In this document: positions 1-64,000 of the stretch, in pieces | How the letters are laid out: each line of letters begins with the position of its first letter | Position numbering within the stretch: position 1 is the stretch's first letter | Assembly: GCA_045538455.1 (NCBI GenBank) | Contig: JAZSRL010000009.1 | Coordinates: 14,875-78,874, forward strand | Direction of reading: 5' to 3' | Origin: Clostridia bacterium | Lineage (GTDB): Bacteria > Bacillota > Clostridia > Christensenellales > UBA1242 | DNA: 64,000 nt | Program-made: the position numbers and the translations under genes | The notes under the pieces: generated by a model | The model's database searches: none | Told to the model about the DNA's origin: nothing | The model's input: the letters and a program-made list of their open reading frames with translations, nothing else

Positions 1-299
1 TAATCGGCCAACAGACCGGATTCAATCACTGTGATAAAATCGGCAGGCTCGCGACCAAAAAGTTGCACCACCTGTCGCACCCCGTCTCTGTGTTCGGTTT
101 TTAACATGCCAATTGTCTTTGCATTATCACGCACTAGCGCAGTGGCGTTAATCATTTCGGTCCAAACTTCGCGTGCGCCACATTCCATTAAGACCGCACG
201 AAAAGCGTAGTCCGTCCAGCCAGCTAAGGGTGCCGCCAAAATTTGTGGCTCACACGGAACGCACTTTGGTGTTTGGTTTGACGGACTGCTTAGTTTCAT
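1..299 (-). CDS. dus: tRNA-dihydrouridine synthase, N-terminal part (gene runs off the left edge)
   Basis: My own minus-strand translation from the ATG at 299 gives MKLSSPSNQTPKCVPCEPQILAAPLAGWTDYAFRAVLMECGAREVWTEMINATALVRD... and stays open to position 1. LAPxAGxTDxxFR is the conserved Dus N-terminal signature. It is absent from the ORF track because there is no stop in the window. It overlaps the 3' end of the transporter gene by about 50 nt. Confidence 0.6.
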   Translation of the reverse strand, partial: MKLSSPSNQTPKCVPCEPQILAAPLAGWTDYAFRAVLMECGAREVWTEMINATALVRDNAKTIGMLKTEHRDGVRQVVQLFGREPADFITVIESGLLAD

Positions 300-1656
300 C
301 TTGATAAGATACCACATTGTCACGGGCTTTGTCTTGATATTTCCCAAACAAAAACCACGCAATCACAGCCGACACGGTCACCCCGCCCACCAGTAACCAA
401 CCCAGTGCCGTACTAACATGCAAAGTCTGGGTCGCGATACCACTTTGAAAACCCACCCAATCCAACATCAAACCCACTAAAAAAGTCACGACCGCATTCG
501 TACATTTGGTACAAAATGTTAAAAACCCCGTTGCCATCGCAGTGCTTTCACTTTTAATGTTGTCGGCAAACATACTAATCGGCAGTGAATAAATACAGCC
601 AACTCCACTGCTAATAATAAAAATATTCAACGCCAACAACCACAGCACACAGTTATGTGGCAAAAAAATACGCGCCGTGAGTAATAAAGCAAAACCAGTC
701 ACTCCCAGCAGAACCACCCACAAGGCTGTTTGTATCGTATTTTTTTTACCAATGCGGTTGCTCACAAAACACCACAAGGGTTGCCCGGCAATCACGCCCA
801 CAACCAAGCAACCCAGCACAAAAGAAATTTGCCACGATGTGAAATGAAAAGTGTAGGTAAAAACATGCATACCCAAAGTGGTTAAAAACGCACTACACGA
901 TAACGCAATCGCGTAAGCCGCAATTAAAAAAACATTGTTGCGGTTGTCCAAAACGGCAAAGAACTCGCCCAGCACGGAAACTTTCTTAGCGGACGGCAAG
1001 ACACTTTGTGGTTGTGTGGTAGGTTGGGTACGAAAATGCCGTGTACCGAAAATTGCAAGCAAACCAGTTAACAAACACAGACAACTGGTAATCAAAGCAA
1101 TCAAGTGATAGCCCCCCGCCGCGGTATGCATAGTCGCCAGCATCTTGGGATTTAAAACCAAACCCATTAACAATGACGGCACCATGAGTGAAGCGGATTG
1201 AAACACAGTTTTGTAACTTTGAATACTGGTGCGTTCGTGATAAGTTTGACTCATGTCAAAACCGAGCGCGGCGTACGGTGTAGAATAAACAGTATTGAAT
1301 GTTTCAATCAGTAACAGGATACCCAACAACGCTAAAAATTTAATGGTTTCGTTCCAGGCGGGATTAATGCCCCAAATTAACAAATTCAAAAAGGCAACAC
1401 CTAAACAACCCACAAACATGAACAAGTGACGCTTACCCAAACGGCCGCGGTAATTATCCGATAAGGCGCCAACCAATGGGTCCGTAACTGCGTCCCAAAC
1501 GGTTGAAATTGCTATGGCCAAACCCATTAAAGTTCCTGACAAACCCAAAATTCCCGTGCCAAAAAACATGAGAAAATTATTGAGCATCTGGTTAACCGTG
1601 CCATAACCAAAAGCACCAACGCCGTAAGCTAACTTGTCACGCTGCGTCACTTTCAT
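250..1656 (-). CDS. GPH/MFS-type sugar:cation symporter family permease
   Basis: 468-aa ORF with about 12 hydrophobic segments. DAVTDPLVGALSDN...RLGKR is typical of glycoside-pentoside-hexuronide transporters. It ends in a TGA stop. Confidence 0.7.
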   Translation of the reverse strand: MKVTQRDKLAYGVGAFGYGTVNQMLNNFLMFFGTGILGLSGTLMGLAIAISTVWDAVTDPLVGALSDNYRGRLGKRHLFMFVGCLGVAFLNLLIWGINPAWNETIKFLALLGILLLIETFNTVYSTPYAALGFDMSQTYHERTSIQSYKTVFQSASLMVPSLLMGLVLNPKMLATMHTAAGGYHLIALITSCLCLLTGLLAIFGTRHFRTQPTTQPQSVLPSAKKVSVLGEFFAVLDNRNNVFLIAAYAIALSCSAFLTTLGMHVFTYTFHFTSWQISFVLGCLVVGVIAGQPLWCFVSNRIGKKNTIQTALWVVLLGVTGFALLLTARIFLPHNCVLWLLALNIFIISSGVGCIYSLPISMFADNIKSESTAMATGFLTFCTKCTNAVVTFLVGLMLDWVGFQSGIATQTLHVSTALGWLLVGGVTVSAVIAWFLFGKYQDKARDNVVSYQDETKQSVKPNTKVRSV

Positions 1657-1713
1657 CTGTTAATATTCTATTTGCTAAAAATGTAATTTATCAGCATACT
1701 ATATATAAATCTT

Positions 1714-2211
1714 ATGGGGACAAATACAGACAAACCAAAGTTTGATTTGATTACGGCTTCGCGTACAAAGAAGTATCGCATTATTACCGCTGTCGTTTTG
1801 GTTTTTGGGTTATTGTTAATGGGTTTGGGATTATTACTACGCGGATTTGTAACGGAAACCAAGGCCCCGAACGATTTACAAATTAGTGAGTTATCCGGCT
1901 TAAACTACGGCAATTATACTTGTAACATTACCACAGACCAAAGTTTTATTTTGCGTACAGGCACTGAAATGGACCAAGCGTTATCCACCCCGATTACATT
2001 TAAAGTTTATGGCGGCGCCGAACAATTTTTAGAAGTTCAAGACATGCACCATAATCCGATTACGCGCGCTTTCCATCCTGGTATGTTTTATTTACATGTG
2101 CGCACTAACTGCCCAGAGTTTACCGAATACAATGAACGACCAACGGGTAAACTACTCATCACTTGCGGTTCTTTCAGCAAGGAAATTACTTTCACTTACT
2201 ATAAAAATTAA
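1714..2211 (+). CDS. hypothetical membrane-anchored protein
   Basis: 165-aa ORF with one N-terminal hydrophobic segment (IITAVVLVFGLLLMGLGLLL). No recognisable motif. Confidence 0.5.
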   Translation: MGTNTDKPKFDLITASRTKKYRIITAVVLVFGLLLMGLGLLLRGFVTETKAPNDLQISELSGLNYGNYTCNITTDQSFILRTGTEMDQALSTPITFKVYGGAEQFLEVQDMHHNPITRAFHPGMFYLHVRTNCPEFTEYNERPTGKLLITCGSFSKEITFTYYKN

Positions 2212-2259
2212 TCCGACATTTTTTGCATATTGTGCTATGTAAACCCATAGATATGGACT

Positions 2260-3009
2260 ATGAAACGCAAAAAATTTTTCAACAAAAAAGTTTGGCTGGG
2301 CATTGGTATTGTAGCCTTAGCCGCCGTCATTAGTATTATTGGTATCATAAATTTTAGCCGTGGAGATACTTACCAAATGGCGCTGGAAAACATCGCCGAA
2401 GCTCGCTTTTACTTAAAAACCGCCGGCACTGATAACCCGATTGGCAATGTTCAATTATACAGCGGTATCCGCGAAACCGATTATCAAGCGGACGGTATTG
2501 CCACACCAACAGTCGCTTTTACCGTTTTATCAGTCGAACCAACTAACGACAAAATTGTTTACAATGGCTGCATCACAACCGTAATCCAAATTGATGACCA
2601 AGCGCCCAAGACTTTGGTTTTGGAAAAAAATCCTTACGGCAATAATTACGCAGGTGACTTAGAAAACGCGTTAGATGTGAATGCCAAAGTTTCTGTGACC
2701 TTTCAAGCTAACGGCGAAACCATTGGCACCGTTGACTTAAACCCTGTCATGCCCGCAGAAGCAATCAGCTGGGAAACCGCTTTGGAAATTGCGTGCCAAG
2801 CTTTGAACGGTGTAATTAGTACGGACACACGCATGGAAAGTTCGACCAAAATTTTATGCGATAACAGCACAATTAATACACCCTACTGGTTTGTCTCATT
2901 CGTCACCGAAACCGGCAACCGTCATTTTGTGGTCATCAGCCATGATGGTAAAGTTATTGGTACCAGCGAAAAAACCGCAGATGAAATACCTGCGGAAAAA
3001 GTTGCTTAA
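2260..3009 (+). CDS. hypothetical membrane-anchored or secreted protein
   Basis: 249-aa ORF with an N-terminal basic stretch plus a hydrophobic segment (KKVWLGIGIVALAAVISIIGII). Confidence 0.5.
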   Translation: MKRKKFFNKKVWLGIGIVALAAVISIIGIINFSRGDTYQMALENIAEARFYLKTAGTDNPIGNVQLYSGIRETDYQADGIATPTVAFTVLSVEPTNDKIVYNGCITTVIQIDDQAPKTLVLEKNPYGNNYAGDLENALDVNAKVSVTFQANGETIGTVDLNPVMPAEAISWETALEIACQALNGVISTDTRMESSTKILCDNSTINTPYWFVSFVTETGNRHFVVISHDGKVIGTSEKTADEIPAEKVA

Positions 3010-3019
3010 TTCATCAACC

Positions 3020-3958
3020 TTAAATATTTAACCACAAGAATGCATAGCCTACCAACAAACTTACGGTTAATAACCAACCAATTACAAAGAATTTTTCACG
3101 CCATAATTTCTTTTGGCGTAACAAGAAAATAATCCCCAAACCAGCATTGACACATAATCCACCCAACAAAGCGCTAAAAGTCAAACCGCCGACCAAATAA
3201 AATTCCGTCAAAACTACACTCGCGGCACAATTCGGAATTAAACCAACAAAAACAGCTAATAACGGTTGTAACCAGATATTCGCATTCAAGAACGCAGTTA
3301 AGCGGTCATGACCAACCCAAACATCAGCAATGCAACCAAACAAGAAACTAACCGCAAAAATGAAAATCCAAATTTTCAAACTGTGCAGTAAAGGGTGTTT
3401 CCAGTCAAAATGTTTTTCATCCACACTATGATGACAACAGCCGTTATGCAAAACATGTGCATGTTCTTCATGTTCCACAGTCGTTTCTTTGACCGCGTCT
3501 TGATTATCATTGTGAGCATGACGGCAAGCGAGTTCTGTCATCACAGGCGAACGGCGATAAAACAAACGGAAGGTCCAATTCGCCAAATAACCAACCACAA
3601 TCGCGATAACAATTTTAGCAACTAGCAATACAACAATCGCTAACCAGTTTTCTGGATGCGCCATTAACAACGGCAAAGCTTCATCACTGGTTGCCACAAA
3701 AATCGACAATAACGCACCAATCGGAATGATACCATGCGTGAACAAATCGGTCGCTACAACCGAAAAACCACACTGTGGCACAGAGCCAACCAAAGCACCT
3801 AAAATCGGACTGGCTTTCCCCCGCAATAAATGGTTATTGTGTATCTTATTTGCCCATTTATCTTCAATGAATTCAATCAAGAAATAAACCACCAATAAAA
3901 TCGGCAAGGCCTTGCTGCTGTCAATTAAAGCTTCTAAAAATACTTCCCAATAAGCCAT
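3020..3958 (-). CDS. multi-pass membrane protein with a His/Cys-rich loop (putative metal-ion permease)
   Basis: 312-aa ORF with many TM segments and a central loop HAHNDNQDAVKETTVEHEEHAHVLHNGCCHHSVDEKHFDWKH. The family assignment (ArsP_2-like) is from memory only. Confidence 0.45.
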   Translation of the reverse strand: MAYWEVFLEALIDSSKALPILLVVYFLIEFIEDKWANKIHNNHLLRGKASPILGALVGSVPQCGFSVVATDLFTHGIIPIGALLSIFVATSDEALPLLMAHPENWLAIVVLLVAKIVIAIVVGYLANWTFRLFYRRSPVMTELACRHAHNDNQDAVKETTVEHEEHAHVLHNGCCHHSVDEKHFDWKHPLLHSLKIWIFIFAVSFLFGCIADVWVGHDRLTAFLNANIWLQPLLAVFVGLIPNCAASVVLTEFYLVGGLTFSALLGGLCVNAGLGIIFLLRQKKLWREKFFVIGWLLTVSLLVGYAFLWLNI

Positions 3959-4051
3959 TGTGCAATATTATAAAATTAAATGCCCAAAATCACAAGGGCA
4001 AATTTATCGACATTTTTATACATTGGAACACATTCTCTTGCTACTTGTTTG

Positions 4052-4126
4052 TGGTCGGAGCGGCGGGAATTGAACCCACGACCTCAAGCCCCCCAGACTT
4101 GCGCGATACCACTACGCTACGCCCCG
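4052..4126 (-). tRNA. tRNA-Pro (anticodon GGG)
   Basis: The reverse complement folds by hand as a cloverleaf: acceptor CGGGGCG/CGCTCCG, anticodon stem CAAGT/GCTTG, loop CTGGGGG, T-arm GTGGG-TTCAATT-CCCGC, with an encoded CCA. Confidence 0.85.
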
Positions 4127-4175
4127 AATATGTTTAAACATTATCAACGGTATCTGGACGCCGCAGGTGGACAGC

Positions 4176-4196
4176 TACCACTACGCTACGCCCCGA
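4176..4196 (-). repeat. 21-nt exact duplicate of the tRNA-Pro 5' end (truncated tRNA remnant)
   Basis: TACCACTACGCTACGCCCCGA occurs at 4107-4127 (inside the tRNA) and again at 4176-4196. The second copy has no T-arm or acceptor 3' strand downstream. Confidence 0.7.
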
Positions 4197-4242
4197 TTAG
4201 ATAACGCTTCATCGTAACATAAGGCGCTGAAAACTTCAACCG

Positions 4243-4977
4243 TTAATATTCGACATTGTACAAGGTCAGTCCTTTGGCGGGCGCGGTCTTGCCAGCACGG
4301 CGGCGGTCACACGATTTTAACACCGCTTGCACATCGGACTTTTCCAACAAAGTTCCCACGATAATCCGCACCATATTATGTAAAAATCCGTTGCCACGAA
4401 TCACAAACCAAATCTCATGCGGTGTCGGTGTTTGAATGTCAAGACTGTAAATTGTCCGTATCGGACTCTTATCACGCAACTCGGCACAGAACGCAGTAAA
4501 ATCATGTGTACCCACCAAAACTTGGGCTTGGGTGCGCAGGCGTTCGATATCAACTGGTTTATAAAGTTGCCAATGGTCAACATCCATGGACGGATGACGA
4601 GTCGGCGAAACATAACATTTATAAATGTAAGTCTTGGCTTTGGCATCACTGCGCGCGTTAAATTTAGGTAAAATTTCCGCCGCCGTCACCGCGATATCGG
4701 ACGGTAAGTAACTGTTGACGCCCAACAAAAACTGATAGATTTTCACATCTTCGCGCGGACACAAACAAGACACAACCTGCCCGACCGCATGCACACCGGC
4801 ATCGGTACGACCGCTACCGACAACTTTTACCGGCACAGCAAAATAACGCGAAATCGCTTTTTCTAATTCGTGCTGAATAGTGCGTTGCCCAATTTGTGTT
4901 TGGAAACCCGCATACTTGGTACCAATATATTCACATTGAATTTTTAAATGCACACCGCAGTTTAACACATCGTCCAA
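4243..4977 (-). CDS. truA: tRNA pseudouridine(38-40) synthase
   Basis: 244 aa, with the catalytic GSGRTDAGVHA motif and TruA-like length and layout. Confidence 0.9.
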   Translation of the reverse strand: MDDVLNCGVHLKIQCEYIGTKYAGFQTQIGQRTIQHELEKAISRYFAVPVKVVGSGRTDAGVHAVGQVVSCLCPREDVKIYQFLLGVNSYLPSDIAVTAAEILPKFNARSDAKAKTYIYKCYVSPTRHPSMDVDHWQLYKPVDIERLRTQAQVLVGTHDFTAFCAELRDKSPIRTIYSLDIQTPTPHEIWFVIRGNGFLHNMVRIIVGTLLEKSDVQAVLKSCDRRRAGKTAPAKGLTLYNVEY

Positions 4978-4988
4978 GTGGTCGGCAA

Positions 4989-6053
4989 TTATGATTTTAT
5001 TAAAATGCCGCCGCCTAAGACGATGTCGTCTTGGTACAGCACCGCCGCTTGTCCAGGCGTTACCGCGCGTTGTGGCTCGTCAAAAATAATTTGCACTTGG
5101 TCGGCGGATATAATCTGTACGGTCGCGGGTTGTTCTTTTTGATTATAACGAATTTTGACATGACAGCGGAAAGTCTTTTCGTGCGGCGCGCCATTAATCC
5201 AATGAAATTCGTTAGCTGTGGCTTGACTTTGCAATAAGCCATCGCGTTCACACAAACAAACTGTGTTATTCGCAGGACAAATCGAGCGCACATACAAACG
5301 CTGTGCCGCCGAAATATTCAAGCCTTTGCGTTGTCCCACTGTGTAATGAATAATACCGCGGTGCTGTCCTAATACTTTGCCGTCCGCATCTACAAAGTTC
5401 CCACAAGGATAAGTCTTGCCCGTGTAATTTTGAATCACAGCCGCATAATCGCCGTTCGGCACGAAGCAGATATCTTGACTTTCTTTTTTGTCGGCGTTCG
5501 CGAAACCATGTTTGGCTGCCAAAGCCCGTACTTGTGTTTTGGTTAATGCTCCTAATGGAAACTGGGTACGCGCCAGTTGTTCCGCGGATAAATGGTACAA
5601 GAAATAGCTTTGGTCTTTGCTGACATCTACTGCTTTTTTTAAATAATATTGCTCCCCGCTTTTTTCAATCCGTGCATAATGTCCAGTCACAATCACTTCA
5701 CACCCCAAATCACGCGCGCAGTCGTACAAGCGGTCAAACTTCATATAACGGTTACAATCAATGCACGGGTTAGGTGTTATCCCTTGTTCATAGCTTTGAA
5801 TAAATTTATCAATCACATGGCTTTTAAAATCCGCGGTAAAATCAAACACATGAAAAGGTACCTGTAAGCGTTTCGCAACTGCGCGTGCATCGGCGACATC
5901 TTGATTGCTGCCACAGGTTTCCGCCGCCGCATCGCCACGCAACAACATGGTACACCCAATGCGTTCATAACCTGCTTCCCCAGCCAACAACGCTGCGACA
6001 CTGGAATCCACGCCGCCACTCATCGCAATCAACGCTTTCTTTTTCATTTTCAT
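4989..6053 (-). CDS. mnmA: tRNA 2-thiouridine(34) synthase
   Basis: PP-loop ALIAMSGGVDSSVAA, plus the CIDCN and QSYFL motifs. I chose the start at MKMKKK. The ORF is open up to 6101, but that start would overlap the upstream stop. Confidence 0.9.
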   Translation of the reverse strand: MKMKKKALIAMSGGVDSSVAALLAGEAGYERIGCTMLLRGDAAAETCGSNQDVADARAVAKRLQVPFHVFDFTADFKSHVIDKFIQSYEQGITPNPCIDCNRYMKFDRLYDCARDLGCEVIVTGHYARIEKSGEQYYLKKAVDVSKDQSYFLYHLSAEQLARTQFPLGALTKTQVRALAAKHGFANADKKESQDICFVPNGDYAAVIQNYTGKTYPCGNFVDADGKVLGQHRGIIHYTVGQRKGLNISAAQRLYVRSICPANNTVCLCERDGLLQSQATANEFHWINGAPHEKTFRCHVKIRYNQKEQPATVQIISADQVQIIFDEPQRAVTPGQAAVLYQDDIVLGGGILIKS

Positions 6054-6100
6054 TGGTTTAATTATATAAGTAAGCCCGTAATTTGTAAATAATACAGACA

Positions 6101-7873
6101 CTATAATTCAATGCCGAGTTCTTGTGCTGTTTGTTGGGTCTGCTTCCCTGCCATAGCTAAGATAGAGTTTTTCTCTGGTGAAGTTAAAACTTGGACTTCG
6201 GGCAAGAGATATTCGACACCCAAGAAATCATTTTGCTTTAAGTACGCAATCGCATCTTCCAAAGAGTTAGCATTGTTCAGCGTATCCACCATTTCTTCAA
6301 AAGTCGGTACTTGCACATACTGCATTTTATATTTGTTACACATCTCTAATGCTTGCTTTTTAATTTTATATAAATCCACGAGCGTGGCTTTTTGTCCGTT
6401 GGTTAAATAGTTCATGTGCGGTAAAAAGTCGCTCACCTGGTAATCGCAGCGGTCCATAATTTTTAAAACCGACGGAAAACTCTGGTCACATTGTTCTAAA
6501 TCCGTGATGCATTGTTGAAACAATACATGGCGGTCTGCTTGCGGCAAAGATTTATTTTCTTGTGCGATGCGCAGAATTAACTTTTGTTCATCTGTTAAAA
6601 ATTTTAATTGTGACACAATAGCAGCTGTGTGTTGATAGTCGTACTTTTCACAAATTATCATGACTTCTTTAAATTTGGTAGCATTGCTCAATTCACGCGC
6701 GACAACTTCTGGTGAAACCGGAACATGAATTTGCTTAGCTAAATCTAACTTTTTTTGTTCGCGTAAAAAATTGAAATCGTTTTTACGCAACATAGATTCG
6801 CGTAGCATATTTTTGGATAATTTTTTATGTCCGTAGCTGTTGATAATAGACTTAAAATCACTGGTGAATTCCTGCCAATAATCATTGGGAAGATACTTGT
6901 CTGCTTGGAAATTTTGAAGACTATTTTCCACGCCTTTACACAAAGCCCATGCCATCATCTGCGAAACACAATCGGCATTAGACGAACGATGTGGCACATC
7001 GTCAATGATGGTCGGCTGTAAATTCCAATCGTGGTCTCTGGCAGTAACTGCAATCATATGGTCATTATTTTTGCGATTTGGTTGATTGCTGTCAAAAAAA
7101 GTATTAACTAAACCGCTGGAAATAATTTGAATACTCTGCGCCGTAGCTTTATCGTTTGTGCTGCCATAAAAAGTTCCTGGTGCGTCTTGATGCAAATGAA
7201 TACCGTTTAGCTGGTCAAATTGACTTTCGGTGATGACACCACCAAATCTCAGCGCGTAAAGATGCCTCATACCGACAACACCATCATGTTGGCTAAGCAC
7301 GCGTACGCTAGGAATGCGGTTATACATGACATTTTCGGGAGCATATGACACTTCTAAACTCGCACGGTTAATCGCATAGATTTCATCCGCTTCATAACCG
7401 ACATCGGCCAATTTTTGATTTAAAGTGCCAATCACTTTGACTAATTCTTGATTACCCGCGCAGAAGGTAAAGAAAGTAATCCGCGACATGTTTTGCTTGG
7501 CTTGCTGTAAATTCAAGCGTTGCCCCCTACCATCGACCAGCAATGAAAATATGCCATTCGCAATTTGTTCCACCGCCGATTCATCCAGGCAACCGATATT
7601 TTTTGATAATCGAGCATATTTAACCCCTAGAATATCAACATGGTCAAAAAGATGATAATCTTGTTTGGGCGTAAACATCAAACCCAAATAATTTTCCACC
7701 ATTTTGGCTAAACCATTCGCATCTTCATTTGTCAAAGTGGCATTTCCGGAAAAACACAAAACTGTTGGTTTTTCAAATTTTAAATTGTCTAAATCAAGTA
7801 ATTCCCAATGGTTTTCGGCATTTAAATTGCGTTTCCCAATTTCCACGGTTGATTGATTGTTTTCTTGTGTCAT
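6101..7873 (-). CDS. hypothetical protein, paralog A (shared ~340-aa N-domain plus three C-terminal repeats)
   Basis: 590 aa with no TM segment or signal peptide. The N-terminal ~340 aa are colinear with the 23040-24143 product (VEIGKRNLNAENHWELLDL..., NADCVSQMMAWALCKGVENSLQNFQA). It ends in ...ELGIEL. Confidence 0.75.
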   Translation of the reverse strand: MTQENNQSTVEIGKRNLNAENHWELLDLDNLKFEKPTVLCFSGNATLTNEDANGLAKMVENYLGLMFTPKQDYHLFDHVDILGVKYARLSKNIGCLDESAVEQIANGIFSLLVDGRGQRLNLQQAKQNMSRITFFTFCAGNQELVKVIGTLNQKLADVGYEADEIYAINRASLEVSYAPENVMYNRIPSVRVLSQHDGVVGMRHLYALRFGGVITESQFDQLNGIHLHQDAPGTFYGSTNDKATAQSIQIISSGLVNTFFDSNQPNRKNNDHMIAVTARDHDWNLQPTIIDDVPHRSSNADCVSQMMAWALCKGVENSLQNFQADKYLPNDYWQEFTSDFKSIINSYGHKKLSKNMLRESMLRKNDFNFLREQKKLDLAKQIHVPVSPEVVARELSNATKFKEVMIICEKYDYQHTAAIVSQLKFLTDEQKLILRIAQENKSLPQADRHVLFQQCITDLEQCDQSFPSVLKIMDRCDYQVSDFLPHMNYLTNGQKATLVDLYKIKKQALEMCNKYKMQYVQVPTFEEMVDTLNNANSLEDAIAYLKQNDFLGVEYLLPEVQVLTSPEKNSILAMAGKQTQQTAQELGIEL

Positions 7874-7963
7874 ACTTTTATTATAACTGACGACAAAACA
7901 ATTATCAACAAATGATATAAAATCTTTAATGGCTTTTTTATTGATTTATGTTATATTTAATTA

Positions 7964-9016
7964 ATGAACGGGGATATATTGGCAAACTGTCCTAACTTTG
8001 ATTTAGGTACGGCGCTTGAAAGTTACATTCCGAATGACGCACAAGAAAAAAGTGATTTAATTGAAACAAAAAAGTTTCTAGCAAACAACACAAATTTATA
8101 TTCAAGAACTAATTTACAAGGACACATTACTGGTTCAGGTTTTTTATTTAATCAAGATTACAGCAAGGTATTGCTAACACATCACAAAATTTTAAATGAC
8201 TGGTTTCAATTTGGTGGACACAGCGATGGCGATGCGAACACATTAAGAGTTGCCTTGCGCGAAACTTTGGAAGAAAGTGGCTGTGATGAAATTATTACAT
8301 TAAACGATAAAATCTTTGATGTCGACTTGCAACATATTCCAGCTAACGAAAAGAAAAAGGAACCCGCCCATATTCATTATGATATTCGTTTTATTTTCCA
8401 AACAAACAATGAAAATTTTTGTATCTCCGACGAAAGTAACGAACTGCGTTGGTTCACCATGGAAGATTATGCCAAACTCCCCCAGACTGCTCCACGCCAC
8501 CGTTTCTTACAGAAATGGCGCGAATTACGCCACCAAGAATTTTGTCGCATCATGGATTTTCACTCGTACTTAATCAAGACAGCCAAGGAAGAAGGAATAC
8601 AAAAAATTGTCGCGGGTGGCATTGTTTTAAACAAACAACGCGAAATTTTGGTTTTAACGAGAAAACCCGACGACTTCTTGGGCGGCATTGACGAATTACC
8701 CAGTGGACATCTAGAAGACGGCGAAACATTATTGCAAGGCATGACGCGCGAAATTAAAGAAGAAACCGGTATGGATATCGCTCAAATTGAGTGTTATCTT
8801 GACCACTTTGATTATTTATCCGGTAGCGGTAAAAAGACTCGTCAATTTAATTTTGTCATTATCCCCAAAGATTGCCGCACCGTAACCCTAACCGAACATG
8901 ATGCTTACCAATGGCAAACTGCGGCACAAGCACTAGCCAATCCCAAAATTACCCCAGAAGTAAAAAAATGCATTCAACTTTTCCAACTCATCGAAAGTAT
9001 TAAACAGACTCATTAA
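7964..9016 (+). CDS. tandem-domain NUDIX hydrolase
   Basis: Two Nudix boxes: GGHSDGDANTLRVALRETLEESG and PSGHLEDGETLLQGMTREIKEETG. Confidence 0.85.
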   Translation: MNGDILANCPNFDLGTALESYIPNDAQEKSDLIETKKFLANNTNLYSRTNLQGHITGSGFLFNQDYSKVLLTHHKILNDWFQFGGHSDGDANTLRVALRETLEESGCDEIITLNDKIFDVDLQHIPANEKKKEPAHIHYDIRFIFQTNNENFCISDESNELRWFTMEDYAKLPQTAPRHRFLQKWRELRHQEFCRIMDFHSYLIKTAKEEGIQKIVAGGIVLNKQREILVLTRKPDDFLGGIDELPSGHLEDGETLLQGMTREIKEETGMDIAQIECYLDHFDYLSGSGKKTRQFNFVIIPKDCRTVTLTEHDAYQWQTAAQALANPKITPEVKKCIQLFQLIESIKQTH

Positions 9017-9048
9017 CTGCTTCATGGGTAAGAGCAAAATTTACTTTT

Positions 9049-9123
9049 TGGCAGGGGTAGCAGGATTCGAACCTACGAATGCGAGAGTCAAAGTCTCGTG
9101 CCTTACCGCTTGGCGACACCCCT
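9049..9123 (-). tRNA. tRNA-Gln (anticodon UUG)
   Basis: The reverse complement is AGGGGTGTCGCCAAGCGGTAAGGCACGAGACTTTGACTCTCG...GTAGGTTCGAATCCTGCTACCCCTGCCA. The anticodon loop is CTTTGAC. Confidence 0.9.
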
Positions 9124-9263
9124 TTGGTAACAATATGTATTATACATGACAGTATTCAATTTGTAAAGAATATAAATTAATCAGAAAATGTCCCCGCATT
9201 TTTGATTGTCATCGGCAGGTGATTGGCATTATATTATATTGTTCGCGTGCCACATGTGTACAC

Positions 9264-9337
9264 AGGGGTATGGCCAAGCGGTAAGGCAAATGGCTCTGAC
9301 CCATTGATCGTAGGTTCGAATCCTGCTACCCCTGCCA
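9264..9337 (+). tRNA. tRNA-Gln (anticodon CUG)
   Basis: AGGGGTATGGCCAAGCGGTAAGGCAAATGGCTCTGACCCATT...GTAGGTTCGAATCCTGCTACCCCTGCCA. The anticodon loop is CTCTGAC. Confidence 0.9.
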
Positions 9338-9519
9338 ATTCAATCCACATACACAATTATCCCTTGTTTGCTCAAATCGTTGATGGCAAATTTTTTATTG
9401 AGCCAATCACAACGGATAACTGCCCGCGTTCACAACAAGAACTGCTGTGGCGGTTATTTGTGGTGAAATCCGTTATCCACAAATCCGAACTGATTAACAT
9501 TAAATTTATTAAGAAATCT

Positions 9520-9550
9520 TGTCAGGTGTACCAGGGTTTGAACCTACGGT
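9520..9550 (-). pseudogene. decayed tRNA-Gln-like 3' fragment
   Basis: The minus strand reads ACCGTAGGTTCAAACCCTGGTACACCTGACA, compared with the genuine tRNA-Gln 3' part CGTAGGTTCGAATCCTGCTACCCCTGCCA. It abuts the point where the sequence turns AT-rich. Confidence 0.5.
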
Positions 9551-9570
9551 AAATTGAGAACAAAACTTTT

Positions 9571-11025
9571 TTATTTTATTCTTTGGTATTCGACAAGCCC
9601 TAACAAGTATAAAAAAGCTGGTGCGGGAATCTTATAAATACTTTTGTTCCCGTATTTGAACTCACCAAAATCGTTAGCCCTTTTTGTTATTATAATTCCT
9701 GGAAGCATATCATTGCCTTCTGTGACAATCGCATCACCTTCTGTAATTTTAGATTGTTCTCGATATTTTACTTCAATTAAAATTGATGGAACCTTAATAG
9801 ATTTAACAACAATATCAATTTCTTTTTCTTTCTTATCACCACGGTAATATCCTATTTGGGTGTTGTCATTATAATAAAATGATTTTATATGCTTATAAAC
9901 TGCAGTCTCAGCGATAACGCCCAATTCGTCTGGGTCATTTGTTATATCATCTTTTAGTAATACTGCATTTCGCATTGCAGCATCTGCTATATAAATTTTG
10001 TTTTGTCCTTTTAGAACTTGCTTTGGGCCAGTGCTAATTGAAGGACTAACATAAATCAAATTTGCACTTTCGAGATATTCAATATATTTATCAATTGTAT
10101 TTCTGCTAACCCCATCAAGTTCTTTTGAAATTGTAGCAATATTAATTATGTTGGAAGATGTATAGCAAAGATACAAGAATAATTTTTCAATATCAGTAAT
10201 ATTCCTAATGCCATAGATTGAAGGCAAATCTCTTTTTAAGGCTTTGTCAACAATGTCTTCCCTTAGAATTCGTTGGGCATAAATATCGTCATGGCTTAAA
10301 GCTAGTTCAGGGAAACCTCCAACTTGTAAATACCTTATAAAGTGCACCTGCAAACAAGAAAGTTTATTAAAAATATCAGTTTGTTCCTGTTTTGATTTTT
10401 GATACAATTGGGTAGGTTTTACAACCTGAGATAACGCGGGAACTGAAATATTTAATAATTGACAATACTCATAAAAGGATAATGTAGGTACATGGATAAT
10501 TGTCCATCTGCCTAATCCACTTTCGGAAACCTTATCTTTTAAAATTGGACTTGCTGACCCTGTTGCCATTATGTGCATATGGGGATTAGTATCATATAAG
10601 ATTTTTAACCATTTATTCCATTCTGAGGCATATTGAATTTCATCAAAAAAACAATATATTTCACTGTCTGATGAAATATTGCTACGATATATTTCAATTA
10701 CCTTATCGATTGAACATAATTTCAACAAAGGATGGTCAAAAGAAACAAATATTATGTTTTTAGGAGAAATACCATCATTAATCAATTTATCAATTGTCTG
10801 ATACATAACAGTTGTTTTGCCTGTTCTTCTTGCACCACATAAAATTACGGAACGTCTAATATCGGTCTTTAACATTGTTCTTATTGCTTCGTAATAAGCA
10901 AATCTTTTCATCTCCTTAATGAATTCTTTTTGTACCACACCTGTTTGCCACCATGGATTATAAGAAAACAGCAAGTTTAAAACATTTTCACTGGTTGCTA
11001 ATTCCAAATTACACTCCTTTAACAA
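9571..11025 (-). CDS. AAA+ ATPase (AAA_14/DUF4143-type)
   Basis: 484 aa with Walker A GARRTGKTT, Walker B-like YCFFDEIQY and the N-terminal NPWW motif common in this family. Confidence 0.75.
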   Translation of the reverse strand: MLKECNLELATSENVLNLLFSYNPWWQTGVVQKEFIKEMKRFAYYEAIRTMLKTDIRRSVILCGARRTGKTTVMYQTIDKLINDGISPKNIIFVSFDHPLLKLCSIDKVIEIYRSNISSDSEIYCFFDEIQYASEWNKWLKILYDTNPHMHIMATGSASPILKDKVSESGLGRWTIIHVPTLSFYEYCQLLNISVPALSQVVKPTQLYQKSKQEQTDIFNKLSCLQVHFIRYLQVGGFPELALSHDDIYAQRILREDIVDKALKRDLPSIYGIRNITDIEKLFLYLCYTSSNIINIATISKELDGVSRNTIDKYIEYLESANLIYVSPSISTGPKQVLKGQNKIYIADAAMRNAVLLKDDITNDPDELGVIAETAVYKHIKSFYYNDNTQIGYYRGDKKEKEIDIVVKSIKVPSILIEVKYREQSKITEGDAIVTEGNDMLPGIIITKRANDFGEFKYGNKSIYKIPAPAFLYLLGLVEYQRIK

Positions 11026-11200
11026 AAAAAATAATTTAAATTATTATATACAAAAATATATAAAAGTCAACCTTATTGAGCATATTTTCGTATTTTATGC
11101 TCAGTATATTGAGCATTAAACCTGTGAAATATAATCACTACCAAATAGAAAAATTTTGATAACCACTTAAATCTTCAGCAAATTCTGTGTTACAATAAAT

Positions 11201-11905
11201 ATGAACATGAAAGATATCAAAAAACAGAGGGAAAAAGATGTTGAATTAGTTGATAATTTCTTTTTAAAGAAAATCTCTAAAAAGAAATTTTATATACAAC
11301 CCATTTATACATTTATATTATTTATTTTTATTTCATTTGTCATTTATAAATACGCACCTGAATTAATTATTGATTCGCTTAGTGCAATAACAACAGCAAA
11401 TGTAACATTATTTGCTGTAAATTTAGCATTGTTAGTTTTTATTGTTCCTTATTTTATAAACGATAGAATTAAATATATTGAAATCAGAGAGCAAATTAAA
11501 GAATTAAGAATTCGAAAAGCAGCAAGGCAGTCTCATTTAGAAAAACTTAAGAAGGTTGATGTTAGAATTGTTACAGATAGTCAAGCGTTAAATTACCTTT
11601 ATTTTCAAACTGTTTTACTTGTAACAACATTTTGCATAAGTGTGTTGTTTCTTGCTTTTGTATCAAATAAATTACTTGTTACCGCTGTGAACAGTAGTCA
11701 TATCGTTATCGAAATTATTTATATAATAAATCTACTTATAACATTAGGAATATGGATGTATACCAAAGGTTTAGATAAAATCTACGCAGAAATGATTTCT
11801 TATGAAACAAATTTATTAAATAATTCTGGTACTTTTGTACAAGTACTTACAAACAAAGATATAAAAGAAATTAAACGGAAATGTAAACAAAACACTAAAC
11901 TATAA
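11201..11905 (+). CDS. hypothetical membrane protein
   Basis: 234 aa with about four hydrophobic segments separated by a charged coiled stretch (REQIKELRIRKAARQSHLEKLKK). Confidence 0.5.
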   Translation: MNMKDIKKQREKDVELVDNFFLKKISKKKFYIQPIYTFILFIFISFVIYKYAPELIIDSLSAITTANVTLFAVNLALLVFIVPYFINDRIKYIEIREQIKELRIRKAARQSHLEKLKKVDVRIVTDSQALNYLYFQTVLLVTTFCISVLFLAFVSNKLLVTAVNSSHIVIEIIYIINLLITLGIWMYTKGLDKIYAEMISYETNLLNNSGTFVQVLTNKDIKEIKRKCKQNTKL

Positions 11906-12235
11906 ACAGATAACCTGTGATGATTATCTATAGGTAAATTTCCACCTTTTTGTCTCTCAATAGATTTAGCGGAAACTTTTTTCATTGAAGTACACTCAAT
12001 TTGAATTTTTGCCATAATAAAGTCTGACCGACCAATTTCGCTTGTGTCGGTTTTTACTAACAATTTTGTCATTTACCAAGATGATTTATTGTGGACTAAA
12101 AACTTTTCCAAGATTTTTCTTGTGTTAAACCACTAAAAATTGTTGCATTGCATTTTAATTATATAAATTAAACATTAAATACGGAAAACTTTATTATTAG
12201 TGATTCTAATTAATCAACTGGTAAATCTTTTTTTG

Positions 12236-13054
12236 CTAGTAATAAAAAGTTCGTTCAACATTTTTTACTCTAACTCCATTGATGTATGATATAGAATAAA
12301 CTTGATGATAGTGGGTAAGTCCCATTTCTTCAGCAAGTTCTTTTCCAAAGTATTTATCAGTATTAACAATAACTTTAACATCATCAGTGATTGGCAAGTT
12401 TCTACTTGTTGAAATAAGTTTCATTCCATAATCATAGTGTGAATACATCACTCCATCTTGCATAAAGAATTCGTGTTTTTCAGATTTACAGATATAGTTC
12501 TTTATTCCTTCGTAGTTATAAATTTTTTGTACGTCTACACTGGTTCCAAGTGTCCAATGATTTTGCACCCATGGTCTCGTGAATTCTCTTGGAGTATTGT
12601 TACCTTTAAAGAAAAGTATTAAGTGAGCATGTTTATATAAATCTTCGCTTAATTCTAATCTTCTAATGTAGGCAAAATAATTATCGAAATTGTAAGAGAC
12701 TTTATCTAAAAATGATTTAACTTGTTTATCTAATTCATTAAAGGTTAAATCTTTATTATCAGTGGTTAATGTTACATAAAGCATTGGATAACTTGTATCA
12801 ACAAATGTTAGTGTGCGTTCCCAACCTCTCAGTTGTCTTTTTACATTGCGTTTTAATGAATATAGTTGGTCTTTTTTTCGACAATGATAGCCACCCATAC
12901 CATCGGGTAAGTATGAGGCGTACTTGAATTTTTTTCTTTCCGTCATAATTCTTGCACCCTCAATAATGTAATGCCGATATTCTTGTATCGCCTCTGGTAA
13001 AATATATAAATTAAAATAATTTGAATTTTCTAATACGTTTAAATTAGTTTGCAT
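12236..13054 (-). CDS. HUH-type rolling-circle replication initiator / relaxase-like protein
   Basis: 272 aa with the three RCR motifs in order: MLYVTLTTDN (motif I, xLTLT-like), KHAHLILFF (HUH) and NYICKSEKH (YxxK). Confidence 0.55.
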   Translation of the reverse strand: MQTNLNVLENSNYFNLYILPEAIQEYRHYIIEGARIMTERKKFKYASYLPDGMGGYHCRKKDQLYSLKRNVKRQLRGWERTLTFVDTSYPMLYVTLTTDNKDLTFNELDKQVKSFLDKVSYNFDNYFAYIRRLELSEDLYKHAHLILFFKGNNTPREFTRPWVQNHWTLGTSVDVQKIYNYEGIKNYICKSEKHEFFMQDGVMYSHYDYGMKLISTSRNLPITDDVKVIVNTDKYFGKELAEEMGLTHYHQVYSISYINGVRVKNVERTFYY

Positions 13055-13432
13055 AATTTACATCTCCTGGTTATCTTATAAAATCTAAATTTTTTGCATA
13101 TTAAAGTATGCTCATCGCTTACGATGATTTTTTATTGACAGCCTGAACAATAATCTTTTGTTATTGTCCCAATATTTTTAAAACCAAGTGTTACGGTTCA
13201 GTTAATAAAATTATTGATATTCCCATAATTTTCTCCTTTTGTTTTTTTCTCTATATCAATATACAGTTTGTCTTATGCTAACTTTGAGTTAATGGGGGTT
13301 TACCCCATGTTTTTGCATAAAAAAATGTTAAAAAACCATTAAAAATTAGTTTCCCTATTATATATTACAGTATTTGTTCAAAAAACTGATTTTGGCACCG
13401 GTCACAATGATTAAATCTTGATTTTTAGCAAT

Positions 13433-13474
13433 AAAAAAGAGCCTTAATCAAATTTCGATTTTAAGGCTCTTTTT
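13433..13474. terminator. bidirectional rho-independent terminator
   Basis: AAAAAAGAGCCTTAA-(13 nt)-TTAAGGCTCTTTTT: a 10-bp stem flanked by an A-run and a T-run. Confidence 0.7.
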
Positions 13475-13510
13475 ATAATTTATGTAATTTGTATCAAGTG
13501 AACTGATTCT

Positions 13511-13536
13511 GTTGGTCCTGGTCAATTTGGTGGACT
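13511..13536 (+). repeat. direct repeat, copy 1 (GTTGGTCCTGGTCAATTTGGTGGACT)
   Basis: 23 of 26 positions match copy 2 at 16377-16402. Both copies lie about 35-40 nt after a terminator hairpin and an ATAATTTA string. Confidence 0.75.
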
Positions 13537-13553
13537 CTAGTGCTAGTTTTTAA

Positions 13554-13853
13554 TCAATTTTCATAAAGATTCAAAATGGCATCTTTTTGTCTTGATGTTA
13601 GTTTAGAGAAATAGTCAATTAAAGTTTTATCTTTTTGATAAGCCAGTAAATCACGGTGAAAAAATTCTTCGGGGGTGCTGTTACAACATTCAATAATTTG
13701 CATCAACATATTAATCGGTGGATCAAATTGTAAACTTTCTATTTTGTTAATGTAGCAATCATTTTTGCCTAAACGCAAAGACAATTCCCGTGCAGATAAA
13801 TTGGCTCTATCTCTAATTTGTTTGATTCTTATCACAATTTCTTTTTTATCCAT
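13554..13853 (-). CDS. XRE-family helix-turn-helix regulator
   Basis: 99 aa. IKQIRDRANLSARELSLRLGKNDCYINKIES is a classic HTH_3 pattern. It is divergent from the methyltransferase gene. Confidence 0.7.
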   Translation of the reverse strand: MDKKEIVIRIKQIRDRANLSARELSLRLGKNDCYINKIESLQFDPPINMLMQIIECCNSTPEEFFHRDLLAYQKDKTLIDYFSKLTSRQKDAILNLYEN

Positions 13854-14078
13854 AGCTACCTCTGTTTTGTTTACTAATATTATAAATTCCGCTCTGTTTA
13901 TAGGTTGTGATAATTACTGCGTAATTTTACTTAATAATCATAAATCTATGGATTATTACTTTTGAATAGGAAATTTATTTGACCTTATAATCAATATTTT
14001 TTATATTTGTATTATAAATATTGACTTTTAAGGATAAACAATCTAAAAAGTTGATTTAATCATCACAAAGGATTTTGA

Positions 14079-15176
14079 ATGGAAAAACAACAAAAGGTTT
14101 TGAATAAAATTAAATACGACAGTGGGCAGAAAACACCATTGGGAACTGTGCCAAATGACGAATGTTATACATCGATGCAAGACATTGTTAATGAGCTTTC
14201 GTATTGGGCAGATAAATTTAAAAACAAAAATATTATTTGTCCTTGTGATTGGGATATTGTTGATGATGAAGACGGTATTTATTCTTTAAGAATCGATTTT
14301 GATAAAGACGAAATGCACGGACATACAAACACGGTTAAATCTGTAAGATGTTTATACATTAAAGATGTGGATAATACTGAATCGAAAGAAATTCCTAAGG
14401 ATAAAGTTGATGAATTTTTAAGCAAGCGCTTAAAATGTAATTTTGTTCGGACCTTTGTGGAACATGCTAAAGAATGGCAAATTAAAAGTATTACCGCTAG
14501 TGGATACAATCCCGCAACCGGGAAAGGAATTCGGTTCCAAGAAGTTGATTTTACACAATATGATATTTGTGTAACTAATCCACCATTTAGCGCATATAAA
14601 AATGGCTTATTTCTAAATACCCTGCTAAATAGCAAAATTGATTTTATTGTACTAGCTCCATTTTTAAATAGAACAAATCCATGTGTTGGATTGCCCTTAA
14701 TGCTAAAAACATGTTATTTAGGTTATGGAAGACATTTAAGTTTAAATTTTTACAATCCAACTGAAAACAATCAATTTAAAACTAAAACAGTTGCAGTCGA
14801 TTGGCTCACTTCGTTTTCTGATGCACAAGATGAAATAAACAAACAACAACTTCGTAACGGATTCAAATATGAGAATTACAAAAACGATTTTACTGCAATG
14901 AAGAATATGACTATGAAAGATGGAACTCACCCTATAAGGGCTGATAAATTTAGTGGAATACCTGATGATTACTTCGGTTGGATTTTCTGTTCGGTTGGCG
15001 TGTTAGATGTTTTGAGTAATGATGAATTTGAGTGGCACATTACCAATGCCAAAGGTTATTACAACAAAGTCAATCCAAGTGCTAATCCATTTGCTCATCG
15101 AGCATCAAACGAAATGGTTTCAAATCCAGGAGAAAAAAGTTTTCACGGTGTAGTAATAAGGAGAATAAAAAAATGA
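14079..15176 (+). CDS. N6-adenine DNA methyltransferase (EcoRI-methylase-like family)
   Basis: 365 aa with catalytic motif IV ICVTNPPFS and N-terminal NDECYTS...NIICPCDWD, which resembles that family (from memory). The stop overlaps the next start (ATGA). Confidence 0.65.
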   Translation: MEKQQKVLNKIKYDSGQKTPLGTVPNDECYTSMQDIVNELSYWADKFKNKNIICPCDWDIVDDEDGIYSLRIDFDKDEMHGHTNTVKSVRCLYIKDVDNTESKEIPKDKVDEFLSKRLKCNFVRTFVEHAKEWQIKSITASGYNPATGKGIRFQEVDFTQYDICVTNPPFSAYKNGLFLNTLLNSKIDFIVLAPFLNRTNPCVGLPLMLKTCYLGYGRHLSLNFYNPTENNQFKTKTVAVDWLTSFSDAQDEINKQQLRNGFKYENYKNDFTAMKNMTMKDGTHPIRADKFSGIPDDYFGWIFCSVGVLDVLSNDEFEWHITNAKGYYNKVNPSANPFAHRASNEMVSNPGEKSFHGVVIRRIKK

Positions 15177-16297
15177 AAAAAACAGTTAAAGAAATTTTTG
15201 AAATGATTAGTAGTGGAAAATTACATTATGACCAATCCACACAACGCAAATTTATTTATTACACAGAGAATCAAAACACAGAAGATGGTCAAATGACACG
15301 AGCCGGAAATGTGATACGCTCAATCTTACAATTTGACATTCAGTTACCTGCTCTTTATTTTTGGGACCTTGGTAATGATGAATACAATATTCATGATGGA
15401 AAACAAAGGGTTTTAAGTCTTTATTATTTTTGTAATCCGACTAGAGAAATTAATGTAGTAACCAGAATCAATGGACGAGAAACAACATTTATTGGATTAA
15501 CCCAAGAACAAAAAGATAAACTTCTGAATTACACTTTTGATATAGTGGTTAAACAAGGAAGTCAGGACCAAGAAGAAGTTTCATTTTACATGATAAATAC
15601 AAACTCATTAGCTTTAACACCATACGAAAGTTTACGAGGTATGTTCCATGGAACCTGGATTTACGAATTTGAACAGTTTATAGAAGAAAAAGCAAGGGTT
15701 ATTGATAATATCAAAAAAATCGGGCGTGGCGAACAAGCAATTCAGTTTTTGTATAATTGCTTTGACTTACTTGGAGATAGAATGGCGCCAAACAAGATTC
15801 GAACACATCTAAGAGATGTACGAAATACTTCTTTTGATGCCAATACTTACAAACTAAATGAAATCCTTGAAGTTTATTCTGAATTCATTAAAATTACATC
15901 AGTTGATAGCGAAAAAGCATTAATGGTAGCAAGTTTTATTGTCAACAAGGGTTGGGATAAAGATTCAATTCTTGATTATTACCGAAAAATCATGAGAAAT
16001 GCAAATGATGTTAAAAAATGGAAAATTGAAACCCATAAAACTGCAATTACCAAATTAATTCAAGATAACATTGAATGCGATGGTAAACGATTATTTAATG
16101 ACGAAGATAAAAGTTCTCTATATCGTCGCTCACAAAAATGTGCAGGTGCAAATTGCACGGTTACAAATTATAAAGAACTAGAAGTTGACCATATTACACC
16201 TTGGAGCAAAGGCGGTAGAACTATTTTAGATAATGCCCGATTGCTTTGCAAATCACACAATGCCAGCAAGGGCGACGACGATGGAATTAAAGGTTAA
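15173..16297 (+). CDS. DUF262 (ParB-like NTPase) - HNH nuclease fusion
   Basis: 374 aa. The N-terminal part has QRKFIY and HDGKQRV (a DGQQR-like DUF262 signature). The C-terminus EVDHITPWSKGGRTILDNARLLCKSHNASKG is an HNH motif. Confidence 0.75.
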   Translation: MKKTVKEIFEMISSGKLHYDQSTQRKFIYYTENQNTEDGQMTRAGNVIRSILQFDIQLPALYFWDLGNDEYNIHDGKQRVLSLYYFCNPTREINVVTRINGRETTFIGLTQEQKDKLLNYTFDIVVKQGSQDQEEVSFYMINTNSLALTPYESLRGMFHGTWIYEFEQFIEEKARVIDNIKKIGRGEQAIQFLYNCFDLLGDRMAPNKIRTHLRDVRNTSFDANTYKLNEILEVYSEFIKITSVDSEKALMVASFIVNKGWDKDSILDYYRKIMRNANDVKKWKIETHKTAITKLIQDNIECDGKRLFNDEDKSSLYRRSQKCAGANCTVTNYKELEVDHITPWSKGGRTILDNARLLCKSHNASKGDDDGIKG

Positions 16298-16313
16298 TAA
16301 TTAACTCAACAAT

Positions 16314-16349
16314 AAAAAAGAACCCCAGGTTTTAATTCTGGGGTTTTTT
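16314..16349 (+). terminator. rho-independent terminator
   Basis: AACCCCAG-(9 nt)-CTGGGGTT followed by TTTT. Confidence 0.75.
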
Positions 16350-16376
16350 GCATAATTTACCAATCCAAGCATATCC

Positions 16377-16402
16377 GTTGGTCCTGGTTGATTTGGTGGG
16401 CT
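16377..16402 (+). repeat. direct repeat, copy 2 (GTTGGTCCTGGTTGATTTGGTGGGCT)
   Basis: See copy 1. The two copies are 2866 bp apart. Confidence 0.75.
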
Positions 16403-16449
16403 TAAAACAGCGTTTTTATTAGAAAATATGCCGTAAGGGTGAAATTTGT

Positions 16450-16478
16450 TTGACTAAAACGGGATTCTCATGTATAAT
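16450..16478 (+). promoter_or_regulatory. sigma-70-type promoter (TTGACT-17 nt-TATAAT)
   Basis: Near-consensus -35 and -10 boxes with a 17-nt spacer, about 18 nt upstream of the riboswitch P1 helix. Confidence 0.6.
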
Positions 16479-16494
16479 GAAAATACAATTAAAT

Positions 16495-16646
16495 AGCTAT
16501 CAAGAGTGTTAGATGTTAAGGGACCAGCCCAATGCTAACCAGCAACCTGTCGGGAAAGACAAGGTGCTAAAACTGAGTGATAGGCGTAAACCATTTTACG
16601 AATCATGTTTTCCTTCGGCTCTATCACTCTTGGTAGGGTTTTTTAA
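16495..16646 (+). promoter_or_regulatory. SAM-I (S-box) riboswitch aptamer plus expression platform
   Basis: The aptamer (~16495-16585) has the conserved strings in order: CTATCAAGAG ... GGGACCAGCCCAATG ... CCAGCAACC ... AAGGTGCTAA ... GAGTGATAG. Downstream, CTATCACTCTTGGTAG can pair with either P1 strand and is followed by GGTTTTTT. Confidence 0.7.
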
Positions 16647-16663
16647 TTGTTAAGGAGGAAAAT

Positions 16664-17188
16664 ATGAAAGACACTTATGAAAAATTTTTACAACTGGAAA
16701 AGGAAGACAATCTGACCGAACAAAGAATCTTGGAACATTTGAACTGCTCCAAAGTTAAGGCACGGATGTTGTATCAACAACTCATTCGCAAAAAAATTAT
16801 TGTCAAAGGCAAAGTGGTTAACCCAGAAGAATTTCGCGGATGGGGATTAGCATTTTTAGTTTATGATGAGTACGCCGAAATTGAAGTCGGGCTGGAATCC
16901 ATCATTGACAATGTTTTAATCGATGACGAAAAATTTATTCGTTTAATTCACAACAAAGTTGACCCTGCTTTCCGTAAGGAACTTTCGTCTGAAATGCGTA
17001 AAAACACGCTTAAAATTTTATTAGGACTAGGCGAAGACCAAAAATACTTAATTTATCAACTAGCCGTTCAAGCGCTGGCAGAATCGCTACGAACCAGTAA
17101 GGATTTAATCGCACCGCAAGATACCCCCGAAGAATTGCCTGATGCAGATGGAGTTGTAATTACGTTGGATATGCCCAAAGGGAAATAA
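16664..17188 (+). CDS. hypothetical protein downstream of the SAM riboswitch
   Basis: 174 aa with a strong RBS (AAGGAGG). The N-terminal ~50 aa look winged-helix-like. No catalytic motif recognised. Confidence 0.6.
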   Translation: MKDTYEKFLQLEKEDNLTEQRILEHLNCSKVKARMLYQQLIRKKIIVKGKVVNPEEFRGWGLAFLVYDEYAEIEVGLESIIDNVLIDDEKFIRLIHNKVDPAFRKELSSEMRKNTLKILLGLGEDQKYLIYQLAVQALAESLRTSKDLIAPQDTPEELPDADGVVITLDMPKGK

Positions 17189-17373
17189 CCCCTTGAATTA
17201 AATAATGATTTAAATACTGTATAATATTATAGAGAAATAAAATTTCGTCTAATTTAAGGAGTATCAGTGAAAATTTGATTAATTTACCGACGGATAAAAA
17301 TTTATCCATAAAACTTAAATCGAAGATGGTAAGATAAATACTTTATCAAGCAAATTAAAAGGAATTTAACATC

Positions 17374-17940
17374 ATGAGATTTATTAAAGAAAAATTAAAT
17401 GAAAATAAATTATTTGAAACAGGTCTTGCAAGACTTTGGCAACATACCAAAGATACATCTACTTTTGCAATTATTGGTACACAAGACCAAGATACTAAAG
17501 AAAGTAGATACAATGACATGATGGACTTAATTTTGAAATTATCAAGAAAGAAAGCAGGCATTGGATTTAATAATATAGATGGGTTATACACTTATGATAA
17601 TGGACAACAAGGTCGTGAAGATTCTATCATTATTTATAATCTATCCAAGGAAGATGCTCTTGATATTGGTAGAAAACTAAATCAAGAAAGTATTGTTTGG
17701 AAAGATGACAGTTTCTTTGGGTTAATTTATTGTAAAGATGGCAGTGTTGATATGACCTTTAAGAATAACTTAAAAAATATGAAGTTCAGTGAAGAAGATA
17801 TAAAAAATTTTGCTTCAAAGATTGCTGGCAAAGGTCATGCCAAGAATGCACCATTTGTTTTTGAATCATATTTCAGAGAATATAATAAACAAATTCACAA
17901 AGCTGAAAACCATCTTATTTTTAGATGTAAATGTAATTAA
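17374..17940 (+). CDS. hypothetical protein (first of the small-gene series)
   Basis: 188-aa ORF starting MRFIKEKL. Its TAA stop is part of the conserved junction 18-mer. Confidence 0.55.
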   Translation: MRFIKEKLNENKLFETGLARLWQHTKDTSTFAIIGTQDQDTKESRYNDMMDLILKLSRKKAGIGFNNIDGLYTYDNGQQGREDSIIIYNLSKEDALDIGRKLNQESIVWKDDSFFGLIYCKDGSVDMTFKNNLKNMKFSEEDIKNFASKIAGKGHAKNAPFVFESYFREYNKQIHKAENHLIFRCKCN

Positions 17941-17955
17941 GGAGATAAATTAAAG

Positions 17956-18297
17956 ATGAAATTGATTAAAGAAGAATTGCTAATGGAAATGTCTAACTTA
18001 TTACCAAGAAGAACTGGGTTACCTTATTCAGTCTGGGTAGATGATGCTGGCATGGATAGAGAAGTTTCACATAATATCCTTAGATTGAAATATGGCCCAT
18101 CATATGATGATTGTGTTACAATTCCGTTTTTTGATAAAAAAGATTTATATGAAGCTATTGGTGAGCTTAAAAAAGGCAAACTAAATATGAAGCAAATATC
18201 CAAGTGGATAAATCTTAATTATACTAATCTAATTAAATTTTATACTAATGCTGATTATGACTTTAAGGATTTTATAGATAATATGAAAACTATTTAA
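17956..18297 (+). CDS. hypothetical protein
   Basis: 113-aa ORF starting MKLIKEEL, preceded by the conserved junction. Confidence 0.55.
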   Translation: MKLIKEELLMEMSNLLPRRTGLPYSVWVDDAGMDREVSHNILRLKYGPSYDDCVTIPFFDKKDLYEAIGELKKGKLNMKQISKWINLNYTNLIKFYTNADYDFKDFIDNMKTI

Positions 18298-18348
18298 AGT
18301 AAGTGTAGAATTATAATTATATATCAATCATAAGGAGATAAATTAAAG

Positions 18349-18717
18349 GTGGGATTTATTAAAGAACACAGTTTAATTGAACAAGCTCATATTGCTGATA
18401 TAAACGAAAAGGAAGTAATTGTTTATACTCGTGAAGGTGGTAATATCCCTCACATTCATATTTTAAATCCACAAGATAAAACATTTGAATGTTGTGTGCG
18501 ATTGGATAAGGCTGAATATTTTTGTCATGGTAATAAGCAAAATACACTGAATACAAAAGACAAAAAAGAATTTGTTGCATGTATGAATAAATCAACTAAA
18601 ACTAGAGTTGGTCATTTTACAAATTGGGAAATAGCGGTACTGATTTGGAATCAAGGAAATTCTCAAGCACAAATCTCTGATGAAATTAAAATGCCTAATT
18701 ATTTACAATTAAAATAA
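18349..18717 (+). CDS. hypothetical protein (GTG start)
   Basis: 122-aa ORF starting (M)GFIKEHS, preceded by the conserved junction. GNIPHIHI weakly recalls the DUF4160 PPHFH motif. Confidence 0.5.
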   Translation: MGFIKEHSLIEQAHIADINEKEVIVYTREGGNIPHIHILNPQDKTFECCVRLDKAEYFCHGNKQNTLNTKDKKEFVACMNKSTKTRVGHFTNWEIAVLIWNQGNSQAQISDEIKMPNYLQLK

Positions 18718-18739
18718 TAAATAAGGAGATAAATTAAAG

Positions 18740-19207
18740 ATGAAATTTTTATTAGTAGAACAAGCTTTGTCTATTAGGGAAATTAAAAGACAATTAGATG
18801 GGTTAGGAAAAAACCTGCGTTTACATTTAATTAAATTATTCATTTGGCGAGATGTAGTTAATACCAGTGACTACTGGGAAGATGAGGTAGTTGGCATGAT
18901 TGATGACTTGCCTTATGTAAAGGGGTCTAAAAAATTCCCTAAAACTTCTGTAATCTACAACAGCATTTGGGGTAACTACAAAGATAGTTTTAATACAAAA
19001 CTGCCTAACACTATAAAGAGGTTAATGTATGATTACTCAAGTTTTCCTAAAATTACTATAGAAGATATTTCAGTGGATAATTTATTTACATTTTGTGAAG
19101 AGTATTGTTTATGGTTATCTGAGTATTTATCAAAATATGGTAGTCTAGATGTAGAAGAAGCTCACAACAGGTTAATAGGACTCTTAAAGAAATACCCTAT
19201 AAAATAA
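18740..19207 (+). CDS. hypothetical protein
   Basis: 155-aa ORF starting MKFLLVEQ, preceded by the conserved junction. Confidence 0.55.
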   Translation: MKFLLVEQALSIREIKRQLDGLGKNLRLHLIKLFIWRDVVNTSDYWEDEVVGMIDDLPYVKGSKKFPKTSVIYNSIWGNYKDSFNTKLPNTIKRLMYDYSSFPKITIEDISVDNLFTFCEEYCLWLSEYLSKYGSLDVEEAHNRLIGLLKKYPIK

Positions 19208-19222
19208 GGAGATAAATTAAAG

Positions 19223-19647
19223 ATGATACAAGAAATAATTACAGATGAAGAAATCTTAGGTCAACGTTCAGATGAAATTGATAATGGAGAAACTTATGCA
19301 GAAAAATAACTTACAACAATTAGTTGTTGTCAAAAGTTGAGTTCGTAAAAATAGTCAAATTGAGCCCAACGACAACAAATGAACAGCAATTAAAGAAAAC
19401 AAAGTAGCAAAAGAAATCATTCAACTGCTGATAGATGAATTAGATAAAAATTATAATGATGAGGAGAAAAATACAAATGACAACAAATAGTAAAACAAAT
19501 TATGCAGTAGCAGACTGCAATGAAAATAATAAGCAAATTTATAAATCCCCTGAAGACGAATTGATGGAAAATATTATAAACATTTTTAATTCCTGACTTG
19601 AAAAACTTGCCGAACATTATGATATAAAGGAGAAAACCAATGAATAA
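19223..19647 (+). pseudogene. short ORFs interrupted only by frame change and TGA codons (decayed genes, or genes that originated under a TGA=Trp code)
   Basis: 19223-19309 encodes 28 aa behind the conserved junction. The ORF from the ATG at 19272 has in-frame TGAs at 19338 and 19380 and ends with TAG at 19488. The ORF from the ATG at 19477 has an in-frame TGA at 19594 and ends with TAA at 19645-19647, overlapping the recombinase ATG at 19640. Confidence 0.4.
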
Positions 19648-21358
19648 CAACGAAACAATTACAAGAGCTGTTGCCTATTGCAGGTTTAGTAGCCACAATC
19701 AAAGAGAAGAAAGTATTGATGCTCAACTAAGAGCAATTCACGAATATGCACGACAAAACAATATGGTCATCATTAAAGCATATTGCGACAGTGCTATCAG
19801 CGGAACAGGTAGTGCTGACCGTAAACAATTCCAACAAATGATTTCTGATGCTGGCAAAAGAGAATTTACTAAGGTCATTGTTCATAAATTGGACCGCTTT
19901 GCCAGAAATCGTAATGATTCTTTTGGTTATAAATTAGAACTCAAAAAACATGGTGTTGATGTAGTTTCCGTTTTGGAACACATTGATGACAGTCCTGAAG
20001 GCTTTTTAATGGAAGGTCTTTTGGATATGTTAGCCGATTTCTATTCAAGAAACTTGGGTCGTGAAGTTATCAAAGGCATGAAAGAAAATGCCTACAAATC
20101 TAAATTCAATGGCAGTCGCCCACCTTTGGGTTACTGCCTTGTCCCACGAAAAGATGAATATGGCAATTTGGTATTAAGCCAAAGAACGGGTACCGAACTG
20201 CACGATTTAGCCATTGATAAGGAAAAGGCAATTATCATTAAAAAGATTTTTGATATGGTACTTGAACGCAAAACTTATCCTGAAATTGTTGCCTATTTGA
20301 AAGAAAACGATTATAAGACAAACTCTAATAAGGATTTTACCTACGAAGATTTGTTGAGAATTTTACGCAACGAAAGGTATACGGGTACTTACATCTTTAA
20401 TCGTCGTAAAAAGATTATTGGTAAAAATGGTCGCTATACTTATGACCGCACCAATGCCGAAGAAACTATTAAAAACGAAAATGCGTTTCCTGCCATTGTT
20501 TCCCGCGAACAATTTAATGCTGTGCAAAAACTTTTGGATTCGCGTGTTAGGAAAACACCAGGATTAAGAATTGTTGATTATTTACTTGCTGGTAAAATTA
20601 TTTGTGGTGAATGCGGGCATCCTTTTAGCGGAGAAAGAAAACGCAAGAACTTTGCCGATGGTACAACTTATTGGATTTACTATCGCTGCAAAAGCAATCA
20701 CAACAAAACAGATAAACTAACAACCAAAGCCAATTGTCATAATAGCAGTATCCGCAAAGATGAAATTGAAGCCTTTGTGTTACAACAAATTACTGACTTA
20801 ATTTTCAGCGAAAAGAACTTTGACAAGATTTTTGAATTTTATCAAAACTATAAAACAGAACTTTTGTCTAACGAACATGCTACTTCGGCGATTGAAAAAG
20901 AAATCAGCAACATTGAAAAGAAAATTCAAAACCTTTACAATGCCATTGCTGACATGGGTTACACCGAACAAATCAAATTGCAAATTTCTGGTTACGAAAA
21001 GAAGAAATTAGACTTAACGGAAAAACTTGCCGAAGCCAAATCTTTTCAACTACCAACGATTAACAAAGACAAATTGAAAGCATCTTACGATAAATTCAAA
21101 TACGAATTTCAAAACAACATATTGCCAAACAACAAAGATTTGGTTGATATTTTCTTAAACAAAGTTGTGGTTTATAAAGACCATGTCGAAGTTTATCTCA
21201 ATGTGTTGCCTGCACTGAAATGTGAAGACTATGGCTTAGAGATTGACTTAAACCTATTAAAAAGCGAAGAGGACGGAGAAAATCCATCCTCTTTGTTGTT
21301 TTTATCCCCAGAACGTGTATCTGCAGGCTCTAACTCTGCCAACACAAACTTAATTTGA
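19640..21358 (+). CDS. large serine recombinase (integrase)
   Basis: 572 aa with an N-terminal resolvase domain (AVAYCRFSSHNQREESIDAQ, VHKLDRFARN), a recombinase domain, a zinc ribbon (CGECGHPF...YYRC) and a C-terminal coiled coil. Confidence 0.9.
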   Translation: MNNNETITRAVAYCRFSSHNQREESIDAQLRAIHEYARQNNMVIIKAYCDSAISGTGSADRKQFQQMISDAGKREFTKVIVHKLDRFARNRNDSFGYKLELKKHGVDVVSVLEHIDDSPEGFLMEGLLDMLADFYSRNLGREVIKGMKENAYKSKFNGSRPPLGYCLVPRKDEYGNLVLSQRTGTELHDLAIDKEKAIIIKKIFDMVLERKTYPEIVAYLKENDYKTNSNKDFTYEDLLRILRNERYTGTYIFNRRKKIIGKNGRYTYDRTNAEETIKNENAFPAIVSREQFNAVQKLLDSRVRKTPGLRIVDYLLAGKIICGECGHPFSGERKRKNFADGTTYWIYYRCKSNHNKTDKLTTKANCHNSSIRKDEIEAFVLQQITDLIFSEKNFDKIFEFYQNYKTELLSNEHATSAIEKEISNIEKKIQNLYNAIADMGYTEQIKLQISGYEKKKLDLTEKLAEAKSFQLPTINKDKLKASYDKFKYEFQNNILPNNKDLVDIFLNKVVVYKDHVEVYLNVLPALKCEDYGLEIDLNLLKSEEDGENPSSLLFLSPERVSAGSNSANTNLI

Positions 21359-21417
21359 ATCAAAAGAAATAGTCTGTGATAAGAGTAGACTGTTTTCTTT
21401 AATTACATATTCACGAT

Positions 21418-22824
21418 TTACAGTTTTTCACAAGTAGTCTTGTTATCTTTTGATGTTTGGTTTAAGGCATTAATTTTAACCAAAGCAACCTGGAAAAATT
21501 TTCTAATCTGTTCTGAACGCTCAGAATCGTACTTTAAATTTTCTTTTTCGGTTAAATCACAAAAATATTTGTTATCCAATGTTTTTCTAACTTGATCAAA
21601 AGCATTGAATTTAGGAATGCCATTTTCATTTTTAATTGATGTAAAAACAAAAGTTCCTTCATCAAAACTGGCACTATGAACCAGTTTGTTTCCGTCCATC
21701 AAAGCGACTCCGTCAAAATAATGTGCCGGACTTTCTCCGTTTTCGCAGTTTTGTGCCACCAGACTACGCCAGTACTCAACCATAGCAGCATCTGATAATT
21801 CTTCTTTGCCAAATGGTCTGCGGATATGTAAATTGGGTTGGAGGTTCTCGGGTAGTTTTTCAATGTGCATACCCATATCCCAAGCAAAAGTCGGCATACC
21901 ACTAAGCTGACTTAATGCCGCTGCTTTGATAATCGCATTTTCAACCGCTGTCGTTCCATTTTCCTCGACATTAAGTTTCAAACCAAGTTCTTTCGGGGTA
22001 TGGAAATTTATGCCTAATCCATTGGCAGCCATTTTAATAAACTCGATTTTATGTTTATTATTGGTTGCAAGTAAAATATCCATGCGGAAATCTTTCTCGT
22101 GATTGATATTTGTTTTTGGGAATGTCGATTTTTTTGTTGGTTGATAATCCTGTCTGACTAAATCAATACGGCCCGGTTCTTCGCAAACTTTATGCTTTCT
22201 GGATTTGATGCGATTGATTTTGCAATACTCTTCTTTAAATTTATCCGGTTGCTTTAAGAGATTTCGCATATCGACAAGAAATTTTTTATAAACCTCATCT
22301 TCATAAAACATATTTTCTGGATTATCTTCACTGTACTTTTTCGCTAGTCTTTTAATTGTATAGTCCAAATAATCTTCAATGTTCATTTCGGGCATTCTTT
22401 CATGTGCCACAAAAAAGCTACGAATGAAAACAATTTCTATTGATGTGTTACGATCTGCTGACGATATCAGTTTACCATAAGGCGACCGTGGGTTATCTTC
22501 CTTCGACGAACGATGATCCTCAATCGCTTCTTTAATGATTAAGCGTTGTTCGTCATTAAAAAAATTGGACATATTTTTATCTTCAAAAAACATTTGACCA
22601 GCAATTAAATGATGTTGCTCATGGTCAAGATACTTTCCTAAATCATGGTACGAAGCTATCGCATAAAGCATATTCTCATCAAGGTTTAATTGAAATGTTT
22701 GATTCAAAACAAAACATCTTCTAATTACTTCTTTGATGTGAACAATATTATGCCCCAAATCGTTTTTTTCGTATAATGGCAAAATATTTTTGATAATATA
22801 ATTTTCCAAAAGCTGATTAACCAT
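21418..22824 (-). CDS. HD phosphohydrolase - Ham1/ITPase-like (non-canonical NTP pyrophosphatase) fusion protein
   Basis: 468 aa. The N-half has HNIVH...SYHDLGK...EDHR (HD-domain metal ligands). The C-half has ILLATNNKHKIEF and VEENGTTAVENAIIKA...GMPTFAWDMG (RdgB/Ham1 pattern). Confidence 0.6.
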   Translation of the reverse strand: MVNQLLENYIIKNILPLYEKNDLGHNIVHIKEVIRRCFVLNQTFQLNLDENMLYAIASYHDLGKYLDHEQHHLIAGQMFFEDKNMSNFFNDEQRLIIKEAIEDHRSSKEDNPRSPYGKLISSADRNTSIEIVFIRSFFVAHERMPEMNIEDYLDYTIKRLAKKYSEDNPENMFYEDEVYKKFLVDMRNLLKQPDKFKEEYCKINRIKSRKHKVCEEPGRIDLVRQDYQPTKKSTFPKTNINHEKDFRMDILLATNNKHKIEFIKMAANGLGINFHTPKELGLKLNVEENGTTAVENAIIKAAALSQLSGMPTFAWDMGMHIEKLPENLQPNLHIRRPFGKEELSDAAMVEYWRSLVAQNCENGESPAHYFDGVALMDGNKLVHSASFDEGTFVFTSIKNENGIPKFNAFDQVRKTLDNKYFCDLTEKENLKYDSERSEQIRKFFQVALVKINALNQTSKDNKTTCEKL

Positions 22825-22917
22825 AAAATCATTCTCCTGTTTTTTAGTATAACATATACTATCAGTTTTTGATTAAAGTTTTTAGTTCTATACCGTATAA
22901 ATTAGCGGAGTTCATTT

Positions 22918-22938
22918 TAGGTTAGCCGACCCCTGCCA
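22918..22938 (+). pseudogene. decayed tRNA-Gln 3'-end remnant (candidate right attachment-site scar)
   Basis: TAGGTTAGCCGACCCCTGCCA compared with the tRNA 3' part TAGGTTCGAATCCTGCTACCCCTGCCA. Confidence 0.45.
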
Positions 22939-22943
22939 TTCAT

Positions 22944-22980
22944 AACCTAATCCGCGCTGCGGGTTGGGTTTTTATTTTTT
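22944..22980 (+). terminator. rho-independent terminator with no upstream plus-strand gene
   Basis: AACCTAATCCGC-GCT-GCGGGTTGGGTT: a 12-bp stem that includes two G-U pairs (valid only on the plus-strand RNA), followed by TTTATTTTTT. Confidence 0.65.
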
Positions 22981-22989
22981 TGGGGGCTA

Positions 22990-23018
22990 TTGAAAAAGCG
23001 TGGGCAGTCATTTATAAT
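22990..23018 (+). promoter_or_regulatory. sigma-70-type promoter (TTGAAA-17 nt-TATAAT)
   Basis: Consensus-like boxes 22 nt upstream of the paralog B start, with RBS AAGGAAG in between. Confidence 0.6.
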
Positions 23019-23039
23019 ACAGTAAGGAAGCAAAAGTTT

Positions 23040-24143
23040 ATGCTGGAAGGATATCAAGTTGAAATTGGTAAAAGAAATTTAAATGCGGAAAACCATTGGG
23101 AATTGTTGGATTTGGCTAATTTAAGGTTTGAAAAGCCAACAGTTTTGTGTTTATCAGGCGATGGGACACGGACCAACCAGCAAGCTAATGCTTTTGCGAA
23201 ACAAGCCGAACGGCATTTAGATTTGATGTTTTCCGCACAACACAACTATCGGACTTTGGACCAAGTTGATATTTTAGGTGTTAAATATGCACCCTTAATT
23301 GGAACGCTGACCAAACCGGCAACCAAGCAACTGGTTGATGCTATGATGAAGTTATGCGTAGATTCAAATGGCAACCGATTGAGTTTGGAACAAGCCAAGC
23401 AAAATATGTCGCGTTTAACATTTTTTACTTACTGTTATGGTCATAGTGCTTTGAATTTTATCATCTTTGATTTGAATAAAGAACTGGCAGAAGTTGGCTA
23501 TCGGGAAGATGAAATTACCGCGATTAACAACGCCACAAGCGAAGTATGTTATGCACCGCTGGCAACTTGGAACAAAGTTCCGAGTGTACGCGTCATTAGT
23601 TTACGAGATAATGAAATGACTTTGCCTTTAAGTAACGGGTTGGGACAATTTACCGACAGTCAATTACACCAATTATTAAATGGCGTCCATTTACACCAAG
23701 ATGCAGCAGGTTTAATGTATGGAAAGACTATGGACGAAGACACAAACACCGCTGGCAGTATTCAAATTATTTCATCGGGGTTATTAAATTCTTACAGCGG
23801 TGAAATCAACGAACACGCGGTTAGTTTGACAGCACGCGACCAAGATTGGCAGCTTAAACCAACAAATATGTATGGCGAATTTTATTACGCACCAAATGCC
23901 GATTGTGTTTCGCAGATGATGGCATGGGCTTTGTGCAAAGGTGTGGAAAATAGTCTTCAAAATTTCCAAGCCCCAAAATATATTCCCAATACTTACTGGC
24001 AAGAATTGATACCTGATTTTAAATCGATCATTCACAGTTTTGGTCGGAAAAAATTATCGAAAAATATTATTCGTGAAAAAAGATTTTACCAAGCAATCAA
24101 CCAAGACATGCCAACCGCAAAAGATATTGGCATCGAAATTTGA
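23040..24143 (+). CDS. hypothetical protein, paralog B (N-domain only)
   Basis: 367 aa from the ATG behind the AAGGAAG RBS; I consider the track's TTG start at 22980 unlikely. It is colinear with the N-domain of paralog A and ends in ...DIGIEI with a TGA stop. Confidence 0.75.
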   Translation: MLEGYQVEIGKRNLNAENHWELLDLANLRFEKPTVLCLSGDGTRTNQQANAFAKQAERHLDLMFSAQHNYRTLDQVDILGVKYAPLIGTLTKPATKQLVDAMMKLCVDSNGNRLSLEQAKQNMSRLTFFTYCYGHSALNFIIFDLNKELAEVGYREDEITAINNATSEVCYAPLATWNKVPSVRVISLRDNEMTLPLSNGLGQFTDSQLHQLLNGVHLHQDAAGLMYGKTMDEDTNTAGSIQIISSGLLNSYSGEINEHAVSLTARDQDWQLKPTNMYGEFYYAPNADCVSQMMAWALCKGVENSLQNFQAPKYIPNTYWQELIPDFKSIIHSFGRKKLSKNIIREKRFYQAINQDMPTAKDIGIEI

Positions 24144-24148
24144 AAAGA

Positions 24149-24904
24149 TTATTTATCTAAGCGGTTTTCTTTTTTAGTACGGCGGATAAATTCTGGACTA
24201 AATTCCATTTTGCCCAGCTCATTACAGCGGTTTAATAAAAGTGTCGCAATCTCTTCTTTCGTGCGTCCATGTGCTAGTTCGGAATATTGCACTGGTTTGT
24301 CAATAATGTAAACTTTATCCGACTTGCGATAATAGGTAACATAGACCGGTAAATCAATCCCCCGCTTTAAGCAGGTTTCAGCCAAAACGATAAAACCATA
24401 ATGGAAAGCTTCCAATTCAGCCAAATAACCTTTTTCACTGTTTTCGGGATAAATAACAATACTCTCACCTTTTTTTAGGGCGGTAATACTTTCTCTTAAA
24501 GTTTTAATCAATCGGGCATCTCGGTAGGTAGAAATTAAATTTAGACCCTTGTAAAAAAGGTTGGTTAGTGGACTGGCAAGTAAACAAAACAAACGCGCTA
24601 AATGAATGTTCCAGTGTTTCTTCTCGTGATAATAAACTTGGGTTTGATACTGATACATCATTTTCAAGCCAGAATTCATTTCGTGAGCACCCCACATCCG
24701 TGTCGGGTGGTTATGATAAATTTCCAAAGACATGGGGGCATCGGTGCCTTCATGATTGCTTAAAATTAAACTACCGTTTTGAAATTTTTCGCCAAGATAA
24801 ATAAACGCTGGTCGTTTGTAACGAATTTTCATAATCGTTTTCAAAAATCGAAACCATAATTTTCGCTTTTTTTTGACCACCGTTGTTTGTTCTTTTGTTT
24901 GCAT
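24149..24904 (-). CDS. PlsC-like lysophospholipid acyltransferase family protein
   Basis: 251 aa with the HX4D motif (SNHEGTDAP) and IVIYPEN (an FPEG-like motif). Confidence 0.6.
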   Translation of the reverse strand: MQTKEQTTVVKKKRKLWFRFLKTIMKIRYKRPAFIYLGEKFQNGSLILSNHEGTDAPMSLEIYHNHPTRMWGAHEMNSGLKMMYQYQTQVYYHEKKHWNIHLARLFCLLASPLTNLFYKGLNLISTYRDARLIKTLRESITALKKGESIVIYPENSEKGYLAELEAFHYGFIVLAETCLKRGIDLPVYVTYYRKSDKVYIIDKPVQYSELAHGRTKEEIATLLLNRCNELGKMEFSPEFIRRTKKENRLDK

Positions 24905-25031
24905 TTTTATCTCCTGTATTTGTTAAATTGTATACCACCCCAAAATGATTATCAACTAAACACAAGCTAACTCCAAAAATTATTCGCTTTCGTTCGGAGT
25001 TTATGTTATAATAGGTTAAGGAGATAACCTT

Positions 25032-25469
25032 ATGAAATTTTTAAGAAGTTTATTTTTGACTTGCGCCAGCATTGCTTTGGGGTTAGCCGTGGGAGCTTAC
25101 CTTACAACGAATGTGACCGCTATTGATAAAAAATTATTAATTTTGATTGCTGGTATTGTTTGCGGTGTTGGTTATTTAATTGGCATTATTTTGGCGATTG
25201 TGGTGGCACATATGACTAAACAACGCAAAAATTTAAGTGTAAACTTACAAAAAAATGATTTAGTTTTACAATGTGGGGTTGAATATGTCGTTAAAAAACG
25301 CGGGACTGTGCGTCCAGGCGAATACACTGTTTTGGCTACTGATGAAAACAACCGCAGTTTTACTTTGCGCGTGAACAACTATGTAAAAGAATATCAACAC
25401 AATACCAATTTAATTTTATCTGAGGGTGACACAATTTCTGCGCGTTCCAGCAATGTAATTTTACGCTAA
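25032..25469 (+). CDS. hypothetical membrane protein
   Basis: 145 aa with two N-terminal TM segments. Confidence 0.5.
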   Translation: MKFLRSLFLTCASIALGLAVGAYLTTNVTAIDKKLLILIAGIVCGVGYLIGIILAIVVAHMTKQRKNLSVNLQKNDLVLQCGVEYVVKKRGTVRPGEYTVLATDENNRSFTLRVNNYVKEYQHNTNLILSEGDTISARSSNVILR

Positions 25470-25508
25470 TTGACATTTTAGGTAAATCTTGCCATATTGA
25501 TAGAGTAA

Positions 25509-26225
25509 ATGAAAAAGCCCAGTTCGATAAAACTTGTTATGATTGTAATCGTCATTTTGTTGGCTGATGTTGGTTTAGTTTTTGGGGTAACCGTAGCTTC
25601 CATGTTTTCGGATTGGAAAATTTTTAACGATGAAAGTACAGAATTTTACGCACAAGCTAATCCTTACGAAACAGTAGTTTTTTTATATCCCGAAGACGGT
25701 GTCGATTTTACCACACAAAATTTGACCGCTTGGCAAGCTGATGTGGAACGCTTGATAACTTTAACCGCGGGACAAACAGATGTGCCCAAAATTGTCGACA
25801 TTGATTGCGACTTAACTTTTTTGGAAAATGAAGCGGTGCAAGCTTATCCTGTGTTAATTACTTTTGCCAATTTGCCAGAAGTAACCGTAGATAAAAAAGT
25901 AAGTCCGTTAAAAATTGAATATACACAAACTGTTTTTAATCCGTTATCGTTGTTACCAGCAAGCGGACATTTTGATTACGGCATCACTTATATGTTTGAA
26001 CGCCGCCACAGCTCATCAAACGCCGCGTTAGTTACCGAAGATGAAAATTCTGGTGCAAGCGTTTACATGTGGACAAACACAGACCCGATTATAATCACAG
26101 ATGTATATCCCAACCGCCTACTCCCCTATCTTTTAATTTTGTTGGCAGCACCGGCGTTAGGCGTAATAACTTATTTGACTTGTCGATATTGTGATTGTAA
26201 AAAAGCTACAAATCCTGTACAATAA
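25509..26225 (+). CDS. hypothetical protein with N- and C-terminal TM anchors
   Basis: 238 aa with hydrophobic segments at both ends. Confidence 0.5.
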   Translation: MKKPSSIKLVMIVIVILLADVGLVFGVTVASMFSDWKIFNDESTEFYAQANPYETVVFLYPEDGVDFTTQNLTAWQADVERLITLTAGQTDVPKIVDIDCDLTFLENEAVQAYPVLITFANLPEVTVDKKVSPLKIEYTQTVFNPLSLLPASGHFDYGITYMFERRHSSSNAALVTEDENSGASVYMWTNTDPIIITDVYPNRLLPYLLILLAAPALGVITYLTCRYCDCKKATNPVQ

Positions 26226-26228
26226 GTT

Positions 26229-26987
26229 ATGGCTATTGCAGTATTCGGAGATATTCATGGCAACCTAGAAGCCTTGGAAGCAATTTTAAAAGACATTAAA
26301 CGCAATCGTAAAATTACAGATGTTTATTATTTGGGCGATGCCATTGTGTTTGGCCCAGACAGTGCAGCTTGTATAAAATTATTACGCAAACACAAAGTTA
26401 AATGTGTTTTAGGTAACCACGAACAACGCATTACAAAATATGATGAATCCGCAACCGCACAAACTTATGCGGATAAAGAGTTGATTGAAAAAACTTTTGC
26501 ATCTTTGGATCGCGAAGATTTGGAATTTATTGCGCAAATGCCGTTGGAAATTAAAATTAATTACAAAGGTGCCAATATTCTGTTTACGCACTACTGCCAC
26601 GACTCCAATGAAAAAGTTTTGGATACGCAAATTGAATTTACCGAAAAAGATTTACAAAAACACTTCAAAAACAAAAAGTGCGATGTTGTTTTCTTCGGTC
26701 ATTTACACAAACGCAAAATCTTAATTGATGAAGAAAAACATTCATACATCTTACAAGGCAGTTCGGGTTGTGTAAAATCAGACAACACTTTCTATACTTT
26801 GTTTGATATAATTGACAATTACGGCGTAGACGATAATTTCAACATTTATCGCGTCGATGTCAAATTTAATCGCAAAAAATTCGTCACCAAAATGCAAAAT
26901 GCCGACTTACCGGGCAAAGAAGTTTTTGCTCCGTTTTGTTTCGGTATTTCATTTGATGATGATAAAAATAAAGGGAGTTTAGCATGA
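26229..26987 (+). CDS. metallophosphoesterase
   Basis: AVFGDIHGN, YLGDAIVFGPD and GNHE, the calcineurin-like phosphoesterase motifs. Confidence 0.85.
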   Translation: MAIAVFGDIHGNLEALEAILKDIKRNRKITDVYYLGDAIVFGPDSAACIKLLRKHKVKCVLGNHEQRITKYDESATAQTYADKELIEKTFASLDREDLEFIAQMPLEIKINYKGANILFTHYCHDSNEKVLDTQIEFTEKDLQKHFKNKKCDVVFFGHLHKRKILIDEEKHSYILQGSSGCVKSDNTFYTLFDIIDNYGVDDNFNIYRVDVKFNRKKFVTKMQNADLPGKEVFAPFCFGISFDDDKNKGSLA

Positions 26988-27430
26988 ACGAACATATCAA
27001 AGAAATCGCAGAAAAATTTTTGGAAGAAGAAGGCATTCCAACCAAAGCATCAATCTTAATGGCCAGCTTAGGTTTGAATAAAAGCGCGGGCGATATCGCA
27101 GACATTGCTTACGGAATTAACTTCAACCAACATGCATATAACGAAGAACGCCAAAAACAAATGGTTGAATATTTGGGTTACGCCATGTTGAATTGGCAAA
27201 TTTTGGCGCTCAGTACCGGATTAAGTGCGGACGAAATTGCCAAACGCTTTGCGGCCGAATGGTTGACGAAACGCACAGGCAAAGCTTCAATCAAAGACTT
27301 GTTAAAACATTTAAAAACACCGACGCGCGCCCCCGAAATGACGCAACATTTCAATCGTCCCACAACGACAGCACAACCAACACCCACCAAAGCAAAAACA
27401 TCAATTCGTGAATTTACACGCGATTTATAA
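26984..27430 (+). CDS. hypothetical protein
   Basis: 148-aa ORF with an ATGA overlap on the preceding gene. Confidence 0.5.
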   Translation: MNEHIKEIAEKFLEEEGIPTKASILMASLGLNKSAGDIADIAYGINFNQHAYNEERQKQMVEYLGYAMLNWQILALSTGLSADEIAKRFAAEWLTKRTGKASIKDLLKHLKTPTRAPEMTQHFNRPTTTAQPTPTKAKTSIREFTRDL

Positions 27431-27432
27431 AC

Positions 27433-28179
27433 TTACAACCAAATAAGTAATCCGACACCCAGCACAAACAAATAGACCGCAAACCAGCGTAGGTCTATTT
27501 TTTTTGTCATGTTCAGCATCATTTTAATGGCAACAATTCCCGACACAAAAGCCGTTACAAACGCTAATATCACATTACCGAAACCCAACATTTGAATTGT
27601 TCCGCCTTGCAATAATTCATACACCAACGAAGCTAAAATAATCGGAATTGACATTAAAAATGAAAAGTCGGTAGCTGCCGCCGAACTCATACCTGTTAAA
27701 CGCCCCGTCGTAATTGTGACCCCACTGCGTGATAATCCCGGCACCACGGCAATTCCTTGCGCAAAGCCCATGGCGAAACTTTGCACCCACGAGCGTGCTG
27801 TTTCACGCGGACGCCAAAGAGTTGGCAACAACAGGTAACAACCACACAATAAAAATAAATAAGGCAGGGCTGCCAATGTAAATAAGCTATCAATCAAATC
27901 TTTGCAAACCACGACTATGCCACAAGTTATAACAGTCGCCAACAGCAGTTGCTCTGTTTGTTTTTGCCACGGGTGGCGCATAAGCTGCCACAAGCGTTGA
28001 CGGTAAACAACAACTACCGCCAGTAAAGTTGCTAAATGCAAAATCAGGGTTAATAATAATCCACCGTCCGTAATACCACACAAGTGTTCAAACAATAACA
28101 AATGCCCACTGGACGAAATCGGCAAAAATTCAGCTAACCCTTGTACCAATCCTAAAAAAATTGCAGTATACCATGCCAT
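27433..28179 (-). CDS. uppP: undecaprenyl-diphosphate phosphatase
   Basis: GLVQGLAEFLPISSSGHLLL and PGLSRSG, the BacA/UppP signatures. Confidence 0.9.
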   Translation of the reverse strand: MAWYTAIFLGLVQGLAEFLPISSSGHLLLFEHLCGITDGGLLLTLILHLATLLAVVVVYRQRLWQLMRHPWQKQTEQLLLATVITCGIVVVCKDLIDSLFTLAALPYLFLLCGCYLLLPTLWRPRETARSWVQSFAMGFAQGIAVVPGLSRSGVTITTGRLTGMSSAAATDFSFLMSIPIILASLVYELLQGGTIQMLGFGNVILAFVTAFVSGIVAIKMMLNMTKKIDLRWFAVYLFVLGVGLLIWL

Positions 28180-28236
28180 GATTTATGTTTATGTTTTCGT
28201 TTGGCAAAAAATGGCTGGCAGTGTATTCTATAATTA

Positions 28237-28461
28237 ATGCAACAAGAAGACTTACTCAAACGCATTCGATTGTTTGCCACCATGACAACCGTGGCTTTTG
28301 TGGTCTTGATTGTGACTTTGTTAATTCAATTTGGATTCATTGCTTTTTATCATACACAACTCACAAATTTGGAAAGAAATAACATACAAATGCAACAAGA
28401 AATTGAAGAACTGCGCGCCGAAATTGAGTACGAGAAAAACCCCGACAATCAAAACCAATAA
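28237..28461 (+). CDS. small TM plus coiled-coil protein (DivIC/FtsB-like septation protein?)
   Basis: 74 aa with one TM segment followed by LERNNIQMQQEIEELRAEIEYEK. Confidence 0.45.
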   Translation: MQQEDLLKRIRLFATMTTVAFVVLIVTLLIQFGFIAFYHTQLTNLERNNIQMQQEIEELRAEIEYEKNPDNQNQ

Positions 28462-28469
28462 GGATTTTC

Positions 28470-29195
28470 ATGGAACATACGAAAGAAAGTTTGAACCAGC
28501 ACATACATCATGGGCGGCGTAAAAAATTGCGCGCCCGCTTTTTAGATAATGGTTTAGACACTTTCAATGAATGTGAAGTTTTAGAATTTGCGTTGGGCTT
28601 CTGTATTCCGCGGCAAGATACAAATCCCGCTGCCCACAGTTTGCTGGACAAATTCGAATCTTTGCAAGCTGTGATTGATGCCAAACCAGCAGACCTGACC
28701 CAAGCTTACGGTATCGGTGAACAAGCTGCGGTCTTTTTGCATTTTTTAAAACAGTTAACTTCGTACCTAGCGAAACAAACGGTCACCAAAGCCAAGATTA
28801 CTTCTCCGCAACAAGCCGTAGATTTTTTAGCGCCTTTGTTACGGACTTATACTGTGGAACAATATGTGGTCGTTTGTTTGGACACGGCCGGCAAAGTCAA
28901 GAAAGTACACAACATTACGAACCATGAGTTAGACATGGTACATGTGAATGTGCGTGAAATTGTTTCCATGATTACCGCCACAAAAACCGCGCAAGTTGTG
29001 TTAGCACATAATCATTTGAATGATGACCCGCGTCCATCAATGGACGATATGCAATTAACGCGCCGTTTGTGTTTGACTTTTCAAAATTTGGGCATTAAAT
29101 TTTTAGACCATGTTATTATTGCGGGCGAACACGATTACTCGTTCCACATGAGCGGATTGTTAGACCAATTAAAAACTAATACCCCGCATAAATAA
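28470..29195 (+). CDS. radC: RadC-family JAMM protein
   Basis: HGRRKKLRARFL...ECEVLEFAL, a helix-hairpin-helix GIGEQAA, and a variant JAMM motif AHNHLNDDPRPS. Confidence 0.85.
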   Translation: MEHTKESLNQHIHHGRRKKLRARFLDNGLDTFNECEVLEFALGFCIPRQDTNPAAHSLLDKFESLQAVIDAKPADLTQAYGIGEQAAVFLHFLKQLTSYLAKQTVTKAKITSPQQAVDFLAPLLRTYTVEQYVVVCLDTAGKVKKVHNITNHELDMVHVNVREIVSMITATKTAQVVLAHNHLNDDPRPSMDDMQLTRRLCLTFQNLGIKFLDHVIIAGEHDYSFHMSGLLDQLKTNTPHK

Positions 29196-29283
29196 GCAAA
29201 GACAAACAAATTGAAAGATAAATCCAGAAATGAAACATAGTTAAAATATTGACAAAAAAGCCAATCGCGATAATAATAAATCA

Positions 29284-30204
29284 ATGGCAAAAGAATTTGT
29301 CGGTCAAGAGTACATGGCGGCTACGCACGGCAAGGGCTTACATCAAGAGTCCAAAACTTCGCGTGTTGTTTCGCGCTTGACTGTCGCAGGTTCGATTATT
29401 GTGACTATGTTTTCCGTTGTTATTATTGCCTTTTGTGTTATTTTTGCCATGTGTCCGATTGTCGGAACTTCAATGATGACGACCTTAAATGCAACCGGTA
29501 ATAATACCGACAGCGCCATTACTTGCATCTTAGGCGAACCAGAGCACAGCGATATTATCGTATATAAACTCTACGCCAAACAAAATACACGCTATCGTGA
29601 TTATTATATTGATGCCGCTTATGGCAACCCGATTGCGATTGATGTGATTCGTGAAGTAGAAAAAACCTACGACAAGGTTGATGAGAACGGTCATTATATG
29701 TACATCATTAAACGCTTAATCGGCAAACCCGGTGACCAAATTAGCATGACCCGCGTTGATAATAATTACTATATTTATTTAAATGGACAAAAATTAGACG
29801 AAACTTATTTAGATCCCATGGTTGCGCAACCTGATGCCATGAACTTTCAACAGCTGTGGAATGTTTTGAACGATAAAAAATCTGCCGATATGCAAGACTG
29901 GGTCACCGTTAGCTACAACGATTGCATTACGACTAACCTATACAAATCAACAGACAGTGATGTACAAAGCAGTCGTTATATGTTAGTTGTCCCGAAAGAC
30001 CACTACTTTATGATGGGCGATAATCGCGGCTCGGCGAATACGAAATACAACCACAGCTGGGATTCAACTTACTTTGGACCATTACCAACATCAAGCTATG
30101 TCAGCAAGTGTGTTGATGTAATCAATGAAGATATTACTTTGGCACAATATTTGTGGCAAAAATTTGTGTACTATGTGGGTTTTGGTTGGGTTTGGCAACG
30201 ATGA
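29284..30204 (+). CDS. lepB: signal peptidase I
   Basis: GTSMMTTL (catalytic Ser box), IKRLIGKPGD and GDNRGSANTKYNHSWDS. Confidence 0.85.
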   Translation: MAKEFVGQEYMAATHGKGLHQESKTSRVVSRLTVAGSIIVTMFSVVIIAFCVIFAMCPIVGTSMMTTLNATGNNTDSAITCILGEPEHSDIIVYKLYAKQNTRYRDYYIDAAYGNPIAIDVIREVEKTYDKVDENGHYMYIIKRLIGKPGDQISMTRVDNNYYIYLNGQKLDETYLDPMVAQPDAMNFQQLWNVLNDKKSADMQDWVTVSYNDCITTNLYKSTDSDVQSSRYMLVVPKDHYFMMGDNRGSANTKYNHSWDSTYFGPLPTSSYVSKCVDVINEDITLAQYLWQKFVYYVGFGWVWQR

Positions 30205-30938
30205 AACCAAAAATTGTAGTCATTAGTGGTGTCACAGCCAGCGGCAAAACAGCTCTGTCCATTTTGTTAGCGAAACAATTTAACGCGGAAATTATCTCGG
30301 CGGACAGTCGTCAAGTTTATCAAGGTTTGGATATTGGCTCGGCGAAAATTACCGCAGACGAAATGCAAGGTGTGCCACACCACTGCTTAGACATTGTCGA
30401 CCCCGCGCAAAACATACGCTATTCGGTCGGCGATTTTCAGCGTGATGCATACGCGAAAATTGATGAAATTATTGCACGCGGGAAATTACCCATGTTGGTC
30501 GGCGGAACTGGTTTATATTCGCGTGCCGTGATTAACGGTTATGGCTTTGACGGGCAACCCAATGACCCGCGCTATGATGTTTTACAAATTTGCTTAGTGC
30601 CACCGAACACAATTCTGGCGCCCAAAGTAAAACAACGCAACATGGAACGCGTCGAACAAGGTATGTTTGACGAAACGCGTAATTTATTAGCGCGTGGCGT
30701 TAAGACCGATTTTTTGTATAAACTGGGTTTAGAATACCGTTTGAATGTGCGTTACTTACAAGGGGAAATTAATTTGGAAACTTATTATGACGAACTGTAC
30801 CACCAAACGATGCAATTTATCAAACGCCAACGCACTTGGTACCGCAAAGAAAATCCTGTTTATACACATTACCTTACCGAACCGACAACTTATTACAGTG
30901 AAGCAAGCACTTTAATCAAACAATTTTTAACAAAATAA
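30201..30938 (+). CDS. miaA: tRNA dimethylallyltransferase
   Basis: KIVVISGVTASGKTALS...ISADSRQVYQGLDIGSAK. The start at MKPK gives an ATGA overlap with the lepB stop. Confidence 0.9.
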   Translation: MKPKIVVISGVTASGKTALSILLAKQFNAEIISADSRQVYQGLDIGSAKITADEMQGVPHHCLDIVDPAQNIRYSVGDFQRDAYAKIDEIIARGKLPMLVGGTGLYSRAVINGYGFDGQPNDPRYDVLQICLVPPNTILAPKVKQRNMERVEQGMFDETRNLLARGVKTDFLYKLGLEYRLNVRYLQGEINLETYYDELYHQTMQFIKRQRTWYRKENPVYTHYLTEPTTYYSEASTLIKQFLTK

Positions 30939-30996
30939 TTAATTTTTTTACGGTGAAGTCTTGATTTTGATTTTTTTTGTGTGGTAAAATTGTAGC

Positions 30997-31401
30997 ATGA
31001 AAAAAAGACAACTTTATCCATTTAATAAAAACGCTTTGAAAGGAATTTCACTTGCTGTTGCGATTGGTACAATCGGTTATTGTACAATTGATAAACACAT
31101 CAAACAAATAAAGCGATATAAACATATTAATCACTTTACAAACGAATTACTTAAAAACAAAGCAAATACCAAAACTAATGACCAAACATCAGACGCTGTT
31201 GCCAATGTCCATGAAAAATTTCCACCCATGGCAATTCTCTACCTCGAAAATGGCGAAATTGCTTTGTTAATCAACCGAGAATATTTATCCCTTGAAGCTG
31301 CGATTCAAAAATATCCCCACTTGACCGCCAACATTCGCGAATACATTGCCGAAACACACGGCACCAAGACAACAACTGCCGAAAACATTTTGGAAAAATA
31401 A
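30997..31401 (+). CDS. hypothetical membrane-anchored protein
   Basis: 134-aa ORF with one N-terminal hydrophobic segment. Confidence 0.45.
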   Translation: MKKRQLYPFNKNALKGISLAVAIGTIGYCTIDKHIKQIKRYKHINHFTNELLKNKANTKTNDQTSDAVANVHEKFPPMAILYLENGEIALLINREYLSLEAAIQKYPHLTANIREYIAETHGTKTTTAENILEK

Positions 31402-31476
31402 AATTAGCAAAGAAAAAACACCTTAATCATTTTGTTAAAGTGTTTTTTTATTTTTTTTTGATATTCGATTTTACAA

Positions 31477-33867
31477 TTATTTCGCAACAATAAAGTTGAC
31501 CAATTTATTTTTAACATAAATCGTTTTCTTGATGTCGGTCGGTAAATTTTTGATTGCCGCACGACATTTTTCAACAACCGTTGCTTCGTCATCACTGGTG
31601 TTAATGGTTAAGCGTCCCACAATTTTTGCGTTGACTTGCACCACAATTTCGACCGTATCTTGCACCAGAGCCGCAGCATCAACGGTTGGCCAAGTTGCGT
31701 CTTTAATCGCTGGCCAAAGTTCTTCGGTGATGTGTGGCGCAAACGGATTTAACAAAGTCAAAAGTGTTTGATATTCATGTCGGTTTAAAGAGCCTTGTTT
31801 TTCAATCGCGTTCATTAAAATCATGATTTGAGATACCGCGGTGTTGTACTTCATAGATTCCATATCGGCGGTAATTTTTTGAATCGAATAATTGAAAATG
31901 TATTTCAAAGCTGGACTGTACTCCGTACCTGCGGTAACTTTGTCTTGTAATGCCCAAACGCGTTGTAACAAACGGTGACAAGCTTTCACACCATCATTGC
32001 TCCAAACCGCAACTTCTTGATAGTCACCAATGAACAAAACCCACAGACGCAAAGCATCGGTACCGTATTGGTCGGCGACATCGCGTGGATCCACAGTATT
32101 GCCCAAGCTCTTACTCATTTTCACGCCGCCTTCACCTAAGATGATACCTTGTGAAATACGGGCTTTACAGAATTCGTTGAGCGGGAATAAACCTTGGTCA
32201 TGTAAGAATTTTGTCCAGAAACGCGCATACAGCAAGTGGCGTGTCGTGTGTTCATTACCGCCATTGTACAAAGTAATCGGCAACCATGCTTTCATTTTTT
32301 CGGGGTCGGCAAAAGCTTTGTCGTTGTGTGGGTCGCAGTAACGGATAAAGTACCAACAACTGCCCGCCCAGCCTGGCATCGTGTCGGTTTCGCGTTTGGC
32401 ATCAGCGCCACATTCCGGACATTTAACATTGACCCAGTCGGCAATTTTGGCTAGCGGACTTTGACCATCGTGCGTAGCTTCATAACTTTGCGTGGTTGGC
32501 AACAAGACTGGCAAATCTTTTTCGGGAACAGGTACCATACCACATTTTGGACAATGAATAATTGGAATGGGTTCGCCCCAGTAACGCTGACGGGCAAAGA
32601 CCCAATCATGCATTTTATAGTTTTTGGTTTCACGAGCCACACCTTGCGCGGACAACCATTGCGTAATGTTGGTTTTAGCTTCTTGCACGGTTTGACCATT
32701 GAACTGTTCCGAATTCATGAGTTTGGCTTTTTGTTCGAGGTAGACTTGTTTTTCCAAAGCCGCACCATCAATGTTGCCTTCGATGACTTGAATCATCGGT
32801 ATCTTGTGTTTGGTTGCGAATTCGTAATCGCGTTGGTCGTGTGATGGAACCGCCATGACGGCACCTGTTCCGTAATTGCATAACACAAAATCGGCAATAT
32901 AGACAGGGACTTCGCGGCCGTTCACAGGGTTAATTGCGGTAATACCTTCCAAACAGCAACCGTTCTTGTCTTTCACCATTTGGGAACGCTCAAATTCGCT
33001 TTTACGGCTGGCTTGTTGACAATAAGCTTGCACCGCGTCCCAGTTTTTAATTTGTGGTTGTAAAGTTTTTAACAATGGATGTTCGGGCGCCAAGACCACG
33101 AATGTACAACCAAAAATGGTTTCAATACAAGTGGTGAAAATTTTAATTTGTCCGCCTTGTTTAATTTTAAAATCAACTTCGACACCGTAGCTGCGTCCGA
33201 CATAATTGATTTGGCTGGTTTTAATGTGCGGTAAGTAATCAGTTTCCGCTAAGTCATCAATCAAGCGGTCAGCATAAGCTGTCATTCTCATCATCCATTG
33301 CGGAATCGTTTTTTGTTCGGTTTCCGCGTGGCATTGGCAGCAGGTGCCGCTTTCCACTTCTTCATTGGCTAAAATACCGCAGTTCGGACAGTAATTAACA
33401 TTGGCTGTGCCTTTGTAAGCAATACCCTTTTTGAAAAATTGCAAAAATTGCCATTGTGTCCATTTGTAATATTCAGGGTCACAAGTCGAAATAAAACGCG
33501 ACCAGTCAATCGACAAACCGACACGCGATAATTGTTCACGGAAAGTTGCGGTATTACGCGCAACCACCTGTTGTGGCGGAATGTGTTCACGAATGGCGGT
33601 ACGCTCGGCTTCCAAACCAAAAGCATCAATCCCCATCGGGAACAACACATTCTTTCCTTGTAAACGCAGACGGCGCGCCAAAGCATCGAGCGCCGTATAA
33701 CTGCGCATATGTCCGATATGCAAACCTTTGCCGCTTGGGTACGGGAACTCAATCAAAATGTAAGCATTTTCTTTCCCGTCAACTTTGTCTTTGGTTTCAA
33801 AGCGTTTATCTTGCGCCCAAACGGCTTGCCATTTTTTTTCAATAGCGCGAAAATCATAGGTTTCCAT
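31477..33867 (-). CDS. leuS: leucine--tRNA ligase
   Basis: 796 aa with PYPSGKGLHIGH (HIGH) and VKMSKS (KMSKS). Confidence 0.95.
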   Translation of the reverse strand: METYDFRAIEKKWQAVWAQDKRFETKDKVDGKENAYILIEFPYPSGKGLHIGHMRSYTALDALARRLRLQGKNVLFPMGIDAFGLEAERTAIREHIPPQQVVARNTATFREQLSRVGLSIDWSRFISTCDPEYYKWTQWQFLQFFKKGIAYKGTANVNYCPNCGILANEEVESGTCCQCHAETEQKTIPQWMMRMTAYADRLIDDLAETDYLPHIKTSQINYVGRSYGVEVDFKIKQGGQIKIFTTCIETIFGCTFVVLAPEHPLLKTLQPQIKNWDAVQAYCQQASRKSEFERSQMVKDKNGCCLEGITAINPVNGREVPVYIADFVLCNYGTGAVMAVPSHDQRDYEFATKHKIPMIQVIEGNIDGAALEKQVYLEQKAKLMNSEQFNGQTVQEAKTNITQWLSAQGVARETKNYKMHDWVFARQRYWGEPIPIIHCPKCGMVPVPEKDLPVLLPTTQSYEATHDGQSPLAKIADWVNVKCPECGADAKRETDTMPGWAGSCWYFIRYCDPHNDKAFADPEKMKAWLPITLYNGGNEHTTRHLLYARFWTKFLHDQGLFPLNEFCKARISQGIILGEGGVKMSKSLGNTVDPRDVADQYGTDALRLWVLFIGDYQEVAVWSNDGVKACHRLLQRVWALQDKVTAGTEYSPALKYIFNYSIQKITADMESMKYNTAVSQIMILMNAIEKQGSLNRHEYQTLLTLLNPFAPHITEELWPAIKDATWPTVDAAALVQDTVEIVVQVNAKIVGRLTINTSDDEATVVEKCRAAIKNLPTDIKKTIYVKNKLVNFIVAK

Positions 33868-33889
33868 ATTTTTTTACACTCCCCGAATT

Positions 33890-36370
33890 TTATTCGTCAC
33901 CGTTTTCTTCGTCTTCTTCTTGTGGTTCGGCCACAGCCACAGCCACAATCTTCGCACCTTCGCCGACACGCATGATGCGGACGCCTTGGGTATCACGGCT
34001 AATTTTTGAAATGTAACTTGCTTTTGTACGAATCATAGTTCCGTTGTCACCAATTAACATAATGTCTTGGTCAGCGCGGACTTGTTTCAAGTTAACCAAT
34101 GGTCCGGTTTTTTCGTTGAACACACCAGCTTTAATCCCTTTACCGGCACGCGATTGCAAACGATAATCGTCTGGGTCGCTGCGTTTTCCGTAACCATTTG
34201 CCGATACCGTCAAGATTTCACAACCTGGTTCAATGACACTCATATCCACGATGGTTTCGGTTTCGCGGTCAATGTTCATACTCTTTACACCAGCTGCACC
34301 GCGTCCCATTGGACGAACATCTTCTTCACTGAAACGGATACATTTACCCGAGCTGGACGCCATAATAATTTCATCGGCACCAGTGGTATGCGCAGCGGCA
34401 ATTAATTGGTCGCCTTCGTTCAAGCCAATCGCAATCTTACCAGTACGCGCAATACGCGCAAATTCGCTACATTTGGTTTTCTTAATCATGCCGTAAGTCG
34501 TTGCCAACATGATGTGACCGATGTCGTAATCTTCCATTGGAATGACGGCAGCCACGCGTTCTTCATTCGCCAATTGTAACAAGTTAACAATCGCACGGCC
34601 TTTGGAACCCTTCGCCGCCTCTGGAACTTCAAACGCTTTAATACGGTACACTTTACCTAAGTTCGTGAAGAACAACAAGTCGTGGTGAGTGTTGGTAACA
34701 AACATGCGTTCCACAAAGTCTTCTTCTTTGGTTGCGTGTGTGTTCGAACCTTTACCGCCGCGGCGTTGTGCTTTGTATTCGGTCAATGGTAAGCGTTTAA
34801 TATAACCGCAGTGGGTCATCGAAACAGCAACATCTTCTTTTTCAATCAAGTCGGCGATGTCGATGTCACCGTAGTCAGTGGTCAATTCTGTTACGCGTTC
34901 CACACCGTATTTTTCTTTAATTTCCAATAATTCTTTTTTAATCAAAGCCAATAATTTTGGTTGGCTGGCGATGATTGATTTCAATTCGATAATCAAGACG
35001 CGCAATTCTTCCAATTCGGCTTTTAATTTTTCAACTTCCAAGCTGGTTAAGCGTTGTAAGCGCATTTCCAAAATTGCGTTCGCTTGACGGTCGGTCAAAA
35101 TGAAACGCTTCATCAATTTTTCGCAAGCTTCAATTTTGTCTTTTGATTTCTTGATGATAGCAACAACTTCGTCAATGTTAGCCAAAGCTTTAACCAAACC
35201 TTCCAAAATGTGAGCGCGTTCTTCGGCTTTTTCCAAATCAAATTTGGTACGGCGTAAAACGACTTCTTTTTGGTGTTCCAAGTAGTAGTACAACATTTCT
35301 TTCAAGTTCAAGACTTTTGGTTCGTTACCAACCAAAGCCAAGAAATTGATACCCATAGAAATTTGTAATTGGCTTAATTTAAACAAATTGGTTAACACAA
35401 CTTGTGCTTGCGCGTCTTTTTTCAAGGTAATCACGATACGCATACCATGACGGTCGGATTCTTCATCCACACTGGTAATACCGTCAATGCGTTTGTCGCG
35501 CACTAACAAGGCAATGCTTTCCACCAATTTAGCTTTATTAACTTGGTATGGAATTTCGGTCACAATGATGCGGTTACGGCCGTTATGTTCTTCAATTTCG
35601 GTCGTTGCACGCAAGACAATGCTGCCGTGTCCGGTTTTGTATGCGTGACGCAAAGCTGCACGGCCCATAATTATACCACCGGTTGGATAATCCGGAGCAG
35701 GAATAATCCGCAATAATTGGTCGATTTCGATGTCTGGGTTTTCAATTAATGCCACAACACCGTCAATAACTTCACTTAAATTGTGTGGCGGAATATTGGT
35801 CGCCATACCAACCGCAATACCATCACTACCGTTAACCAACAAGTTTGGGAAACGCGATGGCAAAACAATTGGTTCTTGTTCGGTTTCGTCAAAGTTCGGA
35901 CGGAAGTCAACGGTATTTTTATCGATGTCGCGCAACATTTCACTCGCCACAGCCGACAAACGCGCCTCGGTATAACGCATCGCAGCCGGTGGGTCCGCGT
36001 CCACAGAACCAAAGTTTCCGTGTCCATCAATCAAAGGCATATTAATCGTAAATGGTTGTGCCAAACGCACTAACGCATCATAAACCGAGCTGTCACCGTG
36101 GGGGTGATATTTACCCAAACATTCACCAACGATACGCGCACATTTTTTGAATGGTTTGTCGTGGGTTAAGCCCAATTCACTCATGGAATACAAAATACGG
36201 CGGTGAACTGGTTTCAAGCCGTCACGCACATCAGGAATCGCACGGCTCATATTAACCATCATCGCGTAAGACATAAACGACTTGTGAATTTCGTCTTCAA
36301 TCTTAACTTTGACATATTTAGTATTATCAACAATTTCCTGTAATTCTTCGCTGTAATCTTTCTTTCTCAT
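33890..36370 (-). CDS. gyrA: DNA gyrase subunit A
   Basis: 826 aa with [12 protein letters not shown] and the quinolone-region motif [20 protein letters not shown]. Confidence 0.97.
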
Positions 36371-36379
36371 GATAACTCC

Positions 36380-38317
36380 TTAAATATCCAAATCCTGTGT
36401 GAAGTTCGCAGCATTGCGTTCGATATATTCACGGCGCAATTCTGGCTTTTCACCCATTAATGTGGAGAATATTTCATCTGCGGCAAACGCGTCTTCCAAA
36501 GTAATTTGCACCAAAGTACGATTAGCTGGGTTCATGGTTGTTTCCCACAATTGTTCTGCGTTCATTTCACCCAAACCTTTATAGCGTTGAACATTAGCTT
36601 TACCACGGCCACCCTTACCGGTGATTTGTTCTAATTCGGCATCGCTGTAAGCGTATAATTCTTCGCCGCCGCGTGTGATTTTGTACAACGGTGGTTGAGC
36701 CGCATAAACATAACCGCCTTCAATTAACGGACGCATGAAACGGTACAAGAATGTTAATAACAAGATACGAATGTGGCTACCATCCACATCAGCATCGGAC
36801 ATGGTAATAATTTTGTGGTAGCGCAAACGCGTAATATCAAAGTCTTCTTGGATACCACAACCAAACGCGGTAATCATGTTTTTAATGGTTTCGCTTTCCA
36901 AGACACGCGCCAAACGAGCTTTTTCCACATTCAAGATTTTACCACGCAACGGCAAAATTGCTTGGAAACGGCGGTCACGACCTTGCTTCGCTGTACCACC
37001 CGCACTATCACCCTCGACAATAAAGATTTCACAGAATTTCGGGTCGCGTTCGGTACAGTCGGCTAATTTACCAGGCAAAGTGGTGTTTTCCAAAACGCCT
37101 TTACGGTGAACTAAGTCTTTCGCACGGCGTGCTGCTTCACGAGCGTTACGCGCGGTTTGGCATTTCAAAATCAATTCTTTCGCGGATTTTGGATTTTCTT
37201 CCAAGAATTCACCAAATTTTTCTTGTACGGCTTTTTCCACTTCACCACGCATATAAGCGTTACCAAGTTTAGTTTTGGTTTGACCTTCGAATTGTGGATT
37301 TTCCAATTTAACCGAAATAATCGCTACCACACCTTCCAAGACATCTTCAATCGATAACTTATCTTTGTCTTTTAAGATGTTAGCTTTTTGGCCGTAATCG
37401 TTAATCGCTTTTGCTAACGCATTACGGAAACCGATTAAGTGCACACCACCTTCTTCGGTGTTAATATTGTTCGCGTAAGTGTGGATATTTTCGCTGTAAC
37501 CATCGTTCCATTGGAAAGCGACATCAACTTCGTTCGTTTTGTTCTTTTTGTGAACATAGATAATTTCTGGGATAATTAAATCTTTACCCTTATTCAAACT
37601 TTCAACGAATTCTTTAATGCCACCTTTATAACAGAAAGTATCTTTGTGTTCACGACCCGGACGCAAGTCGGCACATTTAATGACAAGACCTTTATTTAAG
37701 AAAGCCAATTCGCGCAAACGGACTTTCATGGTTTCGTAGTTAAATTCAATCGTATCGAAAATTTCAGCATCTGGGTAGAAAGTAACCTTGGTACCATGTT
37801 TATCAGTTTTACCAATTTCACGCAACGGAGCTTGTGGCACACCGCGGTTATAGGTTTGGTGGTGAATTTTACCATTTTGATAAACTTCGACTTCCAACCA
37901 TTCCGACAAAGCATTAACAACAGAAACACCAACCCCGTGTAAACCACCCGAGATAGAGTAACCACCTTTACCAAATTTACCACCGGCGTGCAGTTTGGTT
38001 AAAACCAATTGAACCGCAGAAATTTTTTCGGTGGGGTGAATACCGGTCGGAATACCACGCCCGTTATCCAAAACCGAAACTGAGCCATCGCGTTCAATCG
38101 TGACATTAATTTCAGTACAATAACCAGCCAAAGCTTCGTCAACACTGTTATCAACAACCTCAGTAATTAAGTGGTGCAAACCATGAGTATCGGTCGAACC
38201 AATGTACATACCGGGACGCTTACGAACAGGGTCTAACCCTTCCAAAACGGTAATGTCTTTTGCTTCATAATTTGTGCTTACGGCAGTTTTTTTCTGCCCT
38301 ACTTTTTCATTACTCAT
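36380..38317 (-). CDS. gyrB: DNA gyrase subunit B
   Basis: 645 aa with LEGLDPVRKRPGMYIG, the Toprim motif EIFIVEGDSAGG and PLRGKILNVEKA. Confidence 0.97.
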   Translation of the reverse strand: MSNEKVGQKKTAVSTNYEAKDITVLEGLDPVRKRPGMYIGSTDTHGLHHLITEVVDNSVDEALAGYCTEINVTIERDGSVSVLDNGRGIPTGIHPTEKISAVQLVLTKLHAGGKFGKGGYSISGGLHGVGVSVVNALSEWLEVEVYQNGKIHHQTYNRGVPQAPLREIGKTDKHGTKVTFYPDAEIFDTIEFNYETMKVRLRELAFLNKGLVIKCADLRPGREHKDTFCYKGGIKEFVESLNKGKDLIIPEIIYVHKKNKTNEVDVAFQWNDGYSENIHTYANNINTEEGGVHLIGFRNALAKAINDYGQKANILKDKDKLSIEDVLEGVVAIISVKLENPQFEGQTKTKLGNAYMRGEVEKAVQEKFGEFLEENPKSAKELILKCQTARNAREAARRAKDLVHRKGVLENTTLPGKLADCTERDPKFCEIFIVEGDSAGGTAKQGRDRRFQAILPLRGKILNVEKARLARVLESETIKNMITAFGCGIQEDFDITRLRYHKIITMSDADVDGSHIRILLLTFLYRFMRPLIEGGYVYAAQPPLYKITRGGEELYAYSDAELEQITGKGGRGKANVQRYKGLGEMNAEQLWETTMNPANRTLVQITLEDAFAADEIFSTLMGEKPELRREYIERNAANFTQDLDI

Positions 38318-38388
38318 AATGAATAATTATAACATTTCCACCTTAAAATTGCAACGCATTTAGGACATCTTCTTATATATATGGGCAT

Positions 38389-38415
38389 GAAAAAACCGCT
38401 TTTCAGGGCGGTTTT
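38389..38415 (-). terminator. rho-independent terminator after jag
   Basis: The minus strand reads AAACCGCCCTGAAAAGCGGTTTTTT. A TTGCAA-17 nt-TATAAT promoter for gyrB follows it. Confidence 0.7.
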
Positions 38416-38444
38416 ACAGCTTTATTGAGCGTTTTAGAAAAAGC

Positions 38445-39260
38445 TTATCTGGCACCCGGCTTAATCACCAAATAGCGTTGCGGTTCGGTGCCTTCACTTT
38501 CGGTAATAATACCTTCAACATCTTGCAATGTTAAGTGCACAATGACGCGTTCACGCGCTGGCATAGGTTTTAAACGCACCGAGCGTCCGGTTTCCTTGAC
38601 TTGTTCTGCTTTGCGTTTGGCCAAGTCGATTAAGTATTCCTTGCGTTTTGCGCGGTAATTACCAATATCAACCGAAACACGGCGTGGTTCATCTGTGTGA
38701 GTATTAATCGCGATGGCATGAATAATTGAGTTAATAGCTGCCATTGTGTGTCCGTTTTTACCAATCAAACGGGAAACATCATCACCTTCAACCGCAATAA
38801 TAAACTCTTGGTCATCATGTGATGTTGTAACTTTTAAGTTATCGCCCATTAATTTAAAGAACTCTTCCGCGAAAGCCAAAGTCTTGGTAAATTTCGGGCA
38901 ATTTGGGTCGAACTCAGTAACTTTGCGTGGTGCTTTGGCTGGGCGCTCTTTTTTAGCTTGTCCGCCAATTTCAAATTCTTCCACTTTGCCTTTTTGTACT
39001 TGTACCACTGGTTCGGCTGGTTCGGCTGGTTGTTCTTCAACGACCTTTTCTTCCACAGGTTGTGCTTCTGTGGCGGTTTCGGTTACCACAACTTCCGCAC
39101 TGTCGGCATTTTTCACCGTTAATTTGACTTGCATTTTACGGAAAACACCGCCTTCATCGACAATTTCAAAATCGACTTCGTCCATAGCAACACCTAATTC
39201 GGCGCAGCCTTTGGTGATGGCTTCATCTACTGTTTTCGCGCTAATAATAATTTCTTTCAT
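38445..39260 (-). CDS. jag: Jag/KhpB RNA-binding protein (Jag_N, KH, R3H)
   Basis: N-terminal AKTVDEAITKGCAELGV, a KH-like LIGKNGHTMAAINSI, and a C-terminal R3H-like region. It sits in the conserved position after yidC. Confidence 0.8.
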   Translation of the reverse strand: MKEIIISAKTVDEAITKGCAELGVAMDEVDFEIVDEGGVFRKMQVKLTVKNADSAEVVVTETATEAQPVEEKVVEEQPAEPAEPVVQVQKGKVEEFEIGGQAKKERPAKAPRKVTEFDPNCPKFTKTLAFAEEFFKLMGDNLKVTTSHDDQEFIIAVEGDDVSRLIGKNGHTMAAINSIIHAIAINTHTDEPRRVSVDIGNYRAKRKEYLIDLAKRKAEQVKETGRSVRLKPMPARERVIVHLTLQDVEGIITESEGTEPQRYLVIKPGAR

Positions 39261-40408
39261 TTTTTTCCTCCTTTGAAATACTTCGCATGCGGATTAATAA
39301 TTTTCGCATCGAAATCTTGGGTAATGTCCGGCTTTTTCATCCGTTTTAAAATGGCATCAATGATAAACGAGAAACTAACAGAAATCACAGTTGAAATCAA
39401 AGATGACGCAATCATGTAAAGTGCAAACGCCGAAGTTTGCATAGTCGCGAACAAAACATAAATAATGGGCATCATCCACATCATCATTTTACCCATTTGC
39501 GCAGGATCCACCATGGGTTGCTCGTTGGTGCTTTGTTGTTTTGCGTCACGCATTGAGTATGTTATGATTGGCTCTTCCTTTTGCACTGCTTTCTTTTGTG
39601 GTGCATTGCGTTTTTGCATCAGGCTATTAACTTTCATAGATAAGAAAATTGTCACCGCAGAAAATACCGCCAAAAGAAAGAAACCATTGGGTTTTTCTGT
39701 AACTTCGATATAACTGTAAATCGTGTTATATTCAGCTTTTTGTTCGTCCGTAGTTAAACGATTAGCTTCGGATTGATTTTTGTTGTAATCATCAACCGAC
39801 ATACCCGCACTGGCCATCGGACTGTCCGGTTGCCAAATATTTTTAATCCAACCGAATGAAACTTTCGTATCTTGGTATTTTTGGTTTAATAATGTACTTA
39901 ATTCGGTTTTTTGGTCGTCGGTCAAATTGGCTGCGTCTTTATCTGCCACATATTCGCGGTAGACACCTTGCAGTTGTTCGTACTGTGCATGCATATTGTG
40001 GTGTGAAATATTATTTAACGCACCCATGACTTGAAAGAAGACAACCATGGTTACAATCACACTGACCAAAGAAATCAAGGAACCGCCTAAACCACCGACA
40101 CCATGTTTTTGGTACAAAGCTTGGCGCGCACGAGTAAATCCCAGCGGGTCATTTTTGTAAATTTTTTCTAAATCGGCAACTTCGGCAGACAATGCTTGTT
40201 GTCTAATTTGCGTACGGCGTGAAAAAAAGCGGTTAAAGAAATCCAACGGCGACAAAATTAATTTAATAAAAATAGTAAAGAAAACGATGGCAAAACCATA
40301 GGAAACCCAACCCCAATCCATAATTTGGGAGAGTAACCAGTAAACAAAACCTTTAATGCCACTACCTGAGGGGAACTGAATATTCATAATAGGTTGATTA
40401 TACCACAA
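39257..40408 (-). CDS. yidC: YidC/Oxa1-family membrane insertase
   Basis: 383 aa, multi-pass, with FAIVFFTIFIKLILSPL. It sits in the conserved rnpA-yidC-jag context. The start may be the internal Met at 40387. Confidence 0.8.
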   Translation of the reverse strand: MWYNQPIMNIQFPSGSGIKGFVYWLLSQIMDWGWVSYGFAIVFFTIFIKLILSPLDFFNRFFSRRTQIRQQALSAEVADLEKIYKNDPLGFTRARQALYQKHGVGGLGGSLISLVSVIVTMVVFFQVMGALNNISHHNMHAQYEQLQGVYREYVADKDAANLTDDQKTELSTLLNQKYQDTKVSFGWIKNIWQPDSPMASAGMSVDDYNKNQSEANRLTTDEQKAEYNTIYSYIEVTEKPNGFFLLAVFSAVTIFLSMKVNSLMQKRNAPQKKAVQKEEPIITYSMRDAKQQSTNEQPMVDPAQMGKMMMWMMPIIYVLFATMQTSAFALYMIASSLISTVISVSFSFIIDAILKRMKKPDITQDFDAKIINPHAKYFKGGKK

Positions 40409-40730
40409 GTCCAGCTTTCTTCAAAGTGTTTTCCAAATCCAATGTAATATATAAGAGATGCTGTAACGGCAATTCGGGTTTTGCAACCACAATCATATTA
40501 GTACGCAAATTGACGCGTTTTAACAACGGACGCATGGCTTCACGCAGCAAACGCACCGAACGGTGACGAATCACACTGTTCCCCACTTTTTTACTGGCAC
40601 TAAAACCCACTTTTAAATTCGTAGCAGCACAAAAATACACCAGCACATATTGTCCGCTAACGCGTTTACCGTGTTGGTGTAAATAGTTAAATGTTTTGCG
40701 CTTCTTTAAGCGATACCTTAAAGGTAACAT
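40398..40730 (-). CDS. rnpA: ribonuclease P protein component
   Basis: 110 aa, basic, starting LRYRLKKRKTFNYL, immediately downstream of rpmH. Confidence 0.85.
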   Translation of the reverse strand: MLPLRYRLKKRKTFNYLHQHGKRVSGQYVLVYFCAATNLKVGFSASKKVGNSVIRHRSVRLLREAMRPLLKRVNLRTNMIVVAKPELPLQHLLYITLDLENTLKKAGLVV

Positions 40731-40732
40731 AA

Positions 40733-40870
40733 TTATTTTGTAGTTAAACGCTTACGACCGCGTGCGCGACGACGGCGAAGAACATTGCGTCCAGCTGCGG
40801 TTTTCATGCGCTTACGAAAACCTACTGTACGACGACGCTTAACTTTACTAGGTTGCCAAGTTCTTTTCAT
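40733..40870 (-). CDS. rpmH: 50S ribosomal protein L34
   Basis: My own translation gives [45 protein letters not shown]. It is too short for the ORF track. Confidence 0.9.
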
Positions 40871-41005
40871 AAGGATTATTCTATCATAGCATAGCACCGC
40901 CGTCAACCTTAACTTTGCGAAAAATGTCGGACTTCTCCGCTGACATATATATATGAAGCAATGATTTATTTACAAAATTGTGAAAAATGTGTTACTATAC
41001 CAATC
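40871..41005. other. candidate replication-origin region (rpmH-dnaA intergenic)
   Basis: Coding-strand switch between the minus-strand block 31.4-40.9 kb and the plus-strand block 41.0-49.2 kb. The region is AT-rich, contains CATATATATATGA, and has only degenerate DnaA-box-like 9-mers (TTATTTACA, TGTGAAAAA), none perfect. Confidence 0.4.
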
Positions 41006-42370
41006 ATGGATGTGAATGAAATTTGGAAACAAGCTTTACCAATTATTGAAAACAATGTTAGTAGTATCTCTTTTGATTTATACATTCAACCATTAATGCC
41101 CGAAGCTTTTGAAGACGGAACTTTTATTTTAAGCGCACTTTCAACCCGTGACGCGAATTATGCGCGCAATGAAAGACACTTCCCCCACATTGATTACGCA
41201 ATTAAAGCTGTGGCGCCATTAGTAGAAAAAGTGGAAATTATTGACGCGGTTGAAAAAGAACGCCGTGACGCACGCAACAACCCCGCACCCGAAGTCCCAG
41301 TTGCTGAACCAATTATTTACAATAACAACATTAACCCACAACAAACTTTCACTAATTTCATCGTGGGTAAATCTAACCAAGAAGTGGCAGCCATGGCCGA
41401 ATTTGTCGCCAAACACCCGGGTAAAAAAATTAATCCGCTCTTTATTTATGGGCGTTCGGGTTTAGGTAAAACCCACTTATTAAACGCGATTGCCAACCAA
41501 ATTTTAGAAGATAGTCCCGCTACCCGTTTAGTTTTAACGACGATTGAAAAATTTACCGATGACTATGTAAGTGTGATTAAACAAAAAGGTGATTTCGGAG
41601 CTTTCCGTGAAAAGTACCGCAATGTCGATGTCTTATTAATTGATGATGTGCAAGAGTTAGCCAGCAAGCAAGCCACCCAAGAAGAATTCTTCCACACTTT
41701 TAATGACTTATTTGAACACCAAAGACAAATTGTTTTAACCAGTGACCGCCACCCCAACGAAATTGCAACCTTATCCGAACGCTTGCAGTCGCGTTTGAAG
41801 AGTGGAATTTTCCAAGATATTCGCAACCCCGACATTGAAATGCGTACCGCAATTTTGCAAAAGAAAGCCGCTTTGGAAGATAAATTCTTGTCTAACGAAG
41901 TTGCGTCTTACATTGCGGAATATTCCAACAAAGTCAACGAAAACATTCGCGATATGGAAGGTCACTTAATTAAGATTATTGTGTATGCTGAACTCAACGG
42001 ACACACGATTCCAACTATCGAAGATTGTGCCGCAGCTTTGGCGGATAATTCGGGTAACGAAGAAAATGCGCGCGTTGGTGATACTGCTGCCCGCGTGATT
42101 GCCACAGTCGCCGCTTATTTCAGTGTCACTCCGGACGAAATTACCGGTAAGCGCCGAACCGAAAAACTAGCCGATGCGCGTATGGTCACAGCTTACTTAT
42201 TAACCGAACGCTTGAAAGATGTACCGTTAACCGAAATCGGTGAAATCTTAGGCGGCCGCACGCACGCTTCGGTAATTTATTCGCGTGACAAGATTGCTAA
42301 TTTAATGAGCGTGGAAGGGAATAAATTAAAAACCGCGGTTGAAGATATTTTAAAACAACTTGAAAAGTAA
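41006..42370 (+). CDS. dnaA: chromosomal replication initiator protein DnaA
   Basis: Walker A GRSGLGKTHLL, LLIDDVQEL, and the C-terminal DNA-binding region ARMVTAYLL...GRTHASVIYS. The start is taken at MDVNEIWKQAL. Confidence 0.95.
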   Translation: MDVNEIWKQALPIIENNVSSISFDLYIQPLMPEAFEDGTFILSALSTRDANYARNERHFPHIDYAIKAVAPLVEKVEIIDAVEKERRDARNNPAPEVPVAEPIIYNNNINPQQTFTNFIVGKSNQEVAAMAEFVAKHPGKKINPLFIYGRSGLGKTHLLNAIANQILEDSPATRLVLTTIEKFTDDYVSVIKQKGDFGAFREKYRNVDVLLIDDVQELASKQATQEEFFHTFNDLFEHQRQIVLTSDRHPNEIATLSERLQSRLKSGIFQDIRNPDIEMRTAILQKKAALEDKFLSNEVASYIAEYSNKVNENIRDMEGHLIKIIVYAELNGHTIPTIEDCAAALADNSGNEENARVGDTAARVIATVAAYFSVTPDEITGKRRTEKLADARMVTAYLLTERLKDVPLTEIGEILGGRTHASVIYSRDKIANLMSVEGNKLKTAVEDILKQLEK

Positions 42371-42390
42371 TTCTTAATATATAAGAAGAA

Positions 42391-42415
42391 ATACCCATCA
42401 TCACGGGTATTTTTT
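42391..42415 (+). terminator. rho-independent terminator after dnaA
   Basis: ATACCC-(8 nt)-GGGTAT followed by TTTTT. Confidence 0.6.
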
Positions 42416-42488
42416 GTGTGCGAAATTTGTCGAATTTTGTAAAACGATTTCGGTTGGTCGAGATACCTTTTTCCGATATAATAAAGGT

Positions 42489-42920
42489 ATGAACAAAACT
42501 CAAGAAGTACACAACAGCACCAATCCAGCTTTTGTCATCGATTTTTTACAAGCGATTATGCGTACTGAAATTACAAACAAAGTGGAACGCGAAAATAATA
42601 CTTTATATGTACATTTAACAGATGGCTCTGTGGGTGTGGTCACTGCCCCCAAAGTGGCACGGGATACTTTACCACCCGAACAAAAGGAAGCCAAAATCCA
42701 AAACATTGCGACTATTCGTTACATTACGCAACATGATTATGGCTACGGCGATGAAAATCGTACCGAGTTAGACCGTTTAGAATTACATAATATGGACGAA
42801 TGCGCGACTTATGTTGATGATGCAGTAGCGACACAATTAAACGCATACTTTACCAACAATTTGATTGAATTTCATTGTAGTGGGGAAAAATTTTTACTAT
42901 CGGTCGAATTAAAGCAATAG
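42489..42920 (+). CDS. hypothetical protein between dnaA and dnaN
   Basis: 143 aa from the ATG at MNKTQEV. No recognisable motif. Confidence 0.45.
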   Translation: MNKTQEVHNSTNPAFVIDFLQAIMRTEITNKVERENNTLYVHLTDGSVGVVTAPKVARDTLPPEQKEAKIQNIATIRYITQHDYGYGDENRTELDRLELHNMDECATYVDDAVATQLNAYFTNNLIEFHCSGEKFLLSVELKQ

Positions 42921-42952
42921 ACACTACCCCAAAATTCCGTTATAATTAGAGT

Positions 42953-44059
42953 ATGAAATTTATTTGTGATGGTGAAGATTTAAAAAGTGCAGTTGCGATT
43001 GTGGCACACGGCACAAACAGTAAGACTGTAAATCAAATTTTGGAAGGCATTAAAATTGTGGCGGAAGGTAATACCGTTACTTTCTTTGCGACGGACTTAG
43101 AATTGTATATTCGCAAAACTATCCACGCTGATGTCAAACAAGATGGAACAGCTTTATTACCCGGTAAATTATTTTGTGAATACATTAGCAAAATCGGCAA
43201 AGGTCAAATTACATTTACCAGCAGCGATACTTCGGCTGTGATTGAACACGGTGAAGGCAATGATGGTAATTTCTCTTGCATGCCTGTTGAAGAATATCCT
43301 GATTTAATTAATTTGGAAGCAAAACCATTATTCTTCTTGAAAGGTGGCGACTTACGCGAAATTATTAACAAAACAACACCATTTACGGCACAAGACAACG
43401 CGCGTCCTGTTTTGCGTGGTGCTTTGTTTGATGTTGATAGCAATAACAACACAATTACGGCTGTAGCTTTGGACGGCTATCGTTTGGCACGCATTACCAA
43501 ACCATTAATTCGTCCCACTGGTTCGGCAAAATTAATCATTCCTTGCCGTGCTTTGGAAGAAATGCGCCGTATGTTGACTGATGACAAAGAAGAAATTGGC
43601 TTAATCGTCGAAAAGAAATTTGTGCAAATTGCTGTGGGTAGCACAGTTTTTGCTTCGCGTTTAATTGATGGTGATTTTGTTAACTACCGCCAAATTATTC
43701 CGACCGAATTTAACTGTAATGTGGTTGTCGAAACAGCGCCATTATTAGCTTCGGTGGGTCGTGCTGGTTTGTTGTCCGGTTCCAACAAAATTAATTTATT
43801 AACCATTACTACCGCCGACAAAAGTTTGGAACTCTACGCCAACAATGACAAAGGTCAAATTAACGAACGCGTACCAGCAAATTTAGACGGTACCAGCATT
43901 AAAATTGCTTTCAATTCGAAATATATGTTTGATGCTTTGAACACAATTGACGATGAATTTGTCAAATTGTCGTTTACTACCCCATTGGCACCTTGTGTAA
44001 TTACCAGTGCAAAACGCGGTGATTATTTATTCTTAGTCTTGCCAGTGAGGTTAGGTTAA
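42953..44059 (+). CDS. dnaN: DNA polymerase III beta sliding clamp
   Basis: 368 aa, starting MKFICDGEDLKSAV, with the three-domain length, LDGYRLA and a C-terminal LPVRL. Confidence 0.9.
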   Translation: MKFICDGEDLKSAVAIVAHGTNSKTVNQILEGIKIVAEGNTVTFFATDLELYIRKTIHADVKQDGTALLPGKLFCEYISKIGKGQITFTSSDTSAVIEHGEGNDGNFSCMPVEEYPDLINLEAKPLFFLKGGDLREIINKTTPFTAQDNARPVLRGALFDVDSNNNTITAVALDGYRLARITKPLIRPTGSAKLIIPCRALEEMRRMLTDDKEEIGLIVEKKFVQIAVGSTVFASRLIDGDFVNYRQIIPTEFNCNVVVETAPLLASVGRAGLLSGSNKINLLTITTADKSLELYANNDKGQINERVPANLDGTSIKIAFNSKYMFDALNTIDDEFVKLSFTTPLAPCVITSAKRGDYLFLVLPVRLG

Positions 44060-44775
44060 TGAATTATCAAAGTTGCGAAGCAATTAATAACAATTTCTCC
44101 GTAAATGCGGAAGGAATTGTGGCTTGTATGTTAACACAAACTTTGGTTAAAAATTCAATGCAAAGGGCGTATATCTTTACGAACTTATTTTTTCATGACA
44201 TTACCGAACGCGAAGTTGGAAAATTGCGCCAAAAGATTCGTAATATGCATGATGTTGTTGTGCGTTCCTCGGACTTCGCACCCGACGATGTCGACCGTTT
44301 ATTTCCCAATATTTCCACACGCTTTGCCAGTGAAGTTGGTAACAATTCGTTAGACCCTTTAATTAAAGAAGAATTAGCGAAAATTAAACCAACTTTAATG
44401 TTGTCTTTAAGCAAAAACGAACAAAAACAAATCGAACAAATGAAAATGTCAATTTTCAACACGGAAGTTAACAAATTCAAAAAAGCTTTGATTATTACTC
44501 AGGACAACAAAGGTAAACCATACGAATTTACTTTATCCGAAAAGTATATCACTAACCTGCCAGAGCGTTGCCGCCGCTTCATGAAACCGACCATTAAAAT
44601 GTTGGCTTATATGGACGGCTTACAATTTGAAACCTTTGAAATTACACCTAATTACAAAATTAAATATACATGGTCAAATATCCACCCACATTTTGATGAA
44701 GAAGCTTTAAAAAACGAAATTAAAGCGATTATGACCAAAAAAGAAACACCAAATCCAATCATGGACGCCGAATAA
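44059..44775 (+). CDS. hypothetical protein translationally coupled to dnaN
   Basis: 238-aa ORF whose ATG overlaps the dnaN TAA (TAATG). Confidence 0.5.
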   Translation: MNYQSCEAINNNFSVNAEGIVACMLTQTLVKNSMQRAYIFTNLFFHDITEREVGKLRQKIRNMHDVVVRSSDFAPDDVDRLFPNISTRFASEVGNNSLDPLIKEELAKIKPTLMLSLSKNEQKQIEQMKMSIFNTEVNKFKKALIITQDNKGKPYEFTLSEKYITNLPERCRRFMKPTIKMLAYMDGLQFETFEITPNYKIKYTWSNIHPHFDEEALKNEIKAIMTKKETPNPIMDAE

Positions 44776-44824
44776 GTTGTGATATACCTTGCCGAGCTTG
44801 CCTTAATTATTGTATAATAAAGTT

Positions 44825-46108
44825 ATGCTTGACATAAATTTAATTCGTAGTAACCCACAATGGGTACAAGAACAATTAGCAAAACGCGGTTGCCAAGTGG
44901 ATTTTAATCCGGTAATAGAATTAGATAACACACGCCGTAATTTAATCCAACGCAACGAAGCACGCCGTCAAAAACGCAACGAAAACAGCGCAATCATCGC
45001 GAAGTTAAAAAAAGAAGGCAAAGACGCAACCAAACAAATTGCCGAAATGAAAGCGATTGGCGACAAAATTGCGAACGGTGATGCCGAATTAGCCAAGATT
45101 AACGAAAAGATTTTTAATGCTTTGGCGGCTTTACCGAATATTCCACTACCCGAAGTTGTGGCTGGCGGTAAAGAAAAAAACCGTGTGGTGACCACTTTTG
45201 GTAAAAAACCAGCCTTGGATTTTGAATGGAAAGACCATGTAACATTGGCGACCAATCTAGGTTTAATTGATTACGAACGCGGTGCTAAATTAAGCGGAGC
45301 GAAGAGCTGGGTTTATACTGGCGCAGGCGCGATGTTAGAATGGGCGTTATTAAACTATTTCATTGATTTCCATATTGCTAACGGTTACAAATTTATATTG
45401 CCACCACATTTATTAAATTGGGACAGCGGTTATGCGGCTGGGCAATTTCCGAAATTTGTAGACGATGTTTTTATCACTAACTTTGACAAAGACCCCAAGA
45501 AAAGTAAATTCTTGTTGCCAACAGCAGAAACAGCTTTGTTAAACTTACACCGCGATGAAATCATCAATCATACACAATTACCAATTAAATATTTTAGCTA
45601 TTCACCTTGTTACCGTAAGGAAGCTGGTTCATATCGTACTGATGAACGCGGTATGATTCGTGGTTATCAATTTAACAAGATTGAGATGTTTATTTACAGT
45701 GCTGCCGAACAAAGTCCAGCTTTATTCAATGAATTATTACGCAACGCAGAAAAATTATTGGAAGGTTTAGGCTTACATTTCCAAACCACTGCTCTGGCGG
45801 CGGGTGATTGCTCGGCAAGTATGGCAAAGACTTACGATGTGGAAGTCTTTATCCCATCAATGAAAGGTTACAAAGAAGTTTCTTCAGTTTCCAATGCTAC
45901 CGATTACCAAGCACGCCGTGCCAATATTCGCACCAAAGATGCGGACGGAAAAACCGTATTATTACACACTTTAAATGGTTCGGGATTAGCTACTTCGCGT
46001 TTAATTCCGGCAATTTTAGAACAATATCAAAATGCCGATGGCAGTGTGAATATTCCCGTAGCTTTACATAAATACATGCACGGCATTACGGTGTTAAAAA
46101 AGAAATAA
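44825..46108 (+). CDS. serS: serine--tRNA ligase
   Basis: MLDINLIRSNPQ, a coiled-coil arm, and the class II motifs (FRTDERGMIRGYQFNKIE-like, TLNGSGLATSR). Confidence 0.95.
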   Translation: MLDINLIRSNPQWVQEQLAKRGCQVDFNPVIELDNTRRNLIQRNEARRQKRNENSAIIAKLKKEGKDATKQIAEMKAIGDKIANGDAELAKINEKIFNALAALPNIPLPEVVAGGKEKNRVVTTFGKKPALDFEWKDHVTLATNLGLIDYERGAKLSGAKSWVYTGAGAMLEWALLNYFIDFHIANGYKFILPPHLLNWDSGYAAGQFPKFVDDVFITNFDKDPKKSKFLLPTAETALLNLHRDEIINHTQLPIKYFSYSPCYRKEAGSYRTDERGMIRGYQFNKIEMFIYSAAEQSPALFNELLRNAEKLLEGLGLHFQTTALAAGDCSASMAKTYDVEVFIPSMKGYKEVSSVSNATDYQARRANIRTKDADGKTVLLHTLNGSGLATSRLIPAILEQYQNADGSVNIPVALHKYMHGITVLKKK

Positions 46109-46117
46109 GGAGTGAAA

Positions 46118-47530
46118 ATGCAAACGACAAATAACGAAAAAGTTTCGATTGAAACCATTATTGCGATGTGTAAAAATCGCGGTTTTGTTTTTCCGGGTTC
46201 GGATATTTACGATGGATTAGCGAATACATGGGATTACGGTCCGTTAGGTGTGGAATTAAAGAACCGTATCAAACAATTATGGTGGCGCGAATTTGTAACG
46301 ACCAATGATAACAGTGTTGGTTTAGACGGTGGAATTTTAATGAACCGTAATGTTTGGGTGGCTAGTGGTCATGTGAGCGGTTTTTCGGATCCATTAATGG
46401 ATTGTAAAGACTGTCAAACCCGTACGCGTGCGGATAAATTAATCGAAAGCCATGACGATAAAATTAACGCAGACGGTTGGACGAACGAAGCTTTAGAAGC
46501 TTACATCAACGAACATAAATTAGTTTGTCCGAAATGTGGCAAGTTTAATTGGACCAATATTCGTCAATTTAACTTAATGTTTGAAACGCACCGCGGTGTT
46601 ACCAAAAACAACACCGACCAAATTTTCTTGCGTCCAGAAACCGCGCAAAGCGAATTTATTAACTTCGTGAATGTACAACGCAGTATGCGCTTGAAAGTAC
46701 CTTTTGGTATCGGTCAAATTGGTAAAGCTTTCCGTAATGAAATTACACCGGGTAATTTTATTTTCCGTACGGTAGAATTTGAACAAATGGAACATCAATT
46801 ATTCTGTCATGCTGATGATGCGATGGCTTTTTACGAAAAATACAAACAAAAAATTTGGAACTTCGTAAGTAATACCTTAGGAATCCGTGCGGAAAATTTG
46901 CGTTTCCACGACCACGAAAAATTAGTTTTCTATGCGAAAGCCGCTTGCGATATGGAATACAACTTTCCATTCGGTTGGGGTGAACTGAACGGGACCCACC
47001 ACCGCGGTGTGCATGATTTAACCAATCACCAAAACTTATCCAAAAAATCAATGGAATATTTGGACCCTATCACAAACCAAAAATACATTCCGACCGTGAT
47101 TGAAAGTTCACAAGGTTTGGAACGCTTATTCTTGGCGATTTTGTGCGATGCTTATCATACCGAAAACTTAGCAGACGGTGACACGCGTGTTGTTTTAAAA
47201 TTGAATCCTAATTTAGCACCTTACCAAATTTGCGTATTACCGTTACAAAAGAAAGGTTTAACTGAAACAGCAACCAAATTATATCGCGATTTACAACAAC
47301 AATTTAATGTTACCTATGATGATGCTGGCTCAATCGGTAAACGCTACCGCCGCCAAGACGAAATCGGCACCCCACTCTGCATTACAGTGGATTATGATAC
47401 TTTAAACGACCAAACAGTTACTATTCGCGACCGCGATACGATGGAACAAACCCGTGTAAAGATTGCAGATTTACCAACAAAAGTTATTGACATATTTACA
47501 AGCTATAATAAGAAAAAAAATATTTTATAA
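46118..47530 (+). CDS. glyQS: glycine--tRNA ligase (dimeric GlyQS type)
   Basis: NRGFVFPGSDIYDGLANTWDYGPLGVELKN, RPETAQ and GIGQIGKAFRNEITP. An AAGGAG RBS lies 5 nt before this ATG. Confidence 0.9.
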   Translation: MQTTNNEKVSIETIIAMCKNRGFVFPGSDIYDGLANTWDYGPLGVELKNRIKQLWWREFVTTNDNSVGLDGGILMNRNVWVASGHVSGFSDPLMDCKDCQTRTRADKLIESHDDKINADGWTNEALEAYINEHKLVCPKCGKFNWTNIRQFNLMFETHRGVTKNNTDQIFLRPETAQSEFINFVNVQRSMRLKVPFGIGQIGKAFRNEITPGNFIFRTVEFEQMEHQLFCHADDAMAFYEKYKQKIWNFVSNTLGIRAENLRFHDHEKLVFYAKAACDMEYNFPFGWGELNGTHHRGVHDLTNHQNLSKKSMEYLDPITNQKYIPTVIESSQGLERLFLAILCDAYHTENLADGDTRVVLKLNPNLAPYQICVLPLQKKGLTETATKLYRDLQQQFNVTYDDAGSIGKRYRRQDEIGTPLCITVDYDTLNDQTVTIRDRDTMEQTRVKIADLPTKVIDIFTSYNKKKNIL

Positions 47531-47565
47531 ATAACTTGTGTTGTGTGTTGGTGAGTTTTTTGAAA

Positions 47566-47594
47566 GTAACCGTGGATAATGGTTACTTTTTTTT
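47566..47594 (+). terminator. rho-independent terminator after glyQS
   Basis: GTAACC-(9 nt)-GGTTAC followed by TTTTTTTT. Confidence 0.7.
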
Positions 47595-47662
47595 ATCAAA
47601 GGGATAAAATTGTGGGTTCCTTGTTAGTTTGACGAAAACCAAAAACCATAATAAGATAATTT

Positions 47663-48217
47663 ATGGAAAAACTTAATCAACGAATTGTTGTCATTGAAGG
47701 ACCAAGTGGAGCTGGTAAAGATACCATTATTAAAACTTTAACCAAAAAATATCCGGACCGTTTTGCAAAATTAATTTCGGTCGCGACACGCGCGATGCGT
47801 CCGCATGAAAGCCAAGGTAATCCTTACCATTTTGTTAGTAACGAAGAATTTGACCAAATGGTAGCCAGCGGTGATATTTTTGAATACACCATGCGCCATG
47901 GCGAAAAACGCGGGATGAGTGAAAAATATATTCAAGACTTATTTACAAAAAACAAGATTCCGTTAAAAGATTGTAATTTAATCGGCGTAAATGCGCTTAA
48001 ATCGCGTTTTAAGAATGTTACAACGATTTTTATTACCGCGGATAAAAATGAAATTGAACAGCGTTTACACCGCCGTGGTGATGCTTTGGCGGATATTGAA
48101 GCGCGCATGAAAGATTATGATGAGTGTATGAAAGAAGCACAATACTTTGATTATGTAATTATCAATGACGATTTGGAAAAAACATTAGACAAAATATTGC
48201 AAATTATTTATAATTGA
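47663..48217 (+). CDS. gmk: guanylate kinase family protein
   Basis: 184 aa with the P-loop GPSGAGKDT and ATRAMRPHESQGNPYHFVS. Confidence 0.75.
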   Translation: MEKLNQRIVVIEGPSGAGKDTIIKTLTKKYPDRFAKLISVATRAMRPHESQGNPYHFVSNEEFDQMVASGDIFEYTMRHGEKRGMSEKYIQDLFTKNKIPLKDCNLIGVNALKSRFKNVTTIFITADKNEIEQRLHRRGDALADIEARMKDYDECMKEAQYFDYVIINDDLEKTLDKILQIIYN

Positions 48218-48221
48218 GGTT

Positions 48222-49244
48222 ATGGAAAGTACAAATAAAAAGGAAATTAAAATCATTTGCACGATTGGTCCTGCAAGTGAAAACAAGGAAACCTTAAAAG
48301 GTTTAATTGATGCTGGAATGTCAATTGCTCGTTGTAATTTCAGCCACGGAACCCATGAAGAACATGGCCGTAAATTCGCATTAGTGCGTGAATTAAATAA
48401 GGAATATGGTTACGATGTAAAAATTGCATTGGATACCAAAGGACCAGATATTCGTTTAGGCGATTTTGAAAATGGTTCTGTAATTGTTAATAAAGGTGAT
48501 TTATTCTCTTTATTCTGCGATGACCGTATTGGTAATCAACAAGGTATTTCTGTTACCTATAAAAACTTATACCAAGATTTGAAAGCTGGTGACCCAGTAA
48601 TGTTCTGCAGCGGTTTAGTTGTTGGTAAAGTTAAAGAAATTAAAGGTAAAGAAATTGTTGTTGAAATTGAAGTTGGTGGAAAATTATCAAACCACAAATG
48701 TGTAAATTTCCCTGGTGTTGATGTCAAATTACCATTCTTAAGCCCTGCTGATTTAGAAGATTTGAAATATGGTGTAGAACAAAAAGTTGACTTCATCATG
48801 GCTTCATTCTTGAATAAAGTTGAAGATTTACGCGAATTGCGTAAAATTATTGGTGATATTCCTGTTATTGCTAAAATTGAAAGCGCTGAAGGTGTTAAAA
48901 ATATGGAAGCAATTATTAAGGAATCTGACGCTGTTATGGTTGCTCGTGGTGGTTTGGGTGATAATAATCCGTTGGAACAATTACCAACCATTCAAAAAGA
49001 AATGATTAAAATTGCAAACAGAGAAAATAAATTTGTTATTGTTGCAACTGAAATGATGTTGAATATGTGTGAAAAACCACGCCCAAGTCGTGCAGAAGTT
49101 TCTGATGTTTACAATGCAGTTTGTGATGGTGCTGATGCAGTTATGACATCAGAAGAAACAGCTATGGGTAATTATCCAGTTGAAACAATTCAATATATGC
49201 GTAAAATTACCAACGGAGCTTGGAATTATAAAAACAATAAATAA
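48222..49244 (+). CDS. pyk: pyruvate kinase, short form (A and B domains only)
   Basis: KIICTIGPAS, ARCNFSHGTHEEH, LDTKGPDIR and MVARGGLG. It ends soon after SEETAMGNYPVE, so the ~130-aa C-domain is absent. Confidence 0.85.
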   Translation: MESTNKKEIKIICTIGPASENKETLKGLIDAGMSIARCNFSHGTHEEHGRKFALVRELNKEYGYDVKIALDTKGPDIRLGDFENGSVIVNKGDLFSLFCDDRIGNQQGISVTYKNLYQDLKAGDPVMFCSGLVVGKVKEIKGKEIVVEIEVGGKLSNHKCVNFPGVDVKLPFLSPADLEDLKYGVEQKVDFIMASFLNKVEDLRELRKIIGDIPVIAKIESAEGVKNMEAIIKESDAVMVARGGLGDNNPLEQLPTIQKEMIKIANRENKFVIVATEMMLNMCEKPRPSRAEVSDVYNAVCDGADAVMTSEETAMGNYPVETIQYMRKITNGAWNYKNNK

Positions 49245-49268
49245 GCCAATCGAAATTTAAAAGAAAAA

Positions 49269-49295
49269 GCGTACCCTAGTGGTGCGTTTTTTTTT
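49269..49295 (+). terminator. rho-independent terminator after pyk
   Basis: GCGTACC-CTAGT-GGTGCGT (with G-U pairs) followed by TTTTTTTT. Confidence 0.6.
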
Positions 49296-49329
49296 ATAAC
49301 AAAAAACCCGGAACGCACTGCCCCGGGTT
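49296..49329 (-). terminator. rho-independent terminator for the convergent minus-strand gene
   Basis: AACCCGG-(11 nt)-CCGGGTT, with a T-run on the minus strand. Confidence 0.6.
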
Positions 49330-49348
49330 CTAATTTGTGATTGATTAA

Positions 49349-50746
49349 TTACGCATTAAAGTTTTCTACATGAACGCGGATTGTTTGTTCAAAGATTCCA
49401 TCACCGTTCCAATCAAAATACCATTCTAAGTCGTTATTCTTTTTTACATCATCAAGATTAATTTCTAATATTGCAAGAACTCCTTTTACAATGTCACCGT
49501 TATAGCTATATTGCGCATTTTCGCTATCGTAGATATCTGGATTTACCAAATTGATTTTAACGGTTTGACCATTGTTTTGACTGTTATTCCAATCTAATCT
49601 GTATAAATCGAAATATTTAAGTATTGTTTTTTCTTCACCATTTTCGTCTTTAATAGTTATTTCTATATGTTCATCATTGCTTACAAAAAGGTCAAGATTT
49701 TCGTTTTTATTTACATTATTTTCAGCAAATAAATTTTGTTTGAATTCACCATCGAAATGGTTACATCCGTCACGGTTACAAATGTTTTCGAAACATAAGT
49801 AACGCTTAGTTGATTTTGTTTTATTTTCAACTGCTACATGATTATGTCCTAATGCATTGATAACATAATCGGTAGTTATTTCTGTGCAAGCTTCATCTGT
49901 GAATTTTCCGTCACATTCACTGCAATGATAATATGCGTGGTTACCAGCGGTTTCACAAGTTGCAGGTGTAGCTTCAACATATTCAATTTCGTGATCAAGT
50001 TTACCAACAGTAACATCAATTGGATTCAAAGCTTGTTCGTTTGCAAATTTTAATCCGCAATCTTTATTTTTACATTTATAGTGTGCAATATGACCTTCTG
50101 TGGTACAAGTTGCAGGTGTAGCTTCAATAAAATCTAAATCATGTTCAATTTCAATTTTCAAAGCTTCCGCAGTAGTGGTTGTTTCACCGTCTTTGTCTGC
50201 GTATTTTTGTCCGCAAACTTTGCATTCATAGTGTTCTGCCATACCTGGTTGATAACATATTGCATCAGTTGCTTTGACAAAAATGATGTCATGTTTGTTA
50301 GTTTTGGGATATTTAATAAAATCGTCACTAACATCTTTTATGCAATTTGCGTCTTCGAAATAATCGCCGCAATACATACAAGTGTAATATTCGATATTAC
50401 CTTCGTGTGCGCAGTTTGCTTTGATTTCTGCTACATGGTGATGTTCATTGGTTTCGTGATGAGCTTTTTTAATCACTTTCCAACTTGCTAATTCGGTAGA
50501 TGTCATTTCTACCAAACCTTCAGCGTCCGCAAAATACTTTGCGCAATCTGGGCATTCCCAGTAATCTTTGATACCTGTTTCTTGGCAGGTTGCCGCATGA
50601 CCAGTAACTTTGGTCAATGGGTGTTCATGTGCGGTAGTATTATCCGCTGCTCCAAGGTTGGGCCATTGCATCGTTGCTACAACACCGAAAACTACCCCGA
50701 TGATTCCGATACAGAAAAAGAGCCCGATTTTTTTAAATGTGTTCAT
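49349..50746 (-). CDS. secreted or membrane-anchored Cys-rich repeat protein
   Basis: 465 aa with an N-terminal hydrophobic anchor and five repeats of A(T/N/I)C..(E/P/A)G....Y.C..C...(F/Y).D. Confidence 0.65.
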   Translation of the reverse strand: MNTFKKIGLFFCIGIIGVVFGVVATMQWPNLGAADNTTAHEHPLTKVTGHAATCQETGIKDYWECPDCAKYFADAEGLVEMTSTELASWKVIKKAHHETNEHHHVAEIKANCAHEGNIEYYTCMYCGDYFEDANCIKDVSDDFIKYPKTNKHDIIFVKATDAICYQPGMAEHYECKVCGQKYADKDGETTTTAEALKIEIEHDLDFIEATPATCTTEGHIAHYKCKNKDCGLKFANEQALNPIDVTVGKLDHEIEYVEATPATCETAGNHAYYHCSECDGKFTDEACTEITTDYVINALGHNHVAVENKTKSTKRYLCFENICNRDGCNHFDGEFKQNLFAENNVNKNENLDLFVSNDEHIEITIKDENGEEKTILKYFDLYRLDWNNSQNNGQTVKINLVNPDIYDSENAQYSYNGDIVKGVLAILEINLDDVKKNNDLEWYFDWNGDGIFEQTIRVHVENFNA

Positions 50747-50896
50747 TTAATTGTCCCCCTTTTTTATTTGTTTATATTTTAACATACCGCCACATAAAAT
50801 CAAGTAGTTCACACAAAATTTTTCAACAATTTTTTTTTGTAGTTTTTTAATGGGTAAAAATTTTACAAATCAAGATTGGTATTATATAATTAAAAC

Positions 50897-51679
50897 ATGA
50901 AAACATCAATCCAAGACGAACCGCAAGTGATTGAATATTGTGATGAATTAAATGATGATTTCAGTGAAACTAAATCTACGAAGTCTTGGGGGCGTCCTTA
51001 CACATATTACCGCCGTAATCCTTTTTATAAATTACATCATTTCTTTTGGTGCCGGATGATTGGTACCCCTGTCGCTTGGTGTCATGCGAAGTTTCGTTTT
51101 CGTTGGAAAATTGTGAACAAGAAAGCTTTCAAACAAGTTAAGAAATCTAGTTACTTTATCTATGGTAATCATACGCAAAATTTCTTTGATGCTGCGATGT
51201 GTAAAATTATTGCTCCGAAAGATAGTTATGTGATTGTCAACGAAAGTAATATTACTTTACCAGGGATTGGTTGGTTAGCAAGGCGTTTGGGGGCGTTACC
51301 AATTTTACCCGATATGGCAAATACAAAAAAATTTATCAAAGCGATTGACGATATTGTAGCCGATAAAAAACCTATCTTAATTTACCCCGAAGCACATATC
51401 TGGCCATACTATACTGGTATCCGTCCGTTTGTGGCGACTTCGTTTCGTTATCCTGTAAAATATAATGTGCCGGCGTTTTGTTTTACAAATACTTATCATA
51501 AACATAAAAATAAAATTAAAATTGTGACTTATGTTGATGGACCTTTTTATCCGAATCGCGAGTTGGATCACAAAACGCAAATCCAAGATTTACGCGACCG
51601 CATTTACGCACAAATGGTAGCTAGAAGCCAAATGAGTACTTATCAAAAAATTATTTATCGCAAAAAGGAGAATGATTAA
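50897..51679 (+). CDS. PlsC-like lysophospholipid acyltransferase family protein
   Basis: HX4D motif (GNHTQNFFDA) and ILIYPEAH. Confidence 0.6.
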   Translation: MKTSIQDEPQVIEYCDELNDDFSETKSTKSWGRPYTYYRRNPFYKLHHFFWCRMIGTPVAWCHAKFRFRWKIVNKKAFKQVKKSSYFIYGNHTQNFFDAAMCKIIAPKDSYVIVNESNITLPGIGWLARRLGALPILPDMANTKKFIKAIDDIVADKKPILIYPEAHIWPYYTGIRPFVATSFRYPVKYNVPAFCFTNTYHKHKNKIKIVTYVDGPFYPNRELDHKTQIQDLRDRIYAQMVARSQMSTYQKIIYRKKEND

Positions 51680-51681
51680 AA

Positions 51682-52512
51682 ATGTATCATGTAATGTATG
51701 CCGGTAATGCTGCGGTGTTTGACGGGATGTTGAGTTCGGTAATTTCGTTAGTGAAATATAATTCAGAACCAATTAACATTATAATTTTAACGATGGATTT
51801 AACGGAGGATAATCCGAAATTTTTGCCAGTCAGTGAAATGCAACGCAAAGTTTTGGAAGATGTTTTACATACCGTTAACACAGAAAGTTCTTGCCGAATT
51901 ATTGATTTAACCGAAACTTTCCGCAAAGACGGTAACTTAACCTGTGGTGAGCGATTTACGCCTTACGCAATGTTGCGTCTTTATGCAAATGAAATTCCCG
52001 ACCTTCCCGACAAGATTTTATATTTAGATACAGATGTTTTAATATTAAATTCGTTAGCCGAATTATTTGCGATTGATTTGAAAGATTATGAATACGCAGC
52101 TTGCCGTGATTATTTTGGGCATTGGTTTTTTGGTTGGAATTACTGTAACTCGGGTGTTTTGTTGATGAACATGCCACAAATTCGCGCCACACATTTAATG
52201 GAAAAGGCGCGTCAGATGTGTATCGAAAAAAACTTATTTTTATCTGACCAAACAGCGTTAAATAAATGTGCTGTAAAAAAAATGATTTTGCATCCGCGTT
52301 ATAATCGCCAACGCCGAATTAATCGCGATACGGTGATTCGTCATTATTGTGCTTCGTGGCGTTTCTTTCCGTATATTCGATTAAAAACAGTAAAGCAATG
52401 GCAGACAGATTTGGTTTTTAAAGACAAGCATAATGTTTATAACAATGCGGCGGTAACTGAAATTTTGCAAGAATACTTACGCATCAAAGCGGCAATGCCA
52501 AGCGAAAAATAA
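51682..52512 (+). CDS. family 8-like glycosyltransferase
   Basis: 276 aa with YLDTDVLIL (DXD) and NSGVLLMN, typical of GT8 enzymes. Confidence 0.7.
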   Translation: MYHVMYAGNAAVFDGMLSSVISLVKYNSEPINIIILTMDLTEDNPKFLPVSEMQRKVLEDVLHTVNTESSCRIIDLTETFRKDGNLTCGERFTPYAMLRLYANEIPDLPDKILYLDTDVLILNSLAELFAIDLKDYEYAACRDYFGHWFFGWNYCNSGVLLMNMPQIRATHLMEKARQMCIEKNLFLSDQTALNKCAVKKMILHPRYNRQRRINRDTVIRHYCASWRFFPYIRLKTVKQWQTDLVFKDKHNVYNNAAVTEILQEYLRIKAAMPSEK

Positions 52513-52555
52513 GGTCATATATTTACAATGCGGAATTGATTAGTGTACACTGCTC

Positions 52556-53863
52556 ATGATGATGCAAGTACAAGCTTTAAAAGAAGTGCAAAATGGCGTA
52601 TTAAGCAAATTTCCGTTGCTAGGGCCTGTAATGCAAAAATTAGTTTTTGAAATTACAGATAAAACAGAAACGGCGGATACGAACGGTAATAATGTATGGG
52701 TATCACCGTCATTTTTAGAGAAGTTAAGTTTTGAAGAAAAAATTGCTTTATTTGCGCATGAAGTAATGCATGTGGCTTTTGACCATATTATCCGCAGTAA
52801 AAATCGTATTGCATACTATTGGAACATTGCCACTGATGCTGTGATTAATCAAATGATTATCGATGCAGGGTTACCACTACCCCAAGGTGGAATTAATCTT
52901 CCTAATGCACGCGGAAAATCCGCGGAAGAAATGTACGAACATGTCTTAATGCATAAAGACCAATTCAAAGAAGAGCCGCAAAGTGACACTAGTCATGACA
53001 ATCATCAAAACACAGGAGAAATGTCGGTTGGTAATCATGAATTGTGGGAAGAAGCCTTAAAACAATTGGAACAAGAACAAGGCGATAAGCAAACACAAAC
53101 AACCAAAGCCGAATTATCCAATGCTCGCGAAAAACAGTTCACACAGGTTAATGAAAAATTGAAACAAAAATTGGCGCGAAAAATTATGGAAGATTTAAAA
53201 GCTGAAAAAGGTCTGGCGCATGGTGAAAATCAAGGTGCTATGAAAACTGATTTAGGAGCTGTTGGTGAAGCACAGCCGATTGAAAATTGGCAAAAAGTTT
53301 TGAGACGAAAATTTAAGGAGTTGGAAGAAGCCTATTGGTCTTACCGCAGAGCTGACCGCAACAATGATTGGCAACCACGCGTTGAGTATAAATATCGTGA
53401 AGACAAAGCTTTGGTGGAAGTTATGTTGGATACCAGTGGCTCGGTTGACGATAATTTGTTGCGTGGTTTTTTAAGGGAGATTAAAAATCTAGTGCGTAAT
53501 GCCGAGTTAAAAGTTGGTTGTTTTGATACCCAATTTTATGGATTTCAAAGTATCAAAAAAGTGTCAGATATTGACCAATTGCAAATTGTAGGGCGTGGCG
53601 GAACCAGTTTTGATGAAGCACTTGCTCATTTTTCAAAAGAGCGTATGCAAAATGTTTATAAAATTATTTTTACTGACGGCTTAGATGTTGTTACCGATAA
53701 AGAAGAAAACCGAAGAATTAAAAATTTATTTTGGTTGGTTTGGCGTGATATTGAGTTCAAACCATGTTGCGGAAAAGTTTTAAAAGTAGATCCTAATGAA
53801 ATCCGTCAAATGTTTAAAGAAAACCAAGCACATCAAAATGATGATCTTGGTCGTACGCGTTAA
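52556..53863 (+). CDS. Zn-metallopeptidase-like / vWA-like two-domain protein (DUF2201-type)
   Basis: 435 aa. The N-half has ADTNGNNVWV, HEVMHVAFDH (HExxH) and WNIATDAVIN. The C-half has VMLDTSGSVDD (MIDAS-like) and GRGGTSF. Confidence 0.75.
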   Translation: MMMQVQALKEVQNGVLSKFPLLGPVMQKLVFEITDKTETADTNGNNVWVSPSFLEKLSFEEKIALFAHEVMHVAFDHIIRSKNRIAYYWNIATDAVINQMIIDAGLPLPQGGINLPNARGKSAEEMYEHVLMHKDQFKEEPQSDTSHDNHQNTGEMSVGNHELWEEALKQLEQEQGDKQTQTTKAELSNAREKQFTQVNEKLKQKLARKIMEDLKAEKGLAHGENQGAMKTDLGAVGEAQPIENWQKVLRRKFKELEEAYWSYRRADRNNDWQPRVEYKYREDKALVEVMLDTSGSVDDNLLRGFLREIKNLVRNAELKVGCFDTQFYGFQSIKKVSDIDQLQIVGRGGTSFDEALAHFSKERMQNVYKIIFTDGLDVVTDKEENRRIKNLFWLVWRDIEFKPCCGKVLKVDPNEIRQMFKENQAHQNDDLGRTR

Positions 53864-53914
53864 AAATTTGGGTCTTGAATTTAGTGGTTTGAATATAATA
53901 TAATAAGAACTTAT

Positions 53915-55045
53915 ATGCAATTATCTGAATTAATCGTTCCTGTAAAATCAAATAACACAACAAATAAACACTTTGTTACGACTGATATGTTTTATTTGCC
54001 ATCTCGTGAAGATATTTTAAAACAGATTGATTTTTATGAAAGAAGGTATACAAGTGATTATGCAAAAATTAATGCTCGGATAGCAAATAACCAACAAACA
54101 AAAACGGTTTATGCTAATTCAATTGTGAACATGTGGACTTGTTCTGGTGTTGATTTAAAAGATGAAAAAAAAGTTTTTACTTTTAATGTAGAAGATTGTA
54201 GTAACCCCAATAGTTGTTTAGAGAAAAGTGAGTTCAAATTACAAAAACCATGGCAACGCGATTTAGGACAAGGTATTTGCCCACAAATAAAAATGGATAT
54301 TGATGCTTTCTTAGCCGTGCAAGATAAATTTTTTAAAACCAAAAAAGATGCAGATAAGTTTAAAATTCAAAATGATTTTTGCATTAAATCATTTTTAATG
54401 GGTGATTATCCAAAAACTCTTTTAGATGAAAGTGATGCTTGGCAATTGGAAAATTTAAGGCATGATGGTTTTTTAGTTCCCACAGGAAAGTTTTATATGG
54501 GTTGTTTTGTTGGTGAAAATAATAAACCGATTCGCCATGCTGAATATGTTTCAAATTTGACCAATACGCGTTATGTTCGTGTCAATCTTGATACACAAAA
54601 AGAGAGTTATTGGTTTACTGTTGAACCATTAGAATGGGATATTTTAAATTGGAGCGATTTACCGCAATCGATTAATCCAAACGGAAACGGAACAGCACAA
54701 CATATTGAATTGGTTTGTAGTTATGTGGTTAACGCAGGAATACCCTTTTTCCCGCACGAAGAAATCAATGCTCATTTATGGCAAAACAGTCCGATTCGTG
54801 GGTACCTCAATGGATATGATTTGAAGCAGTTAAAAAAGAACATCAACCCGCGTTATGCGGTGGGTAATAATTATCAATTCAGTCAACAAAATTTTATTAA
54901 CGAAGCTTTTGCAGAAGAAAAAGAATTGATTCGAGATATTGATATCAAAACTAAACAACAACCAAAAAAATTAAGAATTGTCATTAATCATGGACAAGGT
55001 TTAAAAATTAACCAAACAAGCCAAACGCATAATCAAATTATTTAA
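53915..55045 (+). CDS. array paralog P1 (two-part module only)
   Basis: 376 aa with MQLSELIV..., MFYLPSREDI, ICPQIKMDIDAFL, MGDYPK, PTGKFYMG, YWFTVEPLEWDILNWSDLPQSINPNGNG, GIPFFP and LWQNSPIRGYLNGYDL...NFINEAF. Confidence 0.75.
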   Translation: MQLSELIVPVKSNNTTNKHFVTTDMFYLPSREDILKQIDFYERRYTSDYAKINARIANNQQTKTVYANSIVNMWTCSGVDLKDEKKVFTFNVEDCSNPNSCLEKSEFKLQKPWQRDLGQGICPQIKMDIDAFLAVQDKFFKTKKDADKFKIQNDFCIKSFLMGDYPKTLLDESDAWQLENLRHDGFLVPTGKFYMGCFVGENNKPIRHAEYVSNLTNTRYVRVNLDTQKESYWFTVEPLEWDILNWSDLPQSINPNGNGTAQHIELVCSYVVNAGIPFFPHEEINAHLWQNSPIRGYLNGYDLKQLKKNINPRYAVGNNYQFSQQNFINEAFAEEKELIRDIDIKTKQQPKKLRIVINHGQGLKINQTSQTHNQII

Positions 55046-55130
55046 ACAGAAAAATATTTCATAAAAAATTTTTTTGAATGGGTATTGCAAATTGAAAATT
55101 AAGAGCTTATGCTATGTTAAGGAATTTGAT

Positions 55131-56315
55131 ATGGAATTATCTGATTTAATTATTAAAACAAATTTAAGTAACACGACACCACATGGTTGTATTGGTAACT
55201 CTGCTTGGGATACGCAAGACCAAGTTTTTGTGGAATCAATCCCTGAGTTTGAAGCCCATGCGTCAGAAGAAAGTAGTTTAAATCGATGTTTCCCAACCGC
55301 GTATGCTTTGATTAATCATGCCATACCTTACAAAGGACATGGTGATTTGAATTGGAAATTAATGGAAAATAAAGTTTCTGGAATGAAATCAGCGTGTAAT
55401 TATTATCTGCGTTCTAATCATGAAAATCAAGTTGCGATTGTTGATGCGGAAGGTGAAATTAAATATTCAACTTCACACAGCAATGGAGAAAATATTGGAA
55501 TTCGTCCTTGTTTATTTTTAGATGTACCAACCTTTTTGCAAATTAAAAAAGGTTTAGATCGTATTGGTTATTGGGGTTCAGAATTTCAGATTTGTAAAGA
55601 TTCAAAATGGAATGGTCCATTAATGAAATTGGGAGAATTTCCCCAATCACATTCTTGCCGTAATACAACTTTTTATCAAGAAATAAATTACAATTATTGT
55701 GATGAGGAAAAAGAAGAACAAGTAAGAGCTGGTGATTTAATTCCAACGGGTAAAACTTTTATGGGTAGTTATGATGCTAGTACGGGAAAATTTAGTGAAG
55801 GTGTGGAATATGAATACAATCTTCCCTGGCCCATTAAAATGGTGCGATATTGTTATGATAATCGTAATATCGGTTATTGGTTTGATGTAGAGCCAATTCT
55901 TTGGGATATTGAAAATTGGTCTGATTTACCCAAAGAGATTAATCCGGAAGGTAACGGCACCACTGCTGTAATTAAACTTCGCGCGCAAAAAGCAATTATC
56001 AGTGGTATTCCTTTTAATATTAATCAAAACCACCCTAATGCAAATTTATGGGGAAACAGTTCATTGCGTGGTTATTTAAATGGTTATGATTTGCGCAGTA
56101 TTGAAAATCGTAATATTAGAAACCTTGAACACATTGCTTTGTGTGGTGGAAATTTTAAAGACCATAATTTTTTAAATGAAGCAATGGGACGCGTCAAGGG
56201 TTTAATTCAAGAAATTAATTTATTAAAAGATAATAAAAAATCGCGACAACGCCCAATCAAACAAAACGCATTAAAAATGAATTTAAAAGCAACCGAAATA
56301 GGAAAATCATTATGA
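55131..56315 (+). CDS. array paralog P2 (two-part module only)
   Basis: 394 aa from the ATG behind the AAGGA RBS, with MELSDLII..., YYLRS, GIRPCLFLDVPTFL, LGEFPQ, PTGKTFMG, YWFDVEPILWDIENWSDLPKEINPEGNG and LWGNSSLRGYLNGYDL. Confidence 0.75.
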   Translation: MELSDLIIKTNLSNTTPHGCIGNSAWDTQDQVFVESIPEFEAHASEESSLNRCFPTAYALINHAIPYKGHGDLNWKLMENKVSGMKSACNYYLRSNHENQVAIVDAEGEIKYSTSHSNGENIGIRPCLFLDVPTFLQIKKGLDRIGYWGSEFQICKDSKWNGPLMKLGEFPQSHSCRNTTFYQEINYNYCDEEKEEQVRAGDLIPTGKTFMGSYDASTGKFSEGVEYEYNLPWPIKMVRYCYDNRNIGYWFDVEPILWDIENWSDLPKEINPEGNGTTAVIKLRAQKAIISGIPFNINQNHPNANLWGNSSLRGYLNGYDLRSIENRNIRNLEHIALCGGNFKDHNFLNEAMGRVKGLIQEINLLKDNKKSRQRPIKQNALKMNLKATEIGKSL

Positions 56316-56722
56316 CACAAGCATCGCAAAAAGTTATCCGTGATATTTTAACGAAACTAACTAGTCAGCCATTTGTGATTGGCGGCGTGTCTGCGAAAAA
56401 TTTTCCAGATGCTGTTGTGCTTCCTGCTACTACTCCGTCAGCGGAATTGGGGATTATTCCGCAAGATAAAGGTTATCAACATCCGAAGTGGTTATTAACT
56501 TTGATGATGAAAGCACACGCCAAAAAGAAAATTTTACTCTGTATCGATGGGATTGATGCTTTGCCATTCAGCGAACAAGCAAAGTTTTGTGGCATCTTAA
56601 AATATAAAGGTTTAAATGGTTTCGCTTTCCCGCAAGAAACGCAAATCATTGTAACAGCGAAACAGATTGATAATGTATCCCCAGTAATTAAAGATTTTTG
56701 TTTGCTTTATCAAGCGGAATAA
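56312..56722 (+). CDS. stand-alone degenerate AAA+ core (P3)
   Basis: 136 aa with an ATGA overlap on P2. It aligns by eye with the ATPase core of P4/P5, but Walker A is decayed (PFVIGGVSAKNF vs PVMLHGPSGIGKS) and Walker B is LLCIDGID (vs ILFIDELT). Confidence 0.6.
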   Translation: MTQASQKVIRDILTKLTSQPFVIGGVSAKNFPDAVVLPATTPSAELGIIPQDKGYQHPKWLLTLMMKAHAKKKILLCIDGIDALPFSEQAKFCGILKYKGLNGFAFPQETQIIVTAKQIDNVSPVIKDFCLLYQAE

Positions 56723-56774
56723 TTTGATAACTCTTGAAAATATTGGGTTATCAGTGGTATGCTGCTTATGAAAA

Positions 56775-58769
56775 ATGAGTATGCGTTTAGAAGATATTAT
56801 TGTCTCGACATATTTAGAAGATGCAAAAATTAGCGATCGCATTTTTTTGCCGTCCACAAATGAAATTGCGCAGAGTATTTTATTTGATATTAAAACGGTT
56901 GGTTTAGCTGAAATTGGTTTTAAAAATAATTCTCAAAACAGTTTAGAGAAAAATGGTTCTTTTTGGACGCGTGACCGTGCGGCGTTTGAAACGGATAAAC
57001 TTAATTATTATGATGTAAAATTTGGACTGCGTACAACTTTTTACGATGATATAAATGTTGGTTTGCGTCCGTGCATGAATTTAGATATTAATGCTTATTT
57101 AGATTTACAAGAAGCTATGAAAAAGCGTCATGATGATGAAAAGTACGCTTTTTATCGAGACACTGAAGATAAAGAACATGATTATATGTTATTAGATTTT
57201 GGTGAATATCCGCGGGTTGTTGTAAACGGCGATAGGAATTTTGAAAATGAAAAAGACCGTTTAGTGAAAACCAATCGTAAATATCTGTTAGCTTTTGATA
57301 AAATTGTTGGGCGACCTGTTTTGTGTTCTGAGAGTGAATTAGACGGTCAAAAATATGTCAAGGTTGCCACAAACAATCGCATCTATTATTTAGCGAATAA
57401 ACCGTTGGCTTGGATTGTAACCAATTGGCACGAGATGCCGCGTGAAATTAATGCACTAGGAAATGGCAAAGCGCAAACAATTAAGCTAATCACGCGCAAT
57501 GTGATTAATTTTGGTGTTCCATTTTATCGTACGAGTAATTTTGATCCGGCAAAGTTTAAATTCAAAAATAATAAGACGCTATGGCAAAATAGTACCCTGC
57601 GTGGCTATTTAAATGGTTATGATTTATCGACATTGAACGCTGGTAATTTTACAGAATACAATTTTATCGAGGAAGCATTTACCAAAGAAAGAGAAATATT
57701 ACAAACCATTGAATGTCGAAATAAAATTAATCACAAAGGTTGGGATGTTAAATTTGGTGAACAACCTTTAAATGAAATGGAGCAATTACGCAAGTATGTG
57801 GAGCATGGATATCCTGTGATGTTACATGGTCCTAGTGGGATTGGTAAATCGCGGCGCGTGCAAGAAATTGACCCAAACTATGTTTCAATAACTTTGCGGA
57901 ATGGAATGTTGCCGGAAGAGATTATTGGCAAAAATATTTTTATTAATGAAAAAGATGTAAAAGCGGGACAATGGCAAGCGCCAGCTTGGTATACAGATTT
58001 ATGTGAAAAATGTGCCAAAGAACCCGAGAAGCAACATATTTTATTTATTGATGAGTTGACGAATGTGCGTGAACAAGAACAATCAAGTATTTTTCATCTT
58101 GTATTAAATCGTTCTGTGATGCCAAACTGCGGCAAACTGCCAGAGAATGTTTCCATTGTGGCGGCCGGTAATAGCATGGAAGAAAGTACGGCAGCTTATC
58201 AAATGGCGGAACCTTTGGAGCGAAGATTTTATGGTCACATTTATTTTGAACCCAATATTGCGGATTGGTTAGATTGGGCCAGTCGTATGAACGAAAATAA
58301 AGGACATTTAAATGTGCATCCATTAGTGACGGCTTTCGTGGCTTCCATGAGAGATGCCGTCTTCTGTCCGCAGCAAGACCCAAATGATACCAAGAAATAT
58401 AATTATAAAATTGACCCACGCGCTTGGGAACAAGTGAGTGATTTAATTTATGATAACGGTGGCATGATTTACAAAGAAATTATCGCGAATAAAATCGGAC
58501 CGTTATTGACAAATGCTTTGGTGGCGTTTGCGAAGAACCCACCACTCACGGCAGAAGATATTGTGAGCGGAAATTATTCCCAAGTTGAGATACCGCGAAA
58601 AATTGACCAGCAATATATTTTAGCTATGGCGTGGCGTTATGCGAAACCAGAACAAGTTCCAGCTATTCGTGAATTTATTAGCCGTGAATTTGGTGATGAA
58701 ATTTTATCCGTTTATGATGGCGCGCGAGCTTTGGTAGCAAAAAGCATAAAATCTGAATTAGAGAAATAA
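56775..58769 (+). CDS. array paralog P4: two-part module fused to a MoxR/AAA_5-type ATPase
   Basis: 664 aa with RIFLPSTNEI, GLRPCMNLDINAYL, FGEYPR and LWQNSTLRGYLNGYDL, followed by VMLHGPSGIGKS (Walker A), ILFIDELTNV (Walker B), VAAGNS and EPLERRF. Confidence 0.8.
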   Translation: MSMRLEDIIVSTYLEDAKISDRIFLPSTNEIAQSILFDIKTVGLAEIGFKNNSQNSLEKNGSFWTRDRAAFETDKLNYYDVKFGLRTTFYDDINVGLRPCMNLDINAYLDLQEAMKKRHDDEKYAFYRDTEDKEHDYMLLDFGEYPRVVVNGDRNFENEKDRLVKTNRKYLLAFDKIVGRPVLCSESELDGQKYVKVATNNRIYYLANKPLAWIVTNWHEMPREINALGNGKAQTIKLITRNVINFGVPFYRTSNFDPAKFKFKNNKTLWQNSTLRGYLNGYDLSTLNAGNFTEYNFIEEAFTKEREILQTIECRNKINHKGWDVKFGEQPLNEMEQLRKYVEHGYPVMLHGPSGIGKSRRVQEIDPNYVSITLRNGMLPEEIIGKNIFINEKDVKAGQWQAPAWYTDLCEKCAKEPEKQHILFIDELTNVREQEQSSIFHLVLNRSVMPNCGKLPENVSIVAAGNSMEESTAAYQMAEPLERRFYGHIYFEPNIADWLDWASRMNENKGHLNVHPLVTAFVASMRDAVFCPQQDPNDTKKYNYKIDPRAWEQVSDLIYDNGGMIYKEIIANKIGPLLTNALVAFAKNPPLTAEDIVSGNYSQVEIPRKIDQQYILAMAWRYAKPEQVPAIREFISREFGDEILSVYDGARALVAKSIKSELEK

Positions 58770-58833
58770 ACTTGGTTTGACTCTTGAATTTGAATGATTG
58801 AAATGTTAATCTATGAAGAAAGGATTTGATGGT

Positions 58834-60954
58834 ATGTTAATTAATGATTTGTTAAGTTCCAAGGTTTTATTAAATACGGATTTAAGTGGCTATTGGGGAA
58901 GCCAAGATTTTAATACGCGTGATATGTTTTTTATTGAGGGAGATTATGATGACCCACAATTAACGCAAGCCACAGATTTTGCAATTTTAAATAAAGCATT
59001 AAACACGCAAGATGAAAATTTTAATCCTGAGGTTTTGGGTAAGTTTCCGTCTTGCCGTGTTTGGTTACGAACAGGTGGACAAGATGGTTTAGGGATTGGT
59101 CGTGTTTATATTCGCAATGAAGCAGGTAAAAAATTTTTTGTCACACCATACGAAAGAAATTTATCGCAAGGTATATCTCCGCGCACGCGCATGGATTTGT
59201 CAGCATTTTTGAAAGTGCGAAGTTGGTTGGACAAGAATCGAAAAGATGACCAACAGACTTTAAGTGTTCAGCCTGTTGAAGGTCAAAACGGTGTTTTGTT
59301 GTTTGGTGAGTATCCGCAAAAATATGTTGGCGATAATTTTAACAAACAACTAGAAGAAGCTTTGGAACATCGCGTGATTGTTCCGACAGGGAAAACTTAC
59401 ACTGGTTGTTTTGATAAAAAAAATGACAAACCAAATTATTACTTTGAATACGAAGTTAACGGTAAACGCTATGTGCGGGTGAATAAAGGACCACGCAATG
59501 ATGGTTACTGGGTAGAAGTTACGCCTTTGGTTTGGGAAATTGAAAATTGGAACGATTTACCAGTTTCGATTAATCCGCAAGGTAGCGGTACCGCAGTATG
59601 TTTGGATTTAGCGTCAAAATATGTATTAATGGCGGGAATTCCTTTTTATCCAAATCTTACCGATGATAATAATAACTTATGGCAAAATAGTTCGCTGCGT
59701 GGATTTTTGAACGGTATTAATGTTAACAACATTAAAGAAAATGGAAATACGAATTACACTGCTCCGCGTGGTGGCGATTTTACGCATTATAATTTTATCC
59801 AACAAGCTTTTGCCAGTGAAATTGAAATATTAAAAATGGTTGATTCTTATCAAAAAAAGTCTCGATTGGGTTGGGGAATTAAAATCGAAGAAAAACCTTT
59901 GTCGGTTAATGAGCAATTACAAAAATATATCCAAAACGGACACACGGTCATGTTACATGGTCCCAGTGGGATTGGTAAATCACATCGTGTGAAAAAAATT
60001 GACCCCGACTTTGTTTCCATTACATTACGCAATGGAATGTTGCCGGAAGAAATTATTGGCAAGAATATTTTTCTTGATGAAAAGAATGTGAACTCTGCTC
60101 AATGGCAGGCACCAGCATGGTATAACGATTTGTGTGAAAAGTGCGCGCAAGAGCCAAACAGGCAACATGTGTTGTTTATTGATGAGATTACGAATGTGCG
60201 CGAGCAAGAACAATCTGCGGTATTCCATATTATTTTGGAACACTCAATTGGGCCCAATATTGGTAAATTGCCAGCTAATGTCTCGGTTGTGGCGGCGGGT
60301 AATAGTTTAGAAGAAAGTTTGGCCGCTTATCAAATGGCGGAACCGTTAGAGCGTCGTTTCTTCGGTCATGTTTACATTAAGCCTAACATTCCGGAGTGGT
60401 TAGAATGGGCAAGCGAGCCCAATGAAGACCCCCATAAAGCGCAACAAGGTCGTCTCAATATTCACCCGTTGGTAGCGGCCTTTGTGGCTTCGGTTGGTAT
60501 GGAATATTTTTGTCCACAGTATGAGCAGGACAATCCGCCTAAATATAAGATTGATCCGCGTGGTTGGCAACAAATCAGTGATATGATTTATGATAACGGT
60601 AATACAATTTATTTAGAATTAATCCGTAATAAAATTGGACCGATGTTAGCGGATACTTTTATGACATTTGCGAAGACACCTGCCCTCACGGTACAAGATA
60701 TCGTCAGTGGTAATTATGCTCGGCACGAAATTCCCCATAATTTAGATATGCAATATGCGATGGCTATGATGTGGCGTTATGCGAAAATGGATGAAGTGGC
60801 TGCTGTGCGTCAATTTATTGACAAAGAGTTCAACCATGAAATTTTAGCGGTTTTCGATGAAGCATGGGCAAACACTCCGGAAAAAGCAATCTTTTTAAAT
60901 CAATTAAAACAACAAGAAGTTAGAGCGGAAAAACCCAGTCTTGAAAAAAACTGA
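58834..60954 (+). CDS. array paralog P5: two-part module fused to a MoxR/AAA_5-type ATPase
   Basis: 706 aa from the ATG behind the AAAGGA RBS (the track start at 58813 lies inside the predicted -10 region). The N-module resembles P6, and the ATPase half is about 80% identical to P4. Confidence 0.8.
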   Translation: MLINDLLSSKVLLNTDLSGYWGSQDFNTRDMFFIEGDYDDPQLTQATDFAILNKALNTQDENFNPEVLGKFPSCRVWLRTGGQDGLGIGRVYIRNEAGKKFFVTPYERNLSQGISPRTRMDLSAFLKVRSWLDKNRKDDQQTLSVQPVEGQNGVLLFGEYPQKYVGDNFNKQLEEALEHRVIVPTGKTYTGCFDKKNDKPNYYFEYEVNGKRYVRVNKGPRNDGYWVEVTPLVWEIENWNDLPVSINPQGSGTAVCLDLASKYVLMAGIPFYPNLTDDNNNLWQNSSLRGFLNGINVNNIKENGNTNYTAPRGGDFTHYNFIQQAFASEIEILKMVDSYQKKSRLGWGIKIEEKPLSVNEQLQKYIQNGHTVMLHGPSGIGKSHRVKKIDPDFVSITLRNGMLPEEIIGKNIFLDEKNVNSAQWQAPAWYNDLCEKCAQEPNRQHVLFIDEITNVREQEQSAVFHIILEHSIGPNIGKLPANVSVVAAGNSLEESLAAYQMAEPLERRFFGHVYIKPNIPEWLEWASEPNEDPHKAQQGRLNIHPLVAAFVASVGMEYFCPQYEQDNPPKYKIDPRGWQQISDMIYDNGNTIYLELIRNKIGPMLADTFMTFAKTPALTVQDIVSGNYARHEIPHNLDMQYAMAMMWRYAKMDEVAAVRQFIDKEFNHEILAVFDEAWANTPEKAIFLNQLKQQEVRAEKPSLEKN

Positions 60955-61006
60955 TAAAAAAAAGGCGCTACTTGAAATTGATGGCAAAATTTGGTAAATT
61001 ATCTTA

Positions 61007-62146
61007 ATGGATTTTGGTGATTTAATTTCGATTACGACTTTGGGTAATACTGATAACTTTGGTTGTGAGTTTGATTATAGATTTGATACTCATGACTATT
61101 TTTATTTGGACTCGCAACATGAAGCTGCGATGCGTTTGTTTCAGTGCAATTTAGGAGATAAAGCCAATTTAACTTTTCCAACAGATTACGCGCTTTTAAA
61201 CAAAGCAGTTTATTTTGAAGACCGTAATGATTTACACGCAAAACTGGCTATCAATCAAACAAAATCAAGAGTTGGTTGCCGTACATGGCTGCGTACTGCG
61301 GAGCGAGATGTTTTTGACAATGATTTACGCCGCGTAAGTGTGATTGATGAGTCTGGGCGGATTGATTCAGTTAATATGAAAGAAAATATTTTGCCACACG
61401 CAATTCGTCCGTGTGTGCAATTAGAAATTGACGCGTGTTTGGCTGTTTTAAAATACCAAGCAAAACAAAACAAACATAATAATTGTTTTGCTTTGGGTAT
61501 GGGTCAGATGAATTTGGGGACATACCCTACTTCGTATGTGGGTGAAGAAATAAATTGTGAGTTAGAAAAAAAATGGGAAGATGGGATTTTAAAATCAACT
61601 GGCAAAACTTATACTGGCCGCTATAATAACAAGCGTCAGTGTCTATCGCAATATGACGAATATGAAATTGATGGCGAAAAGTATGTGCGTGTTGATAAAG
61701 GTTTCAAAGGTAATGATGGTTATTGGGTAAAGGTTGAACCGATTGTTTGGGAAATCGAAAATTGGAACGATTTGCCCACGGCATTAAATCCCAAAGGTAC
61801 AAACCAAGCCGATACAATTAAATTACGCACGAAATCAGCTATCATAGCAGGAATTCCTTTTTATCCGAACACAGAAGATAAATACAATCATTTATGGCAA
61901 AACAGTACATTACGCGGTTATTTAAACGGCTATAATGTTAATTATATTCAGCATAATGGTTCACAGATTTACGGTGCGCCGCGTGGTGGAAACTTTGTCC
62001 AACAAAGCTTTATAAATGAAGCGATGGATAGTGTCATTGAACATATCCGCGCAGTTCGTTTTTACGGAAAGAAAAAGTTCATACCGACGATTGAAGCGAA
62101 TCCAAATGTTTTAAAAAATAAGCAAAATTTACAACAAGAAATTTAA
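61007..62146 (+). CDS. array paralog P6 (two-part module only, closest to the P5 N-half)
   Basis: 379 aa with CRTWLRT, AIRPCVQLEIDACL, LGTYPT, STGKTYTG, YWVKVEPIVWEIENWNDLPTALNPKG, GIPFYPN and LWQNSTLRGYLNGYNV. Confidence 0.75.
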   Translation: MDFGDLISITTLGNTDNFGCEFDYRFDTHDYFYLDSQHEAAMRLFQCNLGDKANLTFPTDYALLNKAVYFEDRNDLHAKLAINQTKSRVGCRTWLRTAERDVFDNDLRRVSVIDESGRIDSVNMKENILPHAIRPCVQLEIDACLAVLKYQAKQNKHNNCFALGMGQMNLGTYPTSYVGEEINCELEKKWEDGILKSTGKTYTGRYNNKRQCLSQYDEYEIDGEKYVRVDKGFKGNDGYWVKVEPIVWEIENWNDLPTALNPKGTNQADTIKLRTKSAIIAGIPFYPNTEDKYNHLWQNSTLRGYLNGYNVNYIQHNGSQIYGAPRGGNFVQQSFINEAMDSVIEHIRAVRFYGKKKFIPTIEANPNVLKNKQNLQQEI

Positions 62147-62224
62147 ATTAAAAAGTGAAATGTAGCTCTTGAAATATGATTTGTAATTATGATAAAATAT
62201 AAAAAATTAAAGGGATAATATGAT

Positions 62225-63163
62225 ATGGAGTTAAGAGAATTTATTGTACCAACAAAGGTTGGTTATGGGGATAACGAAGTTACAAATCGAATTTATTTAC
62301 CGAGTTACGAGGAGCTTGTGGAAAAATATAATTTCACAGCCCAAGATTTTATTGTCAAACAAGTAAACGATTCAAAAAATGAAACACTAAATACTTATTG
62401 GTTGCGCAATGATGCTTTGACGAAAATTTATTCGGGCTCAAAAGCGGAAGGTAGTGTTGGTGTTGATGGTAATCAACTCTCTATTCGCGTAATGCGTGAT
62501 GGTGTTTATTGTTTTGAAAAGATTGCGCTAAAAAAAACAGATATTGAAAGCGTTCATGATTATTTTAAAAATACATTACGCATGGTGCGCCCTTGTATGC
62601 GTGTTGACCTTGCGGCATATTTAGCGTTGGTTGAAAAATATAATAGCTATTTACCTTATAAACATGAAGATGAACACAAAAATTGTCAGTGTGTAAGCAT
62701 TGGTAAAAAGTTTGATATTTATGCGGGTAAAAAAACAAACAAAAGAATTGAATGGCGAATTTTAAATTGGGAAGATTTACCCAAATCAATCAATCCCGAA
62801 GGAAAAGATACAGCAACGACGCTCGATTTAATTAGTTTAAACGCGATAGGTTGTTCGCCTTTTATCGAAGACAGAAATGACCTGCAAAAAGACTTATGGA
62901 AAAATAGTGTCATCTGTCAAAAATTGAACGGTGAGAAAAACAAAAAATATAGTTTTATCGACCATGCTTTTAAAGAGGAAGAAATTTTATTACGCGGCAT
63001 TGAAAAACAAGATCATAAAAAGAAAACAACTTTAATCATTAACACTAACTCTGCGTACATAAAAGAAGATTTTATCAGAAGCCTTAGGGCTAATCCAAAA
63101 GTATTAAATGAATTGGTCCCAGCAATGAAATTATTAATCCAGGAAGCAGAAAAAATAAAATAA
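62225..63163 (+). CDS. array paralog P7 (shortened module)
   Basis: 312 aa with MELREFIV, RIYLPSYEEL, TYWLRND, MVRPCMRVDLAAYL, IEWRILNWEDLPKSINPEGK and LWKNSVICQKLNG. It lacks the GEYPQ segment. Confidence 0.7.
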   Translation: MELREFIVPTKVGYGDNEVTNRIYLPSYEELVEKYNFTAQDFIVKQVNDSKNETLNTYWLRNDALTKIYSGSKAEGSVGVDGNQLSIRVMRDGVYCFEKIALKKTDIESVHDYFKNTLRMVRPCMRVDLAAYLALVEKYNSYLPYKHEDEHKNCQCVSIGKKFDIYAGKKTNKRIEWRILNWEDLPKSINPEGKDTATTLDLISLNAIGCSPFIEDRNDLQKDLWKNSVICQKLNGEKNKKYSFIDHAFKEEEILLRGIEKQDHKKKTTLIINTNSAYIKEDFIRSLRANPKVLNELVPAMKLLIQEAEKIK

Positions 63164-63165
63164 TC

Positions 63166-63194
63166 AAAAAAGACACCGAAATGGTGTCTTTTTT
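63166..63194. terminator. strong bidirectional terminator closing the array
   Basis: AAAAAAGACACC-GAAAT-GGTGTCTTTTTT. Confidence 0.8.
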
Positions 63195-63330
63195 AGATAA
63201 GTGTTTTGCATTTTACATCGTGTTTGCTGCACTAATCTTTCTCACAGGCATGATTTTATAAATAAAGTTCAAGTCGAAAAAAAGTCCTGACGATAACAGT
63301 CGGGGCTTTTTGTTTTATAGCGAATATGAT

Positions 63331-63777
63331 CTAATAGTCAATCCCGAGTTCGTCTAATAGTGGCGCTTTCATTTCCCACTGTTTAACTTGATTGCGTTTT
63401 TCAAACAAAGTTTCGGCTTCTAAATAATGTTTAGTTAAAGTTTCTAAACCACATTGATTGACTTGCATAAAATGATGTTTGGCTTGTTCACCATAACCAA
63501 TGCGCACGGAATTACGAAAATGTTTGACGCCATGACAGGCGGGACATAGCGCTTTAATTTCAACCAAAATCTGCGTACAACTGGGGATATCAAAATCCCA
63601 AACTTCATGGGCTTCCAAAGTTTCTGGCTTAGCACCACAAATCTCACATTGATAATCGGCAGCTTTGTAAGTTACACGACGCAATTGATTCCAGTTTCTT
63701 TTTGGTAAGGTAATACTAAAATCCTTACCCCAAGCACCTTTGGGCAATAAATCAATTGTTAATTTTAAATTATGCAT
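63331..63777 (-). CDS. Cys4/His zinc-ribbon protein (HNH-nuclease-like?)
   Basis: 148 aa with CEICGAK...LEAHEVWDF...CPACHGVKHF. The resemblance to small phage-type HNH proteins is from memory only. Confidence 0.4.
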   Translation of the reverse strand: MHNLKLTIDLLPKGAWGKDFSITLPKRNWNQLRRVTYKAADYQCEICGAKPETLEAHEVWDFDIPSCTQILVEIKALCPACHGVKHFRNSVRIGYGEQAKHHFMQVNQCGLETLTKHYLEAETLFEKRNQVKQWEMKAPLLDELGIDY

Positions 63778-63788
63778 ATTTTCTCCAC

Positions 63789-64000
63789 TTACCGAGACGG
63801 ATATAACTCGCCATTGGCAAGTTTTTCATTAAAAGTTTCTTCGCCTAACTGAGCAATTAAAAATTCACGGTCAAAAGGGTCAATGGCTTTAATCTTGCCA
63901 CGCATTTCTGGGAATGGGGTTCCGTAACAAATCACCGCGCTTGGTTCAATTGTATCGAACATAGCATTGTAACCGTCCATAAAGCCTTCCTTATTATTTT
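63789..64000 (-). CDS. hypothetical protein (possibly the C-terminal part of a gene running off the right edge)
   Basis: The ORF is open to the window end. An internal ATG at 63980 is preceded by AAGGAAGG, so a 63-aa product is also possible. It appears to form an operon with the downstream zinc-ribbon gene. Confidence 0.4.
   Translation of the reverse strand, partial: NNKEGFMDGYNAMFDTIEPSAVICYGTPFPEMRGKIKAIDPFDREFLIAQLGEETFNEKLANGELYPSR

Follow-up and report, generated by a model that had tools for sequence, protein, structure and literature searches.

A probable restriction-modification pair occupying an exchangeable slot behind a conserved XRE-family regulator gene in an integrated element of a small Clostridia genome

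A regulator gene, an adenine methyltransferase gene and a nuclease gene lie together between two direct repeats in a ~13.6-kb, AT-rich integrated element that adjoins a tRNA-Gln gene in the 0.9-Mb genome (898,904 bp) of an uncultured gut Clostridia bacterium. The question raised by this locus, which was analysed within a stretch of 64,000 nucleotides (hereafter the window), is whether the three genes form one portable defence cassette, as proposed in the initial annotation, or whether only some of them move. We consider it likely that the methyltransferase (MTase) and the nuclease constitute a restriction-modification (R-M) pair that fills a swappable, XRE-controlled slot of the element, and that the bracketing repeats belong to the backbone.

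The three genes and the two direct-repeat units described previously were confirmed at the same positions. The gene of the XRE-family helix-turn-helix regulator (13554-13853, minus strand; 99 aa), whose product matches Pfam HTH_19/HTH_3, is divergent from the MTase gene (14079-15176, plus strand; 365 aa) and separated from it by a 225-nucleotide spacer, the divergent promoter region (13854-14078). The MTase stop codon (TGA, 15174-15176) overlaps the start codon (ATG, 15173-15175) of the nuclease gene (15173-16297, plus strand; 374 aa) in the sequence ATGA. On each side, a unit of ~100 nucleotides in total consists of a two-way terminator, ATAATTTA, a spacer and a 26-nucleotide core. In the left (L) unit, the predicted intrinsic terminator hairpin, with perfect 14-nucleotide arms (13434-13447 and 13461-13474), and ATAATTTA (13475-13482) occupy positions 13429-13482. 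They are followed by the spacer (13483-13510), in which GTATCAAGTGAACTGATTC is kept in the L-units of both element lineages, and by the core GTTGGTCCTGGTCAATTTGGTGGACT (13511-13536, plus strand), 17 nucleotides past the XRE stop codon. The right (R) unit, whose homologues occur in all related elements irrespective of the sequence before it, comprises the corresponding hairpin and ATAATTTA (16352-16359) at 16310-16359 and the core GTTGGTCCTGGTTGATTTGGTGGGCT at 16377-16402 (plus strand), ~48 nucleotides upstream of the -35 box of the next promoter. This promoter (TTGACT-17-TATAAT, 16450-16478) and a SAM-I/IV riboswitch (16492-16616), both on the plus strand, head the core operon of the element. 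The L hairpin folds at -22.8 kcal/mol (z = -3.6) and, since both the L and the R hairpin carry an A-run 5' and a T-run 3', termination would be expected in either direction.

Related elements, cited here by G and L numbers, are few (~10 contigs, mostly short), but different cargo was indeed found between the same repeats, as the initial annotation had proposed to check. G001 and L030 retain the L core, the XRE gene, the promoter region, the R-unit and the riboswitch operon, and carry a Type III Mod protein (552-565 aa) with a Res protein (718 aa). Type III cargo also accompanies a 73%-identical XRE protein in L040. A membrane protein of 535-557 aa and an LRR_5 protein take this place in L044 and L037, and membrane proteins of 389 aa and 125 aa in L036. 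Homology of the promoter region to elements with other cargo extends to ~13980 in G001 and to 14033-14037 in L037 and L044, roughly 40 nucleotides before the MTase start codon. Five cargo sets were thus found behind the same XRE gene (87-100% protein identity) and promoter, and before the same R-unit where that end could be seen, which is the pattern of a mobile-element hotspot. Since XRE gene and promoter stay the same with five cargo sets, exchange takes place between the repeats, close to the ends of the cargo ORFs. Units are present at both ends in seven elements (window, G001, G002, L012, L030, L036 and L044) and bracket XRE and cargo in 7/7, in either orientation of the module; L044 and L036 have it inverted, with no change in the orientation of Rep, L-unit, R-unit and riboswitch. 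As far as sequence comparison goes, this shows that the XRE gene and its promoter region are backbone, the cargo behind them being swapped in relatives, and that the units, which flank this platform in every case, belong to the backbone too. Further elements were searched in IMG/VR and in the JGI metagenomes, but none was found, seven pattern matches in the latter being unrelated glycine-rich coding repeats. A 174-aa marker protein was detected only in the own genome among 401 genomes of the order, and a phage DNA collection gave no match.

The MTase-nuclease pair was also found in 14 other contexts, all of which lack the XRE gene and the repeats. Next to metagenomic nucleases with 50-79% identity, an M.EcoRI-family MTase adjoins the nuclease in 5/5 independent contexts, in both gene orders; the pairs lie between FTHFS and TsaE on a chromosome, at a site flanked by ABC transporters, in an integrase/MobL element and on a phage-like contig. 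A 78-aa HTH_17 gene was observed just after the MTase gene in phage-like contigs. Nine plasmid records from cultured bacteria hold full-length nuclease relatives (22-27% identical). The MTase gene lies directly upstream of the nuclease gene in seven of them (Leuconostoc, Dietzia, Pediococcus, Macrococcoides, Mammaliicoccus, Variovorax and Aeromonas), and in an eighth, from Enterococcus, an optrA insertion splits the two. Altogether, the MTase adjoins the nuclease in 13 of the 14 contexts and lies 2 kb apart in the fourteenth; the genes often overlap, and the MTase usually comes first. Among 399 genomes of the class, the nuclease was found in its own genome only. Co-inheritance of the two genes, on which the initial annotation had made its proposal depend, was therefore borne out, whereas its view of the pairing as unusual was not: judged from these contexts, the comparison shows a conserved operon of at least three phyla, which travels independently of the XRE gene and the repeats. 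The mobile functional unit, so far as gene neighbourhoods indicate, is the MTase with the DUF262/HNH nuclease only.

These observations bear on the proposal that XRE gene, MTase and nuclease are one portable cassette, moving by site-specific recombination between the direct cores, with the XRE protein as its controller (C) protein. We regard this as unlikely, although the bracketing of XRE and cargo in seven elements and both orientations speaks for it, as does the core being the best-kept part of the unit. Homology breakpoints also fall at the core edges, L034 departing from L031 exactly at the right edge and L030 from the other L-units at the left edge, and in L044 and L036 one element-specific base is common to both cores. 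L031 has a single unit with no XRE gene or cargo in its 624 nucleotides of upstream sequence; however, this unit is R-type and preceded by no more than these 624 nucleotides of unassigned flank, and L031 was not accepted as a clean empty site. Exchange inside the repeats and the 14 contexts with neither XRE nor cores argue against a three-gene cassette, and the inverted module is inexplicable by a directional site. The cassette holds no recombinase and none tied to the repeats was found, the integrase of the elements being interchangeably a large serine recombinase or a phage-type tyrosine integrase. Neither an excised circle nor a clean empty site was found among the related elements. Moreover, the L and R cores of lineage A keep fixed type-specific differences (CAATTT vs TGATTT), which argues against recent exchange between them. 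A ~100-aa HTH_3 protein adjoins the R-M operon as in C-protein-regulated systems, but the XRE gene is divergent, accompanies Type III and non-R-M cargo as well and is absent beside the 14 other pairs. Of the original cassette proposal, the bracketing of XRE and cargo by repeats stands, but the three genes are not one unit, XRE and promoter being backbone. An integron-type cassette was rejected, as the core shows no fold beyond that of shuffled sequences, the elements lack IntI and the core does not coincide with the boundary of the cargo.

The repeat itself is well delimited. The L and R cores are identical at 22/26 positions, and a degenerate core pattern allowing up to 3 mismatches gave 2 matches against 0.00 expected (100 shuffles). 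As the whole genome contains only these two copies and real copies occur in 2/401 genomes of the family, the core is not a genome-wide intergenic motif. The repeat extends beyond the 26 nucleotides: positions 13429-13536 and 16310-16402 align colinearly with a score of 34.5, compared to a maximum of 14 among 1839 other windows of the island (z = 9.6), and with the core removed, the alignment reaches 14.5, above the 11.5 that shuffled sequences attained at most. No ORF runs across the core, which was thus rejected as coding sequence, and its dissimilarity to the 3' end of the tRNA-Gln gene led us to reject a tRNA or att relic. It contains three (C/T)TGGT repeats spaced by 9-10 nucleotides. A protein-binding site, a recombination site and a relic are the candidates for its role.

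The last of these, a functionless leftover of an old duplication or module joining whose conservation is only apparent through the close kinship of the known elements, seems to us improbable. Between lineages, the whole core is no better conserved than its flanks (~81% vs 80-84%), only its 5' 15 nucleotides being invariant. A structured RNA was rejected, with fold z-scores from -0.05 to +1.2 on both strands, and no Rfam family matches the core. In addition, the platform is present with no core at all in a third XRE lineage (L039-L043), so that the core is dispensable for the platform. On the other hand, the L and R cores are far more alike within elements than the rest of the unit, with 81-96% identity in five of the seven elements (just 67-70% in L012 and L030) vs ~60-68% in the upstream part. 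The 5' 12-15 nucleotides are nearly invariant across ~20 copies, and three independent homology breakpoints coincide with core edges, all of which argues against a mere remnant.

It is more doubtful still that the units are rolling-circle replication signals, the L-unit being the double-strand origin for an HUH Rep protein, whose nick motif would be ACTTG/ATAC in the spacer and whose binding locus the core repeats, and the R-unit a paralogous partial origin. The reverse complement of the spacer contains ACTTGATAC, which resembles a CTTG/ATA rolling-circle nick motif, and further left, on the strand that bears this motif, is a Rep gene (family REP_ORF2-G2P). The spacer sequence GTATCAAGT(G/C)AACTGATTC is kept in the L-units of both lineages, L030 has neither the left Rep nor this spacer, and the spacing of the core repeats would suit such a locus. 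However, the Rep gene of G001 is at the far end of the element, the R-units lack the nick motif and no Rep gene was seen on the 4.7-kb L031 contig, which has a core. CTTGATA is not enriched in the island (5 copies vs ~3 expected), and the nick motif is therefore retained only as a weak lead.

The MTase was placed in the EcoRI methylase family, as annotated previously, by a Pfam EcoRI_methylase match of 58 bits covering model positions 10-344 of 345, and contains an NPPF motif within ICVTNPPFSAY. The defence-profile search suggested in the initial annotation was run with PADLOC, which scored the MTase as MTase_II (9.8e-14) and the nuclease as REase_II (5.1e-16), so that the pair appears to be an ordinary but little-studied R-M family. 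The HNH part of the earlier DUF262-HNH assignment was upheld by Pfam PF01844 (34.5 bits), which is also present in all 26/26 aligned nuclease homologues. In contrast, DUF262 (PF03235, GmrSD_N) is matched by 24/26 homologues but gave no match at E <= 0.01 in the nuclease of the window, in which the HDGKQR motif that is invariant among the homologues lies at residues 74-79. The catalytic motifs are likewise invariant. The protein consists of an N-terminal ParB/Srx-like DUF262 domain, a helical middle part and a C-terminal HNH domain with zinc-finger cysteines (C323, C328 and C359; D339-H340, N354 and H362-N363). In a structure model (pLDDT 90), the N-domain resembles the ParB/Noc CTPase fold and the C-terminus the HNH domains of Gme and Cas9; a PDB sequence search with both enzymes gave nothing significant. 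The invariant DGKQR motif suggests NTP dependence or switching of the nuclease, its DUF262 domain probably being an NTP switch. The DUF262 region also matches the NsnA profile of PADLOC weakly (1.5e-7), but a Menshen (NsnABC) system was rejected, as neither NsnB nor NsnC was found in the six island ORFs scanned. No characterised member of this MTase and DUF262/HNH nuclease family was found in the searchable literature.

The pair resembles Type II R-M systems that combine an HNH (beta-beta-alpha-Me) endonuclease with an N6-adenine MTase of the gamma class and M.EcoRI family in that the genes are separate, adjacent, co-inherited and translationally coupled, the MTase has the NPPF motif, the nuclease combines HNH and zinc finger, known Type II profiles match both, and such pairs are carried by plasmids, islands and phages. 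It differs from classical Type IIP systems by the large ParB/Srx-like N-domain of the nuclease with its suggested NTP use. GmrSD, BrxU and SspE, which are found in defence islands, likewise join this N-domain to a downstream His-Me finger nuclease within a single polypeptide, and the invariant HDGKQR corresponds to the DGQQR-type motif of the GmrSD N-domain. Fused GmrSD enzymes, however, have ~600 aa or more, compared to ~374 aa here, and the nuclease ends in a PF01844 HNH domain instead of the DUF1524 of these enzymes, which none of the 26 homologues contains. A GmrSD/BrxU-like Type IV nuclease cutting modified DNA, with the MTase not a protective partner but, for instance, an orphan or self-marking for another purpose, is highly improbable even though the GmrSD_N matches of the family, the modelled ParB-like fold and the placing of DUF262 nucleases among modification-dependent enzymes (PMC4619093, PMC12707154) favour it, since the nuclease has a canonical HNH domain, matches a Type II REase profile and has an obligatory MTase neighbour, whose m6A-marked DNA it would lethally cut.

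The integrated element would thus carry an expression platform for accessory genes, composed of a repressor-type XRE gene and a divergent promoter with a unit on each side, which would drive a two-gene R-M module in this copy. The EcoRI-family N6-adenine MTase would mark resident DNA, and the translationally coupled nuclease would cleave unmarked incoming DNA with its HNH domain. Methylation by the partner would block the nuclease rather than activate it, a direction that we infer from the obligatory pairing with the MTase alone. The terminators may insulate the module from its neighbours, which are the Rep gene on its left side and the SAM-riboswitch operon on its right. The core may be a protein-binding site, with CTGGT-type repeats phased by ~10 bp, whose L/R similarity would be maintained by selection or gene conversion and which may mark the places at which modules are joined. 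A bolder combination, which we rate as rather unlikely, is that the units are working sites of an undescribed mechanism that inserts, deletes or flips the whole XRE-controlled platform with its cargo within SAM-riboswitch-governed mini integrative elements, and that the nuclease may represent an uncharacterised restriction class, gated by a ParB-like nucleotide switch and paired with EcoRI-family methylases across several phyla.

The slot recalls the variable defence hotspots known from P2-like phages and P4-like satellites (Rousset et al. 2022, PMC9122126). There too, closely related small integrative elements exchange unrelated cargo, R-M systems included, at a fixed position between conserved flanks, which are here XRE and promoter on one side and the terminator unit on the other. 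In contrast to those hotspots, it lies between copies of a ~100-nucleotide direct-repeat unit, the entire platform is found in either orientation, part of the cargo (membrane and LRR proteins) has no recognisable role in defence, and the host is a SAM-riboswitch-controlled element of small-genome Clostridia rather than a known phage or satellite. On present evidence, the slot is a variation on known mobile-element hotspots.

The operon of M.EcoRI-family MTase and DUF262/HNH nuclease is common among plasmids, islands and phages; it spans three phyla or more, and optrA, cfr and mef(F) are found on some of the plasmids concerned. It offers a convenient way to characterise a restriction enzyme based on a ParB-like nucleotide-binding domain. 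The bracketing repeat and the inverted platform of the host element could point to a recombination or regulatory device. This element shows how accessory and defence genes may be traded among very small (~0.9 Mb) genomes of gut Clostridia, through a fixed, insulated and regulator-controlled slot whose content is swapped at about ORF boundaries.

The locus is part of an AT-rich block (GC 0.25-0.36; ~0.40 outside) that starts after the tRNA-Gln(CUG) gene (9264-9337); the 3' end of this tRNA has left a relic, CCCCTGCCA, at ~22930-22938. In gene order, the block carries an AAA_14/DUF4143 ATPase of the PDC-S01 type (9571-11025, minus strand), a membrane protein, an HUH rolling-circle Rep (12236-13054, minus strand), the XRE regulator (13554-13853, minus strand), the EcoRI_methylase-family MTase (14079-15176, plus strand), the HNH nuclease (15173-16297, plus strand), a promoter with a SAM-I/IV riboswitch (16450-16616), several small genes without family matches and a large serine recombinase (19640-21358). 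The divergent orientation of XRE and MTase was confirmed, as was the overlap of the MTase stop with the nuclease start, in the form ATGA.

Several other features of the element were recorded, related elements or contigs being designated by G or L numbers. The ATPase gave a match to PDC-S01, a candidate defence family in PADLOC (1.2e-64), and the tRNA-to-Rep interval is a second variable region, in which L012 carries RelA_SpoT and other genes instead of the ATPase. The riboswitch (16450-17188 region; Rfam 50.3 bits) is preceded by a near-consensus promoter and heads the core operon of the element; it is kept in L012, L030 and L031, with a SAM-I match in L036 and a near-identical sequence in L034, and in L031 its operon continues gap-free into the serine recombinase gene. 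SAM is consumed by both R-M cargo types of these elements. The integration module is exchanged among close relatives (19640-21358 versus L008 5356-7602): the window and L031 have the large serine recombinase, whereas G001, from the same genus, has a tyrosine integrase and then a Rep gene after small genes that are otherwise 98% identical. Between Rep and the left repeat unit lie ~260 non-coding nucleotides (13085-13345) that include terminator-like hairpins at 13112-13127 and 13292-13308 and, on the minus strand, an RBS and ATG at 13226; L030 keeps them at ~85-90% conservation, only ~100 nt from a tRNA 3' end and without an intervening Rep. Finally, L010 (contig C74 of G002; 9 kb), assigned to a Candidatus Fimenecus MAG of 2 Mb, carries the element at 97.4% identity and flanks ~80% identical to those of the window, which suggests either a very recent transfer or a binning error, the contig then coming from a relative of the window's organism.

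Among the 305 database relatives of the nuclease, five independent contexts (nucleases 50-79% identical) all contained an adjacent EcoRI_methylase-family gene. They included an element with two tyrosine integrases and MobL, a chromosomal site between FTHFS and TsaE, a site between ABC transporter genes and a phage-like contig with reversed gene order. Plasmids were surveyed through nine records from cultured bacteria, with full-length nuclease relatives at only 22-27% identity. In seven (Leuconostoc, Dietzia, Pediococcus, Macrococcoides, Mammaliicoccus, Variovorax and Aeromonas), an "adenine-specific methyltransferase EcoRI family protein" is encoded directly 5' of a "DUF262 domain-containing protein". 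The Dietzia pair has Shedu and Abi genes alongside. For Chryseobacterium the gene table is incomplete and shows no annotation in the 1.1 kb upstream of the nuclease. In the Enterococcus dispar plasmid pK205-4b-C (L051), an insertion of optrA, an oxazolidinone/phenicol resistance gene, splits the otherwise contiguous operon between MTase and nuclease. The XRE gene and the cores are absent from all 14 other contexts (the five plus the nine plasmid records). The MTase-nuclease pair is a self-contained, widespread operon.

The initial annotation had regarded the nuclease as an unusual R-M partner. The window protein itself falls below the Pfam DUF262 threshold, although 24 of 26 aligned relatives match PF03235, with an invariant HDGKQR. 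In its AlphaFold model (pLDDT 90.3), the N-terminal part resembles the ParB/Noc CTPase fold and the C-terminal part the HNH domains of Gme and Cas9; PADLOC assigned the pair to MTase_II and REase_II. The MTase neighbour is obligatory, often overlapping and usually first, which fits classical protection by methylation; a modification-dependent nuclease would not fit this neighbour. GmrSD differs in its defining DUF1524 domain, missing here, and in standing alone, which this nuclease never does. We are fairly confident in predicting a restriction-modification unit. No paper characterising the MTase and DUF262/HNH pairing was found in our literature search, and the pair newly joins the Type II-like systems, its distinguishing trait being the ParB-like DUF262 N-domain.

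Both hairpins, both copies of ATAATTTA and both 26-nt cores of the proposed repeats are present, but the repeat extends beyond the core to a colinear unit of ~100 nt (13429-13536 and 16310-16402; alignment score 34.5, against a maximum of 14 among 1839 other island windows). Both units were seen in seven elements (the window, G001, G002, L012, L030, L036 and L044), flanking XRE and cargo in all seven. L044 and L036 carry the module in reverse orientation with respect to a backbone (Rep, both units and the riboswitch) whose own orientation is unchanged; in L044, positions 5236-4746 of the opposite strand match window 13548-14037. The two-way terminator of each unit always closes one arm of the divergent module, and the simplest function of the hairpins would be to insulate the module, on its left side from Rep and on its right side from the riboswitch operon. 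The core sits to the right of each terminator, thus inside the module at its left end and outside at its right end; it is directional and does not bound the module symmetrically. A single-unit, cargo-free state is apparent in L031, as far as a left flank of only 624 nt shows. In three elements (L034 261-797, L036 3048-3581 and L044 5412-5948) the right core is directly followed by an inserted minus-strand gene of 178 aa that weakly matches HEPN (E 0.003), and L036 has an additional weakly HEPN_AbiU2-like ORF left of its left unit.

The core does not behave as a genomic motif, having two copies in the window's 898,904-bp genome and, among 401 genomes of the family, genuine ones in 2. Left and right cores of one element are 81-96% identical in five of the seven elements, compared with ~60-68% over the preceding 85 nt. 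Some 20 copies show next to no variation in the first 12-15 nt, GTTGGTCCTGGT(CAA); element lineage A has fixed left/right differences (CAATTT versus TGATTT), and L036 and L044 each have an element-specific base common to both copies. In lineage B the extended core, CCTGGTCAATCTGGTGGCGCCTGGTGC, contains three CTGGT repeats spaced by 9-10 nt, which look like candidate binding sites on one helix face; no RNA fold of the core was found. Homology breaks at core edges in two comparisons: L034 tracks L031 up to the core and then has a different gene, the 178-aa HEPN-like one, and in L030 the Rep-upstream region is joined straight to the core, the left terminator and spacer being missing. In a third XRE lineage (L039-L043) the platform lies beside a tRNA and the core is entirely absent. 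We favour a putative protein-binding site that also marks module joints. That the whole platform is actively recombined at the core seems unlikely, and that the core is a functionless relic is about equally doubtful. Still less probable is a part in a rolling-circle origin, which was proposed from ACTTGATAC in the left spacer, but CTTGATA is not enriched in the island.

Related elements, found by core pattern (two MAG contigs) and by protein-identity look-ups (further ones), make up a small set on mostly short metagenomic contigs. G002 and L012 have an arrangement identical in kind to that of the window. G001 and L030 keep the left core, XRE (95-99%), the intergenic region, the right unit, the promoter, the riboswitch and the downstream genes, with Type III Mod (552-565 aa) and Res (718 aa) replacing MTase and nuclease. 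Behind the same divergent promoter, other XRE relatives, at 87-89% identity, carry cargo of other kinds: a 535-557-aa membrane protein with a BspA-type LRR_5 protein in L037 and L044, and membrane proteins of 389 and 125 aa in L036; none of these cargo proteins had a PADLOC match. Homology by blastn ends on the left at ~13980 for G001 and at 14033-14037 for L037 and L044, ~40 nt before the MTase ATG, with weaker gapped similarity up to the start codon, and restarts on the right with the beginning of the terminator hairpin, ~10-15 nt past the stop codon. Exchange therefore affects essentially the cargo ORFs. Of the portable three-gene unit initially proposed, the cargo pair does move, but XRE and its promoter region stay with other cargo. 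The XRE-MTase spacer contains imperfect inverted repeats (13895-13945), TGATAATTAC ... TTAATAATCA, partly conserved in G001 and L030, which are a candidate XRE operator. Unlike a C protein, XRE is not a dedicated controller of the R-M genes; it belongs, with the repeats, to the host element. An integron cassette was considered for the slot and rejected; the slot resembles the P2/P4 hotspots (PMC9122126). We are fairly confident that the R-M pair is one of several interchangeable cargos in an XRE-headed, terminator-insulated slot of a small integrative element.

Follow-up and report, generated by a model that had tools for sequence, protein, structure and literature searches.

Feedback control of methionine, cysteine and SAM genes is the textbook role of SAM riboswitches, and the finding of such an RNA in front of a gene of a mobile element raises the question of what it is, how it switches and what it controls there. 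The RNA lies in a 64,000-nucleotide stretch of DNA of a Clostridia bacterium (the window), where it precedes an open reading frame for a 174-aa protein (Table 1). The answer that we consider probable is that a SAM-sensing OFF riboswitch has been captured by small integrative elements of gut Clostridia, in which it heads the backbone operon behind a strong promoter. The riboswitch clan and the mechanism are known; the non-metabolic regulon is the unusual part. As an observation, the original prediction is confirmed, since every sequence feature that it listed is present, with two corrections that concern the class of the aptamer and a terminator that had been overlooked. Its interpretation is partly supported.

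Table 1. Features of the riboswitch locus and of its surroundings (positions in the window)
Feature	Position	Strand	Evidence or detail
cI-like HTH gene	13554-13853	-	
EcoRI-like methyltransferase	14079-15176		type II R-M pair, cargo
DUF262/HNH endonuclease	15173-16297		type II R-M pair, cargo
Upstream unit	16310-16402	+	predicted intrinsic terminator hairpin 16322-16350 and conserved TGGT-rich box 16374-16402
Sigma-70-type promoter, TTGACT-17-TATAAT	16450-16478	+	11/12 consensus, top in region
Inferred transcription start	near 16485	+	
SAM-clan aptamer, match to Rfam RF01725 (SAM-I/IV)	16492-16616	+	50.3 bits, cut-off 41.1
P1	16497-16502/16578-16583	+	Rfam alignments
P2a	16508-16512/16535-16539	+	Rfam alignments
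P2b	16520-16522/16528-16530	+	Rfam alignments
P3	16541-16551/16558-16568	+	Rfam alignments
Pseudoknot PK-1	16525-16527 (CAG) with 16573-16575 (CUG)	+	pair counts
Hairpin 3' of P1 (P4 of SAM-I/IV, P5 of SAM-IV)	16585-16600	+	CGUAAA-CCAU-UUUACG
Pyrimidine-rich tail UCAUGUUUUCCUUC	16603-16616	+	14/14 pairs with 16654-16667
Predicted intrinsic terminator	about 16618-16639 (scan: 16617-16640), U-run 16639-16644	+	independent terminator scan
Switching (anti-terminator) segment	16621-16636	+	can pair with both P1 strands
Long-range helix P0, 3' strand	16642-16650	+	9/9 with transcript 5' end 16485-16493
Ribosome-binding site AAGGAGG	16652-16658	+	sequence; start codon ATG 16664-16666
174-aa protein ORF	16664-17188	+	unannotated family, about 30 members
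Small-gene array	17374-19308	+	188, 113, 122 and 155 aa, and a 28-aa stub
Large serine recombinase	19640-21358	+	Resolvase, Recombinase and Zn_ribbon_recom domains

Among the gut samples with the element is SRR32918225. The cassette, from the promoter to the AUG, is carried by 10 loci that fall into two clades, and it is kept before different first genes, which encode 174 aa in the window, 328 aa in L005, 145 aa in L091 and 303 aa in L092. The promoter, which had been described as good, is so by its match to the consensus, and a motif flanking it, GTGAAATTTRTTTKAC, is kept in both clades (L091 and L092 included). The T-run, the strong ribosome-binding site and the 174-aa frame were likewise found as described, and the block formed by the ribosome-binding site and the start codon, GGAGGAAAATATG, is retained in L005 despite its different first gene. 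A position downstream of a methyltransferase module in an acquired island had also been claimed, and it agrees with the type II methyltransferase/endonuclease pair directly upstream, with the low GC content around the locus (28-33% versus about 38-46%) and with the integrative element. The unit located between the R-M pair and the promoter has a second copy at 13429-13536, its TGGT box at 13508-13536 (direct repeats D3, D16 and D17), and was aligned with L001, L002 and L007; by its sequence, the hairpin of this unit is the one that closes the transcript of the R-M cargo.

An Rfam scan of the whole window with 4227 families at gathering thresholds assigned the aptamer to RF01725, with E = 2.9e-5 for 64 kb against all families and 1.5e-7 locally; the score of L002 with this model is 47.9, above the cut-off of 41.1. 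As the S-box strings AUCAAGAG, GCAACC and AAGGUGCUAA are all present, the S-box aptamer with all its conserved strings is corroborated. Its assignment to SAM-I is not: the search with RF00162 gives 37.6 bits over 16494-16586, below the cut-off of 44.4, because three nucleotides replace the 21 model positions of the internal P4, and the RNA passes the SAM-I/IV model alone. The copies in L001, L005 and L007 (37.6-38.6) and in L003 (31.5) also stay below this cut-off, whereas the divergent ones of L091 and L092 pass it (47.2). By covariance score and by core, the window RNA falls within the SAM riboswitch clan CL00012 (SAM-I / SAM-IV / SAM-I/IV).

Within the clan, the RNA combines traits of several classes. 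With SAM-I, found in Firmicutes met, cys and metK leaders, it shares the ligand-binding core strings, helices P1, P2 and P3, the P2-loop pseudoknot PK-1, here with two compensatory pairs, and the OFF platform of terminator and anti-terminator that is typical of Firmicutes (PMC2258182). On the other hand, the four-way junction with the internal P4 is absent from its core (16497-16583), and where SAM-I has a kink-turn in P2 the window RNA has an internal loop, apparently of non-canonical sequence, with strands of 7 and 4 nt, a 6-nt insertion relative to RF00162 and no tandem G-A/A-G signature visible by eye; the RF01725 alignment places P2b as a loop insertion. SAM-IV (RF00634, Actinobacteria; PMC6890682) has the same split into P2a and P2b and the PK-1, it likewise lacks an internal P4 and has a hairpin 3' of P1, and its 3' tail can pair with the P3 loop. 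This last pairing has its counterpart here in a candidate PK-2, in which nucleotides 16609-16614 of the tail would pair with the P3 loop 16552-16557 (GGGAAA:UUUCCU, 6/6). The window RNA differs from SAM-IV in being AT-rich and SAM-I-like in sequence and in having Clostridia as hosts; RF00634 is never the best model of the clan, its score being hidden by clan competition. Moreover, the 3' hairpin, which shows pair-preserving changes and is longer in L005, is missing in the clade of L091 and L092. The SAM-I/IV model, the best-scoring one, shares the lack of a junction P4 and the hairpin 3' of P1, but in that class P2 is unsplit and PK-1 absent (PMC6890682), in contrast with the split P2 and covarying PK-1 found here. 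The architecture (split P2, PK-1, no internal P4, 3' hairpin and candidate PK-2) therefore appears closest to that of SAM-IV. The RNA would be an architectural intermediate, SAM-I-like in sequence and SAM-IV-like in its P4-less, PK-1-containing topology, useful for tracing how the classes of the clan interconvert.

A captured metK-type leader that lost P4, and SAM binding with it, and that persists as a constitutive leader or attenuator could also account for a window clade without P4 and with sub-threshold RF00162 scores. The other aptamers recovered in pattern scans would suit such an origin. The metagenome scan yielded only metK-type leaders and no further copies of the cassette, and the P4-less aptamers found there precede metK; in IMG/VR no copy of the cassette was present, and the general SAM-core pattern, apart from metK leaders, mainly hit coding DNA by chance. 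The conservation of the leader makes this relic extremely improbable. Between loci, identity is 92-99% in the leader, compared with 38-80% at the four-fold synonymous sites of the adjacent gene. Over eight aptamers, 94.2% of the positions counted as pairs are paired, and five pairs are compensatory, against none in six slid controls: C-G to U-A in P1, A-U to G-C in P2a, U-A to C-G in P3, and two in PK-1, where CAG:CUG of the window becomes CGA:UCG in L091 and L092, two of the three pairs changing on both sides. The covariation score exceeded that of 500/500 shuffles, with all covariation arising from one split between two clades, so that the five compensatory pairs represent few independent events. 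The 328-aa protein of L005 led to the two divergent loci, and the test is informative only when both are included; among the six near-identical leaders, a comparison without power, there were no double changes. The tandem A-U/U-A pairs of P1 next to the J1/2 AAGAG, and the GCAACC and GGUGC strings in P3, are invariant in 8/8 aligned aptamers and align to highly conserved consensus positions. In SAM-I crystal structures these core positions contact SAM. Hence, the comparisons indicate that the leader is under selection, with P1, P2a, P3 and PK-1 maintained by compensatory changes; in addition, the natural P4-less classes SAM-IV and SAM-I/IV do bind SAM (PMC6890682).

The expression platform lies immediately 3' of the aptamer. 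The original prediction had left its ON/OFF logic unworked because the hairpin considered lay 9 nt from the T-run. The terminator, which was overlooked because two of its pairs are G-U, directly abuts the T-run and would give an ordinary OFF attenuator; riboswitches of Firmicutes normally act by transcription attenuation, with OFF logic (PMC2258182). Its stem (16618-16626/16631-16639, loop CUCU, -9.3 kcal/mol) has a core, CUCUAUCA/UGGUAGGG, that is a copy of P1, and a U-G pair is replaced by the stronger U-A in L002 and L007. The alternative pairing of the switching segment with both P1 strands was rightly predicted: nucleotides 16621-16629 pair with J3/1 and the 3' strand of P1 (16575-16583, 9/9) and 16630-16636 with the 5' strand (16497-16503, 7/7). 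A further pairing joins 16625-16636 with 16497-16508 in a 12-bp helix. This helix was considered as the terminator and rejected, as it is kept in L091 and L092 only in its P1-copy part and the local hairpin is the one abutting the U-run. In those two loci the platform has the same design: the terminator is again a copy of P1, with the changed sequence CUUAUC/GAUAAG, the helix between the anti-SD strand and the SD again encloses it (in L092 CUCCUUUU:AAAAGGAG, 8/8), and the minimum-energy fold of the ligand-free RNA is exactly the double clamp. An equivalent of P0 is found in L092 (7/7, with a U-A to C-G change). By its position P0 can form only in read-through RNA.

For the window RNA, the ligand-free anti-terminated folds (-48.1 and -39.9 kcal/mol) are favoured over, or tied with, that containing aptamer and terminator (-39.3 kcal/mol). 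The ON folds of the full-length leader have nearest-neighbour energies (-45.8 and -54.4) close to that of the OFF fold (-52.9), and therefore the outcome must be kinetic. The platform appears to be a SAM-OFF attenuator of the classical kind, supplemented by a 14-bp helix that covers the SD and the AUG, and to it the following sequence of events would apply. In the presence of SAM, P1 would be locked, aided by PK-1 and possibly by PK-2; the terminator and its U6 would then fold and transcription would halt at about 16644, while in any full-length RNA the tail would pair with the ribosome-binding site and the AUG. When SAM is scarce, the switching segment would invade P1, its 5' half on the 3' strand and its 3' half on the 5' strand, so that the terminator could not form; the 5' end of the transcript would pair in P0 and the ribosome-binding site would stay free.

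The translational layer is ambiguous, since the roles of the tail in PK-2 and as anti-SD strand compete. This leaves room for an opposite reading, an ON element in which the SAM-bound fold holds the tail in PK-2. The purine-rich P3 loop would there mimic the ribosome-binding site, the real site of read-through transcripts would be freed, and SAM would activate their translation. The tail is indeed complementary both to the P3 loop and to the SD/AUG, in the window (6/6 and 14/14) and in L092 (5/5 and 8/8), the L092 PK-2, CAAAA:UUUUG, being of low complexity as are its counterparts and involving the same strand that doubles as anti-SD. Nevertheless, a pseudoknot of 5-6 bp is unlikely to beat a 14-bp helix, most SAM-bound transcripts would terminate upstream of the ribosome-binding site, and the terminator as a copy of P1, conserved with covariation, places OFF logic upstream of that site. 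We regard an ON element as scarcely credible and retain the OFF attenuator.

The 174-aa family gene and the recombinase accompany the switch as its constant partners. The recombinase has the domains PF00239 (6.6e-30), PF07508 (1.7e-23) and PF13408 (1.3e-14). Between both genes lies the small-gene array, whose content and order differ between elements and in which every gene begins with an identical ribosome-binding and start block, AAATAAGGAGATAAATTAAAGATGA. From the riboswitch to the end of the recombinase gene, a consensus scan of the window, L002 and L091 found no plus-strand terminator-like hairpin, and in L091 a strong terminator comes right after the recombinase. A candidate internal promoter upstream of the recombinase (19428-19457) is conserved in L002. 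The recombinase most likely belongs to the riboswitch operon. The operon was also considered as filamentous-phage coat and morphogenesis genes or as acidic DNA mimics, candidates rejected because the proteins are soluble and near-neutral. Megablast of the element against annotated phage records gave no match, nor did tblastn of the Rep protein against phage and plasmid records; exact att sites were not definable from the flanks.

The 174-aa protein had been said to have no obvious link to sulfur or methionine, and this was borne out, as no met, cys or SAM enzyme or transporter family was matched in Pfam, NCBIfam, PHROG, PADLOC or PDB. The frame matched no Pfam, PHROG, NCBIfam or PADLOC family, PDB profile sequence searches gave no match, no membrane segments were predicted, and no relative was found in IMG/VR or by tblastn against annotated phage records. 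Structure prediction, one of the checks proposed for it, was productive in part. An early AF2 model from a 7-sequence alignment was unusable (pLDDT 43.5), while that built on 34 sequences reached a pLDDT of 86.8 and has an H-H-H-beta-hairpin N-terminus predicted to be a winged helix (residues ~1-52), after which come one long helix (54-83), a bundle of helices up to ~149 and an acidic tail without order. In PDB and BFVD, Foldseek returned nothing significant, the best E being 0.4, with MntR, DtxR and MarR at the top; weak profile matches were to FtsK_gamma (16/34 members) and TrmB (5/34). From the model, the protein may be of the winged-helix DNA-binding type. The search for riboswitch-associated homologues, also proposed, had a divided outcome: the riboswitch accompanies family members down to 49-50% identity and is absent from relatives at about 25%. 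The family is present as well in related elements that have neither R-M genes nor riboswitch; in these small integrative elements its gene belongs to the backbone.

If this operon is read correctly, only at low SAM would the element make the 174-aa protein, the products of the small cassette genes and, in all likelihood, the large serine recombinase, and the regulatory and mobility programme of the element would be tied to the SAM/methionine status of the host. We infer that its biological purpose would be to license the element operon when SAM is scarce. It would provide a natural example of an element that reads the metabolic state of its host through an RNA in order to time its own programme.

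The adjacent methyltransferase suggests a different use, close to what the original prediction had in mind, that of a safety device for the R-M system. When SAM is too low for protective methylation, the riboswitch would turn on the 174-aa protein as a regulator or inhibitor restraining the cognate endonuclease. The cassette is directly downstream of methyltransferase-containing cargo in the window, L001 and L007, and the 174-aa protein resembles, in its predicted fold, a DNA-binding regulator. However, the link to the neighbouring methyltransferase, drawn in the original prediction, is not supported across loci, since the same cassette occurs without a methyltransferase among the called genes of L002, L005 and L092, all on short contigs, and of L091 (9.3 kb). 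The R-M pair of the window occupies a variable cargo slot bracketed by repeats and has its own terminator; cargo varies between copies, others carrying a methyltransferase and a helicase, whereas the riboswitch and the 174-aa gene are constant, and the 174-aa family is backbone also where R-M genes and riboswitch are both missing. By gene content, the R-M genes appear to be exchangeable cargo outside the circuit, and we consider the safety device very unlikely.

Control of the backbone operon by SAM can be extended, tentatively and as a doubtful proposal, to an induction switch of the element. A fall in SAM, caused by starvation or by a SAM-destroying counter-defence enzyme of a phage, would de-repress the winged-helix regulator, the shuffling cassette array and the recombinase, and would trigger excision, transfer or a back-up anti-phage response. 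The narrower version, a sensor of phage attack in which the SAM collapse produced by phage SAM-degrading enzymes acting against R-M and BREX turns on an escape by excision or a back-up function, we hold to be unlikely, as it is purely circumstantial. In its favour, OFF logic means expression of the operon on SAM loss, and the defence cargo of the island comprises the type II R-M pair together with a PDC-S01 candidate; the cargo of other copies includes a methyltransferase and a helicase. PLE satellites with large serine recombinases, which reportedly excise upon phage infection, offer a precedent for excision. Nonetheless, ordinary methionine starvation would trip the switch equally, no SAM lyase is known from phages that infect these uncultured Clostridia, no match to a known defence or anti-defence family was found for the cassette proteins, and several riboswitch-bearing copies lack defence cargo on the available contigs. 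A precedent for the trigger itself exists in phage T3, whose SAM lyase depletes SAM and so defeats R-M and BREX (PMC11580459). Were phage SAM depletion the natural trigger, riboswitch biology would be linked to the arms race of defence and counter-defence.

The likeness to PLE-type satellites extends to the large serine recombinase and the anti-phage cargo, both on a small integrative island, and to a mobility programme induced by a specific intracellular cue, as proposed for this element. Their cue is a phage protein acting as directionality factor, whereas here, as proposed, an RNA would sense a metabolite; the two kinds of island are unrelated in sequence, and no helper phage is known for this element. 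A literature search for a natural riboswitch-controlled recombinase found none, the matches being engineered theophylline switches. SAM-clan hits have been counted in a survey in 16 predicted prophages (SAM-IV, Mycolicibacterium), without targets or logic (PMC8190616). SAM-I regulates met, cys and SAM genes, not genes of a mobile element as would be the case here. A riboswitch for a second messenger that sits on a mobile element and controls a non-metabolic function is the c-di-GMP-I riboswitch of the C. difficile prophages phiCD630-1 and phiCD630-2 (PMC11477304). That case differs from the present one in its ligand and in its target, since it controls an antitoxin RNA, whereas here SAM would control a winged-helix-type protein and a recombinase.

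The analysis shows, or strongly supports, that a mobile-element operon unlinked to sulfur metabolism is headed by a SAM-clan aptamer that is conserved and under structural constraint, with an OFF attenuator that is likewise conserved. A window-wide Rfam scan at the gathering threshold (64 kb) returned three tRNAs and one riboswitch, the latter a SAM-I/IV match (RF01725) whose 50.3 bits exceed the curated cut-off of 41.1 (local E-value 1.5e-7). Hence, a SAM-clan aptamer lies where the original prediction had placed an S-box, and the promoter (TTGACT-17-TATAAT, 11/12 consensus, top match of the region), T-run, ribosome-binding site and start codon were all found at their predicted positions. The SAM-I label did not hold: with the 3′ hairpin trimmed, so that clan competition no longer masks the SAM-I score, RF00162 gave 37.6 bits against a cut-off of 44.4, because 3 nt replace the 21 model positions of P4. 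Internal P4, kink-turn and PK-1 characterise SAM-I; P4 is absent from SAM-IV, which has P2a/P2b, PK-1, a 3′ hairpin and PK-2; and SAM-I/IV has an unsplit P2 and lacks PK-1 (PMC6890682). The window RNA, with an internal loop between P2a and P2b, is alike to SAM-I in sequence but differs from it by the absence of an internal P4; it is alike to SAM-IV in topology and obtains its best score from the SAM-I/IV model. It is an intermediate inside clan CL00012, a textbook member of no single family, and we infer that it binds SAM.

Window coordinates of the riboswitch, its operon and the surrounding island, with compensatory changes in the divergent contigs L091 and L092
Feature	Position (strand)	Compensatory change
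tRNA-Gln pair, divergent (anticodons UUG, CUG)	9049-9123 (-), 9264-9337 (+)	
484-aa AAA-type ATPase	9571-11025 (-)	
Rep (ORF2/G2P type)	12236-13054 (-)	
Two ~110-nt units, same orientation	13429-13536, 16310-16402	
Motif GTGAAATTTRTTTKAC	16433-16455	
Promoter	16450-16478	
P0	16485-16493 / 16642-16650	
RF01725 match	16492-16616 (+)	
P1	16497-16502 / 16578-16583	C-G to U-A
P2a	16508-16512 / 16535-16539	A-U to G-C
P2b	16520-16522 / 16528-16530	
P3	16541-16551 / 16558-16568	U-A to C-G
PK-1		2/3 pairs
Hairpin 3′ of P1	16585-16600	
Pyrimidine tail	16603-16616	
Anti-terminator	16621-16629 / 16575-16583	
Pairing with P1 5′ strand	16630-16636 / 16497-16503	
Alternative 12-bp helix	16497-16508 / 16625-16636	
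Terminator stem (loop CUCU, then U6)	16618-16626 / 16631-16639	
T-run	16639-16644	
AAGGAGG	16652-16658	
ATG of the 174-aa protein	16664	
Small-gene array (188, 113, 122, 155 aa and a 28-aa stub)	17374-19308	
Large serine recombinase	19640-21358 (+)	
468-aa protein	21418-22824 (-)	

The ON/OFF logic, which could not be worked out by eye in the original prediction, fits OFF attenuation. A terminator adjoining the T-run does exist, easily overlooked because two of its pairs are G-U; it was recovered independently by a consensus terminator scan (-9.3 kcal/mol). Its stem CUAUCA/UGGUAG nearly repeats P1 (CUAUCA/UGAUAG), so that 16621-16636 can pair with both P1 strands simultaneously (9/9 and 7/7 pairs), bearing out the predicted pairing with either strand, and the 9-bp hairpin noted 9 nt away from the T-run is the anti-terminator. 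For the RNA ending at the U-run, the energies, which exclude tertiary and ligand contributions, are -39.3 kcal/mol for aptamer plus terminator, -39.9 for the double clamp and -48.1 for the 12-bp form, the ligand-free minimum-energy fold. On these values the RNA without ligand would read through, and a SAM-locked P1 would leave the terminator free to form. The platform is thus best read as a classical OFF attenuator, of the type that predominates in Firmicutes (PMC2258182). The likeness of terminator and P1 is a consequence of this standard attenuator design and is therefore not counted as novel. With 14/14 pairs, the pyrimidine tail matches 16654-16667, which spans the ribosome-binding site and AUG, in a helix that stacks on the terminator; for full-length RNA with the aptamer folded, it would add translational OFF control. 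The transcript 5′ end pairs 9/9 with the segment directly after the U-run; this P0 helix would be possible only in read-through RNA, closing or locking the ON conformer with the ribosome-binding site unpaired.

The 174-aa protein has only 6 close relatives among 5.8 billion clusters, and exhaustive profile search plus a second profile search enlarged its family to some 30 proteins, all unannotated. All the contigs with close relatives (L001, L002, L003, L004 (partial) and L007), whose hosts are gut Clostridia MAGs, carry the same leader; L005 and L093 have this cassette, from promoter to AUG, ahead of an extra 328/424-aa gene, after which comes the 174-aa gene. Searching with the 328-aa protein of L005 led to L091 and L092, with a clearly divergent riboswitch copy that scores above the RF00162 cut-off (47.2 bits) and heads operons in which 145-aa or 303/422-aa genes come first, followed by a 175-aa family member (49-50% identity) and then a recombinase. 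The relatives of about 25% identity (L051, L053, L055 and L056) keep the window's element layout and lack the SAM aptamer by motif search and covariance scan, which argues for a lineage-specific acquisition of the riboswitch at a fixed place in the element. The family gene of L056 (5036-5572) and L057 (4510-5046) has a deposited product of 178 aa versus a table-11 ORF of 168 aa; another start codon, or a host that uses an alternative genetic code, could account for the difference.

From locus to locus, identity is 92-99% in the transcribed leader and 38-80% at four-fold synonymous sites in the gene next to it (96.6% and 37.8%, respectively, for window versus L003). Either the RNA is far more strongly constrained than the gene, or elements swap the cassette with one another; both readings argue for function. 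Among the six near-identical leaders there are no double substitutions, and every one-sided stem change preserves pairing. With L091 and L092 included, 5 pairs change compensatorily on both sides. Six slid controls contain no such pair, and 500/500 shuffles score lower for covariation; the whole signal comes from a single split, that between the two clades. The platform covaries along with the aptamer. The L091/L092 copies have (A)CUUAUC/GAUAAG(U) as P1 and CCUUAUCU-loop-AGAUAAGG followed by U6 as terminator (-11.0 kcal/mol), which an 8-bp anti-SD:SD helix CUCCUUUU:AAAAGGAG encloses; without ligand, their minimum-energy fold is precisely the double clamp, lengthened by J3/1:terminator-loop pairing, and P0 is kept (7/7 pairs) with a U-A to C-G change. 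A candidate PK-2 between P3 loop and tail is pairable in both clades (GGGAAA:UUUCCU; CAAAA:UUUUG), on low-complexity strands of which the tail strand doubles as the anti-SD strand. The motif GTGAAATTTRTTTKAC, overlapping the -35 element, is also kept in both (L091 4678-4693; L092 221-236), and may serve as an operator through which a protein adds a second level of control to the same promoter.

As predicted, the first regulated gene shows no detectable sulfur or methionine link: the 174-aa protein matches no metabolic or transporter family. Its model from a 34-sequence alignment is confident (pLDDT 86.8), with three helices and a beta-hairpin at the N-terminus, followed by a long helix and a helical bundle; the acidic tail is disordered. 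This fold, the weak matches to FtsK-gamma (16/34 members) and TrmB (5/34), and a Foldseek ranking headed by MntR/DtxR/MarR, with no significant match, point to a putative winged-helix DNA-binding protein. Each downstream array gene opens with an identical RBS/start block AAATAAGGAGATAAATTAAAGATGA, at a spacing of ~392 nt, and an N-terminus M[KRG][FL]IKE. Content and order differ among the window, L002, L007, L008 and L091 with junctions at the repeated block (three genes are missing from L002, the L008 order is 188-122-113, and in L091 two stand upstream of the riboswitch), a pattern resembling recombinational cassette shuffling. The recombinase follows on the riboswitch's strand. A consensus scan of the window, L002 and L091 gave no plus-strand terminator-like hairpin from riboswitch to recombinase gene end, and L091 has a strong terminator directly after the recombinase. 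The simplest reading would be one SAM-gated unit, internal promoters being possible, with the recombinase co-transcribed. The recombinase slot appears exchangeable: it holds a large serine recombinase in the window, L002, L008, L091 and L092, a tyrosine integrase (13732-15147) followed by Rep in L007, and only a serine recombinase remnant (7044-7202) in L001.

The island extends from about the plus-strand tRNA-Gln to ~21365, limits set by its low GC, by L001 1-39, where a matching tRNA-Gln 3′ end is fused directly to backbone sequence, and by the end of L002/L008 homology just past the recombinase stop. The tRNA-Gln suggests an element end, despite the serine-type recombinase; exact att sites were looked for and not found. 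In the riboswitch-less L053 (13757-13828 (-)) and L055 (13782-13853 (-)) a tRNA gene overlaps the serine recombinase 3′ end on the opposite strand, suggesting integration into a tRNA gene whose end the element rebuilt. The island contains, at its left end beside tRNA-Gln, an ATPase of the PADLOC candidate defence family PDC-S01 (E = 1e-64), together with a Rep, a cI-like HTH gene and a type II R-M pair. Rep is a common backbone gene of variable position and orientation (also L007 15163-15978 and L056 1836-2651). ORF2/G2P-type Reps serve plectroviruses and inoviruses as rolling-circle initiators. The element shows no recognisable coat-like or morphogenesis genes, and may be a satellite, an integrative mobilisable element or a defective ssDNA prophage. 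The ~110-nt units, each a bidirectional terminator hairpin and a box GTTGGTCCTGGTYRATTTGGTGGRCT with three TGGT motifs, flank the HTH gene and R-M cargo; the right-hand copy is kept in L001, L002, L005 and L007 just 5′ of the riboswitch promoter, and the unit could be a cargo-exchange site, an iteron set or an operator. The suspected tie between riboswitch and methyltransferase appears incidental, because the cargo of L001/L007 is instead an N6/N4 methyltransferase with a helicase, and the called genes of L002, L005, L091 and L092 include no methyltransferase.

On the best reading, the regulatory and mobility genes of the element would be expressed only at low SAM. Phage SAM lyases defeat R-M and BREX (PMC11580459), and SAM depletion by such enzymes could be the trigger, an attractive proposal since the island carries defence genes, and an entirely circumstantial one. 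A limited literature search found no report of a natural riboswitch-controlled recombinase. Partial precedents are the C. difficile prophage c-di-GMP riboswitches that control antitoxin RNA (PMC11477304) and predicted Mycolicibacterium prophages in which SAM-IV matches were only counted (PMC8190616). Ligand class and mechanism are thus known, the regulon is unusual and the aptamer architecture is hybrid. Directly outside the right end of the island, the 468-aa protein is a fusion of an HD-type N-terminal part and a part resembling the Ham1/RdgB non-canonical NTP pyrophosphatases (weak NCBIfam matches).

Follow-up and report, generated by a model that had tools for sequence, protein, structure and literature searches.

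TGA at tryptophan positions in small genes upstream of a serine recombinase suggests a gene-specific opal lock on an integrative element of standard-code Clostridia

A recombinase preceded by three small ORFs of the same operon

The window, that is, the whole 64,000-nt stretch of clostridial DNA analysed here, carries an island in which searches against Pfam and PHROGs identify an MTase, an HNH nuclease and a large serine recombinase, and in which the same two collections detect no phage packaging or structural genes. The recombinase closes an operon whose components follow one another in the order promoter, riboswitch, terminator, a 174-aa gene, four cassettes, orf28, orf64, orf56 and recombinase (Table 1); between 16664 and 21358, no terminator-like site was found on the plus strand. 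Each of the four cassettes is preceded by a 21-nt junction, ATAAGGAGATAAATTAAAG(A/G)TG, with copies at 17938, 18331, 18722 and 19205. In three related loci (L001, L134 and L135) the cassettes at these junctions stand in another order or are lacking. Every locus with the recombinase has the same block of junction, orf28, orf64 and recombinase, except L134, which has lost everything between the first TGA of orf64 and the 3' end of the recombinase gene. In all 12 loci, orf64 or a homologue of it overlaps the recombinase gene or directly precedes it. The recombinase itself has its own strong ribosome-binding site, a single tryptophan codon (TGG) and a TGA stop, and is intact in code 11. No RNA structure masking this ribosome-binding site was found, the region being unstructured (z = +1.5), and with a ribosome-binding site of its own the recombinase does not fit a model, which we discarded, of translation coupled to the upstream ORFs through RNA structure.

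Table 1. Features of the recombinase operon and its upstream ORFs (positions are those of the window)
Feature	Position	Strand	Remarks
Promoter-like site	16450-16478	+	11/12 positions match; near-consensus
SAM-I/IV riboswitch	16492-16616	+	Rfam RF01725, 50.3 bits (gathering score 41.1)
Terminator hairpin	16617-16640	+	Directly 3' of the riboswitch
Fourth cassette junction, ATAAGGAGATAAATTAAAGATG	19204..19225	+	Ribosome-binding site and start codon
orf28 (MIQEIITDEEILGQRSDEIDNGETYAEK)	19223..19309	+	28 aa; begins at the conserved junction ATG
orf64 (P0001; first ORF of the earlier note)	19296..19490	+	64 aa, two TGA-coded Trp; alternative start 19272
In-frame TGA 1 (orf64, column KSW)	19338..19340	+	TGA in 12/12 homologous sequences
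In-frame TGA 2 (orf64, column NDNKW)	19380..19382	+	TGA in 10/12, TGG in 2/12 (L117, L118)
orf56 (P0002)	19477..19647	+	56 aa, one TGA-coded Trp
In-frame TGA 3 (orf56, column FNSW)	19594..19596	+	TGA in 7/7 orf56-carrying sequences
Large serine recombinase	19640..21358	+	572 aa; Pfam Resolvase, Recombinase, Zn_ribbon_recom; PHROG 95 integrase 8e-114

An earlier note on this DNA, made by reading the letters alone, had described two ORFs upstream of the recombinase that are broken only by TGA codons, and their frames, TGA positions and terminal TAG and TAA codons are all as it described them. The frame of orf64 runs from an ATG at 19272 to a TAG at 19488-19490, and that of orf56 closes at a TAA (19645-19647). 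This frame shares 8 nt with the start of the recombinase gene (ATG 19640), an overlap that the same note had pointed out and that the sequence confirms. Two further overlaps, each of 14 nt, join orf28 to orf64 (ATG 19296) and orf64 to orf56. ATG 19296 appears to be a likelier start for orf64 than ATG 19272, because a GGAG motif lies 6 nt upstream of it and independent gene calls (P0006) use the same start. The upstream orf28 differs from its counterpart in L001 by two conservative and three synonymous changes, and a 35-aa variant of it, divergent past codon 20, exists in another genome of the same genus (G050). A single frameshifted gene covering positions 19223-19647 was considered and rejected, since each frame has a separate ribosome-binding site and homologues keep the ORFs separate.

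Open frames by themselves are weak evidence for genes here. In the shuffling test that the earlier note had put forward, a TAA/TAG-free run of 76 codons or more proved unremarkable, as it arose in 19% of 10,000 dinucleotide shuffles of positions 19223-19647, and a pair of such runs, one of 76 or more and one of 67 or more codons, arose in 2.2% of these shuffles. Outside its long genes, the host genome also has 232 code-4 ORFs that contain TGA and reach 45 aa or more. It is the homologues, and not the length of the open frames, that uphold orf64 and orf56 as genes.

Tryptophan-coding TGA in a standard-code host

Our analysis of the host genome (G000; 0.9 Mb, 36.7% G+C, 92% complete) shows that the host uses the standard genetic code. 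The genome encodes RF2 (prfB reaches 416 bits and exceeds the curated cut-off, and both the SPF and the GGQ motif are present) and 40 tRNAs, the sole tRNA-Trp having the anticodon CCA, and no tRNA with the anticodon UCA was found in this 92% complete assembly. The 551 ORFs that reach 200 aa or more occupy 81% of the genome; they contain 2230 TGG codons and end in TAA (422), TGA (95, or 17%) or TAG (34), in agreement with the statement of the earlier note that the host uses TGA as a stop. RF2 scores above the cut-off in 149 of 151 genomes of the family and is present in all 58 genera, and it was also found in the genome that carries the L002 element and in G261 and G044, two genomes with TGA-bearing excisionases (see below). 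The island follows the same code. Its large genes contain 26 TGG codons and no internal TGA, and three of them (XRE, MTase and recombinase) use TGA as their stop, which speaks against the island as a code-4 element. A code-4 organism or element was thus rejected on the presence of RF2, the lack of a tRNA-Trp(UCA), the use of TGG for tryptophan and the use of TGA as a stop. A genome-wide scan of G000 revealed no other credible TGA-split genes.

By comparison, all three tryptophan codons of orf64 and orf56 are TGA, and the peptides that span them, read with tryptophan, are LVVVKSWVR, NSQIEPNDNKWTAIK and IFNSWLEK. Relatives of orf64 fall into six protein clusters (P0006-P0011, 65-98% identity), and the contigs that code for them translate only with TGA as tryptophan, which bears out the proposal that this stretch is protein-coding only in that reading. 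The orf64 frame is intact in the homologues, and none of the 12 copies has acquired a frameshift, a TAA or a TAG. Divergent pairs show dN/dS values of 0.13-0.34 at dS 0.7-1.1, third codon positions holding most of the changes, and the codon-usage score of orf64 is +0.40 bit per codon. As in programmed readthrough, the in-frame stops are conserved (12/12, 10/12 and 7/7 sequences) and the frame downstream of them is under purifying selection. The inspection of homologous alignment columns, a check suggested by the earlier note, found tryptophan written as TGA in every sequence at the KSW column, and as TGA in all sequences except the two with TGG at the NDNKW column. In addition, L117 and L118 differ at a tryptophan of an N-terminal extension, which is written TGA in the former and TGG in the latter. 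This alternation of TGA and TGG at two orf64 tryptophan columns indicates that TGA means tryptophan. No start codon exists 3' of the orf64 TGAs, and the conserved C-terminal part of orf64 therefore needs readthrough of these codons.

The second ORF, orf56, is by alignment a paralogue of the C-terminal helix of orf64. It has near-identical homologues (P0004 and P0005) and also occurs at L120 and L135-L137, where it is a protein only if TGA is read as tryptophan. It is absent from L117, L118, L138 and L139, and in L119 takes an 81-aa form without tryptophan; since some relatives do without it, orf56 is dispensable. The more distant L002 element, with a recombinase 43% identical to that of the window, carries a 52-aa ORF that overlaps the recombinase start, contains two TGA and no TGG codons, and aligns to the second tryptophan column of orf64. 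Judged by comparison among these homologues, we show here that orf64 and orf56 are real conserved genes in which TGA means tryptophan, as supported by their conserved homologues, by purifying selection and by the interchange of TGA and TGG at tryptophan columns. The earlier suggestion that they are dead in this host conflicts with purifying selection over dS ~1 during which the TGAs were retained, and with elements that are 97-99% identical across species of the genus. Ordinary decay, the other option of the earlier note, fares no better, because every in-frame stop observed, in this island and in sister elements alike, is a TGA at a tryptophan column, while a simple mutation model expects no more than 12-14% of the nonsense events of these ORFs to be TGG to TGA changes.

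The orf64 product would be small, acidic and helical, according to predictions, and an AlphaFold model of low confidence consists of three helices (pLDDT 69). For both orf64 and orf56, Pfam and PHROGs returned noise only, and a Foldseek search of the orf64 model (pLDDT 69) against the PDB gave no match. A profile of orf64 found no relative in IMG/VR and JGI metagenome contigs and no further members in a set of 5.8 billion proteins, a blastn search of positions 17900-21400 gave no match in a phage collection, and a DNA search of 201 genomes of the family returned only low-complexity noise, G050 excepted. An HTH_17 excisionase (PF12728) was rejected as the identity of orf64 or orf56, given that neither matches the Pfam model. 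Selenocysteine at the TGAs was likewise rejected, as tRNA-Sec is absent and homologues show TGG, not the Cys codons TGT or TGC, at the TGA columns. The base that follows the three TGAs is G, A and C, respectively, and T also occurs at this position in sister elements; genuine host TGA stops have A or T as the next base in 79% of cases. Around the TGAs of the window and of the sister elements, we found no shared readthrough motif or structure.

A candidate opal lock on mobility functions

The same pattern occurs in sister elements of the host family. In G050, the island departs from that of the window after codon 20 of orf28 and continues with an HTH_17 excisionase followed by a TGA-free tyrosine integrase. 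This excisionase ORF encodes 62 aa, matches the Pfam model with 28.8 bits (cut-off 27) over a region that spans its TGA, and holds the position equivalent to that of orf64. Among 46 homologous HTH_17 excisionases in 301 genomes of the family, four have one in-frame stop, always a TGA at a conserved tryptophan; they belong to G050 (two copies), G261 and G044, and the integrases that adjoin them have 7-8 TGG codons each and no TGA. One subfamily of rolling-circle Rep proteins contains one to four in-frame TGAs in all eight close members and in two distant ones. In this subfamily, two invariant tryptophan columns lie side by side, and TGA and TGG change places between them, each member retaining at least one TGA. 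As a control, about 50 full-length tyrosine integrases contained no internal TGA. These sequence comparisons show that the presumed TGA gating is gene-specific and recurrent across the host family. Given that integrases are TGA-free and Xis and Rep genes TGA-bearing, the lock would affect genes for excision, replication or accessory functions and always spare the integrase. The SAM riboswitch is present in this island and in its G050 sister and is missing from L002 and L121-L123, for which reason a general link between this riboswitch and TGA gating was rejected.

Which molecule might read these UGA codons? No suppressor tRNA was found in the 92% complete host genome or in 14 element loci. In the host tRNA-Trp(CCA), the anticodon stem is of the normal 5 bp (G27:C43) and the U11-A24 pair is Hirsh-like, being the state made by the Hirsh UGA-suppressor mutation G24A (PMC13092985). 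A24 is present in 10 of 11 genomes with TGA-bearing element genes and in 4 of 12 control genomes (Fisher p = 0.009, phylogeny ignored), the search for gated genes in these 12 controls being non-exhaustive. A 27:43 mismatch, which leaves a 4-bp anticodon stem, occurs in 4 of the 11 TGA-bearing genomes (G066 and G261, both with A27:C43, G247 and the L002 genome), outside the genus of the host, and in none of the 12 controls (Fisher p = 0.037, phylogeny ignored). Such a 4-bp stem raises UGA readthrough experimentally (PMC13092985). In the host itself, only A24 argues for a leaky tRNA-Trp. Host genes that end in TGA have their in-frame back-up stop at a median distance of 6 codons, versus 9 for those that end in TAA (p = 0.02). 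From the lack of a suppressor tRNA, the tRNA-Trp features, the back-up stops and the known precedents, we infer that the reader of UGA is the host tRNA-Trp.

In agreement with these observations, the TGAs look as if they formed a translational lock, built into the element, on its mobility functions. RF2 would terminate at UGA, so that most ribosomes would stop inside orf64 and orf56, and a small fraction would insert tryptophan through near-cognate reading of UGA by the host tRNA-Trp(CCA). Each TGA might then act as an attenuator that reduces the amount of protein roughly 10- to 100-fold per codon, a range that follows from the UGA-to-Trp readthrough of ~6% in Bacillus subtilis ascribed to Lovett 1991 in a later article (cited in PMC6316719). 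With two TGAs and a readthrough of 3-6%, the expected output of orf64 would be very low, ~0.1-0.4%, which raises the question of a stronger, conditional suppressor. The recombinase, with its own ribosome-binding site and no internal TGA, would be made normally. The orf64 and orf56 products would be recombination directionality or excision-control factors kept scarce, and their scarcity would keep excision rare. This role is the most likely one and is proposed from position, because orf64 and orf56 lie where sister elements carry an excisionase. Like directionality factors, they are small proteins encoded beside a recombinase in the same operon, and Pfam, PHROG and Foldseek PDB searches revealed no homology to a characterised directionality factor. 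Overall, the evidence tips somewhat towards functional orf64 and orf56 genes in which leakage of the host tRNA-Trp at TGA would constitute an opal lock on accessory proteins of the recombinase, probably directionality factors.

Alternative readings, known systems and significance

The alternative that survives best, although we regard it as unlikely, is a conditional code switch in which the TGA-locked genes stay silent until a trans-acting UGA suppressor arrives. In this scenario, a suppressor tRNA or an RF2 antagonist would come from a TGA-recoded (code 4) phage or another element, and the island, much as a satellite does, would sense the infection and excise or act at that moment only. Such a switch would match recoded prophages, in which the integrase has the standard code and other functions are recoded, and animal guts do hold TGA-recoded phages of Firmicutes (Borges et al., 10.1101/2021.08.26.457843). 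It would also account for the fact that no Rep subfamily member is free of TGA, which points to selection for a lock and not for mere weak expression, and for the two TGAs of orf64, through which plain leakiness would nearly abolish output. Nevertheless, no suppressor tRNA was found in the host genome (92% complete) or in the 14 element loci, IMG/VR yielded no relative of the orf64 family, the island is devoid of packaging and structural genes, and the tRNA-Trp features associated with these elements point to the host as the reader.

The opal lock might also serve, in a rather doubtful extension of this idea, as a conditional sensor of the decoding state of the cell instead of a constant attenuator, such that useful amounts of the orf64, orf56, Xis and Rep products would require a weakened UGA termination. 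A conceivable trigger would be a TGA-recoded phage that supplies a suppressor tRNA or an anti-RF2 function; if this were true, the island would be a "code parasite" or an infection sensor. Another trigger, conceivable for this island only, would be SAM starvation, which would open transcription through the riboswitch at 16492-16616 and leave RF2 under-methylated and poor at UGA; PrmC is present.

It is improbable that the ORFs are relics of a donor in which TGA means tryptophan, having evolved in a code-4 host or phage and being now carried untranslated. The two ORFs write all three of their tryptophans as TGA, which would fit such an origin, the divergent homologues L117-L120 come from short contigs (at most 1.3 kb), and the recombinase, with one tryptophan in 572 aa, carries little information on the code. 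However, RF2 exists in every identified host, and the other genes of the island, with their 26 TGG codons and three TGA stops, follow the standard code. No homologue was found in code-4 lineages of the Mollicutes type, which the earlier note had envisaged as donors. The comparison of the recombinase with such lineages, also proposed there, placed its relatives among Clostridia, the matches in "Mycoplasma" MAGs being partial and at most 31% identical. Copies of the island in other species of the genus share 97-99% identity, versus ~74% for the stretch of host genes shared with L001, which argues for recent transfer between standard-code hosts. None of the 12 copies shows extra damage in the form of a frameshift, TAA or TAG, and positions 19204-19660 (457 nt, from the junction through orf28 and the two ORFs to 21 nt into the recombinase gene) are 98% identical to L001, against 96.7% for the whole match at 19204-21354. 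Finally, TGA at tryptophan positions is found as well in Xis and Rep genes, beside TGA-free integrases, in RF2-positive genomes. Chance open frames or pseudogene decay in AT-rich DNA are very improbable, even if such runs are not rare in shuffled sequence (19% for one, 2.2% for both) and AT-biased mutation makes TGG to TGA a common transition, in view of the conserved homologues with dN/dS well below 1, the alternation of TGA and TGG in the same columns, the restriction of in-frame stops to TGA at tryptophan (only 12-14% of expected nonsense) and the ribosome-binding site and overlapping stop/start junction of each ORF.

Low-efficiency decoding events are familiar in other systems. The A1 protein of Q-beta is a UGA readthrough product, and insertion sequences of the IS1/IS3 type limit transposase synthesis by programmed frameshifting. 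The opal lock proposed here would resemble Q-beta A1, as well as the Hirsh G24A and 4-bp-stem tRNA-Trp, in the decoding of UGA as tryptophan without a cognate suppressor and against the competition of RF2. Unlike those cases, which involve general leakiness or a C-terminal extension, the UGAs described here are internal, lie at conserved tryptophans and are apparently selected. With IS1/IS3 elements it would share the principle of a mobile element that keeps a mobility protein scarce by low-efficiency recoding; it differs from them in relying on stop-codon readthrough instead of frameshifting and in targeting accessory factors of a site-specific recombinase.

Two systems from prophages come closer. 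For the intA gene of the Salmonella prophage ST64B, readthrough of a TGA inside the gene, with insertion of tryptophan, has been proposed to occur under stress (PMC12455584). There, as here, the gene with the TGA serves site-specific recombination, the element is integrated and its host has RF2, tryptophan is the assumed amino acid and readthrough limits the full-length protein. By contrast, ST64B gates the integrase in a single lineage, whereas in our elements the recombinase is spared and accessory genes are gated, with TGAs that are conserved in divergent homologues and alternate with TGG. For recoded prophages (Garnet/Topaz, code-4 clades), recoding has been proposed to separate integration from the "active" phase (10.1101/2021.08.26.457843). 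Our elements also reside in a standard-code host and have a stop-free integrase beside other genes that need a stop read as an amino acid. Unlike these prophages, they recode only one or two small genes (Xis and Rep in the sister elements) and not most genes, the island is small, non-phage and without structural genes, no suppressor tRNA or release-factor gene was found in it, and TGA is also a genuine stop in the element.

The literature that we searched contained no description of such a gene-specific opal lock. The locus studied here is a putative serine-recombinase version of this lock on the mobility of integrative elements in a standard-code family of Clostridia. The finding has consequences for annotation, since gene callers set to code 11 miss or truncate excision, replication and recombinase-accessory genes of this kind, which makes the elements look defective and leads genuine recoding to be taken for pseudogenes. 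It also suggests a possible role for the widespread tRNA-Trp variants (A24, 4-bp anticodon stems) of standard-code bacteria (PMC13092985). More generally, our results suggest that small integrative elements of RF2-containing gut bacteria use the genetic code gene by gene for regulation, and that such use of the code extends beyond large recoded phages and organisms whose code is reassigned.

In-frame TGA in a rolling-circle Rep subfamily

Every member of a rolling-circle Rep subfamily, encoded at loci L140–L145 and in L002 (a more distant element) and sampled from the host-family genomes G050, G148, G274, G066, G134 and G247, retains an in-frame TGA at one or more Trp columns. The subfamily has two neighbouring invariant Trp (motif W-L-x-x-H-W-x-H-G), between which TGA and TGG swap places.

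Rearrangements and RNA elements

The identical 21-nt junction found ahead of each of four small genes in the window contains a ribosome-binding site and the start codon. Since these cassettes are reordered in the related locus L001, vary in number in L134 and have all disappeared from L135, the junction seems to serve as a point of recombination in the array.

Deletions also affect the neighbouring genes. In L134, the orf64 frame, read over 22 codons from the alternative start at ATG 19272 to the first TGA, continues directly into the final ~35 recombinase codons; the joint lies at a common AAAAGT and the gene for the large serine recombinase is eliminated. In L138 and L139, orf56 is deleted and orf64 finishes with its tail (…EEKTNE), consistent with recombination between two ribosome-binding-site-like repeats, GGAGAAAA.

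The SAM-I/IV riboswitch of the window, with its promoter and terminator, is located within the mobile element, upstream of the operon that ends with the recombinase. The sister island of the same-genus genome G050 also carries one; it is absent from the other TGA-gated elements (those with in-frame TGA at Trp columns in standard-code hosts). A separate Rfam match, to HPnc0260 in L122, overlaps an opposite-strand tRNA-Ile gene and is probably spurious.

Positions of the features discussed
Feature	Locus	Position	Remark
Rep gene	L002	74-898	
Cassette array	Window	17938-19225	
Reordered cassettes	L001	1-2300	
orf64–recombinase fusion	L134	1946-2119	
orf64–orf56 fusion	L138	719-904	
orf64–orf56 fusion	L139	336-521	
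SAM-I/IV riboswitch with promoter and terminator	Window	16450-16640	50.3 bits (riboswitch)
SAM-I/IV riboswitch	L086 (G050)	11382-11505	
HPnc0260 match	L122	2239-2372	62.9 bits; gathering score 59
tRNA-Trp(CCA), 4-bp stem	L156, L157, L158, L160		G066, G261, L002 genome, G247
prfB	G000 C7	99713-100702	Single open frame

tRNA-Trp and UGA termination in the hosts

In G066, G261, the L002 genome and G247, which bear TGA-gated element genes, an A27:C43 or A27:A43 mismatch leaves tRNA-Trp(CCA) with a 4-bp anticodon stem. In the genus of G000, the window's own genome, this stem has 5 bp, but A24, the Hirsh G24A suppressor state, is present. The prfB gene of G000 lacks a programmed +1 frameshift site and scores about 416 bits, below the about 480-520 bits of most family genera. 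Across all G000 contigs, in-frame back-up stops lie closer after TGA-ending than after TAA-ending genes (median 6 versus 9 codons, p=0.02), and the base following the TGA is A or T in 79% of TGA-ending genes, which together hint at some leakiness of UGA in G000.
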